DNA of 64,000 nucleotides, taken from assembly GCA_017465575.1 (NCBI GenBank), contig JAFTVX010000015.1, forward strand, positions 15,835 to 79,834. The letters are read 5' to 3'. The notes under the pieces were generated by a model. It saw nothing but the letters and a program-made list of their open reading frames with translations, was not told where the DNA came from and ran no database searches. A program made the position numbers and the translations under genes. The DNA is from Alistipes sp. (lineage in GTDB: Bacteria; Bacteroidota; Bacteroidia; Bacteroidales; Rikenellaceae). Positions 1-64,000 of this stretch are shown piece after piece (the stretch's first letter is position 1; every line of letters begins with the position of its first letter).

Positions 1-37
1 AGCTACCTACTCGATATCCTTTAAGCCAAAATGTGAT

Positions 38-70
38 GGGCTAACCTTGAACGGGGTTAGCCCTTTTTTT
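38..70 (+). terminator. Rho-independent terminator of an upstream (off-window) + strand gene
   Basis: Perfect 9-bp stem GGGCTAACC (38-46) / GGTTAGCCC (55-63) followed by T7 (64-70). Confidence 0.8.
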
Positions 71-86
71 ATTGAATTATTTTGCG

Positions 87-94
87 TATCTTTG
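87..94 (+). promoter_or_regulatory. Bacteroidetes-type -7 promoter box (TAnnTTTG) for maf
   Basis: TATCTTTG lies 25 nt upstream of the maf ATG and matches the Bacteroides sigma-AB -7 consensus TAnnTTTG. Confidence 0.6.
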
Positions 95-118
95 CCCATA
101 TATTGAACACAGGCAAAA

Positions 119-736
119 ATGCTACTACAAGATAAACTAAAATCATACACCGTAATACTCGCCTCGGCATCGCCACGAAGGCGTGAACTGCTTAAGGCAG
201 CGGGAATTACATACCGTTTGGCCGAAAAGTTTGAGTGCGACGAGACATACCCTGCAACGCTTCCTGCCGAGGAGGTTGCACCCTATCTCTCGTTGCTCAA
301 GAGCCACTCCTACCCCACGCCACTTGGCTACGGTCAGCTGCTCATCACCGCCGACACAACGGTAATCCTCGGCAACGAGGTACTTGGCAAGCCCGCCAAC
401 GAGGAGGAGGCAAAGGCTATGCTTCGCAAGCTATCGGGCAGAGAACACTCCGTGATTACGGGCGTTACGCTCCGTATGGATAACCGTGCGCAGACCTTCT
501 CGGCACGCTCCGTAGTGCGCTTCACCGACCTCACGGACGACCAAATCAACTACTATATCGAGAACTACCACCCATTAGACAAAGCGGGTGCCTACGGCAT
601 TCAGGAGTGGATAGGCTATGTAGGTATCGAGCGTATCGAGGGCTCGTTCTTCAATGTTATGGGTCTACCGATACAGCGCCTATGCCGTGAGATTGAGGCA
701 TTTATCGAGGAGTTGCCATCGTGCTGCTGCTACTAA
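119..736 (+). CDS. maf: Maf-like nucleoside triphosphate pyrophosphatase (septum formation protein Maf)
   Basis: 205-aa ORF with the ILASASPRRRELL N-terminal motif and the DKAGAYGIQE motif typical of Maf/YhdE proteins. Confidence 0.85.
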   Translation: MLLQDKLKSYTVILASASPRRRELLKAAGITYRLAEKFECDETYPATLPAEEVAPYLSLLKSHSYPTPLGYGQLLITADTTVILGNEVLGKPANEEEAKAMLRKLSGREHSVITGVTLRMDNRAQTFSARSVVRFTDLTDDQINYYIENYHPLDKAGAYGIQEWIGYVGIERIEGSFFNVMGLPIQRLCREIEAFIEELPSCCCY

Positions 737-746
737 TATGAGTTTT

Positions 747-830
747 TAATTATTAGTTGTTAGTTGTTAGAATACCTCCGCTGAAAAAACATTTTAACCC
801 ATAGTAACTCATTTTAACTCATAGTAACCC
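747..830 (+). repeat. A-type intergenic word repeat (copy 1): TTAGTTGTTAG words + CCGCTGAAAAAACATTTTAAC core + CATTTTAAC/GTAAC words
   Basis: Begins 11 nt after the maf stop codon. It shares its core and word structure with the copies at 2950-3045 and 51106-51182. Confidence 0.8.
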
Positions 831-873
831 AAAACATCCACCTCCCAACACCGCACATTTAATCTAAAACTAT

Positions 874-2898
874 ATGAAACGAACCTTACTTATCATCGCG
901 TTGCTCTTTGCAACGACATTTTCGGCATTTGCCGACAAGGGTATGTGGCTGCCGTCGCTTATCTCGTCGCGCATCAAGGATATGAAGTCTAAGGGCTTCA
1001 AACTCTCTGCCGAGGACATTTATTCTATTAACCAAGCATCGTTGAAAGACGCCGTGGTGTTGTTTGACGGCGGTTGCACAGGCGAGATTGTATCCGAAAA
1101 GGGCTTGCTTCTCACCAACCACCACTGCGGTTACGACGCTATTCAGGCGCTCTCGTCTGTCGAAAATGACTACCTCACCAATGGCTACTGGGCGCAGTCT
1201 ATCGCCGAGGAGCTACCCTGCCGAGGTCTTAAAGTAGACATCCTCGTGCGTATGGAGGAGGTTACCGACCGCCTTGCAGCAGGCGAGACGAAGGCCGACA
1301 TCATCGCCAAGGCTGAGGCAGAGGGCGTAGGCTACCGCGCAACGGTGGAGTCGATGTACTACGGCAATATCGCCTACCTCTTTATCTACCGCCAGTACTC
1401 CGATGTACGCCTTGTGGGCACACCTCCTACCACTATCGGTAAGTTTGGTGCCGACAACGACAACTGGATTTGGCCACGCCACACTGGCGACTTCTCAGTT
1501 TTCCGCATCTATGCCAACGAGAACAACGAGCCCGCAGAGTATAGCCCCGCCAACAAGCCCTACAAACCTGCACGCCACTTCAAGATTTCGACCGAGGGCA
1601 TCAACGAGGGCGACTTCACGATGATTTACGGCTTCCCCGGCAACACCCAGGAGTATATCACCTCGGATGCCGTGGAGTATATCGCCGAGACCTCTGACCC
1701 CACGAAGATTGCACTCCGTACCCAGCGCCTCGATATCATCGGTGCTGCACAGGCGCAGTCGCCCGCAGTGCGTATTCAGTATGCTGCCAAGCACGCCAAT
1801 ATCGCCAATGCTTGGAAGAAGTGGCAGGGTGAGGTCAAGGGCATCAACCGCCTCGGCACCTACTCAAAGAAGGTGGCATACGAGGAGCGCTTCCGTAAGG
1901 AGAATCCCGAGAAGGCATACTTGCTCGACTCACTCGCTGCGGCCTACGAGCGTAACCGCGAGGGCTATTTCAACTACGAACTCTACACCGAGACCTTGCG
2001 TGGCATCGAGCTTCAGCAGGTGGTGAATATCGCCCGCTCAACACGCCTTAGCGATGAGCAGAAGATGGCAGCTGCCGAACTCTTCTACAAGGACTTTGTC
2101 GTTGCCGTAGACCGCGATTTGGCAAAGGCGATGCTTAAGGCATACGCCGAGATGGGCACATTTATCTCTGCGGAGTTGAAGGCTTTGTTCGAGGCACACG
2201 GCGGTGCCGAGGGCTATGCCGAGTGGCTCTACGACAACACCAAGTTGGGCACTATCGAGGGCTTCGACCTCGCAACTATCGAGAGCGACCCCGTAGCCGC
2301 ATTTGTCGATGCCGTAGCACCTATCCAGCAGCGCATCCGCCCCTACACCTACCGCAACTTCAGCAACATTCCCGATATCGAGCGTTGGTTCCGCCCCTAT
2401 GTCAAGGCGTTGATGGAGTGGGATAAGAAGCGCGCCTTCTTCCCCGATGCCAACCTCACCTTGCGTGTTGCGTATGGCAAGGTTGCAGGCTATGAGTATG
2501 CCGATGGCGAGTACCACTTGCCACAGACCACCTTGGAGGGTATCATCGCCAAGGATAACCCCGATATTTACGACTACAATGTGCCACAGTCGTTGCGCGA
2601 TGCCTATGCCAAGAAGGATTATGGTCGCTGGGGCGTTGAGCTTAACGGCAAGTACACCGTGCCTGTATGCTTTATCGCCACCAACCACACCACAGGCGGT
2701 AACTCAGGCTCGCCCGTTTTGAACAAGTATGGCGAGTTGGTAGGTATCAACTTCGACCGCACTTGGCTCTCAACGATGTCCGACATCGAGTTCGACGAGA
2801 CCCTCTGCCGCAACATCATCTGTGACATCCGCTATGTATTGTTCGTTATCGACAAGGTCGGTGGCGCCAAGTGGATTATCGAGGAGATGGGAGTGTAG
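874..2898 (+). CDS. S46 family dipeptidyl-peptidase (DPP7/DPP11-like serine peptidase)
   Basis: Signal peptide followed by DKGMWLP. Has the GLLLTNHHCG (His) and TTGGNSGSPV (Ser) motifs characteristic of peptidase family S46. 674 aa. Confidence 0.85.
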   Translation: MKRTLLIIALLFATTFSAFADKGMWLPSLISSRIKDMKSKGFKLSAEDIYSINQASLKDAVVLFDGGCTGEIVSEKGLLLTNHHCGYDAIQALSSVENDYLTNGYWAQSIAEELPCRGLKVDILVRMEEVTDRLAAGETKADIIAKAEAEGVGYRATVESMYYGNIAYLFIYRQYSDVRLVGTPPTTIGKFGADNDNWIWPRHTGDFSVFRIYANENNEPAEYSPANKPYKPARHFKISTEGINEGDFTMIYGFPGNTQEYITSDAVEYIAETSDPTKIALRTQRLDIIGAAQAQSPAVRIQYAAKHANIANAWKKWQGEVKGINRLGTYSKKVAYEERFRKENPEKAYLLDSLAAAYERNREGYFNYELYTETLRGIELQQVVNIARSTRLSDEQKMAAAELFYKDFVVAVDRDLAKAMLKAYAEMGTFISAELKALFEAHGGAEGYAEWLYDNTKLGTIEGFDLATIESDPVAAFVDAVAPIQQRIRPYTYRNFSNIPDIERWFRPYVKALMEWDKKRAFFPDANLTLRVAYGKVAGYEYADGEYHLPQTTLEGIIAKDNPDIYDYNVPQSLRDAYAKKDYGRWGVELNGKYTVPVCFIATNHTTGGNSGSPVLNKYGELVGINFDRTWLSTMSDIEFDETLCRNIICDIRYVLFVIDKVGGAKWIIEEMGV

Positions 2899-2919
2899 AG
2901 AGCAAAGAGCAAAGAAAAG

Positions 2920-2951
2920 GAGCAAAGATTTTCGGGTCTTTGCTCTTTTTT
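2920..2951 (+). terminator. Rho-independent terminator of the S46 peptidase gene
   Basis: Stem GAGCAAAGA (2920-2928) / TCTTTGCTC (2937-2945) followed by T6. Confidence 0.8.
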
Positions 2952-3045
2952 AGTTGTTAGTTTTTAGTTATTAGTTATTAGAGAAATTCCGCTAAAAAAA
3001 CATTTTAACTCATTTTAACTCTTCGTAACCCATTTTAACTCATTA
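2950..3045 (+). repeat. A-type intergenic word repeat (copy 2)
   Basis: TAGTTGTTAG/TTAGTTATTAG words, then the TCCGCTAAAAAAACATTTTAAC core, then three CATTTTAACTC words. Homologous to 747-830 and 51106-51182. Confidence 0.8.
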
Positions 3046-3076
3046 GAGAGAGTGTGCGTTGTTAGTTGTTAGTTTT

Positions 3077-3157
3077 AAGACCAATAAGACCTTAGGACAT
3101 TAAGACCATTAGGATTTTTCTCCTATCGTCTTTTCGTCTTACTTGTCCTATCGTCTT
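3077..3157. repeat. Long imperfect hairpin built of AAGACC/TAGGAC words and their complements
   Basis: The left arm AAGACCAATAAGACCTTAGGACATTAAGACCATTAGGA and the right arm TCCTATCGTCTTTTCGTCTTACTTGTCCTATCGTCTT flank a TTTTTC loop. The arms pair with a few mismatches or bulges. Confidence 0.6.
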
Positions 3158-3203
3158 AAAAATCTCATTGCTAACTGCTAATTGCTAATTTCTCATTGCT
3201 CAT

Positions 3204-3237
3204 TAAAAAGCAAGGGCTGACCCGCGGGTCAGCCCTT
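3204..3237 (-). terminator. Rho-independent terminator of the 11-mer-repeat protein gene
   Basis: Perfect palindrome AAGGGCTGACCCG/CGGGTCAGCCCTT (3212-3237), directly after the stop codon at 3242 and followed on the minus strand by GCTTTTT. Confidence 0.8.
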
Positions 3238-3241
3238 CACT

Positions 3242-3487
3242 TTACTTCTTCTGCTTGTTGTACTCCTCCATCAGGCTCTTGCCGATGTTTACCGCAGTCT
3301 CCTCGACCGACTTGTAAGAGTCCACCGTGGCATTCTCCACAGCCTTGTAGCCATCTACCACCGCATTCTCCACAGCCTTGTAGCCATCAACCACCGCATT
3401 CTCAATCGCCTTGTAGCCACCAACAACCGCATTCTCAATCGTTACATAGGTCTTTACTGCAACCTCTTTAACCGTCTTCTTTGTCAT
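3242..3487 (-). CDS. Small hypothetical protein made of tandem 11-residue repeats (ENAVVxGYKAV)
   Basis: ATG at 3487 (MTKKTVKEV...). It has about 4.5 copies of an 11-aa repeat encoded by a 33-bp DNA tandem repeat, followed by a terminator. The upstream extension of the ORF to 3565 is unlikely. Confidence 0.65.
   Translation of the reverse strand: MTKKTVKEVAVKTYVTIENAVVGGYKAIENAVVDGYKAVENAVVDGYKAVENATVDSYKSVEETAVNIGKSLMEEYNKQKK
3297..3450 (-). repeat. 33-bp tandem repeat (about 4.5 units) inside the small repeat-protein gene
   Basis: Units run 3330-3362, 3363-3395 and 3396-3428 (GCATTCTCCACAGCCTTGTAGCCATC.ACCACC), with degenerate flanking units. Confidence 0.85.
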
Positions 3488-3623
3488 AATTCTTACTCTT
3501 TTATAGTTTAACTTTGTTTCGATGGTGCAAAGGTAGGGCATCGAGCCACACGAATAAAGTGCCAAAATTCCGATTTAGTGGACTATTATTCCGATAGGCT
3601 TGCAACATATCACCCAAAAGTCG

Positions 3624-3631
3624 TATCTTTG
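3624..3631 (+). promoter_or_regulatory. -7 promoter box (TATCTTTG) for the AraC-family gene
   Basis: Perfect TAnnTTTG 20 nt upstream of the ATG at 3651. It lies inside the TTG-extended ORF (3600), which argues for the 3651 start. Confidence 0.6.
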
Positions 3632-3650
3632 TGGAGTAAAAGGCGTATTT

Positions 3651-4517
3651 ATGACTTTATCACAGACAATCGAAAGTTACATTCGTGGTGGCCATCGTGG
3701 CACTATCCACTCTATGGGCGATGAGTTCTCCGTTATCGACAACCCATCGTTTGCCATACTACCGAACCACCCCCACCGCTCGCCACTTATTGCTGCGGTA
3801 TACTGCCGTGGTGGTCGTGGCACAGGGCGCATCAATGCCAAGACCTTCGACCTCGAGGCGGGGGGTTTCTTTATCGTGTTGCCCGGGCAGATTACCGAGA
3901 TGGTAGATATCAGCCCCGACTTCGAGGCGAGCTATATCCTTATGTCCGAGGAGTTTACCTCTTCGCTCACGATAGGCAATAGCTTTAACCTTCGCAATGT
4001 CGTTACCGAAAGCCCTTACACCCAACTTTCGGCAGAGGCACAGCGCGCCTTGGAGGACTATATCTCGATGAGTTGCAATACGATAGCTACGGAGCAGAAC
4101 CCCCACCGCTTGGAGATTTTGCGCCTTCTGACCCACGCCTTCTTTCTCGGTATGGGCTACTTTCTGCATAGCGCAAAAAAGGAGAGCGACGACCGAGGCA
4201 CACGCCTTACCGACGACTTCCTGCGCCTTGTCGAGGAGAACTACCGTGACCACCGCGACCTAAGGTTCTACGCCGAGCAAATGGGTCTTACGCCCAAATA
4301 TATCTCCACTACCATCAAGCAGGCGAGTGGCAAGAGTGCCACGGAGTGGATAGAGCGCTATGTGATGCTCGATGCCGTTACGCTCCTCACCTCCACCGAC
4401 CTTGCAATCAAAGAGATAGCTTATACTCTCAACTTCCCCTCGCCCTCGTTCTTCGGCAAATACTTCGCCCGCATCGAGGGCATCAGCCCCGCCCAATACC
4501 GCAAGAAGTACAAATAG
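3651..4517 (+). CDS. AraC family transcriptional regulator
   Basis: C-terminal double HTH region (FYAEQMGLTPKYISTTIKQASGKSATEWI...IKEIAYTLNFPSPSFFGKYF), typical of AraC/XylS. The N-terminus is a cupin-like sensor domain. Confidence 0.85.
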   Translation: MTLSQTIESYIRGGHRGTIHSMGDEFSVIDNPSFAILPNHPHRSPLIAAVYCRGGRGTGRINAKTFDLEAGGFFIVLPGQITEMVDISPDFEASYILMSEEFTSSLTIGNSFNLRNVVTESPYTQLSAEAQRALEDYISMSCNTIATEQNPHRLEILRLLTHAFFLGMGYFLHSAKKESDDRGTRLTDDFLRLVEENYRDHRDLRFYAEQMGLTPKYISTTIKQASGKSATEWIERYVMLDAVTLLTSTDLAIKEIAYTLNFPSPSFFGKYFARIEGISPAQYRKKYK

Positions 4518-4521
4518 AAAA

Positions 4522-4545
4522 GACAGACCCGAAGGTCTGCCTTTT
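4522..4545. terminator. Bidirectional terminator between the araC-like gene and parE
   Basis: Stem GACAGACC/GGTCTGCC (one mismatch) with a CGAA loop, flanked by an A-run (left) and T4 (right). Confidence 0.7.
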
Positions 4546-4548
4546 ATC

Positions 4549-4851
4549 TTATTCCATAACTCTATGTTTCAGATCCATCATCTGATGCAATATTCTAATA
4601 ACCAGGATATCATCATTAGCAAGAATACGATAGAAGATAATGTGCCTATTTGCCCTGAAGCCATAAAGCCCATCAACTATTTCTTCATATTTTAAGCCAA
4701 AAAGTCGAGGATTTTCCGTAATCTTACGGCAAGCATTGACAAGCATATTGTAGTATAAATCTGCTTGCTGCTCCGACCAAGTAGTCTGTGTATAGTTCCA
4801 AATATTATCTAAGTCCTCAACTGCCTTATGGGTCAGATAGTATTTAGCCAT
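4549..4851 (-). CDS. parE: Type II toxin, RelE/ParE family (ParE-like)
   Basis: 100-aa ORF overlapping the upstream antitoxin gene by 8 nt. Its N-terminus (YYLTHKAVEDLDNIWNYT) and FYR...I.IIRILH C-terminal pattern are typical of ParE toxins. Confidence 0.8.
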   Translation of the reverse strand: MAKYYLTHKAVEDLDNIWNYTQTTWSEQQADLYYNMLVNACRKITENPRLFGLKYEEIVDGLYGFRANRHIIFYRILANDDILVIRILHQMMDLKHRVME

Positions 4852-5089
4852 TAGTTCTCCGAGCTTTTAGCATTTTGAGGTGCTCTTCTGGGTTAAAATC
4901 CGAGGCAATACCGCTATCAACGCCCTCGGCAATCGCCATTTTCAACTCTTGTATGTGGCTCTCATTCTCCTCCAATAAGCGCAACCCGGCTCTAATCACT
5001 TCACTAGCGTTATTGTATCTACCCTGCTCAATTTTGGTTCTGATAAAGTTCTCGAAATATGTTCCGAGTGCAACCGATGTCGTTTTCAT
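4844..5089 (-). CDS. parD: Type II antitoxin, ParD/CopG ribbon-helix-helix family
   Basis: 81-aa ORF from the ATG at 5089 (MKTTSVALGTYFENFIRTKIEQGRYNNASEVIRAGLRLLEE), typical of ParD antitoxins (COG3609). A GTG at 5107 is a less likely start. Confidence 0.8.
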   Translation of the reverse strand: MKTTSVALGTYFENFIRTKIEQGRYNNASEVIRAGLRLLEENESHIQELKMAIAEGVDSGIASDFNPEEHLKMLKARRTNG

Positions 5090-5106
5090 AGTGATATAAT
5101 TTTTCA

Positions 5107-5133
5107 CAAAGTTACCAATATTTGGTAACTTTG
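5107..5133. promoter_or_regulatory. Perfect 12-3-12 palindrome overlapping the parDE -7 box; candidate ParD operator
   Basis: CAAAGTTACCAA-TAT-TTGGTAACTTTG. On the minus strand the left arm reads TAACTTTG (-7 consensus), 18 nt upstream of the parD ATG. Confidence 0.6.
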
Positions 5134-5149
5134 CAAATTTTTCACCAGA

Positions 5150-5725
5150 TTATTTTATATCAAAGTCGAGCATCGTTCGCTCGCCTATCTTTAGTTTGAT
5201 ATTATCGCCCACAGCGATATCGAACTTTTCGGGAGAGCCGAGGAAGATAAGGTCGCCAATGCGGAGGGTCATCTTATCCGAGAGGTGGCTCACTACCCTA
5301 TCCGCCGAAAAGCGCATCGTGTCGACCGACCAGCGCAGGCGCTCTATATTATTTATATATAAGGTAGCCCCTTGCAACATATCATCGCGCTGGAGCGTAT
5401 CGAGCGACAGAGCCGACGAGTGGTCGAAGCCCACAGCCTCATCCCACGGCAGGCCCTCACGGCGTGCCTCCTCCAACCTATCTATCGCCGTAAATGTTAC
5501 GCCCGCCATAACGCCATCGATGCAGCGAGGAGCAAAGCGCTCGCCTATGCACTTTGCCAAGCGCGCAACTTTAAGCACGATATGTGGCTCGGCAACGATA
5601 CGACCCACACCATCGGGGATATAGAATGCGTCGTTGTTGCGCAGTAGCGCAGTATCGGCTTTGAGATAGAAGCGGGGCGATTCTCCCTCTGCCGAGTAGC
5701 TATTTATTATATTTATCAGTTTCAT
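5150..5725 (-). CDS. Fumarylacetoacetate hydrolase (FAH) fold family protein
   Basis: 191-aa ORF. The C-terminal pattern (LRIGDLIFLGSP...AVGDNIKLKIGE) resembles the FAH/HpcE-type C-terminus. Its start overlaps the lpxB stop (ATGA). Confidence 0.5.
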   Translation of the reverse strand: MKLINIINSYSAEGESPRFYLKADTALLRNNDAFYIPDGVGRIVAEPHIVLKVARLAKCIGERFAPRCIDGVMAGVTFTAIDRLEEARREGLPWDEAVGFDHSSALSLDTLQRDDMLQGATLYINNIERLRWSVDTMRFSADRVVSHLSDKMTLRIGDLIFLGSPEKFDIAVGDNIKLKIGERTMLDFDIK

Positions 5726-6849
5726 CGTTTTAGACTCTTTACCATATCCTTAGCAAAACGCTCGCTTGCGCCCTCGCCACCAATCATCTGGCTTAGTTCC
5801 CCAAAGTCTTGGAGCATTTTTATTCTTTTTGCTCCTCCCTCCAAGATAGCCTCAACTTCACGGCGCACCTCCTCCATATCGAGTTTAGCACATACCAACT
5901 CTCGCACCGCCTCACGGTCGAGGTTGATATTTACCAGTGATACATATGGTATCTTCAGCACATAGGGGCGCAAAATCTCATAGAGCTTTGGCACACGGTA
6001 GAGCACCACTTCGGGTATGCCCATAAGTGCCGTTTCGAGGGTTGCCGTACCCGATGTCACTATTGCAGCCTCTGCCATAGCCAAGGTTTCGTGGGTCTGC
6101 GAGCATACATACCTAACATCGCTACCCGCAAGGTACTCATCATACAACGCCTTGTCGAGCCAATCTACTGCCGCAACGACAAATTGCTTATCGGGGAAAA
6201 GTCGCGAGATAGCGACCATATTCGGCAGATTCTCCTTAATCTCCGAACGGCGACTACCTGCCAACAAGGCTACGATAGGTCGCTCGTCAAGACCATTGCG
6301 CTCCAAGAACTCCTCACGCGATGGCAACTTAGCGTGTCGCTCGGCGATATCGTCAACCAACGGATTGCCCTCGAAGTGGGGCAATATGCCGTGGCCACGG
6401 AAATATTCGCTCTCGAAGGGAAAGATGGTGTAGAGCCTATCGACATACTTGCGCAAGCCCTTAACACGCCACTCCTTCCACGCCCACACCTTGGGTGCTA
6501 TGTAGTAGAATACCTTTGTGCCTCGCTCATGCGCCCACTTGGCGATACGCATATTGAACGATGGATAGTCTACCAATATCACAACATCGGGGTTGAACTC
6601 CTCAATATCGCGCTTAACGGCATCTATCTGACGAAAGATAGTGCGTAGGTTTCGTAGCACATTGGCAAAGCCGAAGAACGACATATCGCGGTAGTGAAAG
6701 AGCATACCCTCGCCACCCGCAGCCGCAAGCATACGCTCGCCACCGCAGAAGCGAAAGCGTGCATCGGTATCCTCATTACGGATACCACGCATCAACTTCT
6801 CGGCATGAAGGTCTCCCGAGGGCTCACCAGCGATGATATAGTACCTCAT
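5722..6849 (-). CDS. lpxB: Lipid-A-disaccharide synthase
   Basis: N-terminal MRYYIIAGEPSGDLHAEKLM motif, about 375 aa, typical LpxB (GT19). Confidence 0.9.
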   Translation of the reverse strand: MRYYIIAGEPSGDLHAEKLMRGIRNEDTDARFRFCGGERMLAAAGGEGMLFHYRDMSFFGFANVLRNLRTIFRQIDAVKRDIEEFNPDVVILVDYPSFNMRIAKWAHERGTKVFYYIAPKVWAWKEWRVKGLRKYVDRLYTIFPFESEYFRGHGILPHFEGNPLVDDIAERHAKLPSREEFLERNGLDERPIVALLAGSRRSEIKENLPNMVAISRLFPDKQFVVAAVDWLDKALYDEYLAGSDVRYVCSQTHETLAMAEAAIVTSGTATLETALMGIPEVVLYRVPKLYEILRPYVLKIPYVSLVNINLDREAVRELVCAKLDMEEVRREVEAILEGGAKRIKMLQDFGELSQMIGGEGASERFAKDMVKSLKR

Positions 6850-6850
6850 C

Positions 6851-7528
6851 TTACTTCTCTATTAGGTCGGGGCGCAATGCCTTTGTTCGGCGCCACGCCT
6901 CCTCGTCTTGCCACTTCTCAATCTCGGCAAAGTTGCCCGAGAGCAGTACATCGGGCACCTTCCAGCCGTTAAACTCCGCAGGGCGGGTATATACAGGGGG
7001 TGCTAACAGATTATCCTGAAAGCAGTCGGTAAGTGCCGAAGCCTCATCACCAATAGCACCAGGAATGATGCGCACCACCGAGTCGGCAATAACGCAAGCT
7101 GCCAACTCACCACCCGTCAGCACATAGTCGCCAATCGAAATCTCGCGAGTGATAAGATGCTCGCGGATGCGGTAGTCGATGCCCTTGTAGTGGCCACACA
7201 GGATGATGATATTCTTCATCAGCGAGAGGCGGTTGGCCTCGTGCTGGTTGTAGGTGATACCATCGGGCGAGGTGAAGATAATCTCGTCGTAGTCGCGCTC
7301 CGACTTGAGCTTCTCGATACAGCGATACACAGGCTCAATCTTCATCACCATACCCGCCTCGCCACCGAAGGGGTAGTCATCGACCGTGCGACGCTTATCG
7401 TCGGTGTAGTCGCGAAGGTTGTGAACATATATCTCGGCGTGTCCCGACTCCTGCGCACGCTTCAAAATCGACTCGTTAAGAGGCGATGCCAACAGCTCGG
7501 GGACAACCGTAATAATATCTATACGCAT
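6851..7528 (-). CDS. trmD: tRNA (guanine37-N1)-methyltransferase
   Basis: [14 protein letters not shown]-terminus and the [12 protein letters not shown]-binding knot region. 225 aa. Confidence 0.9.
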
Positions 7529-7540
7529 AGCGTTTGGGGT

Positions 7541-8209
7541 TTAGCCTTTGTAGTTAATCTCGTTGTTAAGCACCTCGGTAACGAAGGGGTTGTAGAGGGT
7601 CTCGTGGCCGATAGTAGACTTATCGCCATGGCCGGGATAGAACTCCACATCGTCGCCCAGAGGCACCAACTGCTCCAAAATCGAGGTCATAATCCACGAG
7701 TAGTCGCCACCCGGAAGGTCGGTACGGCCGATGCTCTCACGAAAGAGTGTGTCGCCAGTGAAGAGCACCTTCTGCTTCTCGTTGTAGAGCGATATATGGC
7801 CAGGGGTGTGGCCAGGGGTCTTGATAACACGCAACTCCGTTTCGCCAAACACTATCTTATCCATCTTATCGAGGTCGATATCTATGGCAGGCACAGGTGC
7901 GCACTTAACGCCAAACATAGCGCCACTCTGCTGTGCGCTATCCACCAAGAACTGGTCCTTTGACGAGCAGGCAAACTTAACGCCGTAGGTCTCCTTCAGA
8001 TAGCCAACGCCCATCGAGTGGTCGAAGTGACCATGGGTATTTACCGCCATCACAGGCTTCAAACCTCGCTCCGAGATAAAGTCGGTTAGGGCAGCATCCT
8101 CTCTTGCCGAGAAGTTACCCGCATCGATGATGATACACTCCTTCGTATCGTCCCACACGATATAGGTGTTCTCCATAATAGGGTTGAACACAAGTTTTGC
8201 AATATTCAT
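7541..8209 (-). CDS. MBL-fold metallo-hydrolase (glyoxalase II-like)
   Basis: HGHFDH (HxHxDH) zinc-binding motif and TPGHTPGH motif. 222 aa. Confidence 0.8.
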   Translation of the reverse strand: MNIAKLVFNPIMENTYIVWDDTKECIIIDAGNFSAREDAALTDFISERGLKPVMAVNTHGHFDHSMGVGYLKETYGVKFACSSKDQFLVDSAQQSGAMFGVKCAPVPAIDIDLDKMDKIVFGETELRVIKTPGHTPGHISLYNEKQKVLFTGDTLFRESIGRTDLPGGDYSWIMTSILEQLVPLGDDVEFYPGHGDKSTIGHETLYNPFVTEVLNNEINYKG

Positions 8210-8230
8210 ATTTCGCTTTTTTTTCGTTCG

Positions 8231-8617
8231 TTACTTTGTAATCTCTGCTTTAAGCACAATGTTCGCAGGGCCATCTTTCGCTGTCGAGAGCACCTGCAAC
8301 ACACGGTAGAAGCTACCCTCTGGAGCCTTCTTTGGCTCCATCTCGATGGTGATGATGCCCTTCTCACCAGGCATAACCTTCTTACGCTCGTAGCGCGTGG
8401 TGGTACAAGTGCAACTTGTGCGCACCTCCAACACCACCAACGGCAGGTCGCCCGTGTTGGTATACTCGACATCTACCCTCTGCTTCGGCGCCTTCTGCGA
8501 CAACTCGCCAAGGTCGATAAGTTGTGTCGAGAGCGCAATCTTCGCACCCTCGGGCTCGGCAGCTTGAACCACCGCCACAGCAAACATCGCCAACACAATC
8601 GCAAATAGTCGTCGCAT
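8231..8617 (-). CDS. DUF1573 domain-containing secreted protein
   Basis: Signal peptide plus the SCTCT motif in an Ig-like ~100-aa domain, as in DUF1573 proteins of Bacteroidetes. Confidence 0.6.
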   Translation of the reverse strand: MRRLFAIVLAMFAVAVVQAAEPEGAKIALSTQLIDLGELSQKAPKQRVDVEYTNTGDLPLVVLEVRTSCTCTTTRYERKKVMPGEKGIITIEMEPKKAPEGSFYRVLQVLSTAKDGPANIVLKAEITK

Positions 8618-8618
8618 A

Positions 8619-9326
8619 CTACTTCAAATTGAACTTATAGGTAATCGTACCGCCCTGCAATGTTCGTGTCGAGGGCTTAAACTTCGCCTTGCGTGCCGCC
8701 TCCAACGCCAAACGACGGAGCGTAGCATCCTGTGTCGTTGTGCCCTGCTGTCGTATCTCTGCTGAGGTAACATTGCCGTTGCTGTCGATAGTAACATAGA
8801 CCACCACCTGACCCGAACTCTGGAACGAGCTTGAAGGCTTGGGCAGTCCCTCTCTTAGACCACGACCCTGCAATCCAGCATCGAGCTGGTCGGTGCCTTG
8901 GAGGTTGTAGCCAGCACCCTCGCCACGGTTTGTCTCCTCCTCGCCATCGGGGGCAAGACGGTTGCCCGCAGCCACAGACTCTGCATTACCTACCGTAGGC
9001 TTAAAGAGGGCATTGGGGTTTACCGTCTCGGTGCGCTCTGCCTCGCCCGAGGTCTCGACACTCGACTCCTGGCGTGCCGTAGTCTCATGGGCAGGCGCCT
9101 TATCACGGCGCACATCCGTAGGCGCACTCTGCGACAGAGGTCGCTTAGGCTCCTCCTCGGCAACCTCCTCCTCGATAACAATCTCGATAGGTGGCAGCGG
9201 TGCGGGCTTCGAGACAACTTCGAACGACAGAAGACCCATCAGCAAGAACCACAGCGCCATAACCACAAGCGTTACACCTGCGGCAATACGGCGTGGCATT
9301 CTATCTGTTGAATCGTAATACTCCAT
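8619..9326 (-). CDS. tonB: Energy transducer TonB
   Basis: The ATG at 9326 overlaps the exbD stop by 1 nt (TAATG). Domain order is a TM anchor, a Pro/Glu-rich linker and a C-terminal TonB-like domain (VVVYVTIDSNGNV...AKFKP). Confidence 0.75.
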   Translation of the reverse strand: MEYYDSTDRMPRRIAAGVTLVVMALWFLLMGLLSFEVVSKPAPLPPIEIVIEEEVAEEEPKRPLSQSAPTDVRRDKAPAHETTARQESSVETSGEAERTETVNPNALFKPTVGNAESVAAGNRLAPDGEEETNRGEGAGYNLQGTDQLDAGLQGRGLREGLPKPSSSFQSSGQVVVYVTIDSNGNVTSAEIRQQGTTTQDATLRRLALEAARKAKFKPSTRTLQGGTITYKFNLK

Positions 9327-9766
9327 TACCTCTTCTCTTTGGTTGCAAGCACCATTTTGTACTTCTCCTCGCGTGTGAGGTCTATAATCTCGACAAGGGC
9401 ATCCACCGTAACCTTCTCGTCGCAACGCAACGAGATATAGGGCTTCTCCTCCTCGGGACGGTCGGCATACTCATCGTACTTAAACTTCAACGCAGCAGCC
9501 ACCTCGCCAACCTCACGATACTCCTCGCGGCCGTTGATGATGTAGAGGTACTCCGACACATCGTCCGTAGCAGCCACCACCGAGAGCGAAATCACCGAGG
9601 GGTCGCCCTCATCGCTCGACGACGAGGGAAGCGTAAGCTTCACTGCATTATTGGGGTTGATAAGCGTCGTTGCCAAAATGAAGAAGACCAACAGAAGGAA
9701 GATAAGGTCGGTCATCGACGAAGCCGAGAACGAAGCATCAACTTTCGAACTTCTCTTAATTGCCAT
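9326..9766 (-). CDS. exbD: Biopolymer transporter ExbD/TolR family
   Basis: 146 aa. N-terminal MTDLIFLLLVFFIL TM segment, typical of ExbD. Confidence 0.85.
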   Translation of the reverse strand: MAIKRSSKVDASFSASSMTDLIFLLLVFFILATTLINPNNAVKLTLPSSSSDEGDPSVISLSVVAATDDVSEYLYIINGREEYREVGEVAAALKFKYDEYADRPEEEKPYISLRCDEKVTVDALVEIIDLTREEKYKMVLATKEKR

Positions 9767-9783
9767 AGTCTTAATGGGTTAGA

Positions 9784-10539
9784 TTATTTTACTACGGGCT
9801 GGTTCAAAATATCCATAAAGGCGATTGAGGTAGCCTCCATACGGAATACAAGCTTCTCGATACGCGCAACGAGGTAGTTGTGGGCAAAGTATGCGGGGAT
9901 ACCGACGATAAGACCACCTACGGTAGTTACCATCGCCACATACATACCGCCTGCCAACTGCTCCAACTCGATAGCACCCGACTGGTTAGCCGACATATCG
10001 ATAAATACCTGCACCATACCTACTACCGTACCCAAGAAACCAATCATAGGCGCACCACCAGAGATAGATGCAAGCGTGGGAAGACCAACCTCGAGCTTTG
10101 CAACCTCGACATTTGCGACATTCTCGATAGCGTTCTGGATATCGCCCATAGGACGACCGATGCGCTCGATACCCTTCTCAATCATACGCGCCACGGGAGA
10201 GTCGGTACGACGGCAGAGGTCTATAGCCGCCGAGATATTGCCCTCCGAGATATAGTCGCGGATGCGGTTCATAAAGTTGTTGTCGATGGTCGTAGCCTTG
10301 CGGATAGCCAAGAAGCGCTCCACGAAGATAAAAATCATAACGCCAGCAAGTGCCACAAGCACCCACATAAGCCAGCCACCACCAAGGAACAAATCCCAAA
10401 AGCCGATAGATACGGTCTCTGCCTCGGCCTGAGCAGCAGCCTCCACGGCCTGCTGAGCAAGGGTTAGTGAATCGAGCTGGGGCATCACCTCTGTGCCCTC
10501 GACAGTCTGGGCCGCAGCCGCAGTAACAAGTGTTGTCAT
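9784..10539 (-). CDS. exbB: MotA/TolQ/ExbB proton channel family protein
   Basis: Three TM segments and the conserved C-terminal GGAPMIGFLGTVVGM...VATTVGGLIVGIPA region. Confidence 0.85.
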   Translation of the reverse strand: MTTLVTAAAAQTVEGTEVMPQLDSLTLAQQAVEAAAQAEAETVSIGFWDLFLGGGWLMWVLVALAGVMIFIFVERFLAIRKATTIDNNFMNRIRDYISEGNISAAIDLCRRTDSPVARMIEKGIERIGRPMGDIQNAIENVANVEVAKLEVGLPTLASISGGAPMIGFLGTVVGMVQVFIDMSANQSGAIELEQLAGGMYVAMVTTVGGLIVGIPAYFAHNYLVARIEKLVFRMEATSIAFMDILNQPVVK

Positions 10540-10591
10540 AATTTGAGTTAAGTTTTAGTTATTATTATTTTGTTTGTTCTCTGTTTTCGTT

Positions 10592-13500
10592 CTACTCCAA
10601 TACGATATCCTCCTCGGCTATCACGGGCTCTTCGTCTACTATATCAACGCTCTCTGCCTCGGTACTATTATCCATTGCGGCTCGTTTCTCGGCACGCTCC
10701 TCGCGCCTCTTCTCGCGTTTCTCGCGACGAGCCTTGCGGTTTTCGTTGTTCTCGACGCGCTGACGAATACTACGCGCCCACTCACCAAAGGTGTTGAAGC
10801 TCTCGCTATAATAGAGACCCACGCCCGACTCCTGCATACCTTGGTTCTCGCCATAGCGGTCGATGGTCTGCGTAAAGCCCTTAAATTTGAAAGTGCCCTC
10901 AGGGTCAATAAGCCATGTGATAAATCCCTCGGCAACGAAGTTCGAGGCATTCTCGGCCGACTGTATCGAGGCATCCGAGAGGTAACCACCCTCTACCTCG
11001 ACGATAAGGCGGTTGTTAAACCAGCTCTTTGAGAAGCCGAAGTCGACCTCGTCACCCGAAAGTTCGGTACGCGGACGGTAGCGCAAGACGATATTGTAGT
11101 TGTCGCCCGAGAGCCAGTTGCTCAACTGGTTAGAGAGCAATTCGAAGCCTGTCGTTGCTGACAACGAAGCACCCATAGCACCAGTATCCTCTGCCGAGAA
11201 GCTATTGGCAGCCAACAACCACAACATCTGCGTGGCGATTGCCTGCTGGTCATTGAGCGTAGACTGTATTACGGTCTGAATCTCGGGAGCCACATTCGGC
11301 ACCTGAACATCGAAAGTTACGGTAGGCGACATCAACTCGTCGGTAAGCTTGATATAGCAATCCACAGGCACAGCACGCGACATATCAATACCCTGCAACG
11401 AGTTGCCGAGCAAGGGTCTTAGCGACGCCTTGGTGCTATATATAGCATCGATATTTAGCGTAGCGCCCAACGGATCGCCAGTCCAATGTATCGACGAGCC
11501 AGGCACGACATCGAACTTCTTGTTTAGAATATTCTGCAAGGTGAAGAGGTAGGTACCCTCCGTGATGGTGTAGTCGCCACGCATCTCGAAGATATTGGCC
11601 TTAGGCACTATGTGCATAGCCAACTGTCCCGAGCCCTTACCCTTGATAACATCGCCCACGGTGGGGTCGATGACAAGCTGAATATCGATATTGGGCAGGA
11701 TGTTTAGCGCAAGGTCGATATCCATCACGCTACCCATCGTATTGACTGGCCTATTCTTGCGCTCGTAGGCCATCATACGGCGAGTGAGGTATGCCGAGGT
11801 ATCACGCTCCTCGGTCGCTGGCTCGGTAAACTTCACAAAGTCGGCAAACGAGGCATCGCCCTTACCCGTAAGCGGCATAAAGAAGTGGGAGTTATCCGAG
11901 CTTGTGCCCTCAACATCCATCTTCAAGCCTCGCTTATCGCCACGGAAGCTTGCACCACCCGAGGCATAGACATGGCCGTAGAATAGGTCGTTATCCTTGC
12001 TGTCGGTATCCAGAACGAGCATATCGTGCGCCTCGATATCGATATCGAAGGTTACATTCGACAGATGTTCAAGGCTGATATCCATCGAGAAGCTACCGTC
12101 GTTACCCTCCGAGTCGTAGACCACAACATTGTCGGCGATAAAGTGGTTATCACGCACCTCAACCCTGCCACCTGGGGCATTATATCGGGTATTGAGGTAG
12201 TCGACCTTAACAGCCATAGAGTCCACCGTGGCGCCACCGTTGAGTTTTGCCTCACGACCACGACCCATAATATTGACATCGACATCTGCCGTACCCTCGA
12301 TATCGGAGATAATGCCTTTAAGGAATGGCTGCAACAACGCCAACTTCACACGCCCCATCTTGGCACGGGCATAGTAGCGATTCTCCGAGGGTTGATAGTA
12401 GCCACGGATAACGGTATCGGCCGTAGTTCGGTCGGCAATGAAGACACGGGCACGGTTAGCCTCGAAATCCCAATTTGAGGTGATGCGCTGTGGCGGTGCC
12501 GTTATATCGTTAACCGCTATATCATCGAGGTCGATGTTTACCTCAAACTCTGGATTTTTGAGTGCCGACTTCATCGAGGCATAACCATTGGCACGGCTCG
12601 AGAAGTTGTAGCCAACACGCTCGGTAAACGCCGAGAGTGGTGCAAGGTCGAAATTCTTCAAAGTAAGGCGTATCGAGTCGTTACGCGAACGCGATGCCAC
12701 ACCATCGACGATAAGTTGTTGCTCGGGACGAGCAATCTGGAACGAATTAATCTGTATGCGCGACGAGTCGATGTCGATGCCCTTTGCCGAGAGTTTCCAC
12801 TGCTGGGTATCGGTCGTAAAGTGCGAGGGCGTGATATCGACATGTATCGAGCGACGCTTGGTCTGCTGATTACGGCTAAACTTAGCGCTTAGGCCGAGCA
12901 TACCCGACTGCTTATCCTTCTCGTCGCGGAAGCCCGCTGTAAGCGAGATACGATTCTCGCGCGCACCACCCGTAGCCGAGAAGTTGGGCATAACGAGGCG
13001 CGAGCCCATATAGATGCCCGACGAGTTAATCCACATCGAGAGCGAATCGCTACGGTTGTTGATATCTATCTCGGCATTTGCCATAATCACACCGCCATAC
13101 TCCAACGCCTCGCTCTCGGCCTGAATAGAGATAAGGTTGCTCGAGGGGCTGAACATAAGGCTCAACTCCGTCTCGGGCGCCATCATCATACCGCCAGAGA
13201 TAGCATCGAGCAAGTCGTTGATGCTCTCGCCAGCACGCACCTTAAGCATCGAGTAGTCGCCAGCCGAAGCGCCCGCTACCACCTGACTACGCTCAATATC
13301 GTCGTAGAGCAACGGCACATAGGTTTTCAGCGAGTTGTAGAGATATTTGAAGATGTCGCGATAGCCCAGACGGCTCTGGAACTGCAAATCAAGGAACTCC
13401 GACGCAAGCACCACCGAGCGCGAATTATCGCCACCGCTAAGCTCGACGGTGAGGCGGTCGGTAGTAAGCTCCTTGTCGGCATAGCGGTATACCACATCGG

Positions 13501-15196
13501 CGATACTTACTCCTCCGTCCATCTCGTCGATGGTCTTGCCCTCGGCACGAGCACCGAGCATCGCCGAAATTACCGATACCGAGTCACGACGGTTAATACC
13601 CAAGGCATTAAGGTCGGCACGGTGCATATCGAGCGAGAAGTCATACGAAGGCCTCTCCGTACCGAGGCTCATAGCGCCAAAGAGGTCGAACTCCAAGTTC
13701 TTGTCCGCTGAGTTTACTACCACCGAGTACTCCGAGCCCTCAACCGCACCATCCACGGCGATATCGTGGTAGCGGTACTTGCCAAAGCCAAGGCCATCAA
13801 TCTTAGCATCGACATCTGCCACAAGGTCGCCACCACCCACCGTAGCCTTGGCCACAATACGGCTATCTGCCTTGCCCAATGACTTTATGTCGAGCAGACC
13901 TCCAAGGTCGAGCGACGAGGTATTCACCACACCATCAATCGAGTAGCGACTCTTTGCCAGCTTCTTGATTGTGGCATCTGCCGACACCGCACCTTCGGCT
14001 GTCGAGAGGTTACCCACCACACGGAACGAGTCGAGACGACCACCAAATGTGGCGCGCAAATCGGCAGTTGATGCGTTGCGGATAATATCCGTAACCTTAT
14101 CGGGCAACGGCTCTTTAACGACATTGCCGATAATCGAGAGGATATCCTCCGAAGTGGTCGCAAGGTGCTTGATACCTGCCGTATAGTTCGTAGTCTGCCA
14201 CTCAGGCAAGCCCTGCATACGGATTGTCGCCTCGAGGTTGGTAGCCGAGCCCATATCGAGGTTATTCACCACACCCGACAAATCGCGCACCACGCCATCT
14301 ACCGAGGCATCGACATTCTCAATCTTTAAGTTCCAATCCCTAAGTCCAGGGGCAAAGTAGCCCAAATCCTCGGTCGAGAGCGACGAGTGCTCTACCGAGC
14401 CCGTCATACGCACATCGTCAATAAAGTGCTTATAACACTCCCAACTGCCACCCTCGATGGTATAGCGAGGTAGGAAGATATGCGAATTGGCGGTCGAGAT
14501 ATCGAAGTTATCGAAGCGGATAATACCCTTGTCGACAAAGAAGTAGGTGGCCAACGACCCAATCTCGAAGCCACTCTTCTCGCGTGCCGATAGCGACACT
14601 ATATCTGCCCACACCTTGCTCTTTACCACCGCAAAGTCCTTGATGCAGACATCGATATTGTGGATATCCATATCGTAGTAGTCGATACCGTACTCAGGGT
14701 CACGATGCTCCAGACGCTCATAGACAAAGCGCAGATTATCGCCATGGATATGGTCGATATAGAGTTGGAAGTTACCCTTGCCGTTGGGATTCGAGAGGCG
14801 GGCAACGATAGGCTTGATATTCAGCTCGCCATTCTTAAGCTCACGCAGACAGAACTCGGCATCGGTGGCCTCAGCCGAGGCGATACGCAGACCATCGCGA
14901 GCGATGTTGAAGCCAGTGAACAATGCTCGTGCTTCGCGCGCGTACAAAAGAGTATCTTGGTCGTAATCACGAACCAAGAAGTCCACAACGCGCACACGCG
15001 AGAGTATGTCGATATCGATACGGCCTATCTCGACTGGCGCTCCGATATACTCCGAAGCAAACGCCGTAGCCTTATCCACCACATAGTTCTGTACACTCTT
15101 CAAGCTAAGCACCAAAGATATAGAAACAGGCAAAAATATCGACAACAAAATGATTGTCGATAGCACCATTCCCAATATTTTTGTAACTTTGCGCAT
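10592..15196 (-). CDS. tamB: Translocation/assembly module protein TamB (DUF490 family)
   Basis: 1534-aa protein with an N-terminal membrane anchor, a long beta-rich body and a TamB/DUF490-like C-terminus, followed by a basic Lys/Arg/Glu tail. Confidence 0.8.
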   Translation of the reverse strand: MRKVTKILGMVLSTIILLSIFLPVSISLVLSLKSVQNYVVDKATAFASEYIGAPVEIGRIDIDILSRVRVVDFLVRDYDQDTLLYAREARALFTGFNIARDGLRIASAEATDAEFCLRELKNGELNIKPIVARLSNPNGKGNFQLYIDHIHGDNLRFVYERLEHRDPEYGIDYYDMDIHNIDVCIKDFAVVKSKVWADIVSLSAREKSGFEIGSLATYFFVDKGIIRFDNFDISTANSHIFLPRYTIEGGSWECYKHFIDDVRMTGSVEHSSLSTEDLGYFAPGLRDWNLKIENVDASVDGVVRDLSGVVNNLDMGSATNLEATIRMQGLPEWQTTNYTAGIKHLATTSEDILSIIGNVVKEPLPDKVTDIIRNASTADLRATFGGRLDSFRVVGNLSTAEGAVSADATIKKLAKSRYSIDGVVNTSSLDLGGLLDIKSLGKADSRIVAKATVGGGDLVADVDAKIDGLGFGKYRYHDIAVDGAVEGSEYSVVVNSADKNLEFDLFGAMSLGTERPSYDFSLDMHRADLNALGINRRDSVSVISAMLGARAEGKTIDEMDGGVSIADVVYRYADKELTTDRLTVELSGGDNSRSVVLASEFLDLQFQSRLGYRDIFKYLYNSLKTYVPLLYDDIERSQVVAGASAGDYSMLKVRAGESINDLLDAISGGMMMAPETELSLMFSPSSNLISIQAESEALEYGGVIMANAEIDINNRSDSLSMWINSSGIYMGSRLVMPNFSATGGARENRISLTAGFRDEKDKQSGMLGLSAKFSRNQQTKRRSIHVDITPSHFTTDTQQWKLSAKGIDIDSSRIQINSFQIARPEQQLIVDGVASRSRNDSIRLTLKNFDLAPLSAFTERVGYNFSSRANGYASMKSALKNPEFEVNIDLDDIAVNDITAPPQRITSNWDFEANRARVFIADRTTADTVIRGYYQPSENRYYARAKMGRVKLALLQPFLKGIISDIEGTADVDVNIMGRGREAKLNGGATVDSMAVKVDYLNTRYNAPGGRVEVRDNHFIADNVVVYDSEGNDGSFSMDISLEHLSNVTFDIDIEAHDMLVLDTDSKDNDLFYGHVYASGGASFRGDKRGLKMDVEGTSSDNSHFFMPLTGKGDASFADFVKFTEPATEERDTSAYLTRRMMAYERKNRPVNTMGSVMDIDLALNILPNIDIQLVIDPTVGDVIKGKGSGQLAMHIVPKANIFEMRGDYTITEGTYLFTLQNILNKKFDVVPGSSIHWTGDPLGATLNIDAIYSTKASLRPLLGNSLQGIDMSRAVPVDCYIKLTDELMSPTVTFDVQVPNVAPEIQTVIQSTLNDQQAIATQMLWLLAANSFSAEDTGAMGASLSATTGFELLSNQLSNWLSGDNYNIVLRYRPRTELSGDEVDFGFSKSWFNNRLIVEVEGGYLSDASIQSAENASNFVAEGFITWLIDPEGTFKFKGFTQTIDRYGENQGMQESGVGLYYSESFNTFGEWARSIRQRVENNENRKARREKREKRREERAEKRAAMDNSTEAESVDIVDEEPVIAEEDIVLE

Positions 15197-15308
15197 TGAA
15201 TAGTGTTGATTAGCGTGCTATAGTTCACAGCAATTAACCTACAAAAGTAATAATTTTTCTATTAAAATAGAAAAAAATTGCTAAAAAACCGCAAATAAAC
15301 TATTTTAT

Positions 15309-16334
15309 ATGGATATTACGATATTGGGTATTGAGTCCTCGTGTGATGACACCTCGGCTGCCGTAATCAGAAATCGCACTCTGCTCTCGAATGTAATTGC
15401 CTCACAGGCAGTACATCAGAAGTACGGAGGCGTAATCCCCGAGCTTGCCTCGCGTGCTCATCAGCAGAATATTATCCCTGTGGTCGATACCGCACTCAAA
15501 GAGGCAGGCATCACCATCGACAAAGTCGATGCCATAGCCTTTACCCGTGGTCCAGGTCTGCTTGGCTCGTTGCTCGTTGGCGTATCTTTCGCCAAGGGTC
15601 TGTCGATTGCCAACAACATTCCGTTGGTCGAGGTCAACCACTTGCAGGGACATATCCTCTCGCACTTTGTCGACCTTCCCGATAGGGAGCTACCCCACCC
15701 CGACTTTCCGTTCCTCTGCCTCTTGGTTAGCGGTGGACATACGCAGATTGTGCGTGTTGATTCGCCCACCGAGATGGAGATTATCGGCACGACCATCGAC
15801 GATGCCGCAGGTGAGGCCTTCGACAAGTGTGCCAAGGTGATGGGCTTGCCCTACCCCGGCGGACCTGTTATCGACCGTCTGGCAAAGGAGGGTGATAGCT
15901 CGGCTTTCAAGTTTGCAAAACCCCATGTCGAGGGCGAGTTTGACTACTCATTCTCTGGTTTAAAGACCTCGTTCCTCTACACTCTACGCGATGCTGTTAA
16001 GGAGGATGCCGACTTTGTCGAGAAGCACAAGGCCGACCTCTGCGCCTCGTTGCAGAAGACCATCATCGACATTTTGCTCGACAAGCTTATCAAGGCTTCG
16101 AAGGCTACGGGCATCAAGGATATCGCCATTGCGGGTGGCGTATCGGCAAACTCTGGCTTGCGTAACGGCATCTTGGAGGCGGGCAAACGCCGTGGTTGGC
16201 AATGCTTCCTCCCCGAGCTAAAGTTTACGACCGACAACGCCGCAATGATTGCCACGGCGGGTTACTACCGCTATATGGCGGGCGAGCTTTCGTCGCTCGA
16301 TGTGTCGCCCGTAGCACGACTTCAAGACTTATAA
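15309..16334 (+). CDS. tsaD: tRNA N6-adenosine threonylcarbamoyltransferase
   Basis: ILGIESSCDDTSAAV N-terminus and GGVSAN motif. 341 aa. Confidence 0.9.
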   Translation: MDITILGIESSCDDTSAAVIRNRTLLSNVIASQAVHQKYGGVIPELASRAHQQNIIPVVDTALKEAGITIDKVDAIAFTRGPGLLGSLLVGVSFAKGLSIANNIPLVEVNHLQGHILSHFVDLPDRELPHPDFPFLCLLVSGGHTQIVRVDSPTEMEIIGTTIDDAAGEAFDKCAKVMGLPYPGGPVIDRLAKEGDSSAFKFAKPHVEGEFDYSFSGLKTSFLYTLRDAVKEDADFVEKHKADLCASLQKTIIDILLDKLIKASKATGIKDIAIAGGVSANSGLRNGILEAGKRRGWQCFLPELKFTTDNAAMIATAGYYRYMAGELSSLDVSPVARLQDL

Positions 16335-16335
16335 A

Positions 16336-17277
16336 ATGCACCCCTCGCACCTCCCCTACAACGACCACGCCACAGCCCTACGCCGTAGGCTCGGTGGTCG
16401 TGTGCAGAAAGTTGCGATAGATGCCCATTTAGGCTGCCCCAATCGAGATGGAAAGCTCGGTTGGGGCGGTTGTACTTTTTGTCTTAACGAGGCATTTTCG
16501 CCATCGTATTGCCGTGAGGCACAAAGCATAACGGAGCAAATTGAGCAAGGCATCGCGTTTCACACCGAACGCAACCGCCAAAGCGCACACTATCTTGCAT
16601 ATTTTCAGTCGGGTACGAACACATACGCCTCGGCAGAGCATCTCCGTAGACTCTACAACGAAGCCCTCAACCACCCCAAAATCTCGGGAATAATCGTCGG
16701 CACACGCCCCGATTGCATCAATTCCGAAATAGTCGATATTTTAGCAGAAATCGCCACACGCAAATATGTCGCCGTAGAGTATGGCATTGAGTCCACCTTA
16801 GACCGTACTTTGCAGCGCGTAAACCGCCACCACTCGTTTGCCGATGCGGTGCGTGCCGTGGAGCTCACGCAAGGCCGAAATATCGAGATTGGAGCACACT
16901 TTATCGTCGGCCTTCCAGGCGAAAAACGAGAGGATATTGTTGCTCAAACCAATGCTATCAACTCGCTCGACCTCAACTACATAAAACTTCATCAACTGCA
17001 AATCTATCGCTCTACGGCAATGGCCGAGGAGTTTTATTTACACCCCGAAGATTTCCTCCTCTCGGGCAACTTTTCGGCAGACGACTATATCGACCATGCG
17101 ATAGATATCCTACGCCGTCTGCACCCCACAACCGCCATCGACCGCCTCTTTACCCTCGCCCCACGCAACCTTATTGTTCACTCGCCGTTGGGTGGCGAAC
17201 ACCCCTATGCCCTGCGACAAAGGCTCATCGAGCGAATGGAGCAAAACAATTACCACCAAGGCGATTTGCTTTTTTAG
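16336..17277 (+). CDS. TIGR01212-family radical SAM protein
   Basis: GCPNRDGKLGWGGCTFC cluster motif and overall length typical of the TIGR01212 (YhcC-like) family. Confidence 0.75.
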   Translation: MHPSHLPYNDHATALRRRLGGRVQKVAIDAHLGCPNRDGKLGWGGCTFCLNEAFSPSYCREAQSITEQIEQGIAFHTERNRQSAHYLAYFQSGTNTYASAEHLRRLYNEALNHPKISGIIVGTRPDCINSEIVDILAEIATRKYVAVEYGIESTLDRTLQRVNRHHSFADAVRAVELTQGRNIEIGAHFIVGLPGEKREDIVAQTNAINSLDLNYIKLHQLQIYRSTAMAEEFYLHPEDFLLSGNFSADDYIDHAIDILRRLHPTTAIDRLFTLAPRNLIVHSPLGGEHPYALRQRLIERMEQNNYHQGDLLF

Positions 17278-17333
17278 CAAAAAATTCCTAAATTTGTCGA
17301 AATATCGACAAATAATCTAAAAACATATCAAGT

Positions 17334-19559
17334 ATGAAACGCATTGTTCTATCGTTGGTTGCACTCTTCGTAACAGCTATCGTTGTAGCATCATCGCCCG
17401 AACGCACCATTCGCCCCATCTACCTCGACCCCGACGCACCCATAGAGGAGCGTGTGGAGGATGCCCTTAGTCGAATGACACTCCGCGAGAAGATTGCCAT
17501 TATCCACGCACAATCGAAGTTCTCATCACCAGGCGTACCTCGCCTCGGTATCGCCGAGCTTTGGTGCACCGATGGCCCTCACGGCATCCGTCCCGAGGTG
17601 TTGTGGGACGAGTGGGAGCAGGCACGCTGGACAAACGACTCTTGCACAGCCTACCCCGCCCTTACCTGCTTGGCTGCGACTTGGAATCGTGAGATTGCCG
17701 ACCTCTATGGCGTGAGCATCGGCGAGGAGGCACGCTACCGCGAGAAGGATATCTTGCTCGGCCCGGGCGTAAACATCTATCGCACACCCTATTGCGGTCG
17801 TAACTTCGAGTATATGGGCGAAGACCCCTACCTTGCATCGGAGATGGTTGTGCCATATATTCAGGGTGTTCAGCGACAGGGCGTTGCTGCCTGCGTTAAG
17901 CACTATGCGCTAAACAACGAGGAGCTATATCGCCATCAGGTCGATGTAGACCTCTCGGACCGTGCATTATACGAAATCTACCTCCCCGCATTCAAGGCTG
18001 CCGTGACGAAGGGTGGCGCTTGGAGCATTATGGGCTCTTACAACAAGTATCGTGGCACCTATGCTTGCCACAACGACCGCCTGCTCAACCAGATACTCAA
18101 GTCGGAGTGGGGCTTTGATGGCGTAGTCGTCTCGGACTGGGGTGGCACACACTCGACCATCGAGGCTATCCGCAATGGCCTTGACTTGGAGTTTGGCTCG
18201 TGGACAGATGGTCTGAGAGAGGGGGCAAGTAATGCCTACGATATGTACTATATGGCCATGCCCTATCTCGACCTTATCGAGAGTGGCGAGGTGGGCACAG
18301 AGGAGCTTGACGACAAGGTGCGCCGAGTATTGCGCATCACCTTCCGCACCGCGATGAACCCCTACAAACCATATGGCGCGATGTGCTCGGAGGCGCATAC
18401 CGAGGCTGCCCGTCGCATTGGCGAGGAGGGCATCGTACTGCTTAAGAATGAGCGCAATAACCTACCTATCGCAACCGATGCAAAGCGCATCTTGGTTGTT
18501 GGCGAGAATGCTGTGAAGATGATGACCGTAGGTGGTGGTAGCTCGTCGCTAAAAGTTAAGCACGAGTGCTCGCCTTTGGAGGGCATCGAGCGCTACTATG
18601 CGGGCAAGGCAGAGGTTATCTGGGTTCGTGGCTATGTCGGCGATATTACGGGCGACTACAATGGCGTGGTAACGGGTCAAAATCTTGCCGATGACCGCTC
18701 TGTTGAGGAGCTTATCTCGGAGGCTGTCGCATTGGCAAAAGATGCTGACCATGTTATCTTTATCGGCGGTCTTAACAAGAGCGATAGGCAGGATGCCGAG
18801 GGTTTCGACCGTGTGCAGTACGACCTACCCTACGCCCAAGATGAGCTTATCGAGGCGTTGGCAAAGGCCACAAAGCACCTCTCGGTGGTTCTCGTCTCGG
18901 GCAATGCTGTGGCGATGCCGTGGTTAGATGATGTAGAGTCGGTAGTGCAGACTTGGTATCTTGGCTCGGAGGCGGGTAACGCCCTTGCTCGCATACTCTC
19001 GGGCGAGGTAAACCCCAGCGGCAAACTCCCCTTCACCTTCGGCTACAAACTCGAGGACTACCCCTCACATGCCGAGGGTATGACCTTCCCCAACCCCGAT
19101 AAGGTGTATTATAGCGAGGATATTTTTGTCGGCTATCGTGGCTTCGAGAAGCGTGGCATAAAGCCCCTCTTCGCCTTTGGTCACGGCCTTAGCTACACCG
19201 AGTTTGAGTATAGCGATATCCGCCTATCGAAGGAGCGCATTGCCAAGGGCGAGACACTCCAACTAAGCGTAACTATCACCAACCGTGGCAAGCGCTCGGG
19301 CAAGGAGGTTATTCAGCTATATATCGCTGATAAAGAGACATCTGTTGCTCGCCCCGTAAAGGAGCTCAAAGGCTTCGAGAAGGTGGCTTTGGAGGCTGGC
19401 GAGAGCAAGGTTGTCAGCTTCGACATTAGCCCCGAGGCGTTGTCGTTCTACGACGATAGTGGCAAGGGCGAGTGGCGCTCGGAGAGTGGCGAATTTGAGG
19501 TATTGGTTGGCTCGGCATCCGACGATATCCGCCTTCGCAAAGGCTTTGTCTTGGAGTAG
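17334..19559 (+). CDS. Glycoside hydrolase family 3 beta-glucosidase
   Basis: Signal peptide, the KHYALNN motif, the GFDGVVVSDWGG nucleophile region and a C-terminal fibronectin-like domain (EVIQLYI). 741 aa. Confidence 0.85.
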   Translation: MKRIVLSLVALFVTAIVVASSPERTIRPIYLDPDAPIEERVEDALSRMTLREKIAIIHAQSKFSSPGVPRLGIAELWCTDGPHGIRPEVLWDEWEQARWTNDSCTAYPALTCLAATWNREIADLYGVSIGEEARYREKDILLGPGVNIYRTPYCGRNFEYMGEDPYLASEMVVPYIQGVQRQGVAACVKHYALNNEELYRHQVDVDLSDRALYEIYLPAFKAAVTKGGAWSIMGSYNKYRGTYACHNDRLLNQILKSEWGFDGVVVSDWGGTHSTIEAIRNGLDLEFGSWTDGLREGASNAYDMYYMAMPYLDLIESGEVGTEELDDKVRRVLRITFRTAMNPYKPYGAMCSEAHTEAARRIGEEGIVLLKNERNNLPIATDAKRILVVGENAVKMMTVGGGSSSLKVKHECSPLEGIERYYAGKAEVIWVRGYVGDITGDYNGVVTGQNLADDRSVEELISEAVALAKDADHVIFIGGLNKSDRQDAEGFDRVQYDLPYAQDELIEALAKATKHLSVVLVSGNAVAMPWLDDVESVVQTWYLGSEAGNALARILSGEVNPSGKLPFTFGYKLEDYPSHAEGMTFPNPDKVYYSEDIFVGYRGFEKRGIKPLFAFGHGLSYTEFEYSDIRLSKERIAKGETLQLSVTITNRGKRSGKEVIQLYIADKETSVARPVKELKGFEKVALEAGESKVVSFDISPEALSFYDDSGKGEWRSESGEFEVLVGSASDDIRLRKGFVLE

Positions 19560-19629
19560 CACACAACCCTCGATTGGTCTTTTTTGGATATTATGTGGCA
19601 TATTGTTTTGTAAAATACAAAAAATATGT

Positions 19630-19637
19630 TATCTTTG
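19630..19637 (+). promoter_or_regulatory. -7 box TATCTTTG (with -33 TTTG at 19607-19610) for the hydrogenase operon
   Basis: Both Bacteroidetes promoter elements are present with 19-nt spacing, about 50 nt upstream of the hydA ATG. Confidence 0.65.
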
Positions 19638-19688
19638 CTGGACTAACCGAAAACTTAATTTATCAGCATTCAATAAACACTTTACGAT

Positions 19689-21137
19689 ATGGCAATTAAG
19701 AATAATGTTATGATTGTTCGCCAGAGATTGCTTACCAAGCTTGTAAGCCTCTGGAACGAGGGTCAGCTTGTCGAGAAGATCGACCGAGTACCCATCGAGT
19801 TTAGTCCTCGCAACTCACAGGTTCGTGGCCGCTGCTGCATCCACAAGGAGCGTGCGGTATGGAAGTACAAGTCGTTGCCTTTGTTGGGCTACGATATGAC
19901 CGACGAGGCTGACGAGCTCACTCCCCTTTCAGACTACGCAAAGAGTGCTCTCGACCGCAAGAAGATCAAGGACAACATTATGTGCGTTATCGACGAGGCT
20001 TGTTCGTCGTGCGTTCGCACCAACTACGATATTACCAACCTTTGCCGTGGTTGCGTTGCTCGTGCTTGTGAGCACGCTTGTCCCAAGGGCGCTATCGAGT
20101 TCGACCCCGAGACATCGCAGGGCAAAATCAACCACAAGGTATGTATCAGCTGCGGTAAGTGTTTCGCTGCTTGTCCCTACCACGCTATCGTCTACATCCC
20201 CGTTCCTTGCGAGGAGGCTTGCCCCGTGGGTGCTATCTCGAAGGATGAGTATGGCGTTGAGCATATCGACGAGTCGAAGTGTATCTACTGCGGTAAGTGT
20301 ATGAATGCTTGCCCCTTCGGTGCTATCTTCGAGATTTCGCAGGTATTCGACATCTTGCAGGCTATCCGCCGTGGCGAGGAGGTTGTAGCGATGGTTGCTC
20401 CCTCAATCCTCTCGCAGTATGATATGCCCACCGAGCAGGTTTACGGTGCTATCAAGGCTATCGGCTTCAAGGATGTTATCGAGGTAGCGCGTGGTGCCGA
20501 GGTTACCACCGAGAAGGAGACTCACGAGTTTGCCGAGAAGATGGAGGAGGGTCAGCCCTTTATGACCACCTCTTGCTGCCCCTCATATATGGAGATGGCA
20601 CGCAAGCACGCTCCCGAGTTGCAGAAGTATATCTCTTCGACCTACTCACCTATGATTTACACCGCAGATATCGCACGCGAGAAGTATCCTAACGCTAAGC
20701 TCGTCTTCGTAGGTCCTTGTATCGCTAAGCGTAAGGAGGTTCGCCGTGAGGGTCTCGAGGGTAAGGTTGATTTCGTTCTCACCTACGAGGAGATTCACGC
20801 TATCCTTGGCGGTATGGGCATCGAGATTGGCGAGGCTAATGTTATGCCCGTTGAGTGCGCATCACGCCGCTCGGCACACGGCTTTGCAGAGAATGGTGGT
20901 GTAACAGCTGCTGTTCAGGAGTTCGTAAATGGCAAGATTGACTTCACTACCTTGCAGATTGCAGGCCTCAACAAGAAGAATGTCGCTCTGTTGAAGGCTT
21001 ACGGCAAGAGTGGCAAGGCTCCCGCACAGTTCATCGAGGTTATGGTCTGCGATGGTGGCTGTATCTCTGGTCCTAGCGTTCACACCGCCTACGACACCGG
21101 CAAGAAGACCTTTGCTTCGGAGCTTAACAAGCGCTAA
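19689..21137 (+). CDS. hydA: [FeFe]-hydrogenase catalytic subunit (short ferredoxin-domain type, probably group B)
   Basis: Two CxxCxxCxxxCP motifs (CISCGKCFAACP, CIYCGKCMNACP) and H-cluster motifs TSCCPSY, GPCIAKRKE and VMVCDGGCISGP. Followed by hydE/G/F. Confidence 0.85.
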   Translation: MAIKNNVMIVRQRLLTKLVSLWNEGQLVEKIDRVPIEFSPRNSQVRGRCCIHKERAVWKYKSLPLLGYDMTDEADELTPLSDYAKSALDRKKIKDNIMCVIDEACSSCVRTNYDITNLCRGCVARACEHACPKGAIEFDPETSQGKINHKVCISCGKCFAACPYHAIVYIPVPCEEACPVGAISKDEYGVEHIDESKCIYCGKCMNACPFGAIFEISQVFDILQAIRRGEEVVAMVAPSILSQYDMPTEQVYGAIKAIGFKDVIEVARGAEVTTEKETHEFAEKMEEGQPFMTTSCCPSYMEMARKHAPELQKYISSTYSPMIYTADIAREKYPNAKLVFVGPCIAKRKEVRREGLEGKVDFVLTYEEIHAILGGMGIEIGEANVMPVECASRRSAHGFAENGGVTAAVQEFVNGKIDFTTLQIAGLNKKNVALLKAYGKSGKAPAQFIEVMVCDGGCISGPSVHTAYDTGKKTFASELNKR

Positions 21138-21157
21138 AAGCTGATAACAGATTGTTT

Positions 21158-22216
21158 ATGCGTGAGTTAGTTGAGCGACTGGCCGAAGGTCAAAGGCTCG
21201 ACACCAAGAGCCTCAGTGCACTGCTCAAGCAGTGTACTTTGGACGACTCTTTGCTCGAACTACTCCGCGACTATGCCGTCCGAACTGCTCGCCAGCAGTT
21301 CGGACTTGGCATATATATACGAGGCCTAATCGAGCTTTCGAGCTACTGCCGCAACGACTGCCTCTACTGCGGTCTTAGGCGCAGCAACCGTTCGGCAGAG
21401 CGCTATCGCCTCTCGGCCGACGAGGTCTTGGAGTGTTGCAAGGAGGGCTATAAGCTCGGCTTCCGCACCTTCGTTATGCAGGGTGGCGAGGATGGCACCC
21501 ACTCCGACGAGTGGCTCGAGGAGCTTATCTGCCGTATCCGTAGCCTCTACCCCGATGTGGCTATCACCCTATCGTTGGGTGAGCGTAGCGAGGAGTCGTA
21601 CCGCCGTCTAAAGCGCGCGGGCGCCAACCGCTACCTACTGCGCCACGAGGCTGCCGACGAGGAGCTATACGCCTCGTTGCACCCCGATGGCCGAGGCATC
21701 AAACACCGTCTTGGCTGTATCGAAGCACTACAACGAGCAGAGTATCAGGTGGGTATGGGCATGATGATTGGCGTTAAGGGTCAGACCATCGACCATATCG
21801 CCGAAGACTTGTTGCTCGTTAAGAAGTACGATTGCCAGATGGTTGGCATCGGGCCCTTCCTTCCGCATAGCGCCACACCATTGGGTGGTGAGCCAGCGGG
21901 AGACCTACGACTAACACTCGCTGCCGTAGCCATTGCACGACTACTTCTACCTAAGGCACTGATACCAGCCACCACGGCACTCGCCACGCTTACGCCACGC
22001 GGGCGTTTGGAGGGTATACTCTCGGGCGCTAATGTCGTGATGCCCAACCTCTCACCCTCGGATGTTAGGGCGAAGTATGCCATTTATGAGAATAAGGCAT
22101 CGTGGGGCAAGGAGGCTGCCGAGGGTTTGGCAGCTTTGGAGAGCGAGTTGGAGAGCATAGGTTACCACATCGACTTTTCGAGAGGTGACTACCCCAAAAG
22201 TGAGAATCCCAAATAA
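21158..22216 (+). CDS. hydE: [FeFe]-hydrogenase H-cluster radical SAM maturase HydE
   Basis: CRNDCLYC radical SAM motif, biotin-synthase-like fold length, and position between hydA and hydG. The ATG at 21158 is preferred over the TTG at 21152. Confidence 0.8.
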   Translation: MRELVERLAEGQRLDTKSLSALLKQCTLDDSLLELLRDYAVRTARQQFGLGIYIRGLIELSSYCRNDCLYCGLRRSNRSAERYRLSADEVLECCKEGYKLGFRTFVMQGGEDGTHSDEWLEELICRIRSLYPDVAITLSLGERSEESYRRLKRAGANRYLLRHEAADEELYASLHPDGRGIKHRLGCIEALQRAEYQVGMGMMIGVKGQTIDHIAEDLLLVKKYDCQMVGIGPFLPHSATPLGGEPAGDLRLTLAAVAIARLLLPKALIPATTALATLTPRGRLEGILSGANVVMPNLSPSDVRAKYAIYENKASWGKEAAEGLAALESELESIGYHIDFSRGDYPKSENPK

Positions 22217-22230
22217 TAATATAAGTGTCA

Positions 22231-23661
22231 ATGAGTAATATTAAATATGATGTAAAGTCGGAGCACGCCGCCGAGTTTATCCACGATGGCGAGATTCGTG
22301 CCACCCTGGAGTATGGTCGTGAGCATCGCAACGACCTCGCTCTTATCGACGAGATTTTGTCAAAGGCAGAGGAGGGCAAGGGCATCAGCCACCGCGAGGC
22401 TGCCGTGCTTATCGAGGTTGAGGACAAGGAGGTCGAGGAGCGTATCTTCGCCATTGCCCGCAAGCTCAAGGAGCGCATATACGGCAACCGTATCGTGATG
22501 TTTGCGCCGTTGTATCTCTCGAACTACTGCGTAAATGGCTGTGTATATTGTCCTTACCACGCTAAGAACCGCACCATTCCTCGCCGTAAGCTTACACAAG
22601 AGGAGATTCGCCGTGAGGTTATCGCCCTTCAGGATATGGGTCATAAGCGCTTGGCGCTGGAGACTGGCGAGCATCCGTTGCAGAGCCCCATTGAGTATGT
22701 CTTGGAGTCTATCGACACCATCTACTCTATCCACCACAAGAATGGCGCAATCCGTCGTGTGAATGTCAATATTGCGGCAACTACCGTAGAGAACTATACA
22801 AAATTGAAGGATGCCGGCATCGGCACATATATCCTCTTCGAGGAGACCTACGACCGCGAGGCATACGAGCGCCTTCACCCCACAGGCCCCAAGAGCGACT
22901 GGGCATACCACACCGAGGCTATGGACCGTGCTATGCTGGGAGGCATCGACGATGTTGGCGTAGGTGCTTTGTTCGGCTTGTCGAACTACCGCTACGATGT
23001 TGTGGGCATCTTGATGCACGCCGAGCACCTCGAGGCTCGCTTTGGCGTAGGCCCTCACACAATCAGCGTACCCCGCATCCGCCCTGCTGACGATATCGAC
23101 CCCAAGGACTTCCCTGATGCAGTTACCGACGAGGTTTTCCGCCGTATCGTTGCCGTGTTGCGTATCGCCGTGCCATATACCGGTATGATTGTCTCGACTC
23201 GTGAGTCGAAGCGTTGCCGTGAGCTGGCTCTCGATGTTGGCGTATCGCAGCTTAGCGGTGGTTCAAAGACATCGGTAGGTGGCTATGCCGAGGGCATCGA
23301 GGATGCCGAGGATTCGGCGCAGTTCGATATCTCGGACAACCGCACACTCGACGAGATTATCGCTTGGCTCTTGGAGTTGGGCTACCTGCCCAGCTTCTGC
23401 ACAGCTTGCTACCGCGAGGGTCGCACGGGCGACAGATTTATGTCGTTGGCAAAGCGTGGCTTAATAGGCAACTGTTGCGCACCTAACGCGCTGATGACAC
23501 TTGCCGAGTACCTCGAGGACTACGCATCGCCCCGCGTGAAACTCCTTGGCAAGCAGATGATTGCAAGCCAGACACCGATAATCCCCTCGGAGAAGGTTCG
23601 CCAAATTACCGAGCGTAATTTGGAGGCTATCGTAAACGGCAAGCGCGATTTTAGATTCTAA
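22231..23661 (+). CDS. hydG: [FeFe]-hydrogenase H-cluster radical SAM maturase HydG
   Basis: CVNGCVYCPY radical SAM motif and a C-terminal auxiliary cluster region (CTACYREGRTGDRF). ThiH-like, about 476 aa. A GTG at 22225 is an alternative start. Confidence 0.85.
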   Translation: MSNIKYDVKSEHAAEFIHDGEIRATLEYGREHRNDLALIDEILSKAEEGKGISHREAAVLIEVEDKEVEERIFAIARKLKERIYGNRIVMFAPLYLSNYCVNGCVYCPYHAKNRTIPRRKLTQEEIRREVIALQDMGHKRLALETGEHPLQSPIEYVLESIDTIYSIHHKNGAIRRVNVNIAATTVENYTKLKDAGIGTYILFEETYDREAYERLHPTGPKSDWAYHTEAMDRAMLGGIDDVGVGALFGLSNYRYDVVGILMHAEHLEARFGVGPHTISVPRIRPADDIDPKDFPDAVTDEVFRRIVAVLRIAVPYTGMIVSTRESKRCRELALDVGVSQLSGGSKTSVGGYAEGIEDAEDSAQFDISDNRTLDEIIAWLLELGYLPSFCTACYREGRTGDRFMSLAKRGLIGNCCAPNALMTLAEYLEDYASPRVKLLGKQMIASQTPIIPSEKVRQITERNLEAIVNGKRDFRF

Positions 23662-23665
23662 GCCT

Positions 23666-24847
23666 ATGCAGACAACTCCCACCTCCGAGAGGGTACATAT
23701 CTCGCTCTTTGGTCGCACCAATGCTGGCAAGTCGGCACTCGCCAATAGGCTTGTGGGTCAGGATGTTGCGATAGTATCGGCTACGGCAGGCACTACGACC
23801 GACCCAGTGCAGAAGGCCATCGAGATTAACGGCCTTGGCGCAGCGCTTATCATCGACACCCCGGGTCTCGACGACATCACAGCGTTGGGCAAGGAGCGCA
23901 TGGCACGCACAGCGCGTATGTTAGATAAGACCGATATCGCCATCGTGCTATTTACGGATGCTGGCACAGATACCGAACTTAAACTCTTGGAGGAGTGCCG
24001 AGTAAGGGAGATTCCCACGATTGTAGCGCTTACGCAGAGCGACCGCATAGCCGATAGCGAGGCGTTGACAAAGCACATTAACTTACTCACTAACAAGGAG
24101 GTAATCCGCATAAGCTCGACTACGGGCGAGGGCATTGATGCTCTGCGTGATGCAATCGTTAGGTGCCGACCAAGCGACGAAAGGCTAATAACGGAGGGCT
24201 TCTGCGAGGCGGGCGATATCGTTATGCTCGTTATGCCTCAGGATGCCTCTGCTCCAAAGGGTCGACTAATCCAGCCCCAGGTGCAGACCATTCGTGAGTT
24301 GCTCGACAGAGGGTGTGTACCTATCTGCTCGACCCCCGACCATATGGCAGAGGCGTTGGCAGGGCTAAAGCAAGCACCCCGACTTATAATCACCGACTCA
24401 CAAGCATTCGAGGCGGTATATCGCCTAAAGCCCGAAGCTTCGACGCTCACCTCGTTCTCGATACTCTTTGCACGCTATAAGGGTGATATTAAGCTATTTA
24501 CCGAGGGCGTAAAGGCGTTAGGCAGACTAACTCCAACATCACGCATCCTTATCGCCGAGGCTTGTAGCCATACGCCACAAAACGAGGATATTGGTCGTGT
24601 GAAGCTACCCCGCATCCTACGCAAGAAGTTTGGCGAGAGTCTAAACATCGACATCGTAGGTGGCAACGACTACCCCGAGGACCTCACGCAGTACGACCTT
24701 GTGATACATTGCGGCGCTTGTATGTTCAATCGCAAGCATGTGTTGAGTCGTGTGGAGCGTGCTCGAGGTCAGGGTGTTGCGATAACAAACTACGGTGTGA
24801 TACTCGCAGCCTTAACAGGCATCCTCGACCGCGTGCGCACCGAGTAG
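23666..24847 (+). CDS. hydF: [FeFe]-hydrogenase H-cluster maturation GTPase HydF
   Basis: GRTNAGKS P-loop, DTPG, TQSD (NKxD-like), and a C-terminal CSH...HCGAC cluster-binding region. Confidence 0.85.
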   Translation: MQTTPTSERVHISLFGRTNAGKSALANRLVGQDVAIVSATAGTTTDPVQKAIEINGLGAALIIDTPGLDDITALGKERMARTARMLDKTDIAIVLFTDAGTDTELKLLEECRVREIPTIVALTQSDRIADSEALTKHINLLTNKEVIRISSTTGEGIDALRDAIVRCRPSDERLITEGFCEAGDIVMLVMPQDASAPKGRLIQPQVQTIRELLDRGCVPICSTPDHMAEALAGLKQAPRLIITDSQAFEAVYRLKPEASTLTSFSILFARYKGDIKLFTEGVKALGRLTPTSRILIAEACSHTPQNEDIGRVKLPRILRKKFGESLNIDIVGGNDYPEDLTQYDLVIHCGACMFNRKHVLSRVERARGQGVAITNYGVILAALTGILDRVRTE

Positions 24848-24872
24848 TTTTTGTGATTACAAGAAAAATATG

Positions 24873-24880
24873 TAACTTTG
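24873..24880 (+). promoter_or_regulatory. -7 box TAACTTTG (with -33 TTTG at 24850-24853) for hpt
   Basis: Consensus elements with 19-nt spacing, 25 nt upstream of the hpt ATG. Confidence 0.6.
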
Positions 24881-24904
24881 GACAAAATATAATTATTAAC
24901 GACT

Positions 24905-25453
24905 ATGGCAGATATCGAAAGAATCAAACTTTTAGACCGTAAGTTCAAGACTATGATCCCCGCCGAGGAGATTGACAAGGCTGTTCAGCGTGTTGCCGAC
25001 CAGCTCAACGAGCGCTACAAGGGCAAGACACCTATCTTCCTTGGCGTGTTGAGCGGTGCTTTCCTCTTCCTCAGCGACTTGGTGCGTAAGACCACCTTCG
25101 ACTGCCGTTTGGCATTCGTAAAGATTTCGTCGTACAACGGCACACAGTCGACAGGCACAATCAAGCAGCACCTCGGCATCGACTTCGACATCGAGGGCAA
25201 GGATATCATCATCATCGAGGATATCGTCGAGACTGGTCATAGCATGAACTACTTGCTCGACTACCTTAAGGAGCGTAACCCTGCAAGCATCTCGATTTGC
25301 ACACTCTTCTTCAAGCCCGATAAGTTCCTCTATGAGTACAACATCGACTATGTGGCGATGCCTATCGGCAATGAGTTTATCGTAGGCTACGGCTTGGACT
25401 ACAACCAGATTGGTCGTAACCTCAAGGATATCTATGTGCTCGATGAAGATTAA
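24905..25453 (+). CDS. hpt: Hypoxanthine phosphoribosyltransferase
   Basis: DIIIIEDIVETGHSM PRPP-binding motif. 182 aa. Confidence 0.9.
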   Translation: MADIERIKLLDRKFKTMIPAEEIDKAVQRVADQLNERYKGKTPIFLGVLSGAFLFLSDLVRKTTFDCRLAFVKISSYNGTQSTGTIKQHLGIDFDIEGKDIIIIEDIVETGHSMNYLLDYLKERNPASISICTLFFKPDKFLYEYNIDYVAMPIGNEFIVGYGLDYNQIGRNLKDIYVLDED

Positions 25454-26078
25454 TCCCGACTTGGAGATACTCAAAGGGGGCAGACTACTCCCCCTTGTCG
25501 AGGACTTCTACACCGTGCAGGGCGAGGGCTACCACTCTGGTAAGCCAGCCTACTTCATACGCCTTGGTGGCTGTGATGTAGGTTGCCGTTGGTGCGATGC
25601 CAAGTACACCTGGAATCCCAAGATGTATCCTCCGACAGAGGTGGAGACCATCATCACGCGCGCTGCATCGTGCTCGGCACAGGCTATCGTCATCACGGGT
25701 GGCGAACCTCTGCTCTACCCTCTTGGCGAGCTTACGCGCGGTCTGCACGAGCGAGGTTTGGAGATATTCCTCGAGACATCGGGTACTCAGCCCCTTAGTG
25801 GCGAGTTCGACTGGGTGTGCCTATCGCCCAAGCGCCAGCTTCCGCCGTTGGAGGAGGCATTCCGCCGTGCCGACGAACTGAAGGTTATCATCCAGAGCGA
25901 GGATGACCTGCAATGGGCTGTGGAGTGTAGCAAGCGCGTAAAGTCGAAGTGTAGACTCTATCTGCAACCCGAGTGGAGTGTCTACGAAGAGATTATACCT
26001 ACGATTGTTGAGTGGGTCAAGGAGAATCCCGTGTGGAATATCTCTATTCAGACCCATAAGTTTATGCATATACCTTAA
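25443..26078 (+). CDS. queE: 7-carboxy-7-deazaguanine synthase (radical SAM)
   Basis: FYTVQGEG and GGCDVGCRWCD motifs typical of QueE. The ATG at 25443 overlaps the hpt end by 11 nt. Confidence 0.8.
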   Translation: MKINPDLEILKGGRLLPLVEDFYTVQGEGYHSGKPAYFIRLGGCDVGCRWCDAKYTWNPKMYPPTEVETIITRAASCSAQAIVITGGEPLLYPLGELTRGLHERGLEIFLETSGTQPLSGEFDWVCLSPKRQLPPLEEAFRRADELKVIIQSEDDLQWAVECSKRVKSKCRLYLQPEWSVYEEIIPTIVEWVKENPVWNISIQTHKFMHIP

Positions 26079-26080
26079 CG

Positions 26081-26356
26081 ATGAAGGGCAAATTTGGAAA
26101 ATTCTTCTGGCTGGGTGTAACGCTCACCATCGGCATCTTTACCGCCTTTATCTGCATACGCACCCTCACGGACATGGTGCGTACGAATGCGCGTAGCCGT
26201 GAGCTTCGCACCAAGATAGAGCAGTTGGAGAAGAAGATTTCGGCCGATAGCACATTTATCCACCAGCTCAACACCTCGCCCGAGTTCTTGGAGAAGGTTG
26301 CCCGCGAGCAATATCATATGCAGCGACAGGGCGAAACGGTATATATTTTGGAGTAG
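26081..26356 (+). CDS. ftsB: Septum formation initiator family protein (FtsB/DivIC-like)
   Basis: 91 aa with a single TM segment followed by a coiled coil (ELRTKIEQLEKKI) and the EKVAREQYHM motif. Confidence 0.7.
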   Translation: MKGKFGKFFWLGVTLTIGIFTAFICIRTLTDMVRTNARSRELRTKIEQLEKKISADSTFIHQLNTSPEFLEKVAREQYHMQRQGETVYILE

Positions 26357-26881
26357 GAAAAACGAGATTATTTTTAAGAGAAAAAGAGGGCTTAGGCTCT
26401 CTTTTTTTTATGCAATAAATCAGCAAAAAAACGCCTATAACTATCCACCTAAAACAAATCTATAAAAATATATTATCTTACTAATATTCAACAATATAAA
26501 CAATTTATAAGATTTATACAATCCACTTTTTTTGCATTTTTAAGCGATGCGTAATTAACACCAATTTCAGCATTGAAAAAACTCCCACTCTACCCTCCAC
26601 TTATTCGGCAAACGCAAAATAGCGTTTACCATTAATAATCAACACTTTAAATTTTGCACCCATTTATATTTCGTCTATTTTGCGTAAAATTTTATCGTGA
26701 AAAAGTTTGTTATTTTCAAAAATAAACTCTACCTTTATAATGCGAAAAATAGGAATAGTTATGCCCAAAAATGGGCAAAATCGGGCTTTTTTAACCAAAT
26801 TCAGCTGACCCTGCCCGACTGATGCAAACTTTTACGACACAAAACAACACTTAAAATATCATTAACTAACAACAAAAGCCT

Positions 26882-29800
26882 ATGAAAAACTTGACTTACA
26901 GAATCGCCTTGATCCTTGCGATCTTGTGCGCGGGCAGTGTTTCGGCATTTGCTCAACAAGTGAAGGGTACCGTAAATGACGCGGCAGGCTCACCGATTAT
27001 CGGCGCGGCTGTTGTTGTCGAGGGTACAACCGTCGGCACAACTACAGCCACAGACGGTAGCTTTACCATCAACGCTAACGAAGGTCAGTCGCTGGTGGTA
27101 TCGTACATCGGTTACATTCCCCAGACCGTAGAGGTTGTTGGCGGAAAGACCGTTTACGACATTGTTCTTGAGGAGGATACTCAGAACATCGACGAGATTG
27201 TTGTCGTGGGTTACGGCACGCAGAAGAAGAGCGTGGTAACTGCCGCTATCTCTTCAATCACGGCTGATGACCTTAAGGCTCAGTCGAACAACCGTATCGA
27301 GAGCGTACTTCAGGGTATGACCTCTGGTGTTACCGTAACTGCTCCCTCGGGTGCTCCCGATGCAGCGGCTCAGGTACGCGTGCGTGGTGTCGGCTCAATC
27401 AACAACTCTGAGCCCTTGTACATCGTCGACGGTATGGCAATCTCGGGTGGTATCGACTACCTCAACCCCAACGACATCGAGCGTATCGAGGTGTTGAAGG
27501 ATGCCGCTTCGGGTGCTGTTTATGGTGCTCGTGCAGCTAACGGCGTTATCCTTGTTACTACCAAGAAGGGTCAGAAGGGTAAGGCAACCGTTAACTACGA
27601 CTTCTCTTATGGTTGGCAGAATCCTTGGCGCAAGCCCAATGTCTTGAATGCTACGGAGTATGCAATCATCATGAACGAGGGTTACATCAACGCAGGTCAG
27701 GCTCCCATCTACGACAATCCTTATGAGTTTGGCGAGGGTACCGACTGGGTTGACGAGGTTTTGAACCACAACGCCCCCATTATGAAGCACGACCTTTCGA
27801 TTTCGGGTGCTAACGACAATGTCAACTACGCACTTTCGGCAGGTTATCTTACTCGCGAGGGTACCGTAGGTGGTAACTTCGGTCGTTCTAACTACGAGCG
27901 TATCACCGTTCGCTCTAACATCGGCGTAACCGTTTGGGATAAGTCTAAGGAGCGCAACTGGTTCAACAAGCTCACCGTTCAGACCTCTGCTTCTTACGCG
28001 CGTATATTAGCAACAGGTATCGACGCCAACTCTGAGTATGGCTCACCCCTTGGTTCGGCTATCTCAATGTCGCCGCTGTTGGATGTTTACGCAACTCCCG
28101 AGGAGGAGGAGGCTTACAAGACTCTCTACCCCGAGGGCTACCAGCACATCGTTCGCGATGCTGACGGTCGCGCTTACACAGTAGTTGATGGTGGTGTTTA
28201 CAACGAGCAGACCAACCCCTTGGCATTCCTCTCGTTGCCCGGCACAAAGTATGAGACTGATAAGTTCATCGCTAACTTCGCTGGCGAGCTTCAGATTATC
28301 GACGGTCTTAAGTTCCGTTCATCGGTAGGTATCGACCTCGCATTCTGGGGCAACCATGGCTACTCAAAGCAGTATTTCCTCTCTTCAAAGCGTTACAGCT
28401 ACAACACTGTTGCTTCGGAGACTACTTATGACAAGGACGGCAACGAGACCGTTACCGAGAAGACCAACTACGCTGAGTCTGCTTCACAGGAGATGAACCG
28501 TGGCTTCCAGTATCAGGTTGAGAATGTCCTCTCTTATGACAAGACCTTCGGCAAGCACTCTTTGGCTATCCTCGTTGGTCAGTCAGCTATCTCTTCTACA
28601 TCACAGAATGTGGGCGCTAATGCTCGCGGTTTGATGTATCCTTATGATCCCTATAAGATTACCGTAAACAACACCCTCGGTCAGCAGGCTGATGGCGACC
28701 GCAACGGTTGGGGCTCTTGGAACTCAATTCCTTATCGTTTGGCTTCTTACTTCGGTCGTGTATCGTACAACTACGATGAGCGCTATATGGCTGAGGTAAC
28801 CTTCCGTCGTGATGGTTCAAGCCGCTTTGGTGACAACAACAAGTGGGGTAACTTCCCATCAGTATCTGTTGGTTGGAACATCAAGAACGAGGCATTTATG
28901 GATAACGCTGAGTGGTTGTCAGCCTTGAAGCTCCGTGCATCTTGGGGTATCAACGGTAACGACGCTATCGGTAACTTCGTATATGCCGTATATATGAACT
29001 CTGGTAACAACTATCCTTTCGGCTCTGGTGGCAACGGCTCGGAGACTATCACTCTCGGTTCTAAGCCCTCTGGTCTTGCTAACCCCAATGCTCGTTGGGA
29101 GGAGTCTCGTCAGACTAATGTCGGTTTGGACGCTGGTTTCTTCAAGAACCGCTTGACCTTCACCTTCGACTGGTATAGCAAGAAGACCGCTGGTATGCTT
29201 CTCTCAATGCCCGTTCCCGGTTATGCTGGTGACTCAGCACCTACTGGTAACCTCGGCGATATGGTGAACAGCGGTATCGAGTTTGAGATTGGCTGGCGCG
29301 ACTCGGCAGGCGAGTTCAACTACCACATCTCGGCTAACGCTACTTGGAATAAGAACAAGCTTACTTACCTCGGTGACGACTCTACTCACCTCTACGGTTC
29401 TAACCACAAGATTGGTCAGCTTACCCGTGGTTCTATCGGTTTGCCATTCCCCTACTTCTATGGTTATGAGTCTGATGGCATCTTCCAGAATATGGACGAG
29501 GTGAACTCTTATGTGAACGCTGACGGCGCTTTGTTGCAGCCCAAGGCAGCTCCTGGTGATGTTCGCTTCAAGGATTTGGATGGCAACGGCGTAATCGACG
29601 ATAACGACCGTACTATGATTGGTAAGGGTATGCCCGACTGGACCTTCGGCTTGAACCTCGGCTTCGAGTGGAAGGGTCTCGACTTCAATATGTTGTTGCA
29701 GGGTCAGGCAGGTTGCCAGATCTTCAATGTATCGCGTCGTACCGACCTTTACTATGTGAACCTCAACAAGTCTATCCTTAACCGTTGGACTGGTGAGGGT

Positions 29801-30124
29801 TCTACCAACGAGTATCCTCGCTTTATGTTCGACTCGGCAAATGAGAACTACCGCGTTTCTGACCTCTGGTTGGAGGACGGCTCATTCTTGCGTGCCCGTA
29901 ATGTGCAGTTGGGTTACACTTTGCCCCAGCACCTCACAAAGAAGGCAGGTATCTCTCGTCTCCGCGTATTCGTGATGGCAGAGAACCTCTTCACTCTCAC
30001 AAAGTACACAGGTTGCGATCCTGAGGTTACCGGTGGTAACGGCTTCGGCACTGAGGTAGGTATCGACCGTGGTGTATATCCTCAGTCACGCACCTACTCT
30101 GTTGGTGTAAACCTCACATTCTAA
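26882..30124 (+). CDS. susC: SusC/RagA family TonB-linked outer membrane protein
   Basis: Signal peptide, a carboxypeptidase-regulatory-like domain (VKGTVNDAAGSPIIGAAVVVEG), a TonB box/plug (IVVVGYGTQKK) and a C-terminal beta-barrel ending in ...VNLTF. 1080 aa. Confidence 0.9.
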   Translation: MKNLTYRIALILAILCAGSVSAFAQQVKGTVNDAAGSPIIGAAVVVEGTTVGTTTATDGSFTINANEGQSLVVSYIGYIPQTVEVVGGKTVYDIVLEEDTQNIDEIVVVGYGTQKKSVVTAAISSITADDLKAQSNNRIESVLQGMTSGVTVTAPSGAPDAAAQVRVRGVGSINNSEPLYIVDGMAISGGIDYLNPNDIERIEVLKDAASGAVYGARAANGVILVTTKKGQKGKATVNYDFSYGWQNPWRKPNVLNATEYAIIMNEGYINAGQAPIYDNPYEFGEGTDWVDEVLNHNAPIMKHDLSISGANDNVNYALSAGYLTREGTVGGNFGRSNYERITVRSNIGVTVWDKSKERNWFNKLTVQTSASYARILATGIDANSEYGSPLGSAISMSPLLDVYATPEEEEAYKTLYPEGYQHIVRDADGRAYTVVDGGVYNEQTNPLAFLSLPGTKYETDKFIANFAGELQIIDGLKFRSSVGIDLAFWGNHGYSKQYFLSSKRYSYNTVASETTYDKDGNETVTEKTNYAESASQEMNRGFQYQVENVLSYDKTFGKHSLAILVGQSAISSTSQNVGANARGLMYPYDPYKITVNNTLGQQADGDRNGWGSWNSIPYRLASYFGRVSYNYDERYMAEVTFRRDGSSRFGDNNKWGNFPSVSVGWNIKNEAFMDNAEWLSALKLRASWGINGNDAIGNFVYAVYMNSGNNYPFGSGGNGSETITLGSKPSGLANPNARWEESRQTNVGLDAGFFKNRLTFTFDWYSKKTAGMLLSMPVPGYAGDSAPTGNLGDMVNSGIEFEIGWRDSAGEFNYHISANATWNKNKLTYLGDDSTHLYGSNHKIGQLTRGSIGLPFPYFYGYESDGIFQNMDEVNSYVNADGALLQPKAAPGDVRFKDLDGNGVIDDNDRTMIGKGMPDWTFGLNLGFEWKGLDFNMLLQGQAGCQIFNVSRRTDLYYVNLNKSILNRWTGEGSTNEYPRFMFDSANENYRVSDLWLEDGSFLRARNVQLGYTLPQHLTKKAGISRLRVFVMAENLFTLTKYTGCDPEVTGGNGFGTEVGIDRGVYPQSRTYSVGVNLTF

Positions 30125-30135
30125 TTTAAAACCGT

Positions 30136-31644
30136 ATGACTATGAAAAAGATATTTTTTGCACTTTGTGCCATCGCTGTAATGCTCTCGTCTTGCGGTAA
30201 GGATTTCGTTACCGTCAAGCACAACTCTTCGGAGCCGATGGACGAGTACTTCATCAACCAGGAGCGTATGTACCAGTCGTTGGTTGCAGCTTACGACTCA
30301 CTCAACTGGCTTGACTACTTCGATCAGTATGTAAACGCATTGACCCTTACACCCGATGTAATGGCCGACGATATCTACTGTGGTGGTTCTAACGAGGGTG
30401 ACCAGCCTTCTATCGTTAAGACTCACTACTATACACTTACCTCTACCGAGCAGCTCGACCGTATCTGGACTATCTGCTACTCGGGTGTTAATCGCTCTTG
30501 CATCGTTTTGGAGTATGTAGACAAAGTTCCTGGTATGGACGAGGCTTTGAAGAATCGTTACATCGCCGAGGCTACAGTTTTGAAGGCGTTCTACTACAAC
30601 ATTATGTGGAAGTATTGGGGTAATATTCCTTACTATGATAAGAACCTCACTGCTCCCTACTTCACCAAGCAGCTCACCGCTGACGAGGTTTACGCTAAGT
30701 GCGTAGAGAACCTTGAGTCGGTATTCGAGATGGATGCACTTCCTATGAAGGCTGTTGCTGGCGAGGAGGGTCGCGTAACCAAGGCTATGGCCTATATGCT
30801 CTATGCCGAGATGGTTATGTACCAGAACGACGAGGAGCGTTACGACGAGGCACTCGGTTATATGGAGGAGATTATCAACTCTGGCGAGTATGCTCTTGTT
30901 TCGGACTTCGCAGGTATCTGGTTGGAGTCTGGTGAGTGGGGCTCAGAGTCAGTTTGGGAGATCAACTACACCTCTGAGGGTGCTCCCCGTTCTTGGGGTT
31001 CGCCTTTGACAACTGGTGGTACTGTTTATCCTATGCTTATCGGTATCCCCGGTGCTACCGAGGCGAGCGGTTTCTCTGATGGTTGGGGCTTCGGTCCTGT
31101 TGCTAAGCACGCTTATGAGATGTATGCTGAGGACGATATCCGTCGCGATGGTGGTATCCTCAACTACAACGCTATCTACGATCCTATTCCCGAGGAGAAG
31201 ATGCGTTGGCAGGGTACTGGTTACTACTTGTTGAAGTATGTAGCTCGTCGTAATGGCAACCACGGCCAGATTGCCGATGGTGATATGAACCACTGCAACA
31301 ATGTCCGCGTATACCGCTATGCGGAGACTTTGCTCAACGCAGCAGAGTTGGCAGTTCTCACTGGCAAGGATGGCTCACGCTACTTGCAGCAGGTTCGCGA
31401 CCGTGCAAATTGCAAGGACACTGGTACTGATCAGGAGGCTATCATCGCCGAGCGCCGTAAGGAGTTCTTGGGCGAGGGTAAGCGTTACTGGGATTTGGTT
31501 CGTACTGGTATGGCAGAGTCAGTTTTGGCAGCAGGTACTCACGAGTGGCGTACCGAGGGCTGGCACGCAGGCAAGAAGTACTGGCCATTGCCTCAGGCAG
31601 AGCTTGACAAGGATCCTAACCTTACACCTAATGTAGGTTACTAA
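30136..31644 (+). CDS. susD: SusD/RagB family nutrient-binding outer membrane lipoprotein
   Basis: Lipoprotein signal (LSSCG), directly downstream of susC. The C-terminal region has the EFLGEGKRYWDLVR motif typical of SusD-like proteins. Confidence 0.9.
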   Translation: MTMKKIFFALCAIAVMLSSCGKDFVTVKHNSSEPMDEYFINQERMYQSLVAAYDSLNWLDYFDQYVNALTLTPDVMADDIYCGGSNEGDQPSIVKTHYYTLTSTEQLDRIWTICYSGVNRSCIVLEYVDKVPGMDEALKNRYIAEATVLKAFYYNIMWKYWGNIPYYDKNLTAPYFTKQLTADEVYAKCVENLESVFEMDALPMKAVAGEEGRVTKAMAYMLYAEMVMYQNDEERYDEALGYMEEIINSGEYALVSDFAGIWLESGEWGSESVWEINYTSEGAPRSWGSPLTTGGTVYPMLIGIPGATEASGFSDGWGFGPVAKHAYEMYAEDDIRRDGGILNYNAIYDPIPEEKMRWQGTGYYLLKYVARRNGNHGQIADGDMNHCNNVRVYRYAETLLNAAELAVLTGKDGSRYLQQVRDRANCKDTGTDQEAIIAERRKEFLGEGKRYWDLVRTGMAESVLAAGTHEWRTEGWHAGKKYWPLPQAELDKDPNLTPNVGY

Positions 31645-31685
31645 TCACTTGGCGATCAAATAATAACTTAAAAATTGAAGTAATT

Positions 31686-34247
31686 ATGAAGCGATTGTTT
31701 AAATATATGGCCGCAGCGATTGTAGCTGTGTCGACGCTCGCTATCGGTTGTACTCCCGACTATATCGAGCCCGACCAGGACAAGGCGCCTTCGGCAGAGA
31801 ATTTTGATGTTACCATCGTTGCCGACCAGTCGACAAACTATGTTACCTTCACCCTCAACAACAAGGGTATGGTTCCTATGTTTATCTTCGGCGATCAGGC
31901 TGTTGATGGTAAGGCAAACAAGACATATGCTTACACAGGCAATGGTCTTTCGTTGCGCTTCCGTGATGCTGGCACCTACTCAGTAGAGGTTAAGGCATAC
32001 AACGCACACGGTGTATCGGTAGGCTCAAAGGTTTATGAGTTTACCTTGGAGAACACCTATCGTGATCCATTCGATGCTTCGCCCTATATGAAGGCGTTGG
32101 CTAACACTTGGCAGTGGGATAAGGAGACTGACGGCCACTTTGGTTGCGGTTCTATCAACGCTGAGACTGGTCAGGCTACTACCGACGGTACCGACTGGTG
32201 GAAGTGCGGTCCTAACGGCAAGGATGGCGCAGGTATGTACGACGATACTATCACCTTCACCGAGGCTGGTGAGTACACCTACAATCCTGGCGAGGACGGT
32301 GTAGTATATGTAAACTGGGGTATGGCTGCAGGTGGCAACTATCCTGGCAACTATGCTGACGATGAGCAGGACTATCAGGCTCCTATCGAGGCCTTCACTT
32401 GTGCTTACTCTATCGAGAACAACTGGAACTCAGCAGGTATCGAGGAGATCTACCTCGTTCTTGAGCCTGGTCACAACCTCTCGTACATTCCTCACCAGAC
32501 TGCTATCGACAATCCTCGTTATCGTTTCCTTGAGACCAATGTAGGTAACATTCGCAAGACCTTGTCGTTGGTAAATGAGGAGCCCACAGAGAATGGCGGT
32601 GGCGGTATCGCTTGGAAGTATCAGTTTGTTCCCTTCGTACATGTTGCAGGTCCTGAGGAGTTGCTCGCAGGCACCGATGCTGCAGGTAAGGTATGGGTAA
32701 TGGATAATATGGCACCCGGTCACCTTGGTTGTGGTGATTCTGTTACAAATCCCGCTGGTTGGTGGTCAGCAGGTGCTGATGAGAAGGCTGGCTTCGGTAT
32801 GTACGATGATGAGATTACCTTCACTCCTGATGGTAAGTACATCTACAATCCTGGTCCTGATGGCAAGATGTATATCAACTGGGGTGTAACCAAGATTGGT
32901 CCTAATCCTGGTGCAGAGCCCGATATCGACATCGATTGGGAGCTCACCGAGAGCACTTATACTTTCGATGGTGAGACTATCACTCTTGCAGCTAATACTC
33001 CTATGGTATATGTACCTTCGGATTATGTTTGGGATAATCCCGTATTCCATGTAACCGAGATTTCGGAGACCAAGCTTGTTGTTGTAGCCGAGAATCCTGG
33101 TTGCTACTGGCAGATGATCTTCAAGGCTCGCGATATCAAGGCTCCCGCCGTTACTTTCGACGGTCAGGATGTTGCTTCTAGCTTCGCAGAGCTTACAATC
33201 GCCAAGGATCAGGTTATCCCCGTTACTGGTGTTAACTTTGAGGAGGCTTGGATTGACCCCGACTTCTTCGAGGTTGTTGATGCTGCGAACTTAAAGTTCT
33301 TGGCAGAGACTGGCGACTACCGCGTATCGTGGGACGGCAAGTGGTTCAAGGTTGTTCCTATGTTCAACGGCGAGAAGGCTACCTATGAGAATGGTAAGGC
33401 TTTGTGGATCATCGGCGACGGTGGTGGTAAGCCTACTGTTGATAACCTTATCGGCTGGAACACTGGCGAGGCTCCACTTCCTTGCGCTAAGATTGGCGAG
33501 AACACCTATCGTATCACTTTGGCCATGAAGGCTGAGGGTGGCTCGGTTAAGGTATTCGGTCAGGCAGACTGGGGCGTTGAGTGGACATATGATAAATACG
33601 GCACTGTCAATGCAAACGATCTCTTCTATGTAAATGAGGGCGAGACCGACAACGGTAATATAAAGACTGGCAATGCAGAGCCCGGTTACTACACATTCTA
33701 CTTCACCGACAACGACGGCATCCTCGATATGGAGGTTAAGAAGCTTGCTGTTAAGCCTTCGGAGCTTGACCCCGCAGCTGCTACCAACCTCTGGAAGGGT
33801 GGCTACCCCGTAACCTACTGGTTCGCTGATGGTGGTTGGGCACAGATTGCTGATCCCGAGGTAGAGTTCGACGGTGCAAACTTCAAGCTCACTATCCCCG
33901 AGGGTATCGGTGGTGCTCAGTGGCAGGGTCAGGTGGCTATCCTCACCGACATCAACACTGAGGAGGGCAAGTCATACGACTTCCAGGTTAAGCTCTACTC
34001 TGAGACTGACCAGAAGGCTGACGCTATCACCATCAAGCTTTGCAACGGCTTGGAGGGTGCTGCTGATGATCCCTTCTACTTCGATCCTAAGGTAGGCGTT
34101 ACCTCATTCGAGGAGTTCACCTACTTGCAGTGGGGATTCGCTGGTAAGAATTGTACTCCTGCGAAGCTTGTTCTCGACTTCGGTGGCTGCGTTCCTGGTA
34201 GCGTAGTAGAGGTTCGTGACATCGTTCTTCAGGAGCATGTAGAGTAA
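31686..34247 (+). CDS. PUL-encoded surface lipoprotein, putative glycan-binding protein (SGBP-like) with an internal duplication
   Basis: Lipobox (LAIGC) and position after susD. Two paralogous modules contain GCG...WW...GMYDD.ITFT..G.Y.YNPG.DG..Y.NWG. No catalytic motif was recognised. Confidence 0.55.
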   Translation: MKRLFKYMAAAIVAVSTLAIGCTPDYIEPDQDKAPSAENFDVTIVADQSTNYVTFTLNNKGMVPMFIFGDQAVDGKANKTYAYTGNGLSLRFRDAGTYSVEVKAYNAHGVSVGSKVYEFTLENTYRDPFDASPYMKALANTWQWDKETDGHFGCGSINAETGQATTDGTDWWKCGPNGKDGAGMYDDTITFTEAGEYTYNPGEDGVVYVNWGMAAGGNYPGNYADDEQDYQAPIEAFTCAYSIENNWNSAGIEEIYLVLEPGHNLSYIPHQTAIDNPRYRFLETNVGNIRKTLSLVNEEPTENGGGGIAWKYQFVPFVHVAGPEELLAGTDAAGKVWVMDNMAPGHLGCGDSVTNPAGWWSAGADEKAGFGMYDDEITFTPDGKYIYNPGPDGKMYINWGVTKIGPNPGAEPDIDIDWELTESTYTFDGETITLAANTPMVYVPSDYVWDNPVFHVTEISETKLVVVAENPGCYWQMIFKARDIKAPAVTFDGQDVASSFAELTIAKDQVIPVTGVNFEEAWIDPDFFEVVDAANLKFLAETGDYRVSWDGKWFKVVPMFNGEKATYENGKALWIIGDGGGKPTVDNLIGWNTGEAPLPCAKIGENTYRITLAMKAEGGSVKVFGQADWGVEWTYDKYGTVNANDLFYVNEGETDNGNIKTGNAEPGYYTFYFTDNDGILDMEVKKLAVKPSELDPAAATNLWKGGYPVTYWFADGGWAQIADPEVEFDGANFKLTIPEGIGGAQWQGQVAILTDINTEEGKSYDFQVKLYSETDQKADAITIKLCNGLEGAADDPFYFDPKVGVTSFEEFTYLQWGFAGKNCTPAKLVLDFGGCVPGSVVEVRDIVLQEHVE

Positions 34248-34342
34248 CCTTCTAACCATAAAGGCAAGCAGGGCAACACTTGCTCTGCTTGCCTTTATTA
34301 TCTTTACTAATTAACGAAACATAACTTATTGAGTTTACTGAA

Positions 34343-35857
34343 ATGAGAGTAAAACACTACCTTATAAGCATTTTGGCAATGACCCTGTCGTTGGTTGCGA
34401 CAGCGTGTGGAGAGAGTAAGGAGGAGCCACAGCAGACAGAGGGCAACATCACGCTCAGCGCTGAGATTTTGAATGTTAGCTACGAGAAGCAGACACAAAA
34501 TATCACTGTTGAGGCTGATGGCGAGTGGGGCGTATACCCACAAGTAGACTGGGTTAAGGCACAGCCGAGTGGTGGTGTTTCGGGCACAACAACCGTGAAG
34601 CTCTCAATCGAGGAGAACAAGACGGGCGATGTGCGTGAGGGTGTCGTGGAGTTCCGCCGCAAGAGCAAGACCTTGGAGCTTAAGGTTAAGCAGAACTACG
34701 ATATCGAGGCGGTGGAGATTGCTGACGCGAACTTCCTTGCTGCACTCGTTGAGAAGCACGATGCGGATGGCGATGGCATACTATCTACGAAGGAGGCTGG
34801 CGAGATTCGCAAGATTGAGTGCTCGGGCAAGAGCATTTCAAATATGAGCGAGCTTTCGACATACTTTACCGAAATCACCTATCTCGACTGCTCGGATAAC
34901 GCTCTTACCGAACTTGATGTAACGAAACTCACCAAGTTGGAGTATCTCGACTGCTCGGGCAACGACCTCAAGGAGTTGGATATTCAGCGTTTGCAGAAGC
35001 TTGCGACTTTGGACTGCACCGATAACGCCAACCTCGAGAAGATTTATGTATGGTTCAACTTCTCGGCTCCCGAGGGCTTCTCGAAACCCGATAGTGCGGA
35101 GTATGTAGAGCCCGCAATCGCTGCTCCCGAGGGCTATGAGCTTGTATGGCACGACGAGTTCGACACCGCGGGCGTATCAACACCCTCTACCGACAACTGG
35201 TGGTACGAGACTGGCGATGGTGGCTGGGGCAACAACGAGCTTCAGGACTATGTGTCGGGCGGTAAGTACAACGGCACACGCATCGCCGAGGTATCTGACG
35301 GCACACTGAAGATTACGGCACAGAAGATTGACGGCAAGGTGCGCTCTGTTCGTATGAACACCGTACAGGGCTGGACATACGGTTACTTCGAGGGTCGCCT
35401 CAAATTGTGCAAGGGCAAGGGTACCTGGCCTGCATTCTGGATGATGCCTAAGAATTTCCGTGCTTGGCCCGATGATGGCGAGATTGATATTATGGAGCAT
35501 GTAGGCTACCACGAGAACTATGTATCGTCGTCAATCCACTGCAAGGCCTACTACCACTCTATCGGCACGCAGAAGACCAACGAGATACATATCCCGACTG
35601 CTACCTCGGAGTTCCACACCTACGCCGTAGAGTGGACACCCGAATATATGAAGTTCTACTTCGATGGCAAGCTACACTTTAGCTTCAATAACGACGGCAA
35701 GGGCGACTACAACACTTGGCCCTTCGACAACCCCTTCTATCTCAAGCTCAACCTTGCGTGGGGCGGTAACTGGGGCGGTGCTATGGGCATCGACGAGTCG
35801 TGCCTACCCGCAACCTACGAGATTGACTATGTGCGTGTTTTCAAGAAGATTGAGTAG
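34343..35857 (+). CDS. Glycoside hydrolase family 16 (laminarinase-type endo-beta-1,3-glucanase) with N-terminal BACON-like and leucine-rich-repeat modules
   Basis: Lipobox (VATAC), a BACON-like segment, LRR units (LDCSDNALTELDVTKLTKLEYLDCSGNDLKELD) and the GH16 catalytic motif GEIDIMEH. Confidence 0.85.
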   Translation: MRVKHYLISILAMTLSLVATACGESKEEPQQTEGNITLSAEILNVSYEKQTQNITVEADGEWGVYPQVDWVKAQPSGGVSGTTTVKLSIEENKTGDVREGVVEFRRKSKTLELKVKQNYDIEAVEIADANFLAALVEKHDADGDGILSTKEAGEIRKIECSGKSISNMSELSTYFTEITYLDCSDNALTELDVTKLTKLEYLDCSGNDLKELDIQRLQKLATLDCTDNANLEKIYVWFNFSAPEGFSKPDSAEYVEPAIAAPEGYELVWHDEFDTAGVSTPSTDNWWYETGDGGWGNNELQDYVSGGKYNGTRIAEVSDGTLKITAQKIDGKVRSVRMNTVQGWTYGYFEGRLKLCKGKGTWPAFWMMPKNFRAWPDDGEIDIMEHVGYHENYVSSSIHCKAYYHSIGTQKTNEIHIPTATSEFHTYAVEWTPEYMKFYFDGKLHFSFNNDGKGDYNTWPFDNPFYLKLNLAWGGNWGGAMGIDESCLPATYEIDYVRVFKKIE

Positions 35858-35890
35858 CGCAAAAGGACAACAAACAAAACAGATACTATT

Positions 35891-38101
35891 ATGAAACTCA
35901 AACACTTACTAATTTTCGGTGCTTTGTTCGCAGCGAGCTGTGCAGCACCTGCTGGCGACGAAATCGACCGCAAGGTTGATGAGTTGTTAGCCCAGATGAC
36001 CCTCGAGGAGAAGATTGGTCAGATGAATCAAGTGTCGGGAGGCTATCAGTTCTCTGGCGAGATTGCCAAGGGCAATGTAGGCTCGATTCTGAATATCGTA
36101 GACCCCGTTGAGATTAACGCCGTACAGCGTGTTGCTGTCGAGGAGAGCCGCCTCGGTATTCCGTTGCTCGTTAGCCGCGATGTTATCCACGGCTTCCGCA
36201 CCATCTTTCCCATTCCTATCGGCTTGGCAGCCACCTTCGACCCCGCACTTGTTGAGCAGGGCGCGCGTGTTGCTGCTGTCGAGGCTACCGCATCGGGCGT
36301 AAGATGGACATTCTCGCCTATGCTCGATATCGCTCGCGATCCCCGTTGGGGTCGTATCGCCGAGGGCTCGGGTGAGGACCCCTACCTCGATACACAGATG
36401 GGCGTAGCGATGGTTAAGGGCTATCAGGGCGAGGACTTCACCGACCCCACCTCTATGGCGGCTTGTATCAAGCACTTCGTAGGCTATGGCGCTGCCGAGG
36501 GTGGTCGTGACTACAATACCACGATGATTTCGGAGCGTGCATTGCGTAACACCTACTTCCCCGCCTTCAAGGCGTGTGTCGAGGCTGGTGCGCTTACGCT
36601 TATGACCTCGTTCAACGATGTCGATGGCTTGCCCTCAACTGGTAACGAGTGGCTCTTGCGCGATATCTTGCGCGAGGAGTGGGGCTTCGACGGTATGGTC
36701 GTTACGGACTGGAACTCGTCGGGCGAGATGGTAGCTCACGGCTTTGCCGAGGATCTAAAGCACGCTACCGAGCTCTCGATTAACGCAGGTGTCGATATGG
36801 ATATGATGTCGTTTGGCTATGTTCAGTATGTCAAGGCACTTGTTGACGAGGGCAAGATTAAGATGGAGACCATCGATAATGCTGTTCGCAATATCCTCAA
36901 ACTTAAATTCCGCCTCGGTCTGTTCGAGAATCCCTATGTAGATGAGTCGCTTGCTCGTCAGGTGGCATACGCTCCCGAGCACTTGGAGGCAGCTAAGCAG
37001 AGCGCCGTGGAGTCGGCAATCTTGCTTCAGAACAACAACGATGTATTGCCCCTAAAGTCGGCAAAGCGCATCCTTGTTACTGGTCCTATGGCTGATGCTC
37101 CCTATGACCAGCTCGGTACTTGGGCTTTCGATGGCGAGGAGGCATACACCGTAACACCTCTTACGGCACTTCGCAAGGACTACGATGTAGTCTATGAGCC
37201 CGCCTTGGCTTATAGCCGTGATGCCTCTACCGCAGGTATCCCCGCTGCCGTTGCTGCTGCCCGTGGCGTAGATGCTGTTGTGGCATTCGTGGGCGAGGAG
37301 GCTATCCTCTCTGGCGAGGCACACTCACTCTCGCAGATTAACCTTCAGGGTGCGCAGAGCGAGCTTATCAAGGCGTTGAAGGCCACTGGCAAGCCCGTGG
37401 TTGTCGTTGTTATCGCTGGTCGTAACCTCACCATCGAGCGCGACCTCGAGAACTGCGATGCTATGCTCTACTCGTTCCACCCCGGCACTATGGGTGGCGA
37501 GGCTTTGGCAGACCTTATCACTGGCCGTGCAGTGCCCTCGGGTAAGTCGCCCGTAACATTCTTGCGCGATGCAGGTCAGGCACCCTTCTACTACAACCAC
37601 CCGATGACAGGTCGCCCCAATAGTGGCACCGAGACCCTGCTCAACGATATTCCTTTGAAGGCGGGTCAGACATCATTGGGCTGCACATCGTACTACCTCG
37701 ACACTGGCTATGGTCCGTTGTTCCCCTTCGGCTATGGTCTGTCGTACACCACCTTCAAGTACTCGAACATCGCTATCGACAAGGAGAAGTATGCCGAGGG
37801 CGAGACCATCGTTGTTGAGTACGACCTTACGAACACAGGCAACTACGATGCTACGGAGGTTGCACAGCTCTATGTTCGCGACCTTGTAGGCTCGGTTGTA
37901 CGCCCCGTCAAGGAGCTTAAGCGCTTCGAGCGTGTTGAGCTTAAGGCTGGCGAGACGAAGCATTGCCGCTTTGAGTTGCCCGTTTCGGACCTTGCGTTCT
38001 GGAATCGCGATATGGAGTATAAGGTAGAGCCCGGCAAGTTCCAGATATGGGTTGCTGGCGACTCGGCATCGGGCGAGCCTATCGAGTTTGTGGTTGAGTA
38101 G
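35891..38101 (+). CDS. bglX: Glycoside hydrolase family 3 beta-glucosidase (BglX-like)
   Basis: Lipobox (AASC), the KHFVGYG motif, the GFDGMVVTDWNS nucleophile region and a C-terminal Fn3-like domain. 736 aa. Confidence 0.9.
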   Translation: MKLKHLLIFGALFAASCAAPAGDEIDRKVDELLAQMTLEEKIGQMNQVSGGYQFSGEIAKGNVGSILNIVDPVEINAVQRVAVEESRLGIPLLVSRDVIHGFRTIFPIPIGLAATFDPALVEQGARVAAVEATASGVRWTFSPMLDIARDPRWGRIAEGSGEDPYLDTQMGVAMVKGYQGEDFTDPTSMAACIKHFVGYGAAEGGRDYNTTMISERALRNTYFPAFKACVEAGALTLMTSFNDVDGLPSTGNEWLLRDILREEWGFDGMVVTDWNSSGEMVAHGFAEDLKHATELSINAGVDMDMMSFGYVQYVKALVDEGKIKMETIDNAVRNILKLKFRLGLFENPYVDESLARQVAYAPEHLEAAKQSAVESAILLQNNNDVLPLKSAKRILVTGPMADAPYDQLGTWAFDGEEAYTVTPLTALRKDYDVVYEPALAYSRDASTAGIPAAVAAARGVDAVVAFVGEEAILSGEAHSLSQINLQGAQSELIKALKATGKPVVVVVIAGRNLTIERDLENCDAMLYSFHPGTMGGEALADLITGRAVPSGKSPVTFLRDAGQAPFYYNHPMTGRPNSGTETLLNDIPLKAGQTSLGCTSYYLDTGYGPLFPFGYGLSYTTFKYSNIAIDKEKYAEGETIVVEYDLTNTGNYDATEVAQLYVRDLVGSVVRPVKELKRFERVELKAGETKHCRFELPVSDLAFWNRDMEYKVEPGKFQIWVAGDSASGEPIEFVVE

Positions 38102-38121
38102 CCAATAAAGACAACGAAAAA

Positions 38122-38161
38122 AGTAGAGTGTGCTTAAGTTTTAGGCACACTCTACTTTTTT
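38122..38161. terminator. Bidirectional terminator between GH3 and the convergent GH13 gene
   Basis: 12-bp perfect stem AGTAGAGTGTGC / GCACACTCTACT flanked by an A-run (left) and T6 (right). Confidence 0.85.
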
Positions 38162-38316
38162 GGGGAATGAGCAATGAGAAATGAGCAATAGTTGTATAAC
38201 AAGAGCTAATTTTAGGCGTACGAAATTCGTAAAACCGCAGTTTACTAAGGCGTAAATGAGGACTTCGAGGGCAAGCCTAAAGACGAAATACACTTTTTAT
38301 TCACTCTCATTTTCAT

Positions 38317-40023
38317 CTACTCTTGTGCTGCCACTATTACCGCCACATTGTTTTTGTACCTTTCGAAACGCACTCTCCCCGCATCAATTACACCTCTGTT
38401 ACCTGTGCATAAGTCAACGACCTCCTCTCCCTCGGCAAAGTATCCACCCGTAGGTATTGCCGAACACTCCTCGGGTCGTACACGGATAATTGCCACTTTA
38501 TCGCCATCTATGCGAGCACAGGTGTGAGTATCTATGGTTTCTTGCCTGCCAGCCACCACGAATGGATAGTTGTGGCGTATGGTGCCTAAACATCTAAAAT
38601 GGTCGAGCGTTGCGCCATCTATGCTCTCCCAATTCATATCGGAGCGAAATGCTTGGTCGCTATCAACATTGTATTGCGCATCGCTCAACCCACGAAGTGT
38701 CTCATCGCCATAGAATATCTGCACCGCGCCCGGGGCAAGGAGCAATGTTGTAGCACACGCAATCATATTCTCCATATCGGTATCGCGATGATATGAGTTA
38801 TTTAGATAGCTAAATGGGTGCCAATCGGGATGCTCGACCATAGCTTCGGAATAGGCCTGCCAAAGGTAGACTATGCCATCAAGGTCGCCGTGCTTAGGGA
38901 AGTAGAAGTTCACCATACTAGAAAATCCAGCTGAGGCGTAGTCGGCCTTATAGTCGATAGTGGCACGGTCGTAATCGCCAGTCATATAGAAGTCTTCGTT
39001 CCACTTCGATGCAGGGTCATCGGGGTGTGCCATGCGCCATTTCGTAAGTGCCTCGTTGCACGCCTCGTTTAGCTCCTGCCAGCGATTGAGATGGACATTT
39101 TCAACAATATCACACCTGAAGCCATCTATGCCAAACTCCTCGACCCACGATGCAATCCAAGCGATAATATACTCCGAAGGCGCCCACTTATGATTCTTGC
39201 GCAATGGTCGGGCAGACGGATTGACCCACGCATCGTTGCTACCACGCTCAATTCGCCATTTGCGGTGAAGAAAATCGGGAATATCCACCTCTTCGCAACT
39301 CTCATCCTTGTAGTCGGGCATACCAAAAAGTGTAGCCTCAAACGGATTGTTCTCATCCCAACCCTCATCGGGCATCCTTATCCAACCTCTATCGTACCAT
39401 CCGCGCCACGACAGGCGAGAAGCATAGAACTCATCATAACTCCACTCTCGGATATGCTCCACGGACTCCACAGCCGTATAGCCTGTATCGGCAAAACCAT
39501 ACTGCGCGGCATCGAGCAATGTGGGGTATCCCGGATTATTGAGGTTGGCACCAAGCATCACTCGAATACCCTGCGAGTGAAGATAATCCACCAACTCACG
39601 AAACTCCTCAACGGTGCCGAAATTTTTGTCAATCTGCGTATAATCGAGAGGATAGTAGCCATGATAGCCATAGTGTGGAAAGTCGTTGACTGCGCCACTT
39701 CCCGACATCCAGCCATGAATCTGCTCATAAACATCGGTCATCCACACCACATCGACACCGAGTTTAGTGAAGTAACCCTCCTTGGCCTTTTGGAGCATAC
39801 CACAAAAGTCGCCACCATGGAATGTCGCAGCATTGAGTTGCTCCGAGCCATAATCCACACAACGACCATAGTTAACATCGTTGGATGTGTCGCCATTTGC
39901 AAAACGGTCGGTAATAACGAAATAGACAGTGGCATTGCGCCACTCAAAACTATCGGGGCTTTGTGCCCTCGATGCACCAACAGCACACAGCGTTGCAATC
40001 AGTATCAAGAGATTACGCTTCAT
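38317..40023 (-). CDS. Alpha-amylase family glycoside hydrolase (GH13)
   Basis: The ATG at 40023 gives a signal peptide (MKRNLLILIATLCAVGASRAQ). Has GH13 region motifs DVVWMTD.. and GIDGFRCDIVENVH. Confidence 0.85.
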   Translation of the reverse strand: MKRNLLILIATLCAVGASRAQSPDSFEWRNATVYFVITDRFANGDTSNDVNYGRCVDYGSEQLNAATFHGGDFCGMLQKAKEGYFTKLGVDVVWMTDVYEQIHGWMSGSGAVNDFPHYGYHGYYPLDYTQIDKNFGTVEEFRELVDYLHSQGIRVMLGANLNNPGYPTLLDAAQYGFADTGYTAVESVEHIREWSYDEFYASRLSWRGWYDRGWIRMPDEGWDENNPFEATLFGMPDYKDESCEEVDIPDFLHRKWRIERGSNDAWVNPSARPLRKNHKWAPSEYIIAWIASWVEEFGIDGFRCDIVENVHLNRWQELNEACNEALTKWRMAHPDDPASKWNEDFYMTGDYDRATIDYKADYASAGFSSMVNFYFPKHGDLDGIVYLWQAYSEAMVEHPDWHPFSYLNNSYHRDTDMENMIACATTLLLAPGAVQIFYGDETLRGLSDAQYNVDSDQAFRSDMNWESIDGATLDHFRCLGTIRHNYPFVVAGRQETIDTHTCARIDGDKVAIIRVRPEECSAIPTGGYFAEGEEVVDLCTGNRGVIDAGRVRFERYKNNVAVIVAAQE

Positions 40024-40097
40024 AATAATATTATTTGATAGTGCAAAGTTACACCATACAAAACCTCGATGCAATACTGATTTATAACCAAACTACC

Positions 40098-40871
40098 CTA
40101 CAATAGTCGCATTGCCATTGCCGCAGTTATCGCTTCGTAGGTATTGCCAACGCTCAGTTTTTCGAGGATGTTTTGACGATGACGGTTGACCGTATGGATA
40201 CTTATCGAGAGCAAATCAGCAATCTGCTTGCTTGACATACCCTCGCGTATGAGAGTGAGAATCTGCTTTTCTCGCTCCGAGAGGAGTCTGGCTCGCCTCT
40301 CAACCATTTTGATAGGCTCAATCTGTCCGGTGATGATATTGATGATCTTGGGTGTTATATCCAATGATGGGGTCTGGTCGGAAGATAACTCATAACTACA
40401 TATGATAAGCCATATTCTACCCTTGGGTGATGGCTGAAGTATGCGCGTAGTATTATAAATATAGCGATAGATGCCATCACTACCACGCATCCTGAGTCGG
40501 CAACAAGCCACATAGTGCAGTTTATCCTCGGCCGATAGAGAGTCTACATAGCGGAAGTAGTCGTACTCCAACATTCGCTTTTCGACCAAATCCTCTGGAT
40601 GTATACAGTTGTAGATAACATCCTCATCACTAGAGCTATACTCCTCCGCATAGGTTACATCTGCAGAGATGCCCAGAAGCCGAGCAAAAGAGCCCGCATA
40701 TATGTAGCACGAGTCGGCCGAAGCATCGGTAATGACATAGCACACACTACTAAAAGGCGCTATAGCCTCAATCTTGGAGCGAAATGAATCAAGTATCGAA
40801 ACATCAAGTGCCTCGCTATCGAGCCGTTGTGAAGAGTAAATGGCGTTTAACTCTTTGCGTAGGATATCCAT
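40098..40871 (-). CDS. LuxR-family transcriptional regulator with an N-terminal PAS-like sensor domain
   Basis: C-terminal LSEREKQILTLIREGMSSKQIADLLSISIHTVNRHRQNILEKL (LuxR/GerE HTH). The ATG at 40871 is preferred over the TTG at 40880. Confidence 0.8.
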   Translation of the reverse strand: MDILRKELNAIYSSQRLDSEALDVSILDSFRSKIEAIAPFSSVCYVITDASADSCYIYAGSFARLLGISADVTYAEEYSSSDEDVIYNCIHPEDLVEKRMLEYDYFRYVDSLSAEDKLHYVACCRLRMRGSDGIYRYIYNTTRILQPSPKGRIWLIICSYELSSDQTPSLDITPKIINIITGQIEPIKMVERRARLLSEREKQILTLIREGMSSKQIADLLSISIHTVNRHRQNILEKLSVGNTYEAITAAMAMRLL

Positions 40872-40895
40872 AACGAGCAATGGCTTTCAAACACA

Positions 40896-42572
40896 CTACT
40901 TTCCAATCGTCCTGATTCGCTCCTCGAAGGTATCACGATCACCCACTGCCGAGTTCTTGGTGCGGGCGCGGTAGTTGTAAATAGTATTTACCGAGTAGCG
41001 CAATAGCGATGCTATGCGCGACGAGTCGTGGATGCCGAGGCGAATAAGGGCGAAGATACGAAGCTCGGTATTGAGTCTCTCGCCTCGCTTAGGCTCGATA
41101 TGGGCATCGGGCTTGAGCAGGGCGTTAAACTCCTCAACGAAGTTGGGATAGAGATTAAGGAAGGCGTTGTCGAACATCTGGTAGAAGTTATCCAACTCCT
41201 CGTCCATAAGGCTCGACGACTGCAACTCACGCTCCAACTCTGCCGCCTTGCCCTGCGAGAGTTTACGGCGCACGCTACGCTGCATGGTGGTAAGCTTCTC
41301 GATATAGTCCGAGCACATCGAGAGGAATAGGGCGATATACTCCTCCTTCACGGCATTTGCCTCGCGAAGGTCGCTATTTACGCTCTCCAACTTCTCGTTG
41401 AGCTTCTGTAGTTTGGTATTCGTCTCCTCGATATGCTCGTTCATCTCGCGAATCTTGCGCGACGACTTCAGCGAACGACGAAGCAGATATGCCATATAGC
41501 AACAAATGGCGAGTAACAGCACTGCAAGCACCGAGATAATCATTGCAAGGTTGCGTGAGTATGCCTCCTGCTTCTCTAACATCTCACGGTGAGCCTGTTG
41601 CTTATTCTGATACGCCTTCTCAATATCGGGGATGACCGCCGAAATCTGCCATGGGCGCAACTTGGCGTTGTAGTAGAGGGCATCGTTGAGCGAGATTGTT
41701 ACATATCGGAACGCTCGGTCGATATCATCTATCTCCAAGAGGGACTGCGCAAGGCTACACAACGAGGCATTATCCTTCGTAGCAGTGCGGATATCCGATA
41801 TTGCCGAGCGGGCAAACCACTCACGCATCTCGTCACGGCGCTCCAACGCCTCAAGGATGCGGGCACGGTCGTAGGCATACATCGCATACTCGTGGTCATC
41901 GGGTGTAAAGCCCTCCAAAAGCTCCATATTGAGCAACTCCGCCTCTGCCCAGCGACCACCCTCGGTAAGGTTGCGAAGCACCATATCGCGGTGCATAGGG
42001 TGATTCTCGTCGGTGATTTGGAGTATGCGGTTGCGGTAGTATGTCTTCTTTGCGCCCGAGCGATTGCGCACCTCCTCATCGCTGGTGTAGTGCCAGAAAT
42101 CAGAGTGGAAACGCTGCTGTGTGGCGTAGTAGCGCACCAACTGCTCGCGCGTAAGATGCAGAGTATCAATCTCCTTGTCGAGCATCTGCTCCGCCTCGAG
42201 ATACATCGCCGATACGGTATAGAGCATCGCACGGTCGAGCTGGTCATCTGCCATCAACTCCTTGTCGCGCATTGTCGTAGAGAGTTCATAACGGCGGTCG
42301 AGCATCACCATTGCGCGGTCGAGCTGATAGGAGCTGTACTCCTCGTAGAGGCTCTTGTAGATATTGTAGCGCTGAATGGGAGAAAGAGTCTCCTGCTGAA
42401 GCATCGCTTCGTAGCCTGCGATCTTCGTCTCACGAACATCGATATACTCTTGGGCACTCTCCAACGCTCGGTCGAGTTCTTCGAATACTGCGTTTTGCGC
42501 AACTGTGGCGTTAAAGGTAAATACTCCCGCAACGAGGAGCAATATTGTAGATAGGCGTGTAGTAGTTCTCAT
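40896..42572 (-). CDS. DUF6377-like membrane-anchored regulator (TPR-like periplasmic region, TM, coiled coil, C-terminal HTH)
   Basis: Signal peptide, a helical-repeat ectodomain, one TM (LAMIISVLAVLLLAICCYMAYLL), a coiled coil and a C-terminal LTELRIFALIRLGIHDSSRIASLLRYSVNTIYNYR HTH, as in Bacteroidetes DUF6377 proteins. Confidence 0.65.
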   Translation of the reverse strand: MRTTTRLSTILLLVAGVFTFNATVAQNAVFEELDRALESAQEYIDVRETKIAGYEAMLQQETLSPIQRYNIYKSLYEEYSSYQLDRAMVMLDRRYELSTTMRDKELMADDQLDRAMLYTVSAMYLEAEQMLDKEIDTLHLTREQLVRYYATQQRFHSDFWHYTSDEEVRNRSGAKKTYYRNRILQITDENHPMHRDMVLRNLTEGGRWAEAELLNMELLEGFTPDDHEYAMYAYDRARILEALERRDEMREWFARSAISDIRTATKDNASLCSLAQSLLEIDDIDRAFRYVTISLNDALYYNAKLRPWQISAVIPDIEKAYQNKQQAHREMLEKQEAYSRNLAMIISVLAVLLLAICCYMAYLLRRSLKSSRKIREMNEHIEETNTKLQKLNEKLESVNSDLREANAVKEEYIALFLSMCSDYIEKLTTMQRSVRRKLSQGKAAELERELQSSSLMDEELDNFYQMFDNAFLNLYPNFVEEFNALLKPDAHIEPKRGERLNTELRIFALIRLGIHDSSRIASLLRYSVNTIYNYRARTKNSAVGDRDTFEERIRTIGK

Positions 42573-42578
42573 AATGTA

Positions 42579-42586
42579 CAAAGATA
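42579..42586 (-). promoter_or_regulatory. -7 box TATCTTTG immediately upstream of the DUF6377-like gene
   Basis: The reverse complement of CAAAGATA lies only about 7 nt from the ATG at 42572. This implies a very short or absent leader. Confidence 0.45.
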
Positions 42587-42724
42587 TGAAATCTTTCGCA
42601 ATATTGCAAACTGACCACTTTATAAATATGCTACTGAACTAATAATCAGTATATTTACCTATCTACATTCTATATTATAGCCACATAATATAGGTAATAT
42701 TGTCAAAGTTCTGTAATTTTTTTG

Positions 42725-42732
42725 TACCTTTG
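42725..42732 (+). promoter_or_regulatory. -7 box TACCTTTG for the GH30-cotH operon
   Basis: Perfect TAnnTTTG 33 nt upstream of the GH30 ATG, in an AT-rich divergent intergenic region. Confidence 0.6.
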
Positions 42733-42764
42733 TAGAAAGTGAAAATAATTAAAAAATCAATACT

Positions 42765-44501
42765 ATGGCAATGAACTTCGCAACTACACTTATTGTGGCA
42801 CTTGCAACGCTTTTTAGCGGTTGTGGCAAGGAGCCAGCACCAGCGCCTACCCCTAATGAGAATAAGACGACTATCGAGCTTAAACAGGCAAATGCTACCG
42901 ACAACACGGTAGAGGTAGCAGTTACGCTCCAGAATGCCGATGTTGCCTACTGCCTACTTCTCGATGCCGACTCCGCGACACCTCAACTTACGGCGATGAT
43001 GAAGGGTGAGAAGCTCACCGAGTCCACTACCCTCACATTCGATGGTTTGGAGTCGGGCTACACCTACAAGGTCTACGGCATTGCTGCTCGCAACTCGGTA
43101 TATACCAATGTTGTGGGCATCGAGGTTCGCACATCGGGCGAGATTGACTACAACTTCCCCGACGAGGGCGTTAAGGCAATCACCACAACAGCATCGAAGT
43201 CGATGCTATTCAAGGAGGTAGCAGCAAGCGACACAAGTAAGTTGCCAGCCGATGCAGTGGAGATTACCATCGACAACAAGACCCATTATCAGTCTATGGA
43301 GGGCTTTGGCCCCGCAATCACAGGCTCGGCAGCCTACAACCTCTCGAAGATGAAAGAGGCTGACAGAGCGAAGATTTTGAAGGATGCCTTCCACCCCACC
43401 GAGGGTCTTGGCTACAACTATATCCGCATCTCGATTGGTTGCTCGGACTTCTCGCTTCAGGAGTTCACTTGGTGCGACCAGGAGGGCTTGGAGTTCTTCG
43501 GCGTACACGAGGAGGACAAAACCTATCTCTTCCCCATCCTGCGCGAGATTTTGGCTATCAACCCCGATGTAAAGATTATCGCAGCACCCTGGACAGCACC
43601 CCTATGGATGAAGATTGACCGCTACAACAACACCCCCTACAACAAGTGGGCTGGTGGTAAGCTCAACCCCGACTATTACGATGAGTATGCCCAGTATCTC
43701 GTTATGTGGGTCGAGGAGATGGAGGCTAACGGCTTCAAGATTGAGTCTATCACACCGCAGAATGAGCCTCTGCACGATGGCAACTCGGCATCTACCTATA
43801 TGTCGTGGGAGCAGCAGCGCAACTTTATCAAGAACAACCTTGGCCCTGCATTCGAGGAGGCGGGTCTTACGACCAAGATTTGGATTTATGATCACAACTT
43901 CGATGTTACGGACTTTGTGAAAAACATCTATGCCGACAAGGAGGCATCGAAGTATGTCGAGGGCTCGGCTTGGCACGCCTATGGTGGCAGTTCGTCGGCA
44001 CTTGCACAAATCTACAAGGCAGACCCCACGAAGAGCATCTACTTTACAGAGCAGAGCATCGGCACCTGGTGTCCCAACTTTGGCGATAACCTCCTCTGGC
44101 ACATCCGCGAGGTATGTCTCGGCACTATCAACAACTACTGCCGTGCCGTGGTGCTCTGGAACTTTATGCTCGATGCCGAGCGAGGCCCCAACCGCCCCGG
44201 TGGTTGCCAGACCTGCTACGGCTTTGTTGACTGCGACGGCTCGTATGCCTACAACACCCTTACCTATCGTAGCCACTGGTACGCCATAGGTCATATGTCG
44301 AAGGTCGTACAGCGTGGCGCTCAGCGCATTAAGTCGTCGGCTTCGGGTGTAACACTCTCGGCATTCGAGAACCCCGATGGTACACTCTCGGCAGTCGTTC
44401 TCAACGACAAAGACGAAGATAAGCAGGTCGTTGTACGAAGCCCCAAGGGCGACTTCGTATTGACACTTGCTGGTCGCTCGGTAACATCTATCATCTGGTA
44501 A
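42765..44501 (+). CDS. Glycoside hydrolase family 30 lipoprotein (glucosylceramidase/beta-1,6-glucanase-like) with an extra N-terminal Ig-like domain
   Basis: Lipobox (LFSGC). The GH30 core has MEGFGPAITGSAAY, YNYIRISIGCSDFS, APWTAPLWMK and ITPQNEP (acid/base Glu) motifs. Confidence 0.8.
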   Translation: MAMNFATTLIVALATLFSGCGKEPAPAPTPNENKTTIELKQANATDNTVEVAVTLQNADVAYCLLLDADSATPQLTAMMKGEKLTESTTLTFDGLESGYTYKVYGIAARNSVYTNVVGIEVRTSGEIDYNFPDEGVKAITTTASKSMLFKEVAASDTSKLPADAVEITIDNKTHYQSMEGFGPAITGSAAYNLSKMKEADRAKILKDAFHPTEGLGYNYIRISIGCSDFSLQEFTWCDQEGLEFFGVHEEDKTYLFPILREILAINPDVKIIAAPWTAPLWMKIDRYNNTPYNKWAGGKLNPDYYDEYAQYLVMWVEEMEANGFKIESITPQNEPLHDGNSASTYMSWEQQRNFIKNNLGPAFEEAGLTTKIWIYDHNFDVTDFVKNIYADKEASKYVEGSAWHAYGGSSSALAQIYKADPTKSIYFTEQSIGTWCPNFGDNLLWHIREVCLGTINNYCRAVVLWNFMLDAERGPNRPGGCQTCYGFVDCDGSYAYNTLTYRSHWYAIGHMSKVVQRGAQRIKSSASGVTLSAFENPDGTLSAVVLNDKDEDKQVVVRSPKGDFVLTLAGRSVTSIIW

Positions 44502-46373
44502 ATGTTGCGATTGCGATATATCGTCGCTACCCTACTATTTTTGTTCGTAGCGTGCGCCAAGGAGGAGCCCACAGCTCCTACCTCGGCCACGCTACGCTCT
44601 ATTGAGTGCCCCAATCGTAGCTATACGCTCGATGCACTCGGCACAACCGAAATACCCTTTCGTGTCGAGGATAGCAAGGCGCTATTTAACTACGCCATAT
44701 CGACCATAGGTTTTCAGGTGCAGTTGCGCTTGGAAGACGAGGTTACGCAGTCGCCCACCGAGTTTGAGCTGGTGCGCGTGGTGGCAGACGACGAGGAGCA
44801 GGGGCTGTATCGTGCCACGATTGCCGACAATGGCTCGTCGGCGATGTATAGCCAGAGGGTGCATATCGCAATCAAGCGCCAAAGTGGCGAACTGGTGCTG
44901 TCTAACGCCGTGCGCATAGCATCATCGAACTATGTAAGTGGCATAAACTCAATCGCTATTGAGAAGCGGAGCAACCCCTCGCTAACGAAGGATATCCTTT
45001 TCGCCTACGACCCTAAAGCGCAGAGCTACACCGCACATATCGACGAGTATATTGCCGATAGGCGCTTTAAGGTACGCTTTGAGACCGACGGCATCGACAA
45101 CCTAAAGGTTGAAGGCGTAGCTGTCGAGAATAACGAGACGGTTATCGACTTTAAGCACGATGCAACGCTCACGGCAGATATTGCGGGCACAACCTACGAA
45201 TATAGCCTGCACCTCGGTTGCTTTACGGGACTTCCCGTACTGCGCATTGAGACCCCTGGCGGTCAGGGCGTATGGTCGAAAGATGTGTGGGTCGAGGGCT
45301 CTACCCTATGGCTCGACGGCATGGGCAGATTCGACAATATCGAGGGCGTGGAGATGGCTATCCGTGGCCGTGGCAACTCCACTTGGGGATATGAGAAGAA
45401 GCCATACGCCATAAAGTTCACAGAGAAGCAGAAGGTGATGGGGATGCCCAAGCATAAGCGCTGGGTGTTGCTCGCCAACTATATGGACCGCACGCTAATA
45501 CGCAACCGTGTTGCATTCTTCCTCGCGGAGCAGACATCCTTAGCGTGGACACCCCGCACCGAGTTTGTCGAGCTATTCCTCAACGGTCAGCACCTCGGAC
45601 AATATCTCCTCTCGGAGCAGGTGCGTGTTGATAACGACCGCATAGCAATCACAGAGATGACACCCTCGGACAACTCTGGCGATGCCATCACGGGAGGCTA
45701 CCTGTTGGAGCTTGACTTCCACTTCGACAATCAGTGGCAGTGGTGGTCGGACCACGGCACACCCTTCGCCGTAAAGTTCCCCGACGAGGAGGACTTAACC
45801 TCGGAGCAACTCAACTGGATAAAGAGCCATATCGCTGAGGCGGAGAGCGCTATCTATGGTAGCAACTTTACGAACACGACAAGCGGATATACAAAATATA
45901 TTGATGCTCAATCGTTTATCGACTACTGGCTGATATATGAGCTTTGCGTAAACCACGAATTGGGCAACCCGGGTAGCGTATACCTCACCAAAGACCGAGG
46001 TGGCAAACTCGTTGCGGGTCCTGTCTGGGATTTCGACTGGGGCACATTCTCCTACAACGCCTCGCCACACGCCAAGGGCAAACTATTTATCACTTGGGCG
46101 TGGTGGTACAACCGCCTCTTCGAAGACCCCGCATTTTGGGATTTGGCGCGTGAGCGCTGGGCAGTGCTGAAGCCAAAGTTTATGACGGTTTTCGACTTTA
46201 TCGAACAAGAAAGGGAGTATATCGAGCGTTCGTGGAGTAAGAACTTCTCGATGTGGGGAATATCGACAGATATCAATGGCGACGAACGATTGTCATTTGA
46301 CGATGCTATCGACCGCCTTACGGAGATTACCCGAGAGCGCATCGAGGCTGTGGATAAGGCACTAAAATATTAA
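44502..46373 (+). CDS. CotH kinase family lipoprotein
   Basis: Lipobox (LFVAC). The start abuts the GH30 stop (TAAATG). CotH-type motifs are present: RGNSTWGYEKKPYAIKF, KRWVLLANYMDRTLIRN, GGYLLELD, PVWDFDWGTF. Confidence 0.8.
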   Translation: MLRLRYIVATLLFLFVACAKEEPTAPTSATLRSIECPNRSYTLDALGTTEIPFRVEDSKALFNYAISTIGFQVQLRLEDEVTQSPTEFELVRVVADDEEQGLYRATIADNGSSAMYSQRVHIAIKRQSGELVLSNAVRIASSNYVSGINSIAIEKRSNPSLTKDILFAYDPKAQSYTAHIDEYIADRRFKVRFETDGIDNLKVEGVAVENNETVIDFKHDATLTADIAGTTYEYSLHLGCFTGLPVLRIETPGGQGVWSKDVWVEGSTLWLDGMGRFDNIEGVEMAIRGRGNSTWGYEKKPYAIKFTEKQKVMGMPKHKRWVLLANYMDRTLIRNRVAFFLAEQTSLAWTPRTEFVELFLNGQHLGQYLLSEQVRVDNDRIAITEMTPSDNSGDAITGGYLLELDFHFDNQWQWWSDHGTPFAVKFPDEEDLTSEQLNWIKSHIAEAESAIYGSNFTNTTSGYTKYIDAQSFIDYWLIYELCVNHELGNPGSVYLTKDRGGKLVAGPVWDFDWGTFSYNASPHAKGKLFITWAWWYNRLFEDPAFWDLARERWAVLKPKFMTVFDFIEQEREYIERSWSKNFSMWGISTDINGDERLSFDDAIDRLTEITRERIEAVDKALKY

Positions 46374-46391
46374 TTTAATTTGCAACGAGAT

Positions 46392-46559
46392 ATGTCACTT
46401 TTCAGAGTTATTCTTTCGATTTTGTTTCCACCCTTGGCGGTTATCGACCAGGGCTGTGGCTCGTTTGTTATCGTCTTTCTGCTCACGCTCCTCGGCTGGG
46501 TGCCAGGCGTATTGGCAGCGCTGATAATATTGAATAATACTAATGAGCGCAGTCAATAG
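46392..46559 (+). CDS. Pmp3/YqaE (UPF0057) family small membrane proteolipid; not in the supplied ORF track (<60 aa)
   Basis: Hand translation gives MSLFRVILSILFPPLAVIDQGCGSFVIVFLLTLLGWVPGVLAALIILNNTNERSQ*. This has two TM helices and the LPPLAV...LLT.LGW.PG...A signature of Pmp3/YqaE proteins. Confidence 0.8.
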   Translation: MSLFRVILSILFPPLAVIDQGCGSFVIVFLLTLLGWVPGVLAALIILNNTNERSQ

Positions 46560-46664
46560 TGAATTTAGGGAAATTAGGGAATTTAGTGAAGTTAAGGAAA
46601 GCGCTACCGACATTTATCCCAAAGCTCACTACACTCCCTAAACTCATTAAACTCCCTAATAAAC
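46545..46664 (+). repeat. D-type intergenic word repeat (copy 1): TTAGGGA words - AGCGCTACCGACATTTATCCC core - TCCCTAA words
   Basis: About 88% identical by eye to 62115-62228. Homology starts at GCGCAGTCA, inside the last codons of the pmp3-like gene. Confidence 0.8.
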
Positions 46665-46681
46665 TACTTTCCACCCAGCAC

Positions 46682-46806
46682 ACTTTCTTGTCAAAAGTCG
46701 TGAGATGTGGTGCCAAATGAAAACTCCTCGGATGGGACATACTGAGCGTATTTCCCATTCGGGGAGTTAAGTTTGGTGCCGCAGATTGCGGCTTTTCACA
46801 AGAAAG
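46682..46806 (-). mobile_element. B-type MITE-like palindromic element (diverged copy)
   Basis: Termini CTTTCTTGTC...CACAAGAAAG. Central hairpin CTCCTCGGATGGGACATAC-N5-GTATTTCCCATTCGGGGAG shares the invariant core with the other copies. Confidence 0.7.
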
Positions 46807-46811
46807 AACCC

Positions 46812-46939
46812 AATTTGTCGTCAAAAGGGGTTAGGCTTGGCTCATCGCAAAAGGGAGAGCCTCGGGATAGTACACATTAGTACAGCCCGAGGCTCTCAAC
46901 TTTTGGGATGGGTCGAGAATGACCCCTTTTCACGGCAAA

Positions 46940-46941
<2 letters not shown>
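46812..46941 (-). mobile_element. B-type-related palindromic element (subfamily with a different central hairpin)
   Basis: Termini AATTTGTCGTCAAAAGGGGT...ACCCCTTTTCACGGCAAATT. Central perfect 12-bp stem GAGAGCCTCGGG/CCCGAGGCTCTC (46855-46897). The terminal TT plus the next A form the TAA stop of the esterase gene. Confidence 0.7.
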
Positions 46942-48148
<1,207 letters not shown>

Positions 48149-48166
48149 TTACTAATATATTTCAAA

Positions 48167-48174
48167 CAAAGGTA
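48167..48174 (-). promoter_or_regulatory. -7 box TACCTTTG for the esterase gene
   Basis: Reverse complement of CAAAGGTA, about 43 nt upstream of the ATG at 48124. Confidence 0.55.
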
Positions 48175-48499
48175 CGAAAAAGAAATTAGCTTTCATCACT
48201 TGTGAGGATATTTCTTGCAAAAGGTAGCTGTTAAAGGTGCATCATTATGATGCCAAAGATACAAAGTATTTGATTAATATATCACAGGTGTAACCTAAAA
48301 AATCTTTCAGATAGTCTAATCTATTCTATATCAGTACCTTAATGGTCAAACGCATTATTCATAATATTCGCTAATTCCCACTAGCCCAATGAGTTAAACC
48401 ATTTAACTAGGCACGGGTCAATATTGAGAACGGTCTGTTACACTTGGAGCATATTAATCAAATTTTCGCTAAAAAATAATTGTTTTCTGCCAAAATATT

Positions 48500-48537
48500 A
48501 ATCCCCAAAGCGTGTCCGAGGACAAACTTTGGGGATT
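48500..48537 (-). terminator. Terminator hairpin downstream of the LRR lipoprotein gene
   Basis: 11-bp perfect stem AATCCCCAAAG/CTTTGGGGATT, 20 nt after the stop codon, followed on the minus strand by an AT-rich U-tract (AATATTTTGG). Confidence 0.65.
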
Positions 48538-48556
48538 AAATTCGAGAATCACTTAT

Positions 48557-50173
48557 TTAAAAGTTATAACCCTCGATTTGGTCTGCATAGGTCAACCAAT
48601 TGCTTGCTTTCTTATACTCCTCCACCGATTCGACAGGTACATAAATCTTGCAATTCAGATTTTGGTGCTCGTTGTCGGTAAATACCCAATAACTCATATC
48701 GGGAGGCGTCGTTGCCTTCACATAGACGGTTTTGAGGTTGGTACAACCCGCAAAAATCTGCGAATCGATTTGCCCAATCGATGCAGGCAATGTAATGGTC
48801 TCCAAGCTGACGCAATTACCAAACATACGATCCGTAAGTCGGGTGATGCCCTCGGCAAACTCCACAATTTTCAGACTGGTACAGTCGTAGAAAATCATTC
48901 CCCCCAGGCTCGTTAGCTGACCCTTGATCAACACCGTTTCGAGCGACGTACAAGCGCGGAAAGCATATGCGTCAATTTGGTATACATTTTCGGGAATTAT
49001 AATGCCTTTCAAACCATCGCAAGCGATAAACGCACCTTCGCAAATTGTGCGCAACGAGTTCGGCAAAGCCACCTCCTCAAGATTATCTTTATCATAGAAG
49101 ATATGATAAGGCAACTGCGTCACTTCGCCACTAAAGTGCTTCACGCGACAACATCCACCAGGGTTGTAATCGTACTCGAAAATCGATTCTGTACCGTCAG
49201 CGTTAGTACCAAAAACGCGAGTTCCATAACCCTCCACATAGAAATCTATAAACTGATTGGTATCTGGAGACTTCGATTTATACCACAGCTCATTGTTTGC
49301 CGGACCGTTAAACATAGGCTTATAAGCCGCCATGAGCTTAGCTGTATTGCGTGAAACCGTCAGTTTTTTGTTGGTGGATTGGGTATCCATTTGATTCTGG
49401 GAATTGACCGTCATGATGGTAATACCCTTCTCGAAGGTTACGGGAGGGAGCACAAACCAAAACTCGGTGGGGTTCTCCTTGTCGTTGCTGAGCGTCACAC
49501 CCTCACCGCAGTCAATCGTCACCTCTCGGCTTCCACCCTCTGCCATCATCAGCGAAGGGGTGTAACCATAGCGAGCCTCTGCCGTTGCGTTGCCGGCCAA
49601 CACCTCGCCGTTATTGCCGGCCAGGGTGATCGACGCAATGGTCGTGTTCTCGCCATAGAGTTTGACCACCAGGTAGCCACCTACGCTACGGAAGGGGAGT
49701 ATATCGCTTTGAGCACTCTCGGCAGCAGCCACCATGACATTGGCACTCGGGCCATAAGAGTTCTTGGCATAGTACTGCATAGCGGGCATGGTCAGCGAAA
49801 TCTTCTCCTCTGCATCGAGCGTAGCGGCAGCATCACAGGGATAGAGCGCATAGGTCGTAGAGATTGCATCGCCTACCGAAGTGTCGGCCGACTCGGATTC
49901 ATCGCGCGTAAAGCTACCCTCGAAAGCGCCCGTATCGCCATCGAAGTTGAAACGCTCATTGCGCGTCGTGCGGAATACCGAAATGCTATCCTTGGCATGC
50001 CAGCACTGTCTGCGTTGCTCGTCAAGATAGGTGCGGCTCGCCGGGTCGCTCTCGGTAATTGTAGCATAATATTTCACCTCATCCGTAAGGAGAAAATGTT
50101 CCTCCGTAATCGACACCTCGGAGCACGAGGTAAAGGCACAAAGGAGGATAAAAAGGGTAAAAATCTTCTTCAT
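48557..50173 (-). CDS. BspA-type leucine-rich repeat surface lipoprotein
   Basis: The ATG at 50173 gives a lipoprotein signal (MKKIFTLFILLCAFTSCSE). The C-terminal half has LRR_5/BspA-type repeats (I.EGAF..C..L..I.IP..V..I...AF..C.SL). It looks more AT-rich than its neighbours by eye. Confidence 0.8.
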   Translation of the reverse strand: MKKIFTLFILLCAFTSCSEVSITEEHFLLTDEVKYYATITESDPASRTYLDEQRRQCWHAKDSISVFRTTRNERFNFDGDTGAFEGSFTRDESESADTSVGDAISTTYALYPCDAAATLDAEEKISLTMPAMQYYAKNSYGPSANVMVAAAESAQSDILPFRSVGGYLVVKLYGENTTIASITLAGNNGEVLAGNATAEARYGYTPSLMMAEGGSREVTIDCGEGVTLSNDKENPTEFWFVLPPVTFEKGITIMTVNSQNQMDTQSTNKKLTVSRNTAKLMAAYKPMFNGPANNELWYKSKSPDTNQFIDFYVEGYGTRVFGTNADGTESIFEYDYNPGGCCRVKHFSGEVTQLPYHIFYDKDNLEEVALPNSLRTICEGAFIACDGLKGIIIPENVYQIDAYAFRACTSLETVLIKGQLTSLGGMIFYDCTSLKIVEFAEGITRLTDRMFGNCVSLETITLPASIGQIDSQIFAGCTNLKTVYVKATTPPDMSYWVFTDNEHQNLNCKIYVPVESVEEYKKASNWLTYADQIEGYNF

Positions 50174-50193
50174 TGCACACATTCGCTTTAGGT

Positions 50194-50337
50194 TTACCAC
50201 TCGGTATCGGTGTCCGGGATGATTGGATCATCGGTCGGGTCGTTCGGGTTGGGATCAATGCTACCAGCAAAGCCCTGCTCTACATTTACTTTAATCAACT
50301 CCAACTCGGGAGCTTGATACAAAAACTGTTTCTTCAT
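50194..50337 (-). CDS. 47-aa hypothetical small protein upstream of the LRR lipoprotein gene; not in the ORF track
   Basis: Hand translation gives MKKQFLYQAPELELIKVNVEQGFAGSIDPNPNDPTDDPIIPDTDTEW*. It ends 21 nt upstream of the LRR gene ATG on the same strand. Coding status is not proven. Confidence 0.45.
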   Translation of the reverse strand: MKKQFLYQAPELELIKVNVEQGFAGSIDPNPNDPTDDPIIPDTDTEW

Positions 50338-50380
50338 ACTCTATTTTATAGTTGTTATAATATAAATTAGTTGTTATCAT

Positions 50381-50433
50381 AAAAAAAACGACAAATCGCA
50401 CCCCTTTTCCGATGCAATTTGTCGTTAAAAAAA
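50381..50433 (-). terminator. Strong intrinsic terminator inside the leader region upstream of the small ORF/LRR operon
   Basis: 10-bp perfect stem AACGACAAAT/ATTTGTCGTT (50387-50396 / 50417-50426). On the minus strand it is followed by T8. The A/T runs on both sides make it bidirectional in form. Confidence 0.7.
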
Positions 50434-50489
50434 GACTATTTATGACGAGCCGCAACAACGGCTTCTCGCACACTACACTGCGCTAAGTA

Positions 50490-50498
50490 CCCCCCCCC
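50490..50498. repeat. Homopolymeric C9 (G9 on minus strand) tract
   Basis: Nine consecutive C residues, located between the minus-strand -7 box (50559-50566) and the terminator at 50381-50433. Confidence 0.9.
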
Positions 50499-50558
50499 TC
50501 AACAACTTACGGTCATTGAGGTCGAATTTGGTATATGTGCACAACTCTTTCATCGGTG

Positions 50559-50566
50559 CAAAGATA
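50559..50566 (-). promoter_or_regulatory. -7 box TATCTTTG driving minus-strand transcription toward the G9 tract, terminator, small ORF and LRR gene
   Basis: Reverse complement of CAAAGATA, divergent from the plus-strand box at 50580-50587. Confidence 0.5.
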
Positions 50567-50579
50567 GAAATTTTTTTTG

Positions 50580-50587
50580 TATATTTG
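50580..50587 (+). promoter_or_regulatory. -7 box TATATTTG for the metallophosphoesterase gene
   Basis: TAnnTTTG 31 nt upstream of the ATG at 50618, preceded by TTTG at about 50577-50580. Confidence 0.55.
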
Positions 50588-50617
50588 CCTAACAAATGGC
50601 ATTGATTTAGCAAGAGA

Positions 50618-51106
50618 ATGAAGATAGGCATAATTTCTGATACGCACGGAACATTCGACAAGGTGTTGCAAGATTTCCTACAGCCTTGCGATGAGGTATG
50701 GTGTGCAGGCGATTTTGGCTCAACGGAGGTTGCCGATAAGATTGCCCAGTTTAAGCCTCTGCGTGCCGTATATGGCAATATCGATGGCGATATTGTCAGG
50801 CGTATGTATGGCGAATTTTGCTTCTTCGAGGTCGAGGGCGTCAAGGTGCTGATGACACACATCGGTGGTTACCCTCGCAAATATGCACCCAAGGCTCTGC
50901 AACATATCCACGGCGCTCGCCCCAAGATTTTTGTTGCGGGACACTCGCACATCTTGAAGGTTATCTACGACCCCGTGTACGATCTTCTGCATATCAACCC
51001 CGGTGCTGCGGGCAAGTATGGCATTCACAAGGTGCGCACCGCCGTAAGGTTTGATATCGAGGCAGGCGAGATAAAGAATATGGAGATTGGAGAGTGGGAG
51101 AAGTAG
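50618..51106 (+). CDS. Metallophosphoesterase family protein (YfcE/MJ0936-like)
   Basis: MKIGIISDTHG, GD..., GNID(C)D and GHSH motifs. 162 aa. Confidence 0.85.
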   Translation: MKIGIISDTHGTFDKVLQDFLQPCDEVWCAGDFGSTEVADKIAQFKPLRAVYGNIDGDIVRRMYGEFCFFEVEGVKVLMTHIGGYPRKYAPKALQHIHGARPKIFVAGHSHILKVIYDPVYDLLHINPGAAGKYGIHKVRTAVRFDIEAGEIKNMEIGEWEK

Positions 51107-51182
51107 TTATTAGTTGTTAGTTGTTAGTTATTAGAACTTCCGCTAAAAAAACATTTTAACTCATCGTAACCCATTTTAACCC
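51106..51182 (+). repeat. A-type intergenic word repeat (copy 3)
   Basis: Starts at the stop codon of the metallophosphoesterase gene. It reads TTATTAGTTGTTAGTTGTTAGTTATTAG + AACTTCCGCTAAAAAAACATTTTAAC + TCATCGTAACCCATTTTAACCC. Confidence 0.8.
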
Positions 51183-51228
51183 ACAAAGCGAAAGAGAAAA
51201 AAACAAAGCAAAGATACATTAACTGACT

Positions 51229-52197
51229 ATGAAAAAGATTGCACTATTAGTGTTGAGTTTGGTGATGTGTTGTGCGATGGCTACGGCACAAGAGGTTGAG
51301 TGCAAAACATTTCACTATGCCACAAACGATGGCGTGGAGCTATACCTCGACCGCCACACAACAAATATAGCGACCGACGACGAGCGCCCCTGTATGATTT
51401 TTGTCTTCGGCGGAGGCTTTGTGCGTGGCGACCGCAACCACGAATACTACCATCGCTACTTCGAGCACCTCGCAAAGGAGGGCATCGTGGTAGTAACGAT
51501 AGACTACCGCTTAGGTCTCAAGGACTTAGGCAAGAAGGCGGGAGGCAAGAAGCTCGGAATCCGTGGCGTAATTGATGCGATGACCAATGCTGTGAACATT
51601 GCCGCAGAGGATATCTACTCGGCAACGCTCTTCGTACTGGACAATGCCGAGGAGTGGGGCGTAGACCCCACAAAGATTATGCTTAGCGGCTCGAGTGCGG
51701 GCGCTATCGCCTCGTTGCAAGCCGAGTATATGCGCTGCAACGACCACAAATTGGCAGAGGTGCTACCCGAGGATTTCCGCTACGCTGCCGTAATATCGTG
51801 TGCTGGCGCTATCTACTCTACCAACGGCAGACCCAAGTTCAAGAGCGCTCCCGCACCCATTCTCCTCTTCCACGGCTCGTCGGATAGCAATGTACCCTAC
51901 AACCGAGCATCGGTGTTGGGCGTGGGATTCTATGGCTCGAAGTATATCGCAAAGCAGTTGGATAAGTTGCAGTCGCCATATATGTTCTACTCGGCAGAGT
52001 ATGTCGACCACGCAATGGCGGGCATACCGCTAATCTATCAGTGCGACCTTATCGTGCAGTTTATCACGGACTATGTCGTCGAGGGTCGCAAACAACGCAC
52101 CGTGGTGGATGCCTCGATGTGGGACGGCGAGAAGCGACCCACACGCTTTACCGCCAAGGACTACCTCAAGACGAACTACGCACGAAAGGCAGAATAG
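51229..52197 (+). CDS. Alpha/beta hydrolase (carboxylesterase/lipase-like)
   Basis: Signal peptide, the FVFGGGF oxyanion-type motif and the GSSAGA nucleophile elbow. 322 aa. Confidence 0.75.
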   Translation: MKKIALLVLSLVMCCAMATAQEVECKTFHYATNDGVELYLDRHTTNIATDDERPCMIFVFGGGFVRGDRNHEYYHRYFEHLAKEGIVVVTIDYRLGLKDLGKKAGGKKLGIRGVIDAMTNAVNIAAEDIYSATLFVLDNAEEWGVDPTKIMLSGSSAGAIASLQAEYMRCNDHKLAEVLPEDFRYAAVISCAGAIYSTNGRPKFKSAPAPILLFHGSSDSNVPYNRASVLGVGFYGSKYIAKQLDKLQSPYMFYSAEYVDHAMAGIPLIYQCDLIVQFITDYVVEGRKQRTVVDASMWDGEKRPTRFTAKDYLKTNYARKAE

Positions 52198-52202
52198 CAA
52201 CG

Positions 52203-52241
52203 AGTGAGTGCCAAGCGACGATTGGCGCTCACTTGTCTTTT
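52203..52241 (+). terminator. Terminator of the alpha/beta hydrolase gene
   Basis: Stem AGTGAGTGCC/GGCGCTCACT (one G-U) followed by TGTCTTTT. Confidence 0.65.
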
Positions 52242-52306
52242 GGGCGGTACAGTTATCCTAAAAATCCGAAAAATCTCTGCGATTTTTTATTTCCCCAATT
52301 TTTTCG

Positions 52307-52314
52307 TAACTTTG
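52307..52314 (+). promoter_or_regulatory. -7 box TAACTTTG for the DUF4834 gene
   Basis: Perfect TAnnTTTG 30 nt upstream of the ATG at 52344. Confidence 0.55.
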
Positions 52315-52343
52315 TGGCTCTATATGTAATATAGCAAACAGAA

Positions 52344-52817
52344 ATGAACATACTACGAATAATCATATTTGGTCTGCTCGCCTTTATCGAGCGCAACCCT
52401 ATCTTCTGCATCTTTCTGCTCTTTGTGGCAATTATGGCACCCGCACTCTTCAAGGTTGTGGGCTGGATAATTTTGGGCATCATCGCCCTCTTTCTTGCTA
52501 TCCTCGGCATCGGCTGGTGGCGTATGCGCAAGATGCAACGAGAGCTTAACAACCAGTTCCGCCAGACAGCCTCGGGCGCAGGCTTCAACGGCTCGGGCTC
52601 GGCGGGTGGCTTCAACGGCTTTGGCGGCTTTTCGACTGGCGGTATGACACTCGAGGAGCTTGTACGACAGATGCACGCACAGGCAGATGCTGCAAAGCGC
52701 AACTCGGCAAACAACGCAAATAGTCAGACCACGACAACAACGACAACCTCAGGCTCAACACAGAAGAAGGTGAGCGACAAGGTGGGCGACTATGTAGATT
52801 TTGAGGAGGTCGAGTAA
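52344..52817 (+). CDS. DUF4834 family membrane protein
   Basis: Two N-terminal TM helices, a Gly/Ser/Thr-rich linker and the C-terminal DYVDFEEVE motif characteristic of DUF4834. Confidence 0.7.
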   Translation: MNILRIIIFGLLAFIERNPIFCIFLLFVAIMAPALFKVVGWIILGIIALFLAILGIGWWRMRKMQRELNNQFRQTASGAGFNGSGSAGGFNGFGGFSTGGMTLEELVRQMHAQADAAKRNSANNANSQTTTTTTTSGSTQKKVSDKVGDYVDFEEVE

Positions 52818-52841
52818 CCACGGTAAACGAAAACAACCCAG

Positions 52842-53585
52842 ATGATAAAGCTTTTTGAACATATCGGCAAGTACTTTATGTTGCTTGCAAAGGTATTCTC
52901 GCGACCCGAGAAGGGGCGCATCTATCGCCGAAGAATCATGTTCGAGATGGAGGCTCTCGGCTTCAACTCTATCTCGCTCACAGCGATTATCTCGACATTT
53001 ATCGGTGCCGTTGTGGCACTGCAGATGGCAATCACGCTTGAGTCGCCCTTTATCCCCAAGTTTATGATTGGCTACGCAACACGCGAGGTGATGATTTTGG
53101 AGTTCTCATCTACGGTTGTGGCGCTTATCCTTGCGGGTAAGGTAGGCTCAAATATCGCCTCGGAGATTGGCACGATGCGTATCACCGAGCAGATTGATGC
53201 ACTCGAGATTATGGGCGTAAACTCCGCTTCGTACCTTATCTTGCCGAAGGTTGTGGCAACGGTAGTTTTCTTCCCCATCCTCACACTTTTCAGTATCTTT
53301 GTAGGTATCATCGGTGGCTATGTCATCGCTCGTTGGGGCGGTCTTATGCTTCCGGGCGACTATATCGAGGGCTTGTTCTACTATTTCGAGCCATTCTCTA
53401 TCACCTATGCTTTGGTCAAGGGCGCAGTATTCGCCTTTATCATAACCTCTATCTCGGCTTACTGCGGCTACTATGCCAAGGGCAACTCTCTGGAGGTAGG
53501 TCGTGCCTCGACCCGTGCCGTGGTAGCAAGCTCCGTAACGATTATGATTTTTGACCTTATCCTAACACAAATTATGCGCGTATGA
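52842..53585 (+). CDS. mlaE: MlaE family ABC transporter permease
   Basis: 247-aa polytopic protein with RITEQIDALEIMGVN (the MlaE signature EQIDAL.) upstream of the ATPase gene. Confidence 0.85.
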   Translation: MIKLFEHIGKYFMLLAKVFSRPEKGRIYRRRIMFEMEALGFNSISLTAIISTFIGAVVALQMAITLESPFIPKFMIGYATREVMILEFSSTVVALILAGKVGSNIASEIGTMRITEQIDALEIMGVNSASYLILPKVVATVVFFPILTLFSIFVGIIGGYVIARWGGLMLPGDYIEGLFYYFEPFSITYALVKGAVFAFIITSISAYCGYYAKGNSLEVGRASTRAVVASSVTIMIFDLILTQIMRV

Positions 53586-54337
53586 TACGAGCCGACCATA
53601 TATCAAAGACCTTCGAAGGTCGCACCGTGCTGAAGGATATCACGGTAGAGTTTGACACAGGCAAGACCAACCTTATCATCGGTCGAAGCGGTTCGGGTAA
53701 GACCGTGTTGCTCAAGTCGTTAGTCGGTCTGCACGATGTCGACCAGGGCAAAATCTTCTATGACGATGTCTGCTACACCGACCTTAACTTCCGTGAGCGC
53801 AAGGCGATACGCAAGGATATCGGTATGATTTTTCAGGGTGGCGCACTGCTCGACTCATCGACCGTGAGGGAGAATGTACGCCTACCGCTCGACCTCTTTA
53901 CCGAGATGTCGGAGGGCGAGAAGCGCGATAGAGTAGATTTCTGCTTGGAGCGTGTACGCCTGCAGGGTGCCGACCACCTATACCCCTCGGAATTGAGTGG
54001 CGGTATGGTCAAGCGAGTAGCCATTGCGCGCGCCATCGTGCTCAACCCCCGATACCTCTTCTGCGACGAGCCCAACTCGGGTCTCGACCCCCAGACCTCG
54101 GTGGTCATCGACAACCTTATCCACGACATTACCAAGGAGTTTAATATCACCACCATCATCAACACCCACGATATGAACTCCGTTATGGAGATTGGCGAAA
54201 AGATTGTATATATCCACGAAGGTAACAAGTGGTGGGAGGGCACCAAAGATGATATCTTGCTCTCGGAGAACCGCGAGCTCAACGACTTTGTCTTCGCCTC
54301 GGCGATGGCAAAACGAGCCAAGAGTGTAGCTAAATAA
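53582..54337 (+). CDS. mlaF: ABC transporter ATP-binding protein (MlaF-like)
   Basis: Walker A GRSGSGKT, signature LSGGMVKR, Walker B LFCDEP. Overlaps mlaE by 4 nt. Confidence 0.85.
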   Translation: MIRADHISKTFEGRTVLKDITVEFDTGKTNLIIGRSGSGKTVLLKSLVGLHDVDQGKIFYDDVCYTDLNFRERKAIRKDIGMIFQGGALLDSSTVRENVRLPLDLFTEMSEGEKRDRVDFCLERVRLQGADHLYPSELSGGMVKRVAIARAIVLNPRYLFCDEPNSGLDPQTSVVIDNLIHDITKEFNITTIINTHDMNSVMEIGEKIVYIHEGNKWWEGTKDDILLSENRELNDFVFASAMAKRAKSVAK

Positions 54338-54390
54338 CACAAAATTTTTAAATAATTTGAAAAATGCTTGCTTAATCAACCAAAATTGCA

Positions 54391-54398
54391 TAATTTTG
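54391..54398 (+). promoter_or_regulatory. -7 box TAATTTTG for gapA
   Basis: TAnnTTTG about 75 nt upstream of the gapA ATG, with TTG about 20 nt upstream. Confidence 0.55.
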
Positions 54399-54460
54399 TG
54401 AGGTTAAAACGGTGGTATCATCGCCATCAATTTTTTGGACAAATTTAATTCATTAACTAA

Positions 54461-55487
<1,027 letters not shown>

Positions 55488-55489
<2 letters not shown>

Positions 55490-55612
55490 TTTCTTGTGAT
55501 AAGGGGTCTACTTCGGCCTCTCAGTCAGAAGCCCGAATGGGAAATACGCCAAGTATGTCCCATCCGGGCTTCTTCGTGTCGAGACCAAATTAGACCCCTT
55601 CTGACAAGAAAT
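55488..55612 (+). mobile_element. B-type MITE-like palindromic element (type copy)
   Basis: TIRs AATTTCTTGTGATAAGGGGTCTA / TAGACCCCTTCTGACAAGAAATT. Central hairpin GAAGCCCGAATGGGAAATAC-GCCAA-GTATGTCCCATCCGGGCTTC. The first AA overlaps the gapA TAA stop. Confidence 0.8.
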
Positions 55613-55810
55613 TGGCGGAGTGCTGACTGGGAGGTTGGTTGCGCTCCGATGGAGCGCCAGCTAACGCTGAGGGGTCTGAGGGGTACAAGGGGCACAAGGG
55701 GTAGTGTTTTCCGAGACGCTTAATTAGCGCTCTGCCGTTGGCCTCTTGTGCCCCTTAGAACCCTTTTAACCCTTAGGGCGTAGCCCGCAGGCGAAACGCC
55801 TGCTCTCTCT
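55613..55810 (+). repeat. Structured repeat module following the B element (GCGCTC hairpin, GGGG/CCCC word hairpin, GCAGGCG hairpin)
   Basis: Homologous in inverted orientation to 59681-59904. Shared blocks are TGCGCTC..GAGCGCCAGCTA.CGCTGAGGGG, GGCACAAGGGG and AGCCCGCAGGCGAA.CGCCTGCTCTCT. Confidence 0.75.
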
Positions 55811-55880
55811 TTCCTCTTTGCTCTTTCCTCTCTACCTGCACTCTCTTTCTAAAATATTTGCAGAATTAAAAAAAAATATT

Positions 55881-55888
55881 TAATTTTG
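55881..55888 (+). promoter_or_regulatory. -7 box TAATTTTG (with -33 TTTG at 55857-55860) for the met operon
   Basis: Both elements are present with 20-nt spacing. They imply a ~215-nt 5' UTR before the metY ATG at 56109. Confidence 0.6.
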
Positions 55889-55907
55889 TAATGCTATGAG
55901 AGAGTTA

Positions 55908-55985
55908 ATGCATAACAACTACCTGTTTGCGGCATCGGCAATGATGGCGCTTGAGCGCGTTATGTCTATGCGAATGTGCCGTTAG
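55908..55985 (+). CDS. Candidate Met-rich leader peptide (25 aa; 29 aa if started at the in-frame ATG 55896)
   Basis: Hand translation gives MHNNYLFAASAMMALERVMSMRMCR*. It contains 6 Met and 1 Cys and lies in the 5' UTR of metY-metX-hom. The stop codon sits in the GTGCC-GTTA-GGCAC hairpin followed by a U-rich tract. Confidence 0.35.
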   Translation: MHNNYLFAASAMMALERVMSMRMCR

Positions 55986-56108
55986 GCACTACTTTTCCTT
56001 TGGTGGATACGCTCCACCGCACCTTTACCTTACCTATATTTATATATACGCACACGAAATAGTGGGCGCACAGACTAATTTTTTTGTTGAACGAAACAAG
56101 CAAGCTAT

Positions 56109-57389
56109 ATGAGCAAAAAGTTACACTTCGAGACCCTACAGATACACGGTGGTTATCATATCGACGCTTCGCAGTCGCGAGGCATCGCCATCCACCCCAC
56201 CGCAGCATACCACTTCCCCACTTGCGAGTATGCCGCCAACCTCTTCACCTTGAGCGAGCCGGGCTACATCTACACCCGTCTGCACAACCCCACAACGGCA
56301 GCCTACGAGGAGCGCATCGCAGCACTCTATGGCGGTGTTGGCGCATTGGCAACAGCATCGGGAATGTCAGCTATCTTGCTTACCGTGACGGCATTAGCCA
56401 AGGCAGGCGACAACATCGTAGCCTCGCCCTACCTCTATGGTGGCACGCACAACCAGTTTGTTATCTCGTTGCGCAATGTGGGCATCGACTGCCGTTTGGC
56501 TAAGAGCGACTCGGCAGAGGATATCGCAAAGTTAGTCGATGAGCGCACACGCGCCATCTTCGTGGAGTCGATGGGTAACCCCACCTGCCGTGTTGCCGAT
56601 ATCGAGGCATTGGCGGCGGTTGCTCACTCCAACAATATACCGCTTATCGTAGACAACACCTTTGGTGCGGGCGGTTATCTCTGCAACCCCTTTGAGTGGG
56701 GCGCTGACATCATCACCGACTCGGCAACAAAGTGGATTAACGGCCACGGCACGGCGATGGGCGGTATCATCGTCGATAGCGGTAAGTTTGACTGGAGGGC
56801 TTCTGGCAAGTTCCCCGAGATTGATGGACCTTCGGAGGGCTACCACGGTCTAAATCTATACGATGCCTTTGGCAATCAGGCATTTATCGTAAAGTGCCGT
56901 GTCGATGGCATGCGCGACTTCGGTTGTTGTCCCTCGGCATTCGATGCCTACCTGATGTTGCTCGGCTTGGAGACCCTATCGTTGCGTGTTAAGCACGAGG
57001 TGGAGTCGGCATACAAGTTGGCAGAGTTCTGTCGCAACCACCCCAAGGTGGAGCGCGTAAGCTTCGTAGGTTTTGAGGACCACCCAAGCCACGAGTTGGC
57101 AAAGAAGTACTTCCGCCACGGTGCATCGGCAGTCCTCACCATCGAGCTTAAGGGCGACTTGGAGTCTACCGTGAAGTTTGTCGAAAGCCTCAAGCTTTCG
57201 GGCAATATGACGATGATTGGCGACTCTATATCGGTTGTTACACACCCCGCATCGACAACGCACAAGCAACTCTCCGACGAGGCAAAGCGTGCAGCAGGCA
57301 TCACACCTACCCTACTGCGCATATCGCTCGGCTTGGAGAATGTCGAGGATATCATCGCCGACTATGAGGAGGCACTCAGCAATATCTAA
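56109..57389 (+). CDS. metY: O-acetylhomoserine aminocarboxypropyltransferase / sulfhydrylase (PLP-dependent)
   Basis: 426 aa, Cys/Met-metabolism PLP family. The DSATKWINGHG PLP-lysine region and HPASTTH motif are present. Confidence 0.9.
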   Translation: MSKKLHFETLQIHGGYHIDASQSRGIAIHPTAAYHFPTCEYAANLFTLSEPGYIYTRLHNPTTAAYEERIAALYGGVGALATASGMSAILLTVTALAKAGDNIVASPYLYGGTHNQFVISLRNVGIDCRLAKSDSAEDIAKLVDERTRAIFVESMGNPTCRVADIEALAAVAHSNNIPLIVDNTFGAGGYLCNPFEWGADIITDSATKWINGHGTAMGGIIVDSGKFDWRASGKFPEIDGPSEGYHGLNLYDAFGNQAFIVKCRVDGMRDFGCCPSAFDAYLMLLGLETLSLRVKHEVESAYKLAEFCRNHPKVERVSFVGFEDHPSHELAKKYFRHGASAVLTIELKGDLESTVKFVESLKLSGNMTMIGDSISVVTHPASTTHKQLSDEAKRAAGITPTLLRISLGLENVEDIIADYEEALSNI

Positions 57390-57391
57390 CG

Positions 57392-58414
57392 ATGAGCAAA
57401 CTTTATCGACATAACGCCCCCTTTAAGTTGGAATCGGGCGAGGTGTTACCCTCGTTGGAGATTGCCTACGACACCTTCGGCACGCTCAACGAGGCGAAGG
57501 ATAATGTTATCTGGGTGTGCCACGCACTTACGGCAAACTCCGATGTTAAGGATTGGTGGCCTCATACCGTGGAGAAGGATAAGTTCCTCGACCCCGAGCG
57601 TTACTTCGTTGTCTGCGCCAACTTCCTTGGCTCGCACTATGGCACAACATCGCCACTTTCGGTAAACCCCGCAACGGGCAAGAAGTGGTACTACGACTTC
57701 CCACGCATTACGGTTCGCGATATGGTAGGCTGTCATCAGTTGCTTGCCAAGCATCTTGGAATAGAGCGAGTTAAGTTGCTTATCGGCAGTTCGATTGGCG
57801 GTTTCCAGTGTATGGAGTGGGCGATTATGGAGCCACGATTTATGGAGAACCTTGCCCTTATCGCCACCACCACCTACTCCGAGCCGTGGGCTGCGGCATT
57901 CAACGAGTCGCAGCGTATGGCAATCCGCCTTGACCCCACTTGGGGTGAGGAGCGTAATGATGCTGGACTCGATGGTATGGCTGTTGCACGCTCGATTGCC
58001 CTTATCAGCTATCGTGGCGGTGCGGCATACAACGCCACACAGCAGGAGTTGAGCAACCCCTTCGATGCATCGTTTGAGCGCCGAGCACACACCTATCAGC
58101 AGTATCAGGGCGAGAAGCTACGCCGCAGGTTTAATGCTCTGTCGTACTACCGCCTATCCGAGGCTGTCGACTCGCACAACATAGCGCGCGGTCGTGGCAC
58201 TATTGCTGATGCCTTGGCAAAGATTGAGGCTCGCACCTTGGTTGTAGCTATCTCGTCGGATATCCTCTTCCCCGTCGAGGCACACGCACCACTTCGTGAG
58301 CATATCGCCAATGTCGAGTACCACCTTATCGAGTCGGAGTTTGGCCACGATGGCTTTCTCGTCGAGCACGAAAAACTAAACACTATAATTCAGAATTTTA
58401 TAAACAAAAAATAG
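57392..58414 (+). CDS. metX: Homoserine O-acetyltransferase
   Basis: Alpha/beta hydrolase with a GSSIGGFQ nucleophile elbow and a C-terminal EFGHDGFL motif typical of MetX. Confidence 0.9.
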   Translation: MSKLYRHNAPFKLESGEVLPSLEIAYDTFGTLNEAKDNVIWVCHALTANSDVKDWWPHTVEKDKFLDPERYFVVCANFLGSHYGTTSPLSVNPATGKKWYYDFPRITVRDMVGCHQLLAKHLGIERVKLLIGSSIGGFQCMEWAIMEPRFMENLALIATTTYSEPWAAAFNESQRMAIRLDPTWGEERNDAGLDGMAVARSIALISYRGGAAYNATQQELSNPFDASFERRAHTYQQYQGEKLRRRFNALSYYRLSEAVDSHNIARGRGTIADALAKIEARTLVVAISSDILFPVEAHAPLREHIANVEYHLIESEFGHDGFLVEHEKLNTIIQNFINKK

Positions 58415-58421
58415 CGAGAGA

Positions 58422-59603
58422 ATGAAAAAGTTGAACATAGGTCTTTTTGGCTTTGGCAATGTGGGTCACGGCCTCTACGATGTCTTGAAGCGCATCAACT
58501 CAACAAATGTATCTATCAAGCGTATCTGCGTGCGCCATACCGACAAGGAGCGTGGCGTGAAGGCTGAGTTTACAACCAACCCCAAGGATATCTTCGCCGA
58601 CGAGGATATCAACCTTATCGTGGAGGTTATCGACGATGCCGATGCAGCATACGATATCGTGAAGCGTGCGCTGAAGAGCCGAATACCTGTGGTGTCGGGC
58701 AACAAGAAGATGCTGGGTCACCACCTTCCCGAGCTTATCGACCTTCAGGAGCAGTACAACACCGCCCTGCTCTATGATGCCTCGGCGTGTGGCTCTATCC
58801 CCGTTATCCGCAACCTCGAGGAGTACTACGACAACGACCTCCTCTGCTCGGTAAAGGGTATCCTCAACGGCTCGTCAAACTTTATCCTCTCGAAGATTTT
58901 CAACGAGAATATGGGCTATAAGGAGGCGTTGAAGCTGGCGCAAGACCTCGGCTTTGCCGAGAGCAACCCCACACTCGATATCGACGGCTGGGACTCACTC
59001 TTTAAGCTTATCATCGTTACGGTGCACGCCTTTGGCGTATATGTATCGCCCGACGAAATCTTCACCTACGGCATTTCAACAATGAACGATGCAGATATCC
59101 GCTTTGCTAAGGAGAAAGATCGCAGAATTAAGCTTGTGGCACATGTCGAGAAGTTTGACGATAGACTTATTATGTGCGTAATTCCTCAGCTTATCTCGCG
59201 CAATAAGTATATTTATAGTGTCGAGGATGAGTTTAATGGCGTGGTTATCAAGGGTTTGTTCTACGACAAGCAGTTTATGTTCGGTCGTGGTGCTGGTGGC
59301 CACCCCACAGGCTCGGCAGTGTTGAGCGATATTACGGCTTGCTCATACAACTACCGCTATGAGTATAAGAAGCGCAACGACTCTGTCTTGCCTAAGTATA
59401 CCACCGACCATATCTTCCGCGTATACTTCCGCTATAAGACCGCCGAGCAGCGCAACTTGCTCAACTTCCTCAAGATTCGCGAGCAGTACTCTTCGGAGGA
59501 CTACAACTACGTTGTTGGCGATGTCTCTGTAGCCAACCTCAAGGCACACCAGGAGGAACTCCGCACCGCCGACTGCTTTGTCGCTGCCTATCCGTTTGAC
59601 TAA
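58422..59603 (+). CDS. hom: Homoserine dehydrogenase
   Basis: N-terminal GLFGFGNVG Rossmann motif, central NGSSNFILS and LGFAESNPTLDIDGWD motifs and a C-terminal ACT-like region. Confidence 0.85.
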   Translation: MKKLNIGLFGFGNVGHGLYDVLKRINSTNVSIKRICVRHTDKERGVKAEFTTNPKDIFADEDINLIVEVIDDADAAYDIVKRALKSRIPVVSGNKKMLGHHLPELIDLQEQYNTALLYDASACGSIPVIRNLEEYYDNDLLCSVKGILNGSSNFILSKIFNENMGYKEALKLAQDLGFAESNPTLDIDGWDSLFKLIIVTVHAFGVYVSPDEIFTYGISTMNDADIRFAKEKDRRIKLVAHVEKFDDRLIMCVIPQLISRNKYIYSVEDEFNGVVIKGLFYDKQFMFGRGAGGHPTGSAVLSDITACSYNYRYEYKKRNDSVLPKYTTDHIFRVYFRYKTAEQRNLLNFLKIREQYSSEDYNYVVGDVSVANLKAHQEELRTADCFVAAYPFD

Positions 59604-59620
59604 TGGCGCAACGACAGCAC

Positions 59621-59649
59621 AAAAAAAGAGCCTTTCGGGGCTCTTTTTT
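59621..59649 (+). terminator. Terminator of the met operon
   Basis: A-run, stem AGAGCC/GGCTCT with a TTTCGG loop, then T6. Located 18 nt after the hom stop. Confidence 0.8.
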
Positions 59650-59680
59650 GTTAGTTGTTAGTTGTAAGTTTTTAGTTGTT

Positions 59681-59904
59681 AGAGAGCAGGCGGTTCGCCT
59701 GCGGGCTATAGCCCCAAGGGACAAAAGGGGTCTAAGGGGTAAAAGGGGAGGTAAGGTTAGTAAAAGCATCGCTGGTCTTACCCACCTTGAGGTTAGTCGC
59801 CACGCTCTAACTCCCCTTGTGCCACTCGTGCCACATGTACCCCTCAGCGATAGCTGGCGCTCGGAACGAGCGCAGTCTACCTCCTTCCAGCTCTGCACTC
59901 TGCC
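59681..59904 (-). repeat. Structured repeat module (inverted copy of 55613-55810)
   Basis: Contains AGAGAGCAGGCGGTTCGCCTGCGGGCT, GGGG/CCCC word arms, CCCCTCAGCGATAGCTGGCGCTC..GAGCGCA. Preceded by TTAGTTGTTAG words (59651-59680). Confidence 0.75.
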
Positions 59905-60032
59905 AATTTCTTGTCAGAAGGGGTTAGATGTGGCCTCGATAAAGAAATTGCCCTGGATGGGACATACTTGAAGTATTTCCCATTCAGGGCAATGATTGAG
60001 AGGTCGCAGATGACCCCTTATCACAAGAAATT
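59905..60032 (-). mobile_element. B-type MITE-like palindromic element
   Basis: AATTTCTTGTCAGAAGGGGT...ACCCCTTATCACAAGAAATT. The central hairpin keeps the invariant core but has a covarying basal stem (ATTGCCCTG/CAGGGCAAT). The terminal TT plus A form the pfk TAA stop (60031-60033). Confidence 0.8.
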
Positions 60033-61263
60033 ACCAGTTGAGGATCTTCTTGAAGTCATACTCCTCAGGGTTGGGGAGGTATGCCTTTGCTGCCTCATAG
60101 TCAGCAGGTGTGATGTAGTGCATCAAGTTGTCGATAACCTGGTGAATCTTGTCGGCGTTGATGTCAACAAGGCGAGGAGGAATCTTGCCTGTCTCGGGAT
60201 CCTGCAAATCCTTGAGGTAGAGAGGCGAAACATAGCCCTCCTGGCTGATGTATACCATACAGCCGGTCTTGCCCTCTGAGAAGAGCTTGTAGACACCCAT
60301 ACCGAGCTGTGAGCAGTATACAAGGTCGAAGGCGCAAGGTGTCTGGCAGCGTACCTCGTAGCCAATCTCCACGGGGCGCGACTTAACCTTGAGACCGAGA
60401 GCCTTGCAACGCTTCTCGAGCAAGGTGTTGAACATCTCGGCCTTAGATACCTTACCGAGCTCGGGGTGGCCGTGGTCGTCGTACGAGAAGTTGATGCCCG
60501 ACTTGAGAATCTCCTCCTGGTCGAGAGCGTGGAATACACCCTCCGAAACCATTGCTACACCATAGTCCATATTGATAAGCTTACGCTTAACGATAGCCGA
60601 GATGATAAGATTGATAATCTTTTCGATAGTAATCTTTGTCTTGTTGAACATCTCGGGAATGATAATCATAGGATAGTGGCATGCCGAAGCGATACCGAAG
60701 GCGAGGTGACCTGCCGAGCGACCCATCGCTGCAACAACAAACCAGTTAGCCGAGGTGCGCGCATCGTTATATACGGCACGACCGATTACCGCGCCAGCGT
60801 TCTTTGCCGACTGATAGCCGAATGTAGGCATACCTGCGGGCAAGGGAAGGTCGTTGTCGATAGTCTTAGGAACATGGATGTTGGCGATAGGATACTGCTT
60901 GCGCTCCAAGAACTTAGCGATGCGGTTAGCAGTAGAAGCGGTGTCGTCGCCACCCACGGTTACGAGCAACTTTATGTTGTTCTCCTTGAAGAAGTCAAGA
61001 TTAAAGTTCTTCTCGAAATCCTCCTCCGAGGGCTTGAAACGGCTCATTGTAAGGTACGAGCCACCCTGGTTGAAGATGTAGTCTACGCGGAACATATCGA
61101 GGTCCTCGTAGCGGGGGTTAGGGTTGAAAAGGCCCGAGTAGCCATAGTGCAGACCGATAACACGGTAGCCCTTAGCAAGGAAAGTCTTGGCAACAGAGCC
61201 AACAACGGTGTTCATACCAGGGGCAGGACCGCCACCTGTGAGAATTGCAATAGCCTCTTTCAT
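60031..61263 (-). CDS. pfp: Phosphofructokinase family protein, probably PPi-dependent (diphosphate--fructose-6-phosphate 1-phosphotransferase)
   Basis: GGGPAPGMN, PKTIDNDL and MGR motifs. A GGDD motif replaces the GGDG of ATP-dependent enzymes, which is the classical PPi-PFK signature. 410 aa. Confidence 0.75.
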   Translation of the reverse strand: MKEAIAILTGGGPAPGMNTVVGSVAKTFLAKGYRVIGLHYGYSGLFNPNPRYEDLDMFRVDYIFNQGGSYLTMSRFKPSEEDFEKNFNLDFFKENNIKLLVTVGGDDTASTANRIAKFLERKQYPIANIHVPKTIDNDLPLPAGMPTFGYQSAKNAGAVIGRAVYNDARTSANWFVVAAMGRSAGHLAFGIASACHYPMIIIPEMFNKTKITIEKIINLIISAIVKRKLINMDYGVAMVSEGVFHALDQEEILKSGINFSYDDHGHPELGKVSKAEMFNTLLEKRCKALGLKVKSRPVEIGYEVRCQTPCAFDLVYCSQLGMGVYKLFSEGKTGCMVYISQEGYVSPLYLKDLQDPETGKIPPRLVDINADKIHQVIDNLMHYITPADYEAAKAYLPNPEEYDFKKILNW

Positions 61264-61307
61264 AATGTTATATATTTAGTTAGTTAATGACTTCGCATTT
61301 GATACCA

Positions 61308-61315
61308 CAAAGATA
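61308..61315 (-). promoter_or_regulatory. -7 box TATCTTTG for pfp
   Basis: Reverse complement of CAAAGATA, about 45 nt upstream of the ATG at 61263. Confidence 0.55.
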
Positions 61316-61376
61316 ATAAAAATTTTTAGAAACAACAATTTTTCTCCAATCCTCTCTATAATATAATTAAAAGTTG

Positions 61377-61384
61377 TATCTTTG
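61377..61384 (+). promoter_or_regulatory. -7 box TATCTTTG for the 61412 ORF
   Basis: Perfect TAnnTTTG 28 nt upstream of the ATG. Confidence 0.55.
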
Positions 61385-61411
61385 AGAGTAGAAACCTACA
61401 ACTTTTAGGAT

Positions 61412-62095
61412 ATGAGAAGACTATTTACACTCGTTGTTGCACTCTTCGTTCTCGTTGGAGCTGAGGCGCAGGAGCCTTTCAACGGTCGTATCACACGCAT
61501 CGATGGCAAGGGCATCAAGGCACGCATCCGTGTCAAGGATAGCGATAAGCTGACCTTTTCGGACGGCAAGGGTCGCTTTGGACTTACGGATATCAAGGCC
61601 GATGATGTGTTGATGATTATCTCGCGCCGTGATACGATGCTTATCCCTGTCGAGGGTCGCAAGAGCATCGATATCGTATGGCTCACGGAGGGCGAAAACA
61701 TTAGCTACCGTGCCGTGGAGTCTGAGGAGTTGATGAACTTTGGCTATGGCTATGTCAAGCGCCGTGAGTCTACCGACTACTCGTCTGGCATCTCTGGCGA
61801 CAGACTGCGTGCCACGGGCGCCAAGGGTCTTATCGAGGCTATCCAGATGTGCTACCCTGGCCTTAGATATATCAATGGCGAGCTATGCCTAATGACACAA
61901 AACTCAATAGGCAGTTCGTCGGCACCCCTTATCTTGTGCGACGGCATCGAGACCCGCCCCGAGCTTATCAGCCTCTACGATGTTAAGTCCGTAGAGATTG
62001 TCAAGGGCTCTAATATGTATGGCTTCCGAGGCGTGAATGGCGTAATCCTTATTACGACTATGACCGCCGAAGATGCACTAAATAGGAAGAGGTAG
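61412..62095 (+). CDS. Secreted protein with a carboxypeptidase-regulatory-like N-terminus and a TonB-receptor plug-like C-terminus (no barrel)
   Basis: Signal peptide (ALFVLVGAEAQ), the FNGRITRIDGKGIKARIRV segment and a C-terminal SVEIVKGSNMYGFRGVNGVILITT plug-like motif. Only 227 aa. Confidence 0.45.
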   Translation: MRRLFTLVVALFVLVGAEAQEPFNGRITRIDGKGIKARIRVKDSDKLTFSDGKGRFGLTDIKADDVLMIISRRDTMLIPVEGRKSIDIVWLTEGENISYRAVESEELMNFGYGYVKRRESTDYSSGISGDRLRATGAKGLIEAIQMCYPGLRYINGELCLMTQNSIGSSSAPLILCDGIETRPELISLYDVKSVEIVKGSNMYGFRGVNGVILITTMTAEDALNRKR

Positions 62096-62114
62096 GAGAG
62101 CAAAGAGATTTTAG

Positions 62115-62228
62115 GCGCAGTCATTAGAGAATTTAGGGAGATTAGGGAATATAGGGAAGTTAGGGAGAGCGCTACCGACATTTATCCCTAAGCACGCTAC
62201 ACTCCTTAAACTCCCTAAACTCCCTAAA
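62115..62228 (+). repeat. D-type intergenic word repeat (copy 2)
   Basis: GCGCAGTCATTAGAGAATTTAGGGAGATTAGGGAATATAGGGAAGTTAGGGAGAGCGCTACCGACATTTATCCCTAAGC...CTCCCTAAACTCCCTAAA, homologous to 46545-46664. Confidence 0.8.
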
Positions 62229-62254
62229 AAATCACCTTCCAAGCGGTAAGACTC

Positions 62255-62381
62255 AATTTCTTGTCAGAAGTGGTCTAATTTGGTCTCGACACGAAGAAGC
62301 CCGGATGGGACATACTCTTGCGTATTTCCCATTCGGGCTTCTGACTGAGAGGCCGAAGTAGACCCCTTATCACAAGAAATT
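62255..62381 (-). mobile_element. B-type MITE-like palindromic element (near-identical inverted copy of 55488-55612)
   Basis: The reverse complement of 55488-55612 differs only at GGGG->GTGG and in the loop (ACTTGGCG vs ACTCTTGCG), by hand alignment. Confidence 0.85.
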
Positions 62382-62419
62382 AAATTTTTGATTAGAAGGC
62401 TGCATATACAACGCTCGGC

Positions 62420-62474
62420 AAAAATCCCGACGATGGGCTGTACTATGGCGTACTGCTCATTGTCGGGACTTTTT
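62420..62474. terminator. Bidirectional terminator downstream of nifJ/PFOR
   Basis: Stem TCCCGACGATG/CATTGTCGGGA (one mismatch) with a 22-nt loop, an A-run on the left and T5 on the right. Lies about 40 nt after the nifJ stop on the minus strand. Confidence 0.7.
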
Positions 62475-62510
62475 GTTAGCGGCAGTAGATGTCTGCCTTA
62501 TAATCGAAAA

Positions 62511-64000
62511 TTATTTCGTTCTATTGATATACGAGTTATATCGCCACTTAGCATTCTCCTCTGCTGCCTCGAAGAGTTGCTCTGCCTCCTCGGGGAATGC
62601 CTTCTGGAGTGAGGTGTAGCGTACCTCCTTCATAAGGAATGCACGGAACTTCGACCAGTCGGGCTCCTTAGAGTCCATCACGAAGGGGTTCTTGCCCTCA
62701 GCCTCGAGCTGGGGGTTGTAGTGCCAGAGGTGCCAGTAACCACACTCAACAGCCTGCTTACCGATGGTCTGGGTGCGGGTCATACCGCCCTTGATACCGT
62801 GGTTGATACAGGGAGCGTAGGCGATGATGAGCGAAGGACCGGGATATGCCTCAGCCTCCTTCAAGACATTGAAGAGCTGCTGCTGTGAAGCACCGATAGA
62901 TACCTGTGCAACATATACATAGCCGTAGGTCATCGCAATAGCGCCGATATCCTTCTTGCGGATGCGCTTACCTGCCGAAGCGAACTTAGCAACAGCGCCC
63001 ACGGGGGTAGACTTCGACGACTGACCGCCGGTGTTAGAGTAAACCTCGGTATCGACGATAAGGATATTTACATCCTCGCCCGATGCCAAAACATGGTCTA
63101 CACCACCGAAGCCGATATCGTAGCCCCAGCCGTCACCACCGAAGATCCACTGCGAACGCTTAACGAGCCAATCCTTGTACTCAAGGATAGTGCGGCAGTA
63201 GTCGCAGTCGCAAGCCTCAACCAAAGGCAAGAGGCGAGCGGTAACCTCGCGTGAAGCGGCAGCAAGGTGACGAGCATCAATCCACTCCTGCATTACGCCC
63301 TTGAGCTCATCTGAGCAGCAGTTGCACTCAGCGATAGCCTTGCGCATAACATCCTCCAAGCCCTGACGAATCTTCTCTACGCCGACACGCATACCGAGAC
63401 CGAACTCAGCGTTGTCCTCGAAGAGTGAGTTAGCCCAAGCGGGACCCTGACCCTTAGCGTTGGTGCAGTAGGGGGTAGAGGGTGCCGAACCAGAGTAGAT
63501 AGAGGTACAGCCCGTAGCGTTAGCAACCATCATACGGTCGCCAAAGAGCTGTGTGATAGCCTTGATATAGGGTGTCTCACCGCAACCAGCACAAGCACCC
63601 GAGAACTCGAACAAGGGCTGTGAGAACTGGAGGTTCTTAACAGACTTGGTCTTGTCTACATGCTCGGTGTAGCCGATATTCTTGGTGATGTAATCCCAGT
63701 TCTTAGCCTCCTTTGCCTGCTCGGCCAAAGGACGCATAACGAGAGCCTTCTCCTTAGCGGGACATACATCGACACAGTTGTTACAGCCAGTACAATCCAT
63801 AGGCGACACCTGAATGCGGAACTTCAAAGCCTTGGTCTCGCCCAAGCCCTGCTTCCACTCTGCACCCGATGCTGCAGCCTGCTCCTCGGTAGCGAGGAAG
63901 GGACGGATAGCAGCGTGGGGACATACATAGGCACACTGGTTACACTGGATACAGTTCTCGATCTTCCACTCGGGAACTGCGGTAGCGATACCACGCTTCT
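62511..64000 (-). CDS. nifJ: Pyruvate:ferredoxin (flavodoxin) oxidoreductase, C-terminal part (gene continues beyond the window end)
   Basis: Has the 4Fe-4S motif CTGCNNCVDVCP, the TPP-binding GGDGWGYDIG motif and a C-terminal domain. The reading frame stays open to position 64000. Confidence 0.9.
   Translation of the reverse strand, partial: KRGIATAVPEWKIENCIQCNQCAYVCPHAAIRPFLATEEQAAASGAEWKQGLGETKALKFRIQVSPMDCTGCNNCVDVCPAKEKALVMRPLAEQAKEAKNWDYITKNIGYTEHVDKTKSVKNLQFSQPLFEFSGACAGCGETPYIKAITQLFGDRMMVANATGCTSIYSGSAPSTPYCTNAKGQGPAWANSLFEDNAEFGLGMRVGVEKIRQGLEDVMRKAIAECNCCSDELKGVMQEWIDARHLAAASREVTARLLPLVEACDCDYCRTILEYKDWLVKRSQWIFGGDGWGYDIGFGGVDHVLASGEDVNILIVDTEVYSNTGGQSSKSTPVGAVAKFASAGKRIRKKDIGAIAMTYGYVYVAQVSIGASQQQLFNVLKEAEAYPGPSLIIAYAPCINHGIKGGMTRTQTIGKQAVECGYWHLWHYNPQLEAEGKNPFVMDSKEPDWSKFRAFLMKEVRYTSLQKAFPEEAEQLFEAAEENAKWRYNSYINRTK

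Follow-up and report, generated by a model that had tools for sequence, protein, structure and literature searches.

What are the palindromic repeats of about 128 nt that end on stop codons in this Alistipes sp. contig, and how do they come to lie there? The whole stretch of DNA analysed, hereafter the window, is 64,000 nt long. An initial annotation of its letters had described a family of five MITE-like copies, and all five are present at the coordinates assigned to them. The count was nevertheless too low, as a sixth copy (62383-62513) follows immediately on the 62255 copy and overlaps the TAA of the gene for PFOR. We use "better-folding strand" for the element strand with the lower fold energy, which reads AATTTCTTGTCAGAAGGGG...CTTATCACAAGAAATTA. 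The features of the window are as follows, with fold energies given for this strand and, after "against", for its complement.

46547 to 46673, plus strand: upstream mosaic module preceding the 46682 array, 87% identical to 62115-62241
46682 to 46808, plus strand: hairpin element of subtype a with degenerate termini, opening a two-copy array (-76.6 against -50.2 kcal/mol)
46812 to 46942, plus strand: hairpin element of subtype b, GGGATAGTAC..GTACAGCCC (-86.2 against -63.2 kcal/mol)
55487 to 55612, minus strand: hairpin element of subtype a, the copy from which the initial annotation started (-75.8 on the minus strand against -65.4 kcal/mol on the plus strand)
55613 to 55657, minus strand: 5′ tail and leader, upstream of the gapA-end element on its better-folding strand
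59857 to 59904, plus strand: leader and tail, comprising hairpin GCGCTCGGAACGAGCGC (59857-59873), a C/A-rich linker and the tail ...CAGCTCTGCACTCTGCC
59905 to 60033, plus strand: hairpin element of subtype a (-74.7 against -55.8 kcal/mol)
62115 to 62241, plus strand: second copy of the upstream mosaic module, preceding the 62255 array
62255 to 62382, plus strand: hairpin element of subtype a, copy 1 of a two-copy head-to-tail array
62383 to 62513, plus strand: hairpin element of subtype c, GATGGGCTGTAC..GTACTGCTCATTG (-66.1 kcal/mol), with an identical copy at locus L001

The hairpins in the window are not due to chance, because their fold z-scores range from -7 to -16 against dinucleotide shuffles. 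In each copy the two strands differ in fold energy by 10-26 kcal/mol, in favour of one of them. The overlap with stop codons that had been proposed at gapA, pfp and the esterase gene agrees with the list of open reading frames (gapA, 54473..55489 on the plus strand; pfp, 60031..61263, and the esterase, 46940..48124, both on the minus strand). The 3′ TTA of the minus-strand element is the reverse complement of the gapA stop TAA (55487-55489), whilst the 3′ TTA of the 59905 element (60031-60033) is the stop codon of pfp on the minus strand. Likewise, the TTA at 46940-46942 is the stop codon of the esterase and that at 62511-62513 the stop codon of PFOR. The core GATGGGACATAC / AATGGGAAATAC, written also as GATGGGACATAC-N5/6-GTATTTCCCATTC, is exact in the four copies for which it had been named; the 46812 copy is of another subtype with another tip (GGGATAGTAC...GTACAGCCC) and lies outside this set. 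Inverted termini had been attributed to all copies and are generally shared, but those of the 46682 copy have decayed to ACTTTC...AAGAAAGAA. The 55488 and 62255 copies are indeed near-identical (98-100% over both arms), and the compensatory stem differences reported between copies can be seen in both the alignment and the folds.

Sequences other than the hairpin are also repeated within the window. The stretch at 55613-55657 combines a tail, whose reverse complement reads ...CAGTCAGCACTCCGCC, with a small leader hairpin, GCGCTCCATCGGAGCGC, at 55641-55657. The leader at 59857-59904 is an inverted copy of 55613-55701. The module at 46547-46673 consists of TTAGGGAnn repeats, GCGCTACCGACATTTATCCC and nnTCCCTAA repeats, and a third copy (L003:11213-11333) again stands ahead of an array.

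How large is the family and who carries it? A scan of genome contigs for the two termini returned at least 114 stretches among the matches listed; among these, all hosts were Alistipes sp. or Rikenellaceae MAGs and most named sources were ruminant hindgut samples. The GapA protein of the window also has matches on ruminant-gut metagenome contigs. Two rounds of nhmmer over the window and 119 loci (0.9 Mb) gave 240 copies, of which 186 are unique and full-length. Clustered at 85% identity these form 36 groups, many with a single member, and one architecture is common to all; as had been supposed, both recent and old copies exist, and near-identical copies are present at unrelated loci. Searching the window against Rfam gave zero matches at the gathering threshold and, in E-value mode, only chance miRNA-like hairpin matches of at most 22 bits against thresholds of 57-80, which upholds the earlier view that no Rfam family is involved. 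No element match was found in phage and plasmid collections (blastn) or in viral contigs (pattern scan). The family is confined to the Alistipes/Rikenellaceae clade as far as the searched collections show. A description of it was not found in the literature on Alistipes or Bacteroidetes MITE and REP elements and on repeats overlapping stop codons. The repeat family is real and well supported and, as far as these searches show, undescribed.

The unit is a non-coding, single long hairpin of ~128 nt (range 125-131 nt). From the base, the common layout begins with 10 bp of basal stem, an internal 3x3 loop (CAG/ATC) that holds a C·C mismatch, and a second stem, AAGGGG../..CCCCTT or a variant of it. 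Loops containing AGAT and middle stems of variable sequence complete the arms, and the tip has the form GATGG..RTAC-loop-GTAY..CCATT. The element is asymmetric, a point that the initial annotation had not made: the C·C mismatch lies in the 3x3 loop near the base, and a non-hairpin tail of 15-20 nt is present on the 5′ side of the hairpin. We aligned 118 diverse copies with MAFFT, fitting the alignment to no structure, and took base pairs from RNAalifold. Of 35 pairs, 29 show pair-keeping changes on both sides, basal stem included (one basal pair is CG in 61 copies and GC in 45); the expectation of covariation, made from a handful of copies, thus holds across the family. Paired cells amounted to 93.5%, compared with 75.8% after shuffling and 43-49% when partners were slid by 1-3 columns. 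Cells with a double change numbered 661, compared with 212 (shuffled) and 111-207 (slid by 1-3 columns). None of 500 shuffles attained any of the five observed pairing measures. Moreover, within clusters of at least 85% identity, stem substitutions are most often compensated double changes (111 distinct events). The hairpin structure is under constraint. The inverted ends AATTTSTYGT / ACRRSAAATT are kept across the 118 aligned copies as part of this full-length hairpin; ends, internal loops and tip are conserved, and the stems between them are free to vary yet remain paired through compensation. The label of a classical MITE therefore fits poorly, since conservation and compensation run the full length of the element, beyond the terminal inverted repeats.

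The placement seen in the window is general. A gene could be called 3′ of the better-folding strand for 146 arrays, and in 140 of these it lies on the opposite strand with its end towards the array. In 130 arrays adjoining an ORF of at least 100 codons, the position of the stop could be tabulated. In 76 the TAA is formed by a T before the element and the element's first two A's, and in 48 the stop lies 1-17 nt upstream of the element. Four ORFs enter the element and stop at TGA (+10) or TAG (+13), and two stop further inside or beyond it. Hence both the fixed orientation and the stop overlap, first noticed at three genes, extend to further loci. The single minus-strand copy of the window suggests that orientation goes with the gene rather than with the replichore, which would speak against lagging-strand targeting of the IS200 type. 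In the arrays set back from the stop by 1-17 nt, the gap often holds a partial repeat of the element's initial 6-12 nt (TAATTTCTT/GAATTTCTTGT; here and below a slash before the element's first A marks the junction). On the other flank, arrays meet the end of a convergent gene (61) or the start of a downstream gene (53). The spacers beside arrays contain many unused sites (739 TTA, 248 ATTA and 106 AATTA), and a short target word therefore cannot explain the placement, which needs either a targeting step specific to gene ends or selection for a function at that position.

The abutted genes in the window are those for GapA, PFOR, the esterase and pfp. In a sample of 20 abutted genes from the family, many are central housekeeping genes, including those for PPi-PFK, ObgE, CdaA, KdsC, TrkA, PckA, TamL, FabG, EF-P, IF-2 and FolC. 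This could point to function rather than parasitism. Terminators offer one candidate function, and the initial annotation had listed a terminator module among its options. No terminator-like site occurs at the hairpin end on either strand in the window, and an element with no T-tract after its hairpin is not a classical terminator. T-tract terminators are found elsewhere, at 55787-55803 and 59622-59649. Terminator-like sites thus occur only beyond the element and its module, so that the element would sit inside the 3′ UTR. Relatives of gapA from other metagenomes, at most 85% identical, are all without the element and carry a hairpin plus T-tract terminator 20-60 nt past the stop.

These observations bring in the principal alternative to a mobile element, namely that the hairpin is an RNA module selected by the host and kept for a function at gene ends rather than as a parasite, spreading by recombination or conversion between copies. 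In the sense direction it would act as a 3′-UTR stabiliser, or as a brake on termination or translation after the stop, like enterobacterial REP/ERIC sequences. In the antisense direction, a near-perfect dsRNA hairpin would halt or destroy transcripts running backwards into the gene. Such a module would be in keeping with a regularity of position and orientation too extreme for short target words, with the occupation of the same gene ends in different species, and with the identity of abutted genes such as gapA, pfp, PFOR, pckA and those for EF-P and IF-2. The normal terminator of element-free relatives in that same region, the location within the 3′ UTR, and compensatory changes that go on within young clusters speak for it too. 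Against this, fast subtype turnover, stubs and tandem stacking (see below) resemble insertion dynamics, the hairpin is followed by no T-tract, and the strand on which pairing is constrained is antisense to the abutted gene. Furthermore, 53 of 114 arrays have no co-oriented upstream gene that could transcribe the constrained strand, no Bacteroidetes-type promoter motif stands upstream of that strand, and the asymmetry between strands is independent of gene context. We regard a host-selected module of this kind as rather unlikely, though it is the rival that deserves the most weight.

The strand asymmetry itself is a feature of most of the family. In all six copies of the window the better-folding strand runs antisense to the gene that it meets at the stop, a relation that had gone unremarked in the first reading. 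Among the 186 unique copies, 175 fold better on the same strand, with a mean difference of -14 kcal/mol. Minimum-energy structures of the better-folding strand contain 833 G·U pairs and 26 A·C single mismatches; unselected transitions would be expected to yield the two in about equal numbers. Recent substitutions within clusters show the same tendency (54 WC>GU and 23 WC>AC), with the exception of subtype c, which has no such bias (11 WC>GU, 10 WC>AC). The asymmetry amounts to -12.5 (n = 41) where a co-oriented gene end lies upstream (convergent) and to -13.8 (n = 37) where a gene start does (tandem). Being equal in both contexts, it is a property of the element and not of local read-through transcription. 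We conclude that a single-stranded form of the better-folding strand, either ssDNA or RNA, is what is recognised or selected. The excess of G·U could in part be inherited from a few master copies, rather than reflecting selection at each locus.

Three further explanations were considered and set aside. Transcription-linked deamination predicts a bias on the sense strand, contrary to observation, and context has no influence on the bias. If read-through RNA from convergent genes were under selection, it would be difficult to see why just 61 of 114 arrays are convergent and why the asymmetry does not differ between the two contexts. The idea of an sRNA gene transcribed from a promoter of its own was dropped since the Bacteroidetes promoter motif (TTTG..TAnnTTTG) had 0 full matches upstream on the better-folding strand in 148 flanks; the opposite strand had 7.

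An RNA intermediate would also predict a G·U-type asymmetry between strands, and so the element might be the template of a reverse transcriptase: RNA of one strand would be reverse-transcribed and the copy integrated, in a manner akin to the hairpin ncRNA arrays of UG27. Truncated stub-plus-tail units ending at a defined point of the hairpin would suit such a process. As no RT gene is seen nearby and matches to phages and viral contigs are absent, we hold this to be the least probable of the readings considered here.

Copies are frequently stacked. Besides 124 copies that stand alone, the family has 40 pairs, 2 triples and 3 quadruples, and neighbouring copies are head-to-tail in 53 of 53 pairs, with gaps of -4 to +27 nt, mostly no more than 8 nt. 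A gap of -4 corresponds to a shared AATT, which is common to 11 of the 53 internal junctions. Before the first copy of an array stands a semi-conserved tail that forms no hairpin, ...AGCACNACCY/AATTT, and ahead of the tail there is often a leader with a small hairpin (CAGCGTAGCTGTCGCTTGGAACAAGCGAAACAGACACAAAC...). Stubs of 22 nt from the 5′ end of the element, each with a tail after it, are found upstream of full copies, at times in tandem (L020, L105). With the 9-12-nt remnants at stop codons, the 22-nt stubs point to insertion of units made of tail and hairpin into the base of copies already in place. The other repeated modules, found further upstream, are short-repeat hairpins, so that the 3′ intergenic regions are mosaics. 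Compared with the first reading, the elements thus appear in a changed context, stacked head-to-tail and belonging as one module to a wider mosaic between genes.

The content of these regions turns over quickly. In a strain 97-99% identical to the window (locus L003), the hom-pfp intergenic region has been wholly replaced, and holds another module and two other subtypes. Subtypes also differ between MAGs at the ends of orthologous pfp, PFOR, obg and other genes. At the end of PFOR, one relative has a single copy (L042), the window has an extra copy between the L042-type copy and the stop, and another relative has two different copies (L082). A clean pair of empty and filled sites was sought between near-identical strains and was not recovered, the gapA relatives being at most 85% identical; blast searches with joined flanks among the loci were mostly confounded by tandem copies, with PFOR (window and L042) the sole useful case. 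It is for this reason that we infer mobility rather than observe it.

The same regions bear on the mode of insertion. The initial annotation had offered AATT as a target-site duplication, which cannot be shown: the 5′ flank of the element is the conserved tail and not a repeat of the 3′ flank, a target-site duplication is not definable, and AATT is common to only 11 of the 53 internal junctions. A classical MITE, that is, a deletion derivative of an IS inserted by a DDE transposase at AATT or TA with duplication of the target, would account for the conserved inverted termini AATTTSTYGT/ACRRSAAATT and for the shared AATT, and the element is of a size typical of MITEs (PMC3184786, Table 1). Cut-and-paste transposition of double-stranded DNA, however, has no need of full-length pairing with a G·U strand bias. 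A conserved 5′ tail is present in place of a duplicated target, and orientation is strictly gene-relative. No longer element with the same ends occurs in 0.9 Mb, the only orphan ends being the 22-nt stubs, and phage, plasmid and viral-contig matches are absent. An origin of this kind is thus quite improbable.

As for a mobilising enzyme, the absence of a transposase noted at first extends to the family, none adjoining the elements. Clustering of 676 neighbouring ORFs gave no enriched family and no recurrent transposase, integrase or RT next to elements, and approximate IS200 TnpA and RAYT-like queries had no tblastn match in the window or the Alistipes loci (~0.9 Mb, many MAGs).

The reading that we favour, with a probability of roughly 0.55, is that these are small non-autonomous mobile elements like REPINs and ERICs. 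An enzyme encoded at another locus would copy or move the element in trans, recognising the better-folding strand when single-stranded and folded, as ssDNA or RNA. The element would integrate in a fixed orientation at 5′-T/AATTT beside a TAA stop codon, or else at or inside the base of a resident copy, recreating the T/AATTT junction; the latter would explain the head-to-tail arrays. Once inserted, it would make up the opening ~130 nt of the transcribed 3′ UTR, where the weaker, A·C-interrupted hairpin of the sense transcript may still protect or modulate the end of the mRNA. This accounts for the dispersal in many copies and their turnover, for subtypes, arrays and stubs, and for the conserved motifs of protein size and the pairing on one strand. 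We infer the mobility, the mobilising enzyme and the RNA or DNA intermediate from these patterns. Points that count against this reading are that no mobilising gene and no clean pair of empty and filled sites came to light in the DNA searched, that a target duplication is not definable, and that many abutted genes are housekeeping genes. By itself, a REPIN/ERIC-like process leaves the choice of gene ends unexplained; that choice points either to a targeting mechanism or to selection for a 3′-end function, and the latter, as the main rival, is not mutually exclusive with mobility.

A bolder possibility, which we put forward as a speculation with rather long odds, is that the elements are substrates of an undescribed site-specific system of single-strand recombination or retro-insertion that homes 3′ of stop codons and adds ~128-nt hairpins head-to-tail. 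Such a system possibly uses DNA that becomes single-stranded where translation uncouples from transcription. In size, architecture, folded strand and position the units resemble the attC sites of integrons (e.g. the ~125-bp VCRs), which have a conserved base and a variable but paired middle, and whose folded bottom strand the integrase recognises. Could the hairpins be attC-like sites in the stricter sense, bound in folded form by a tyrosine recombinase that adds or exchanges units at gene ends? Their length of 125-131 nt falls within the attC range. As in attC, the base and internal-loop features are conserved around a middle that varies yet stays paired, the strand that folds runs antisense to the ORF before it, and the site begins at that ORF's stop. 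Tandem units in the same orientation, and the exchange of units at the same site, are likewise shared. Unlike attC, the consensus has no R/L boxes (RYYYAAC/GTTRRRY) visible by eye against the published consensus, no integrase is seen near any array, and the flanks hold core genes of metabolism and translation, with housekeeping functions and in either orientation, rather than a co-oriented cassette array. For these reasons an attC-like site strikes us as more doubtful still than a transposase-borne MITE.

The answer to the question of placement has consequences either way. If it results from targeting, gene ends would have to be recognised in the DNA itself by some means beyond short motifs; if from selection, there is a widespread 3′-end module in an abundant and poorly studied gut genus. 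Should the gene-end recombination or retro-insertion reading be true, the family would be a new class of mobile hairpin with gene-end targeting, and could show how attC-like sites come to lie behind genes. On a practical level, the repeats probably break MAG assemblies of Alistipes, because many copies sit at contig ends, and they confuse the annotation of gene ends in this genus.

Among the closest known systems are the REPINs. They are doublets of REP sequences that form hairpins and are mobilised by RAYT transposases (Bertels & Rainey 2011, PMC3116915). Like REPINs, the Alistipes elements are non-coding, dispersed, extragenic hairpin repeats (~100 nt in REPINs; PMC3116915) with several flavours per genome; clusters form by insertion into or next to resident copies, and movement is thought to be single-stranded and due to a single-copy enzyme encoded elsewhere. 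Unlike REPINs, they carry no GTAG/REP-type 5′ tag (GTAG/CGTC is absent from the consensus) and have no two-REP substructure, the unit being a single ~128-nt hairpin in place of REP's 20-40-bp palindromes. Enterobacterial REP clusters (BIMEs) alternate in orientation, whereas the arrays here are strictly head-to-tail and locked to stop codons.

The 127-bp ERIC/IRU elements of Enterobacteriaceae and the Correia elements of Neisseria are near-equal in length and are likewise imperfect palindromes (PMC3184786). They are often located at gene 3′ ends and co-transcribed, forming long RNA hairpins that affect mRNA stability (PMC3184786). In contrast to their TA target duplications and insertion in both orientations, the duplication is undefinable in Alistipes, 96% of arrays keep to a single orientation relative to the gene, the stop codon is shared in 58%, and it is the antisense strand that folds better. 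Sequence similarity is absent, and all element matches listed are from Alistipes/Rikenellaceae.

The ncRNA arrays of UG27 RTs consist of hairpin units of ~135-167 nt at prophage RT loci of Bacteroidota (bioRxiv 10.64898/2026.09.22.753630). Their units are, like those described here, diverse in sequence and conserved in structure, with short conserved internal-loop motifs, and come from the same phylum, which favours the retro-element reading. On the other hand, the UG27 pseudoknot and the AUCN7UANAG/UUYA motifs were not found when compared by eye, and the Alistipes elements are chromosomal, dispersed at the ends of housekeeping genes where they abut stop codons, and without a viral-contig match, whilst UG27 arrays lie inside prophage RT loci.

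As in the BIMEs of E. coli and the NIMEs of Neisseria, the hairpin is one module of an intergenic mosaic that also includes short-repeat hairpins, leader hairpins and tails. The module sequences and their grammar differ from those of BIMEs and NIMEs. Small palindromic intergenic repeats are thus known as a kind, and what is new is the strict stop-codon placement and the strand asymmetry. To our knowledge, no known REP, REPIN, ERIC or Correia element combines all four properties of the Alistipes hairpins, namely base-precise sharing of the stop codon in most copies, a fixed gene orientation in ~96%, a strict head-to-tail arrangement, and pairing of the antisense strand only.

Further repeats, together with one gene-bearing segment, lie as follows (L-numbers denote contig stretches of other Alistipes or Rikenellaceae MAGs that carry the element):

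Window 55613-55800 and 59690-59904: module of ~200 nt, in inverted copies
Window 46547-46673 and 62115-62241, and L003:11213-11333: nonamer module of ~127 nt
Window 735-831, 2932-3042, 51099-51183 and 59633-59685: separate intergenic heptamer repeat, distinct from the hairpin element
L020:1178-1272 and L105:5761-5903: tandem mini-units of ~47 nt
Window 48181-50618: 2.4-kb segment containing a 538-aa LRR_5-domain gene plus an ORF of 47 aa

The ~200-nt module is found alongside the hairpin elements of gapA and pfp, and therefore hairpin and module together form a composite repeat of ~340 nt. Its arms consist of short repeats, one G-rich (GGGGTCTGAGGGGTACAAGGGGCACAAGGGG) and one C-rich, and it also contains a hairpin of the form GCAGGCG-loop-CGCCTGC. 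The ~127-nt module, in which GCGCTACCGACATTTATCCC is flanked by inverted nonamer repeats (TTAGGGAnn / nnTCCCTAA), lies upstream of two-copy hairpin arrays at three different gene ends. The two window copies of this module are 87% identical. The heptamer repeat, frequently located downstream of a gene terminator in the window, runs from TTAGTTG heptamers and their variants through a conserved core, AGAAATTCCGCTAAAAAAACATTTTAACTCA, to TTTTAACYCA repeats.

Each mini-unit joins the initial 22 nt of the hairpin element to ~25 nt of tail, the semi-conserved stretch 5′ of the element, and two to three units are repeated in tandem upstream of a full hairpin copy. Moreover, among the matches listed, many hairpin copies (including those of L029, L049, L080 and L093) sit at the extreme ends of MAG contigs, either within positions 1-140 or on the final bases. 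This suggests that the repeats break short-read assemblies, and copy numbers counted from MAGs are therefore likely to be underestimates.

The LRR_5 segment is present in the window, L001, L002 and L004 but missing from L003 and L005, strains that are 97% identical, and is therefore a strain-level indel. Between the convergent genes hom and pfp, unrelated repeat modules in L003 (11200-11566) take the place of the entire intergenic sequence of the window (59649-60006), despite flanking genes that are 97-99% identical.
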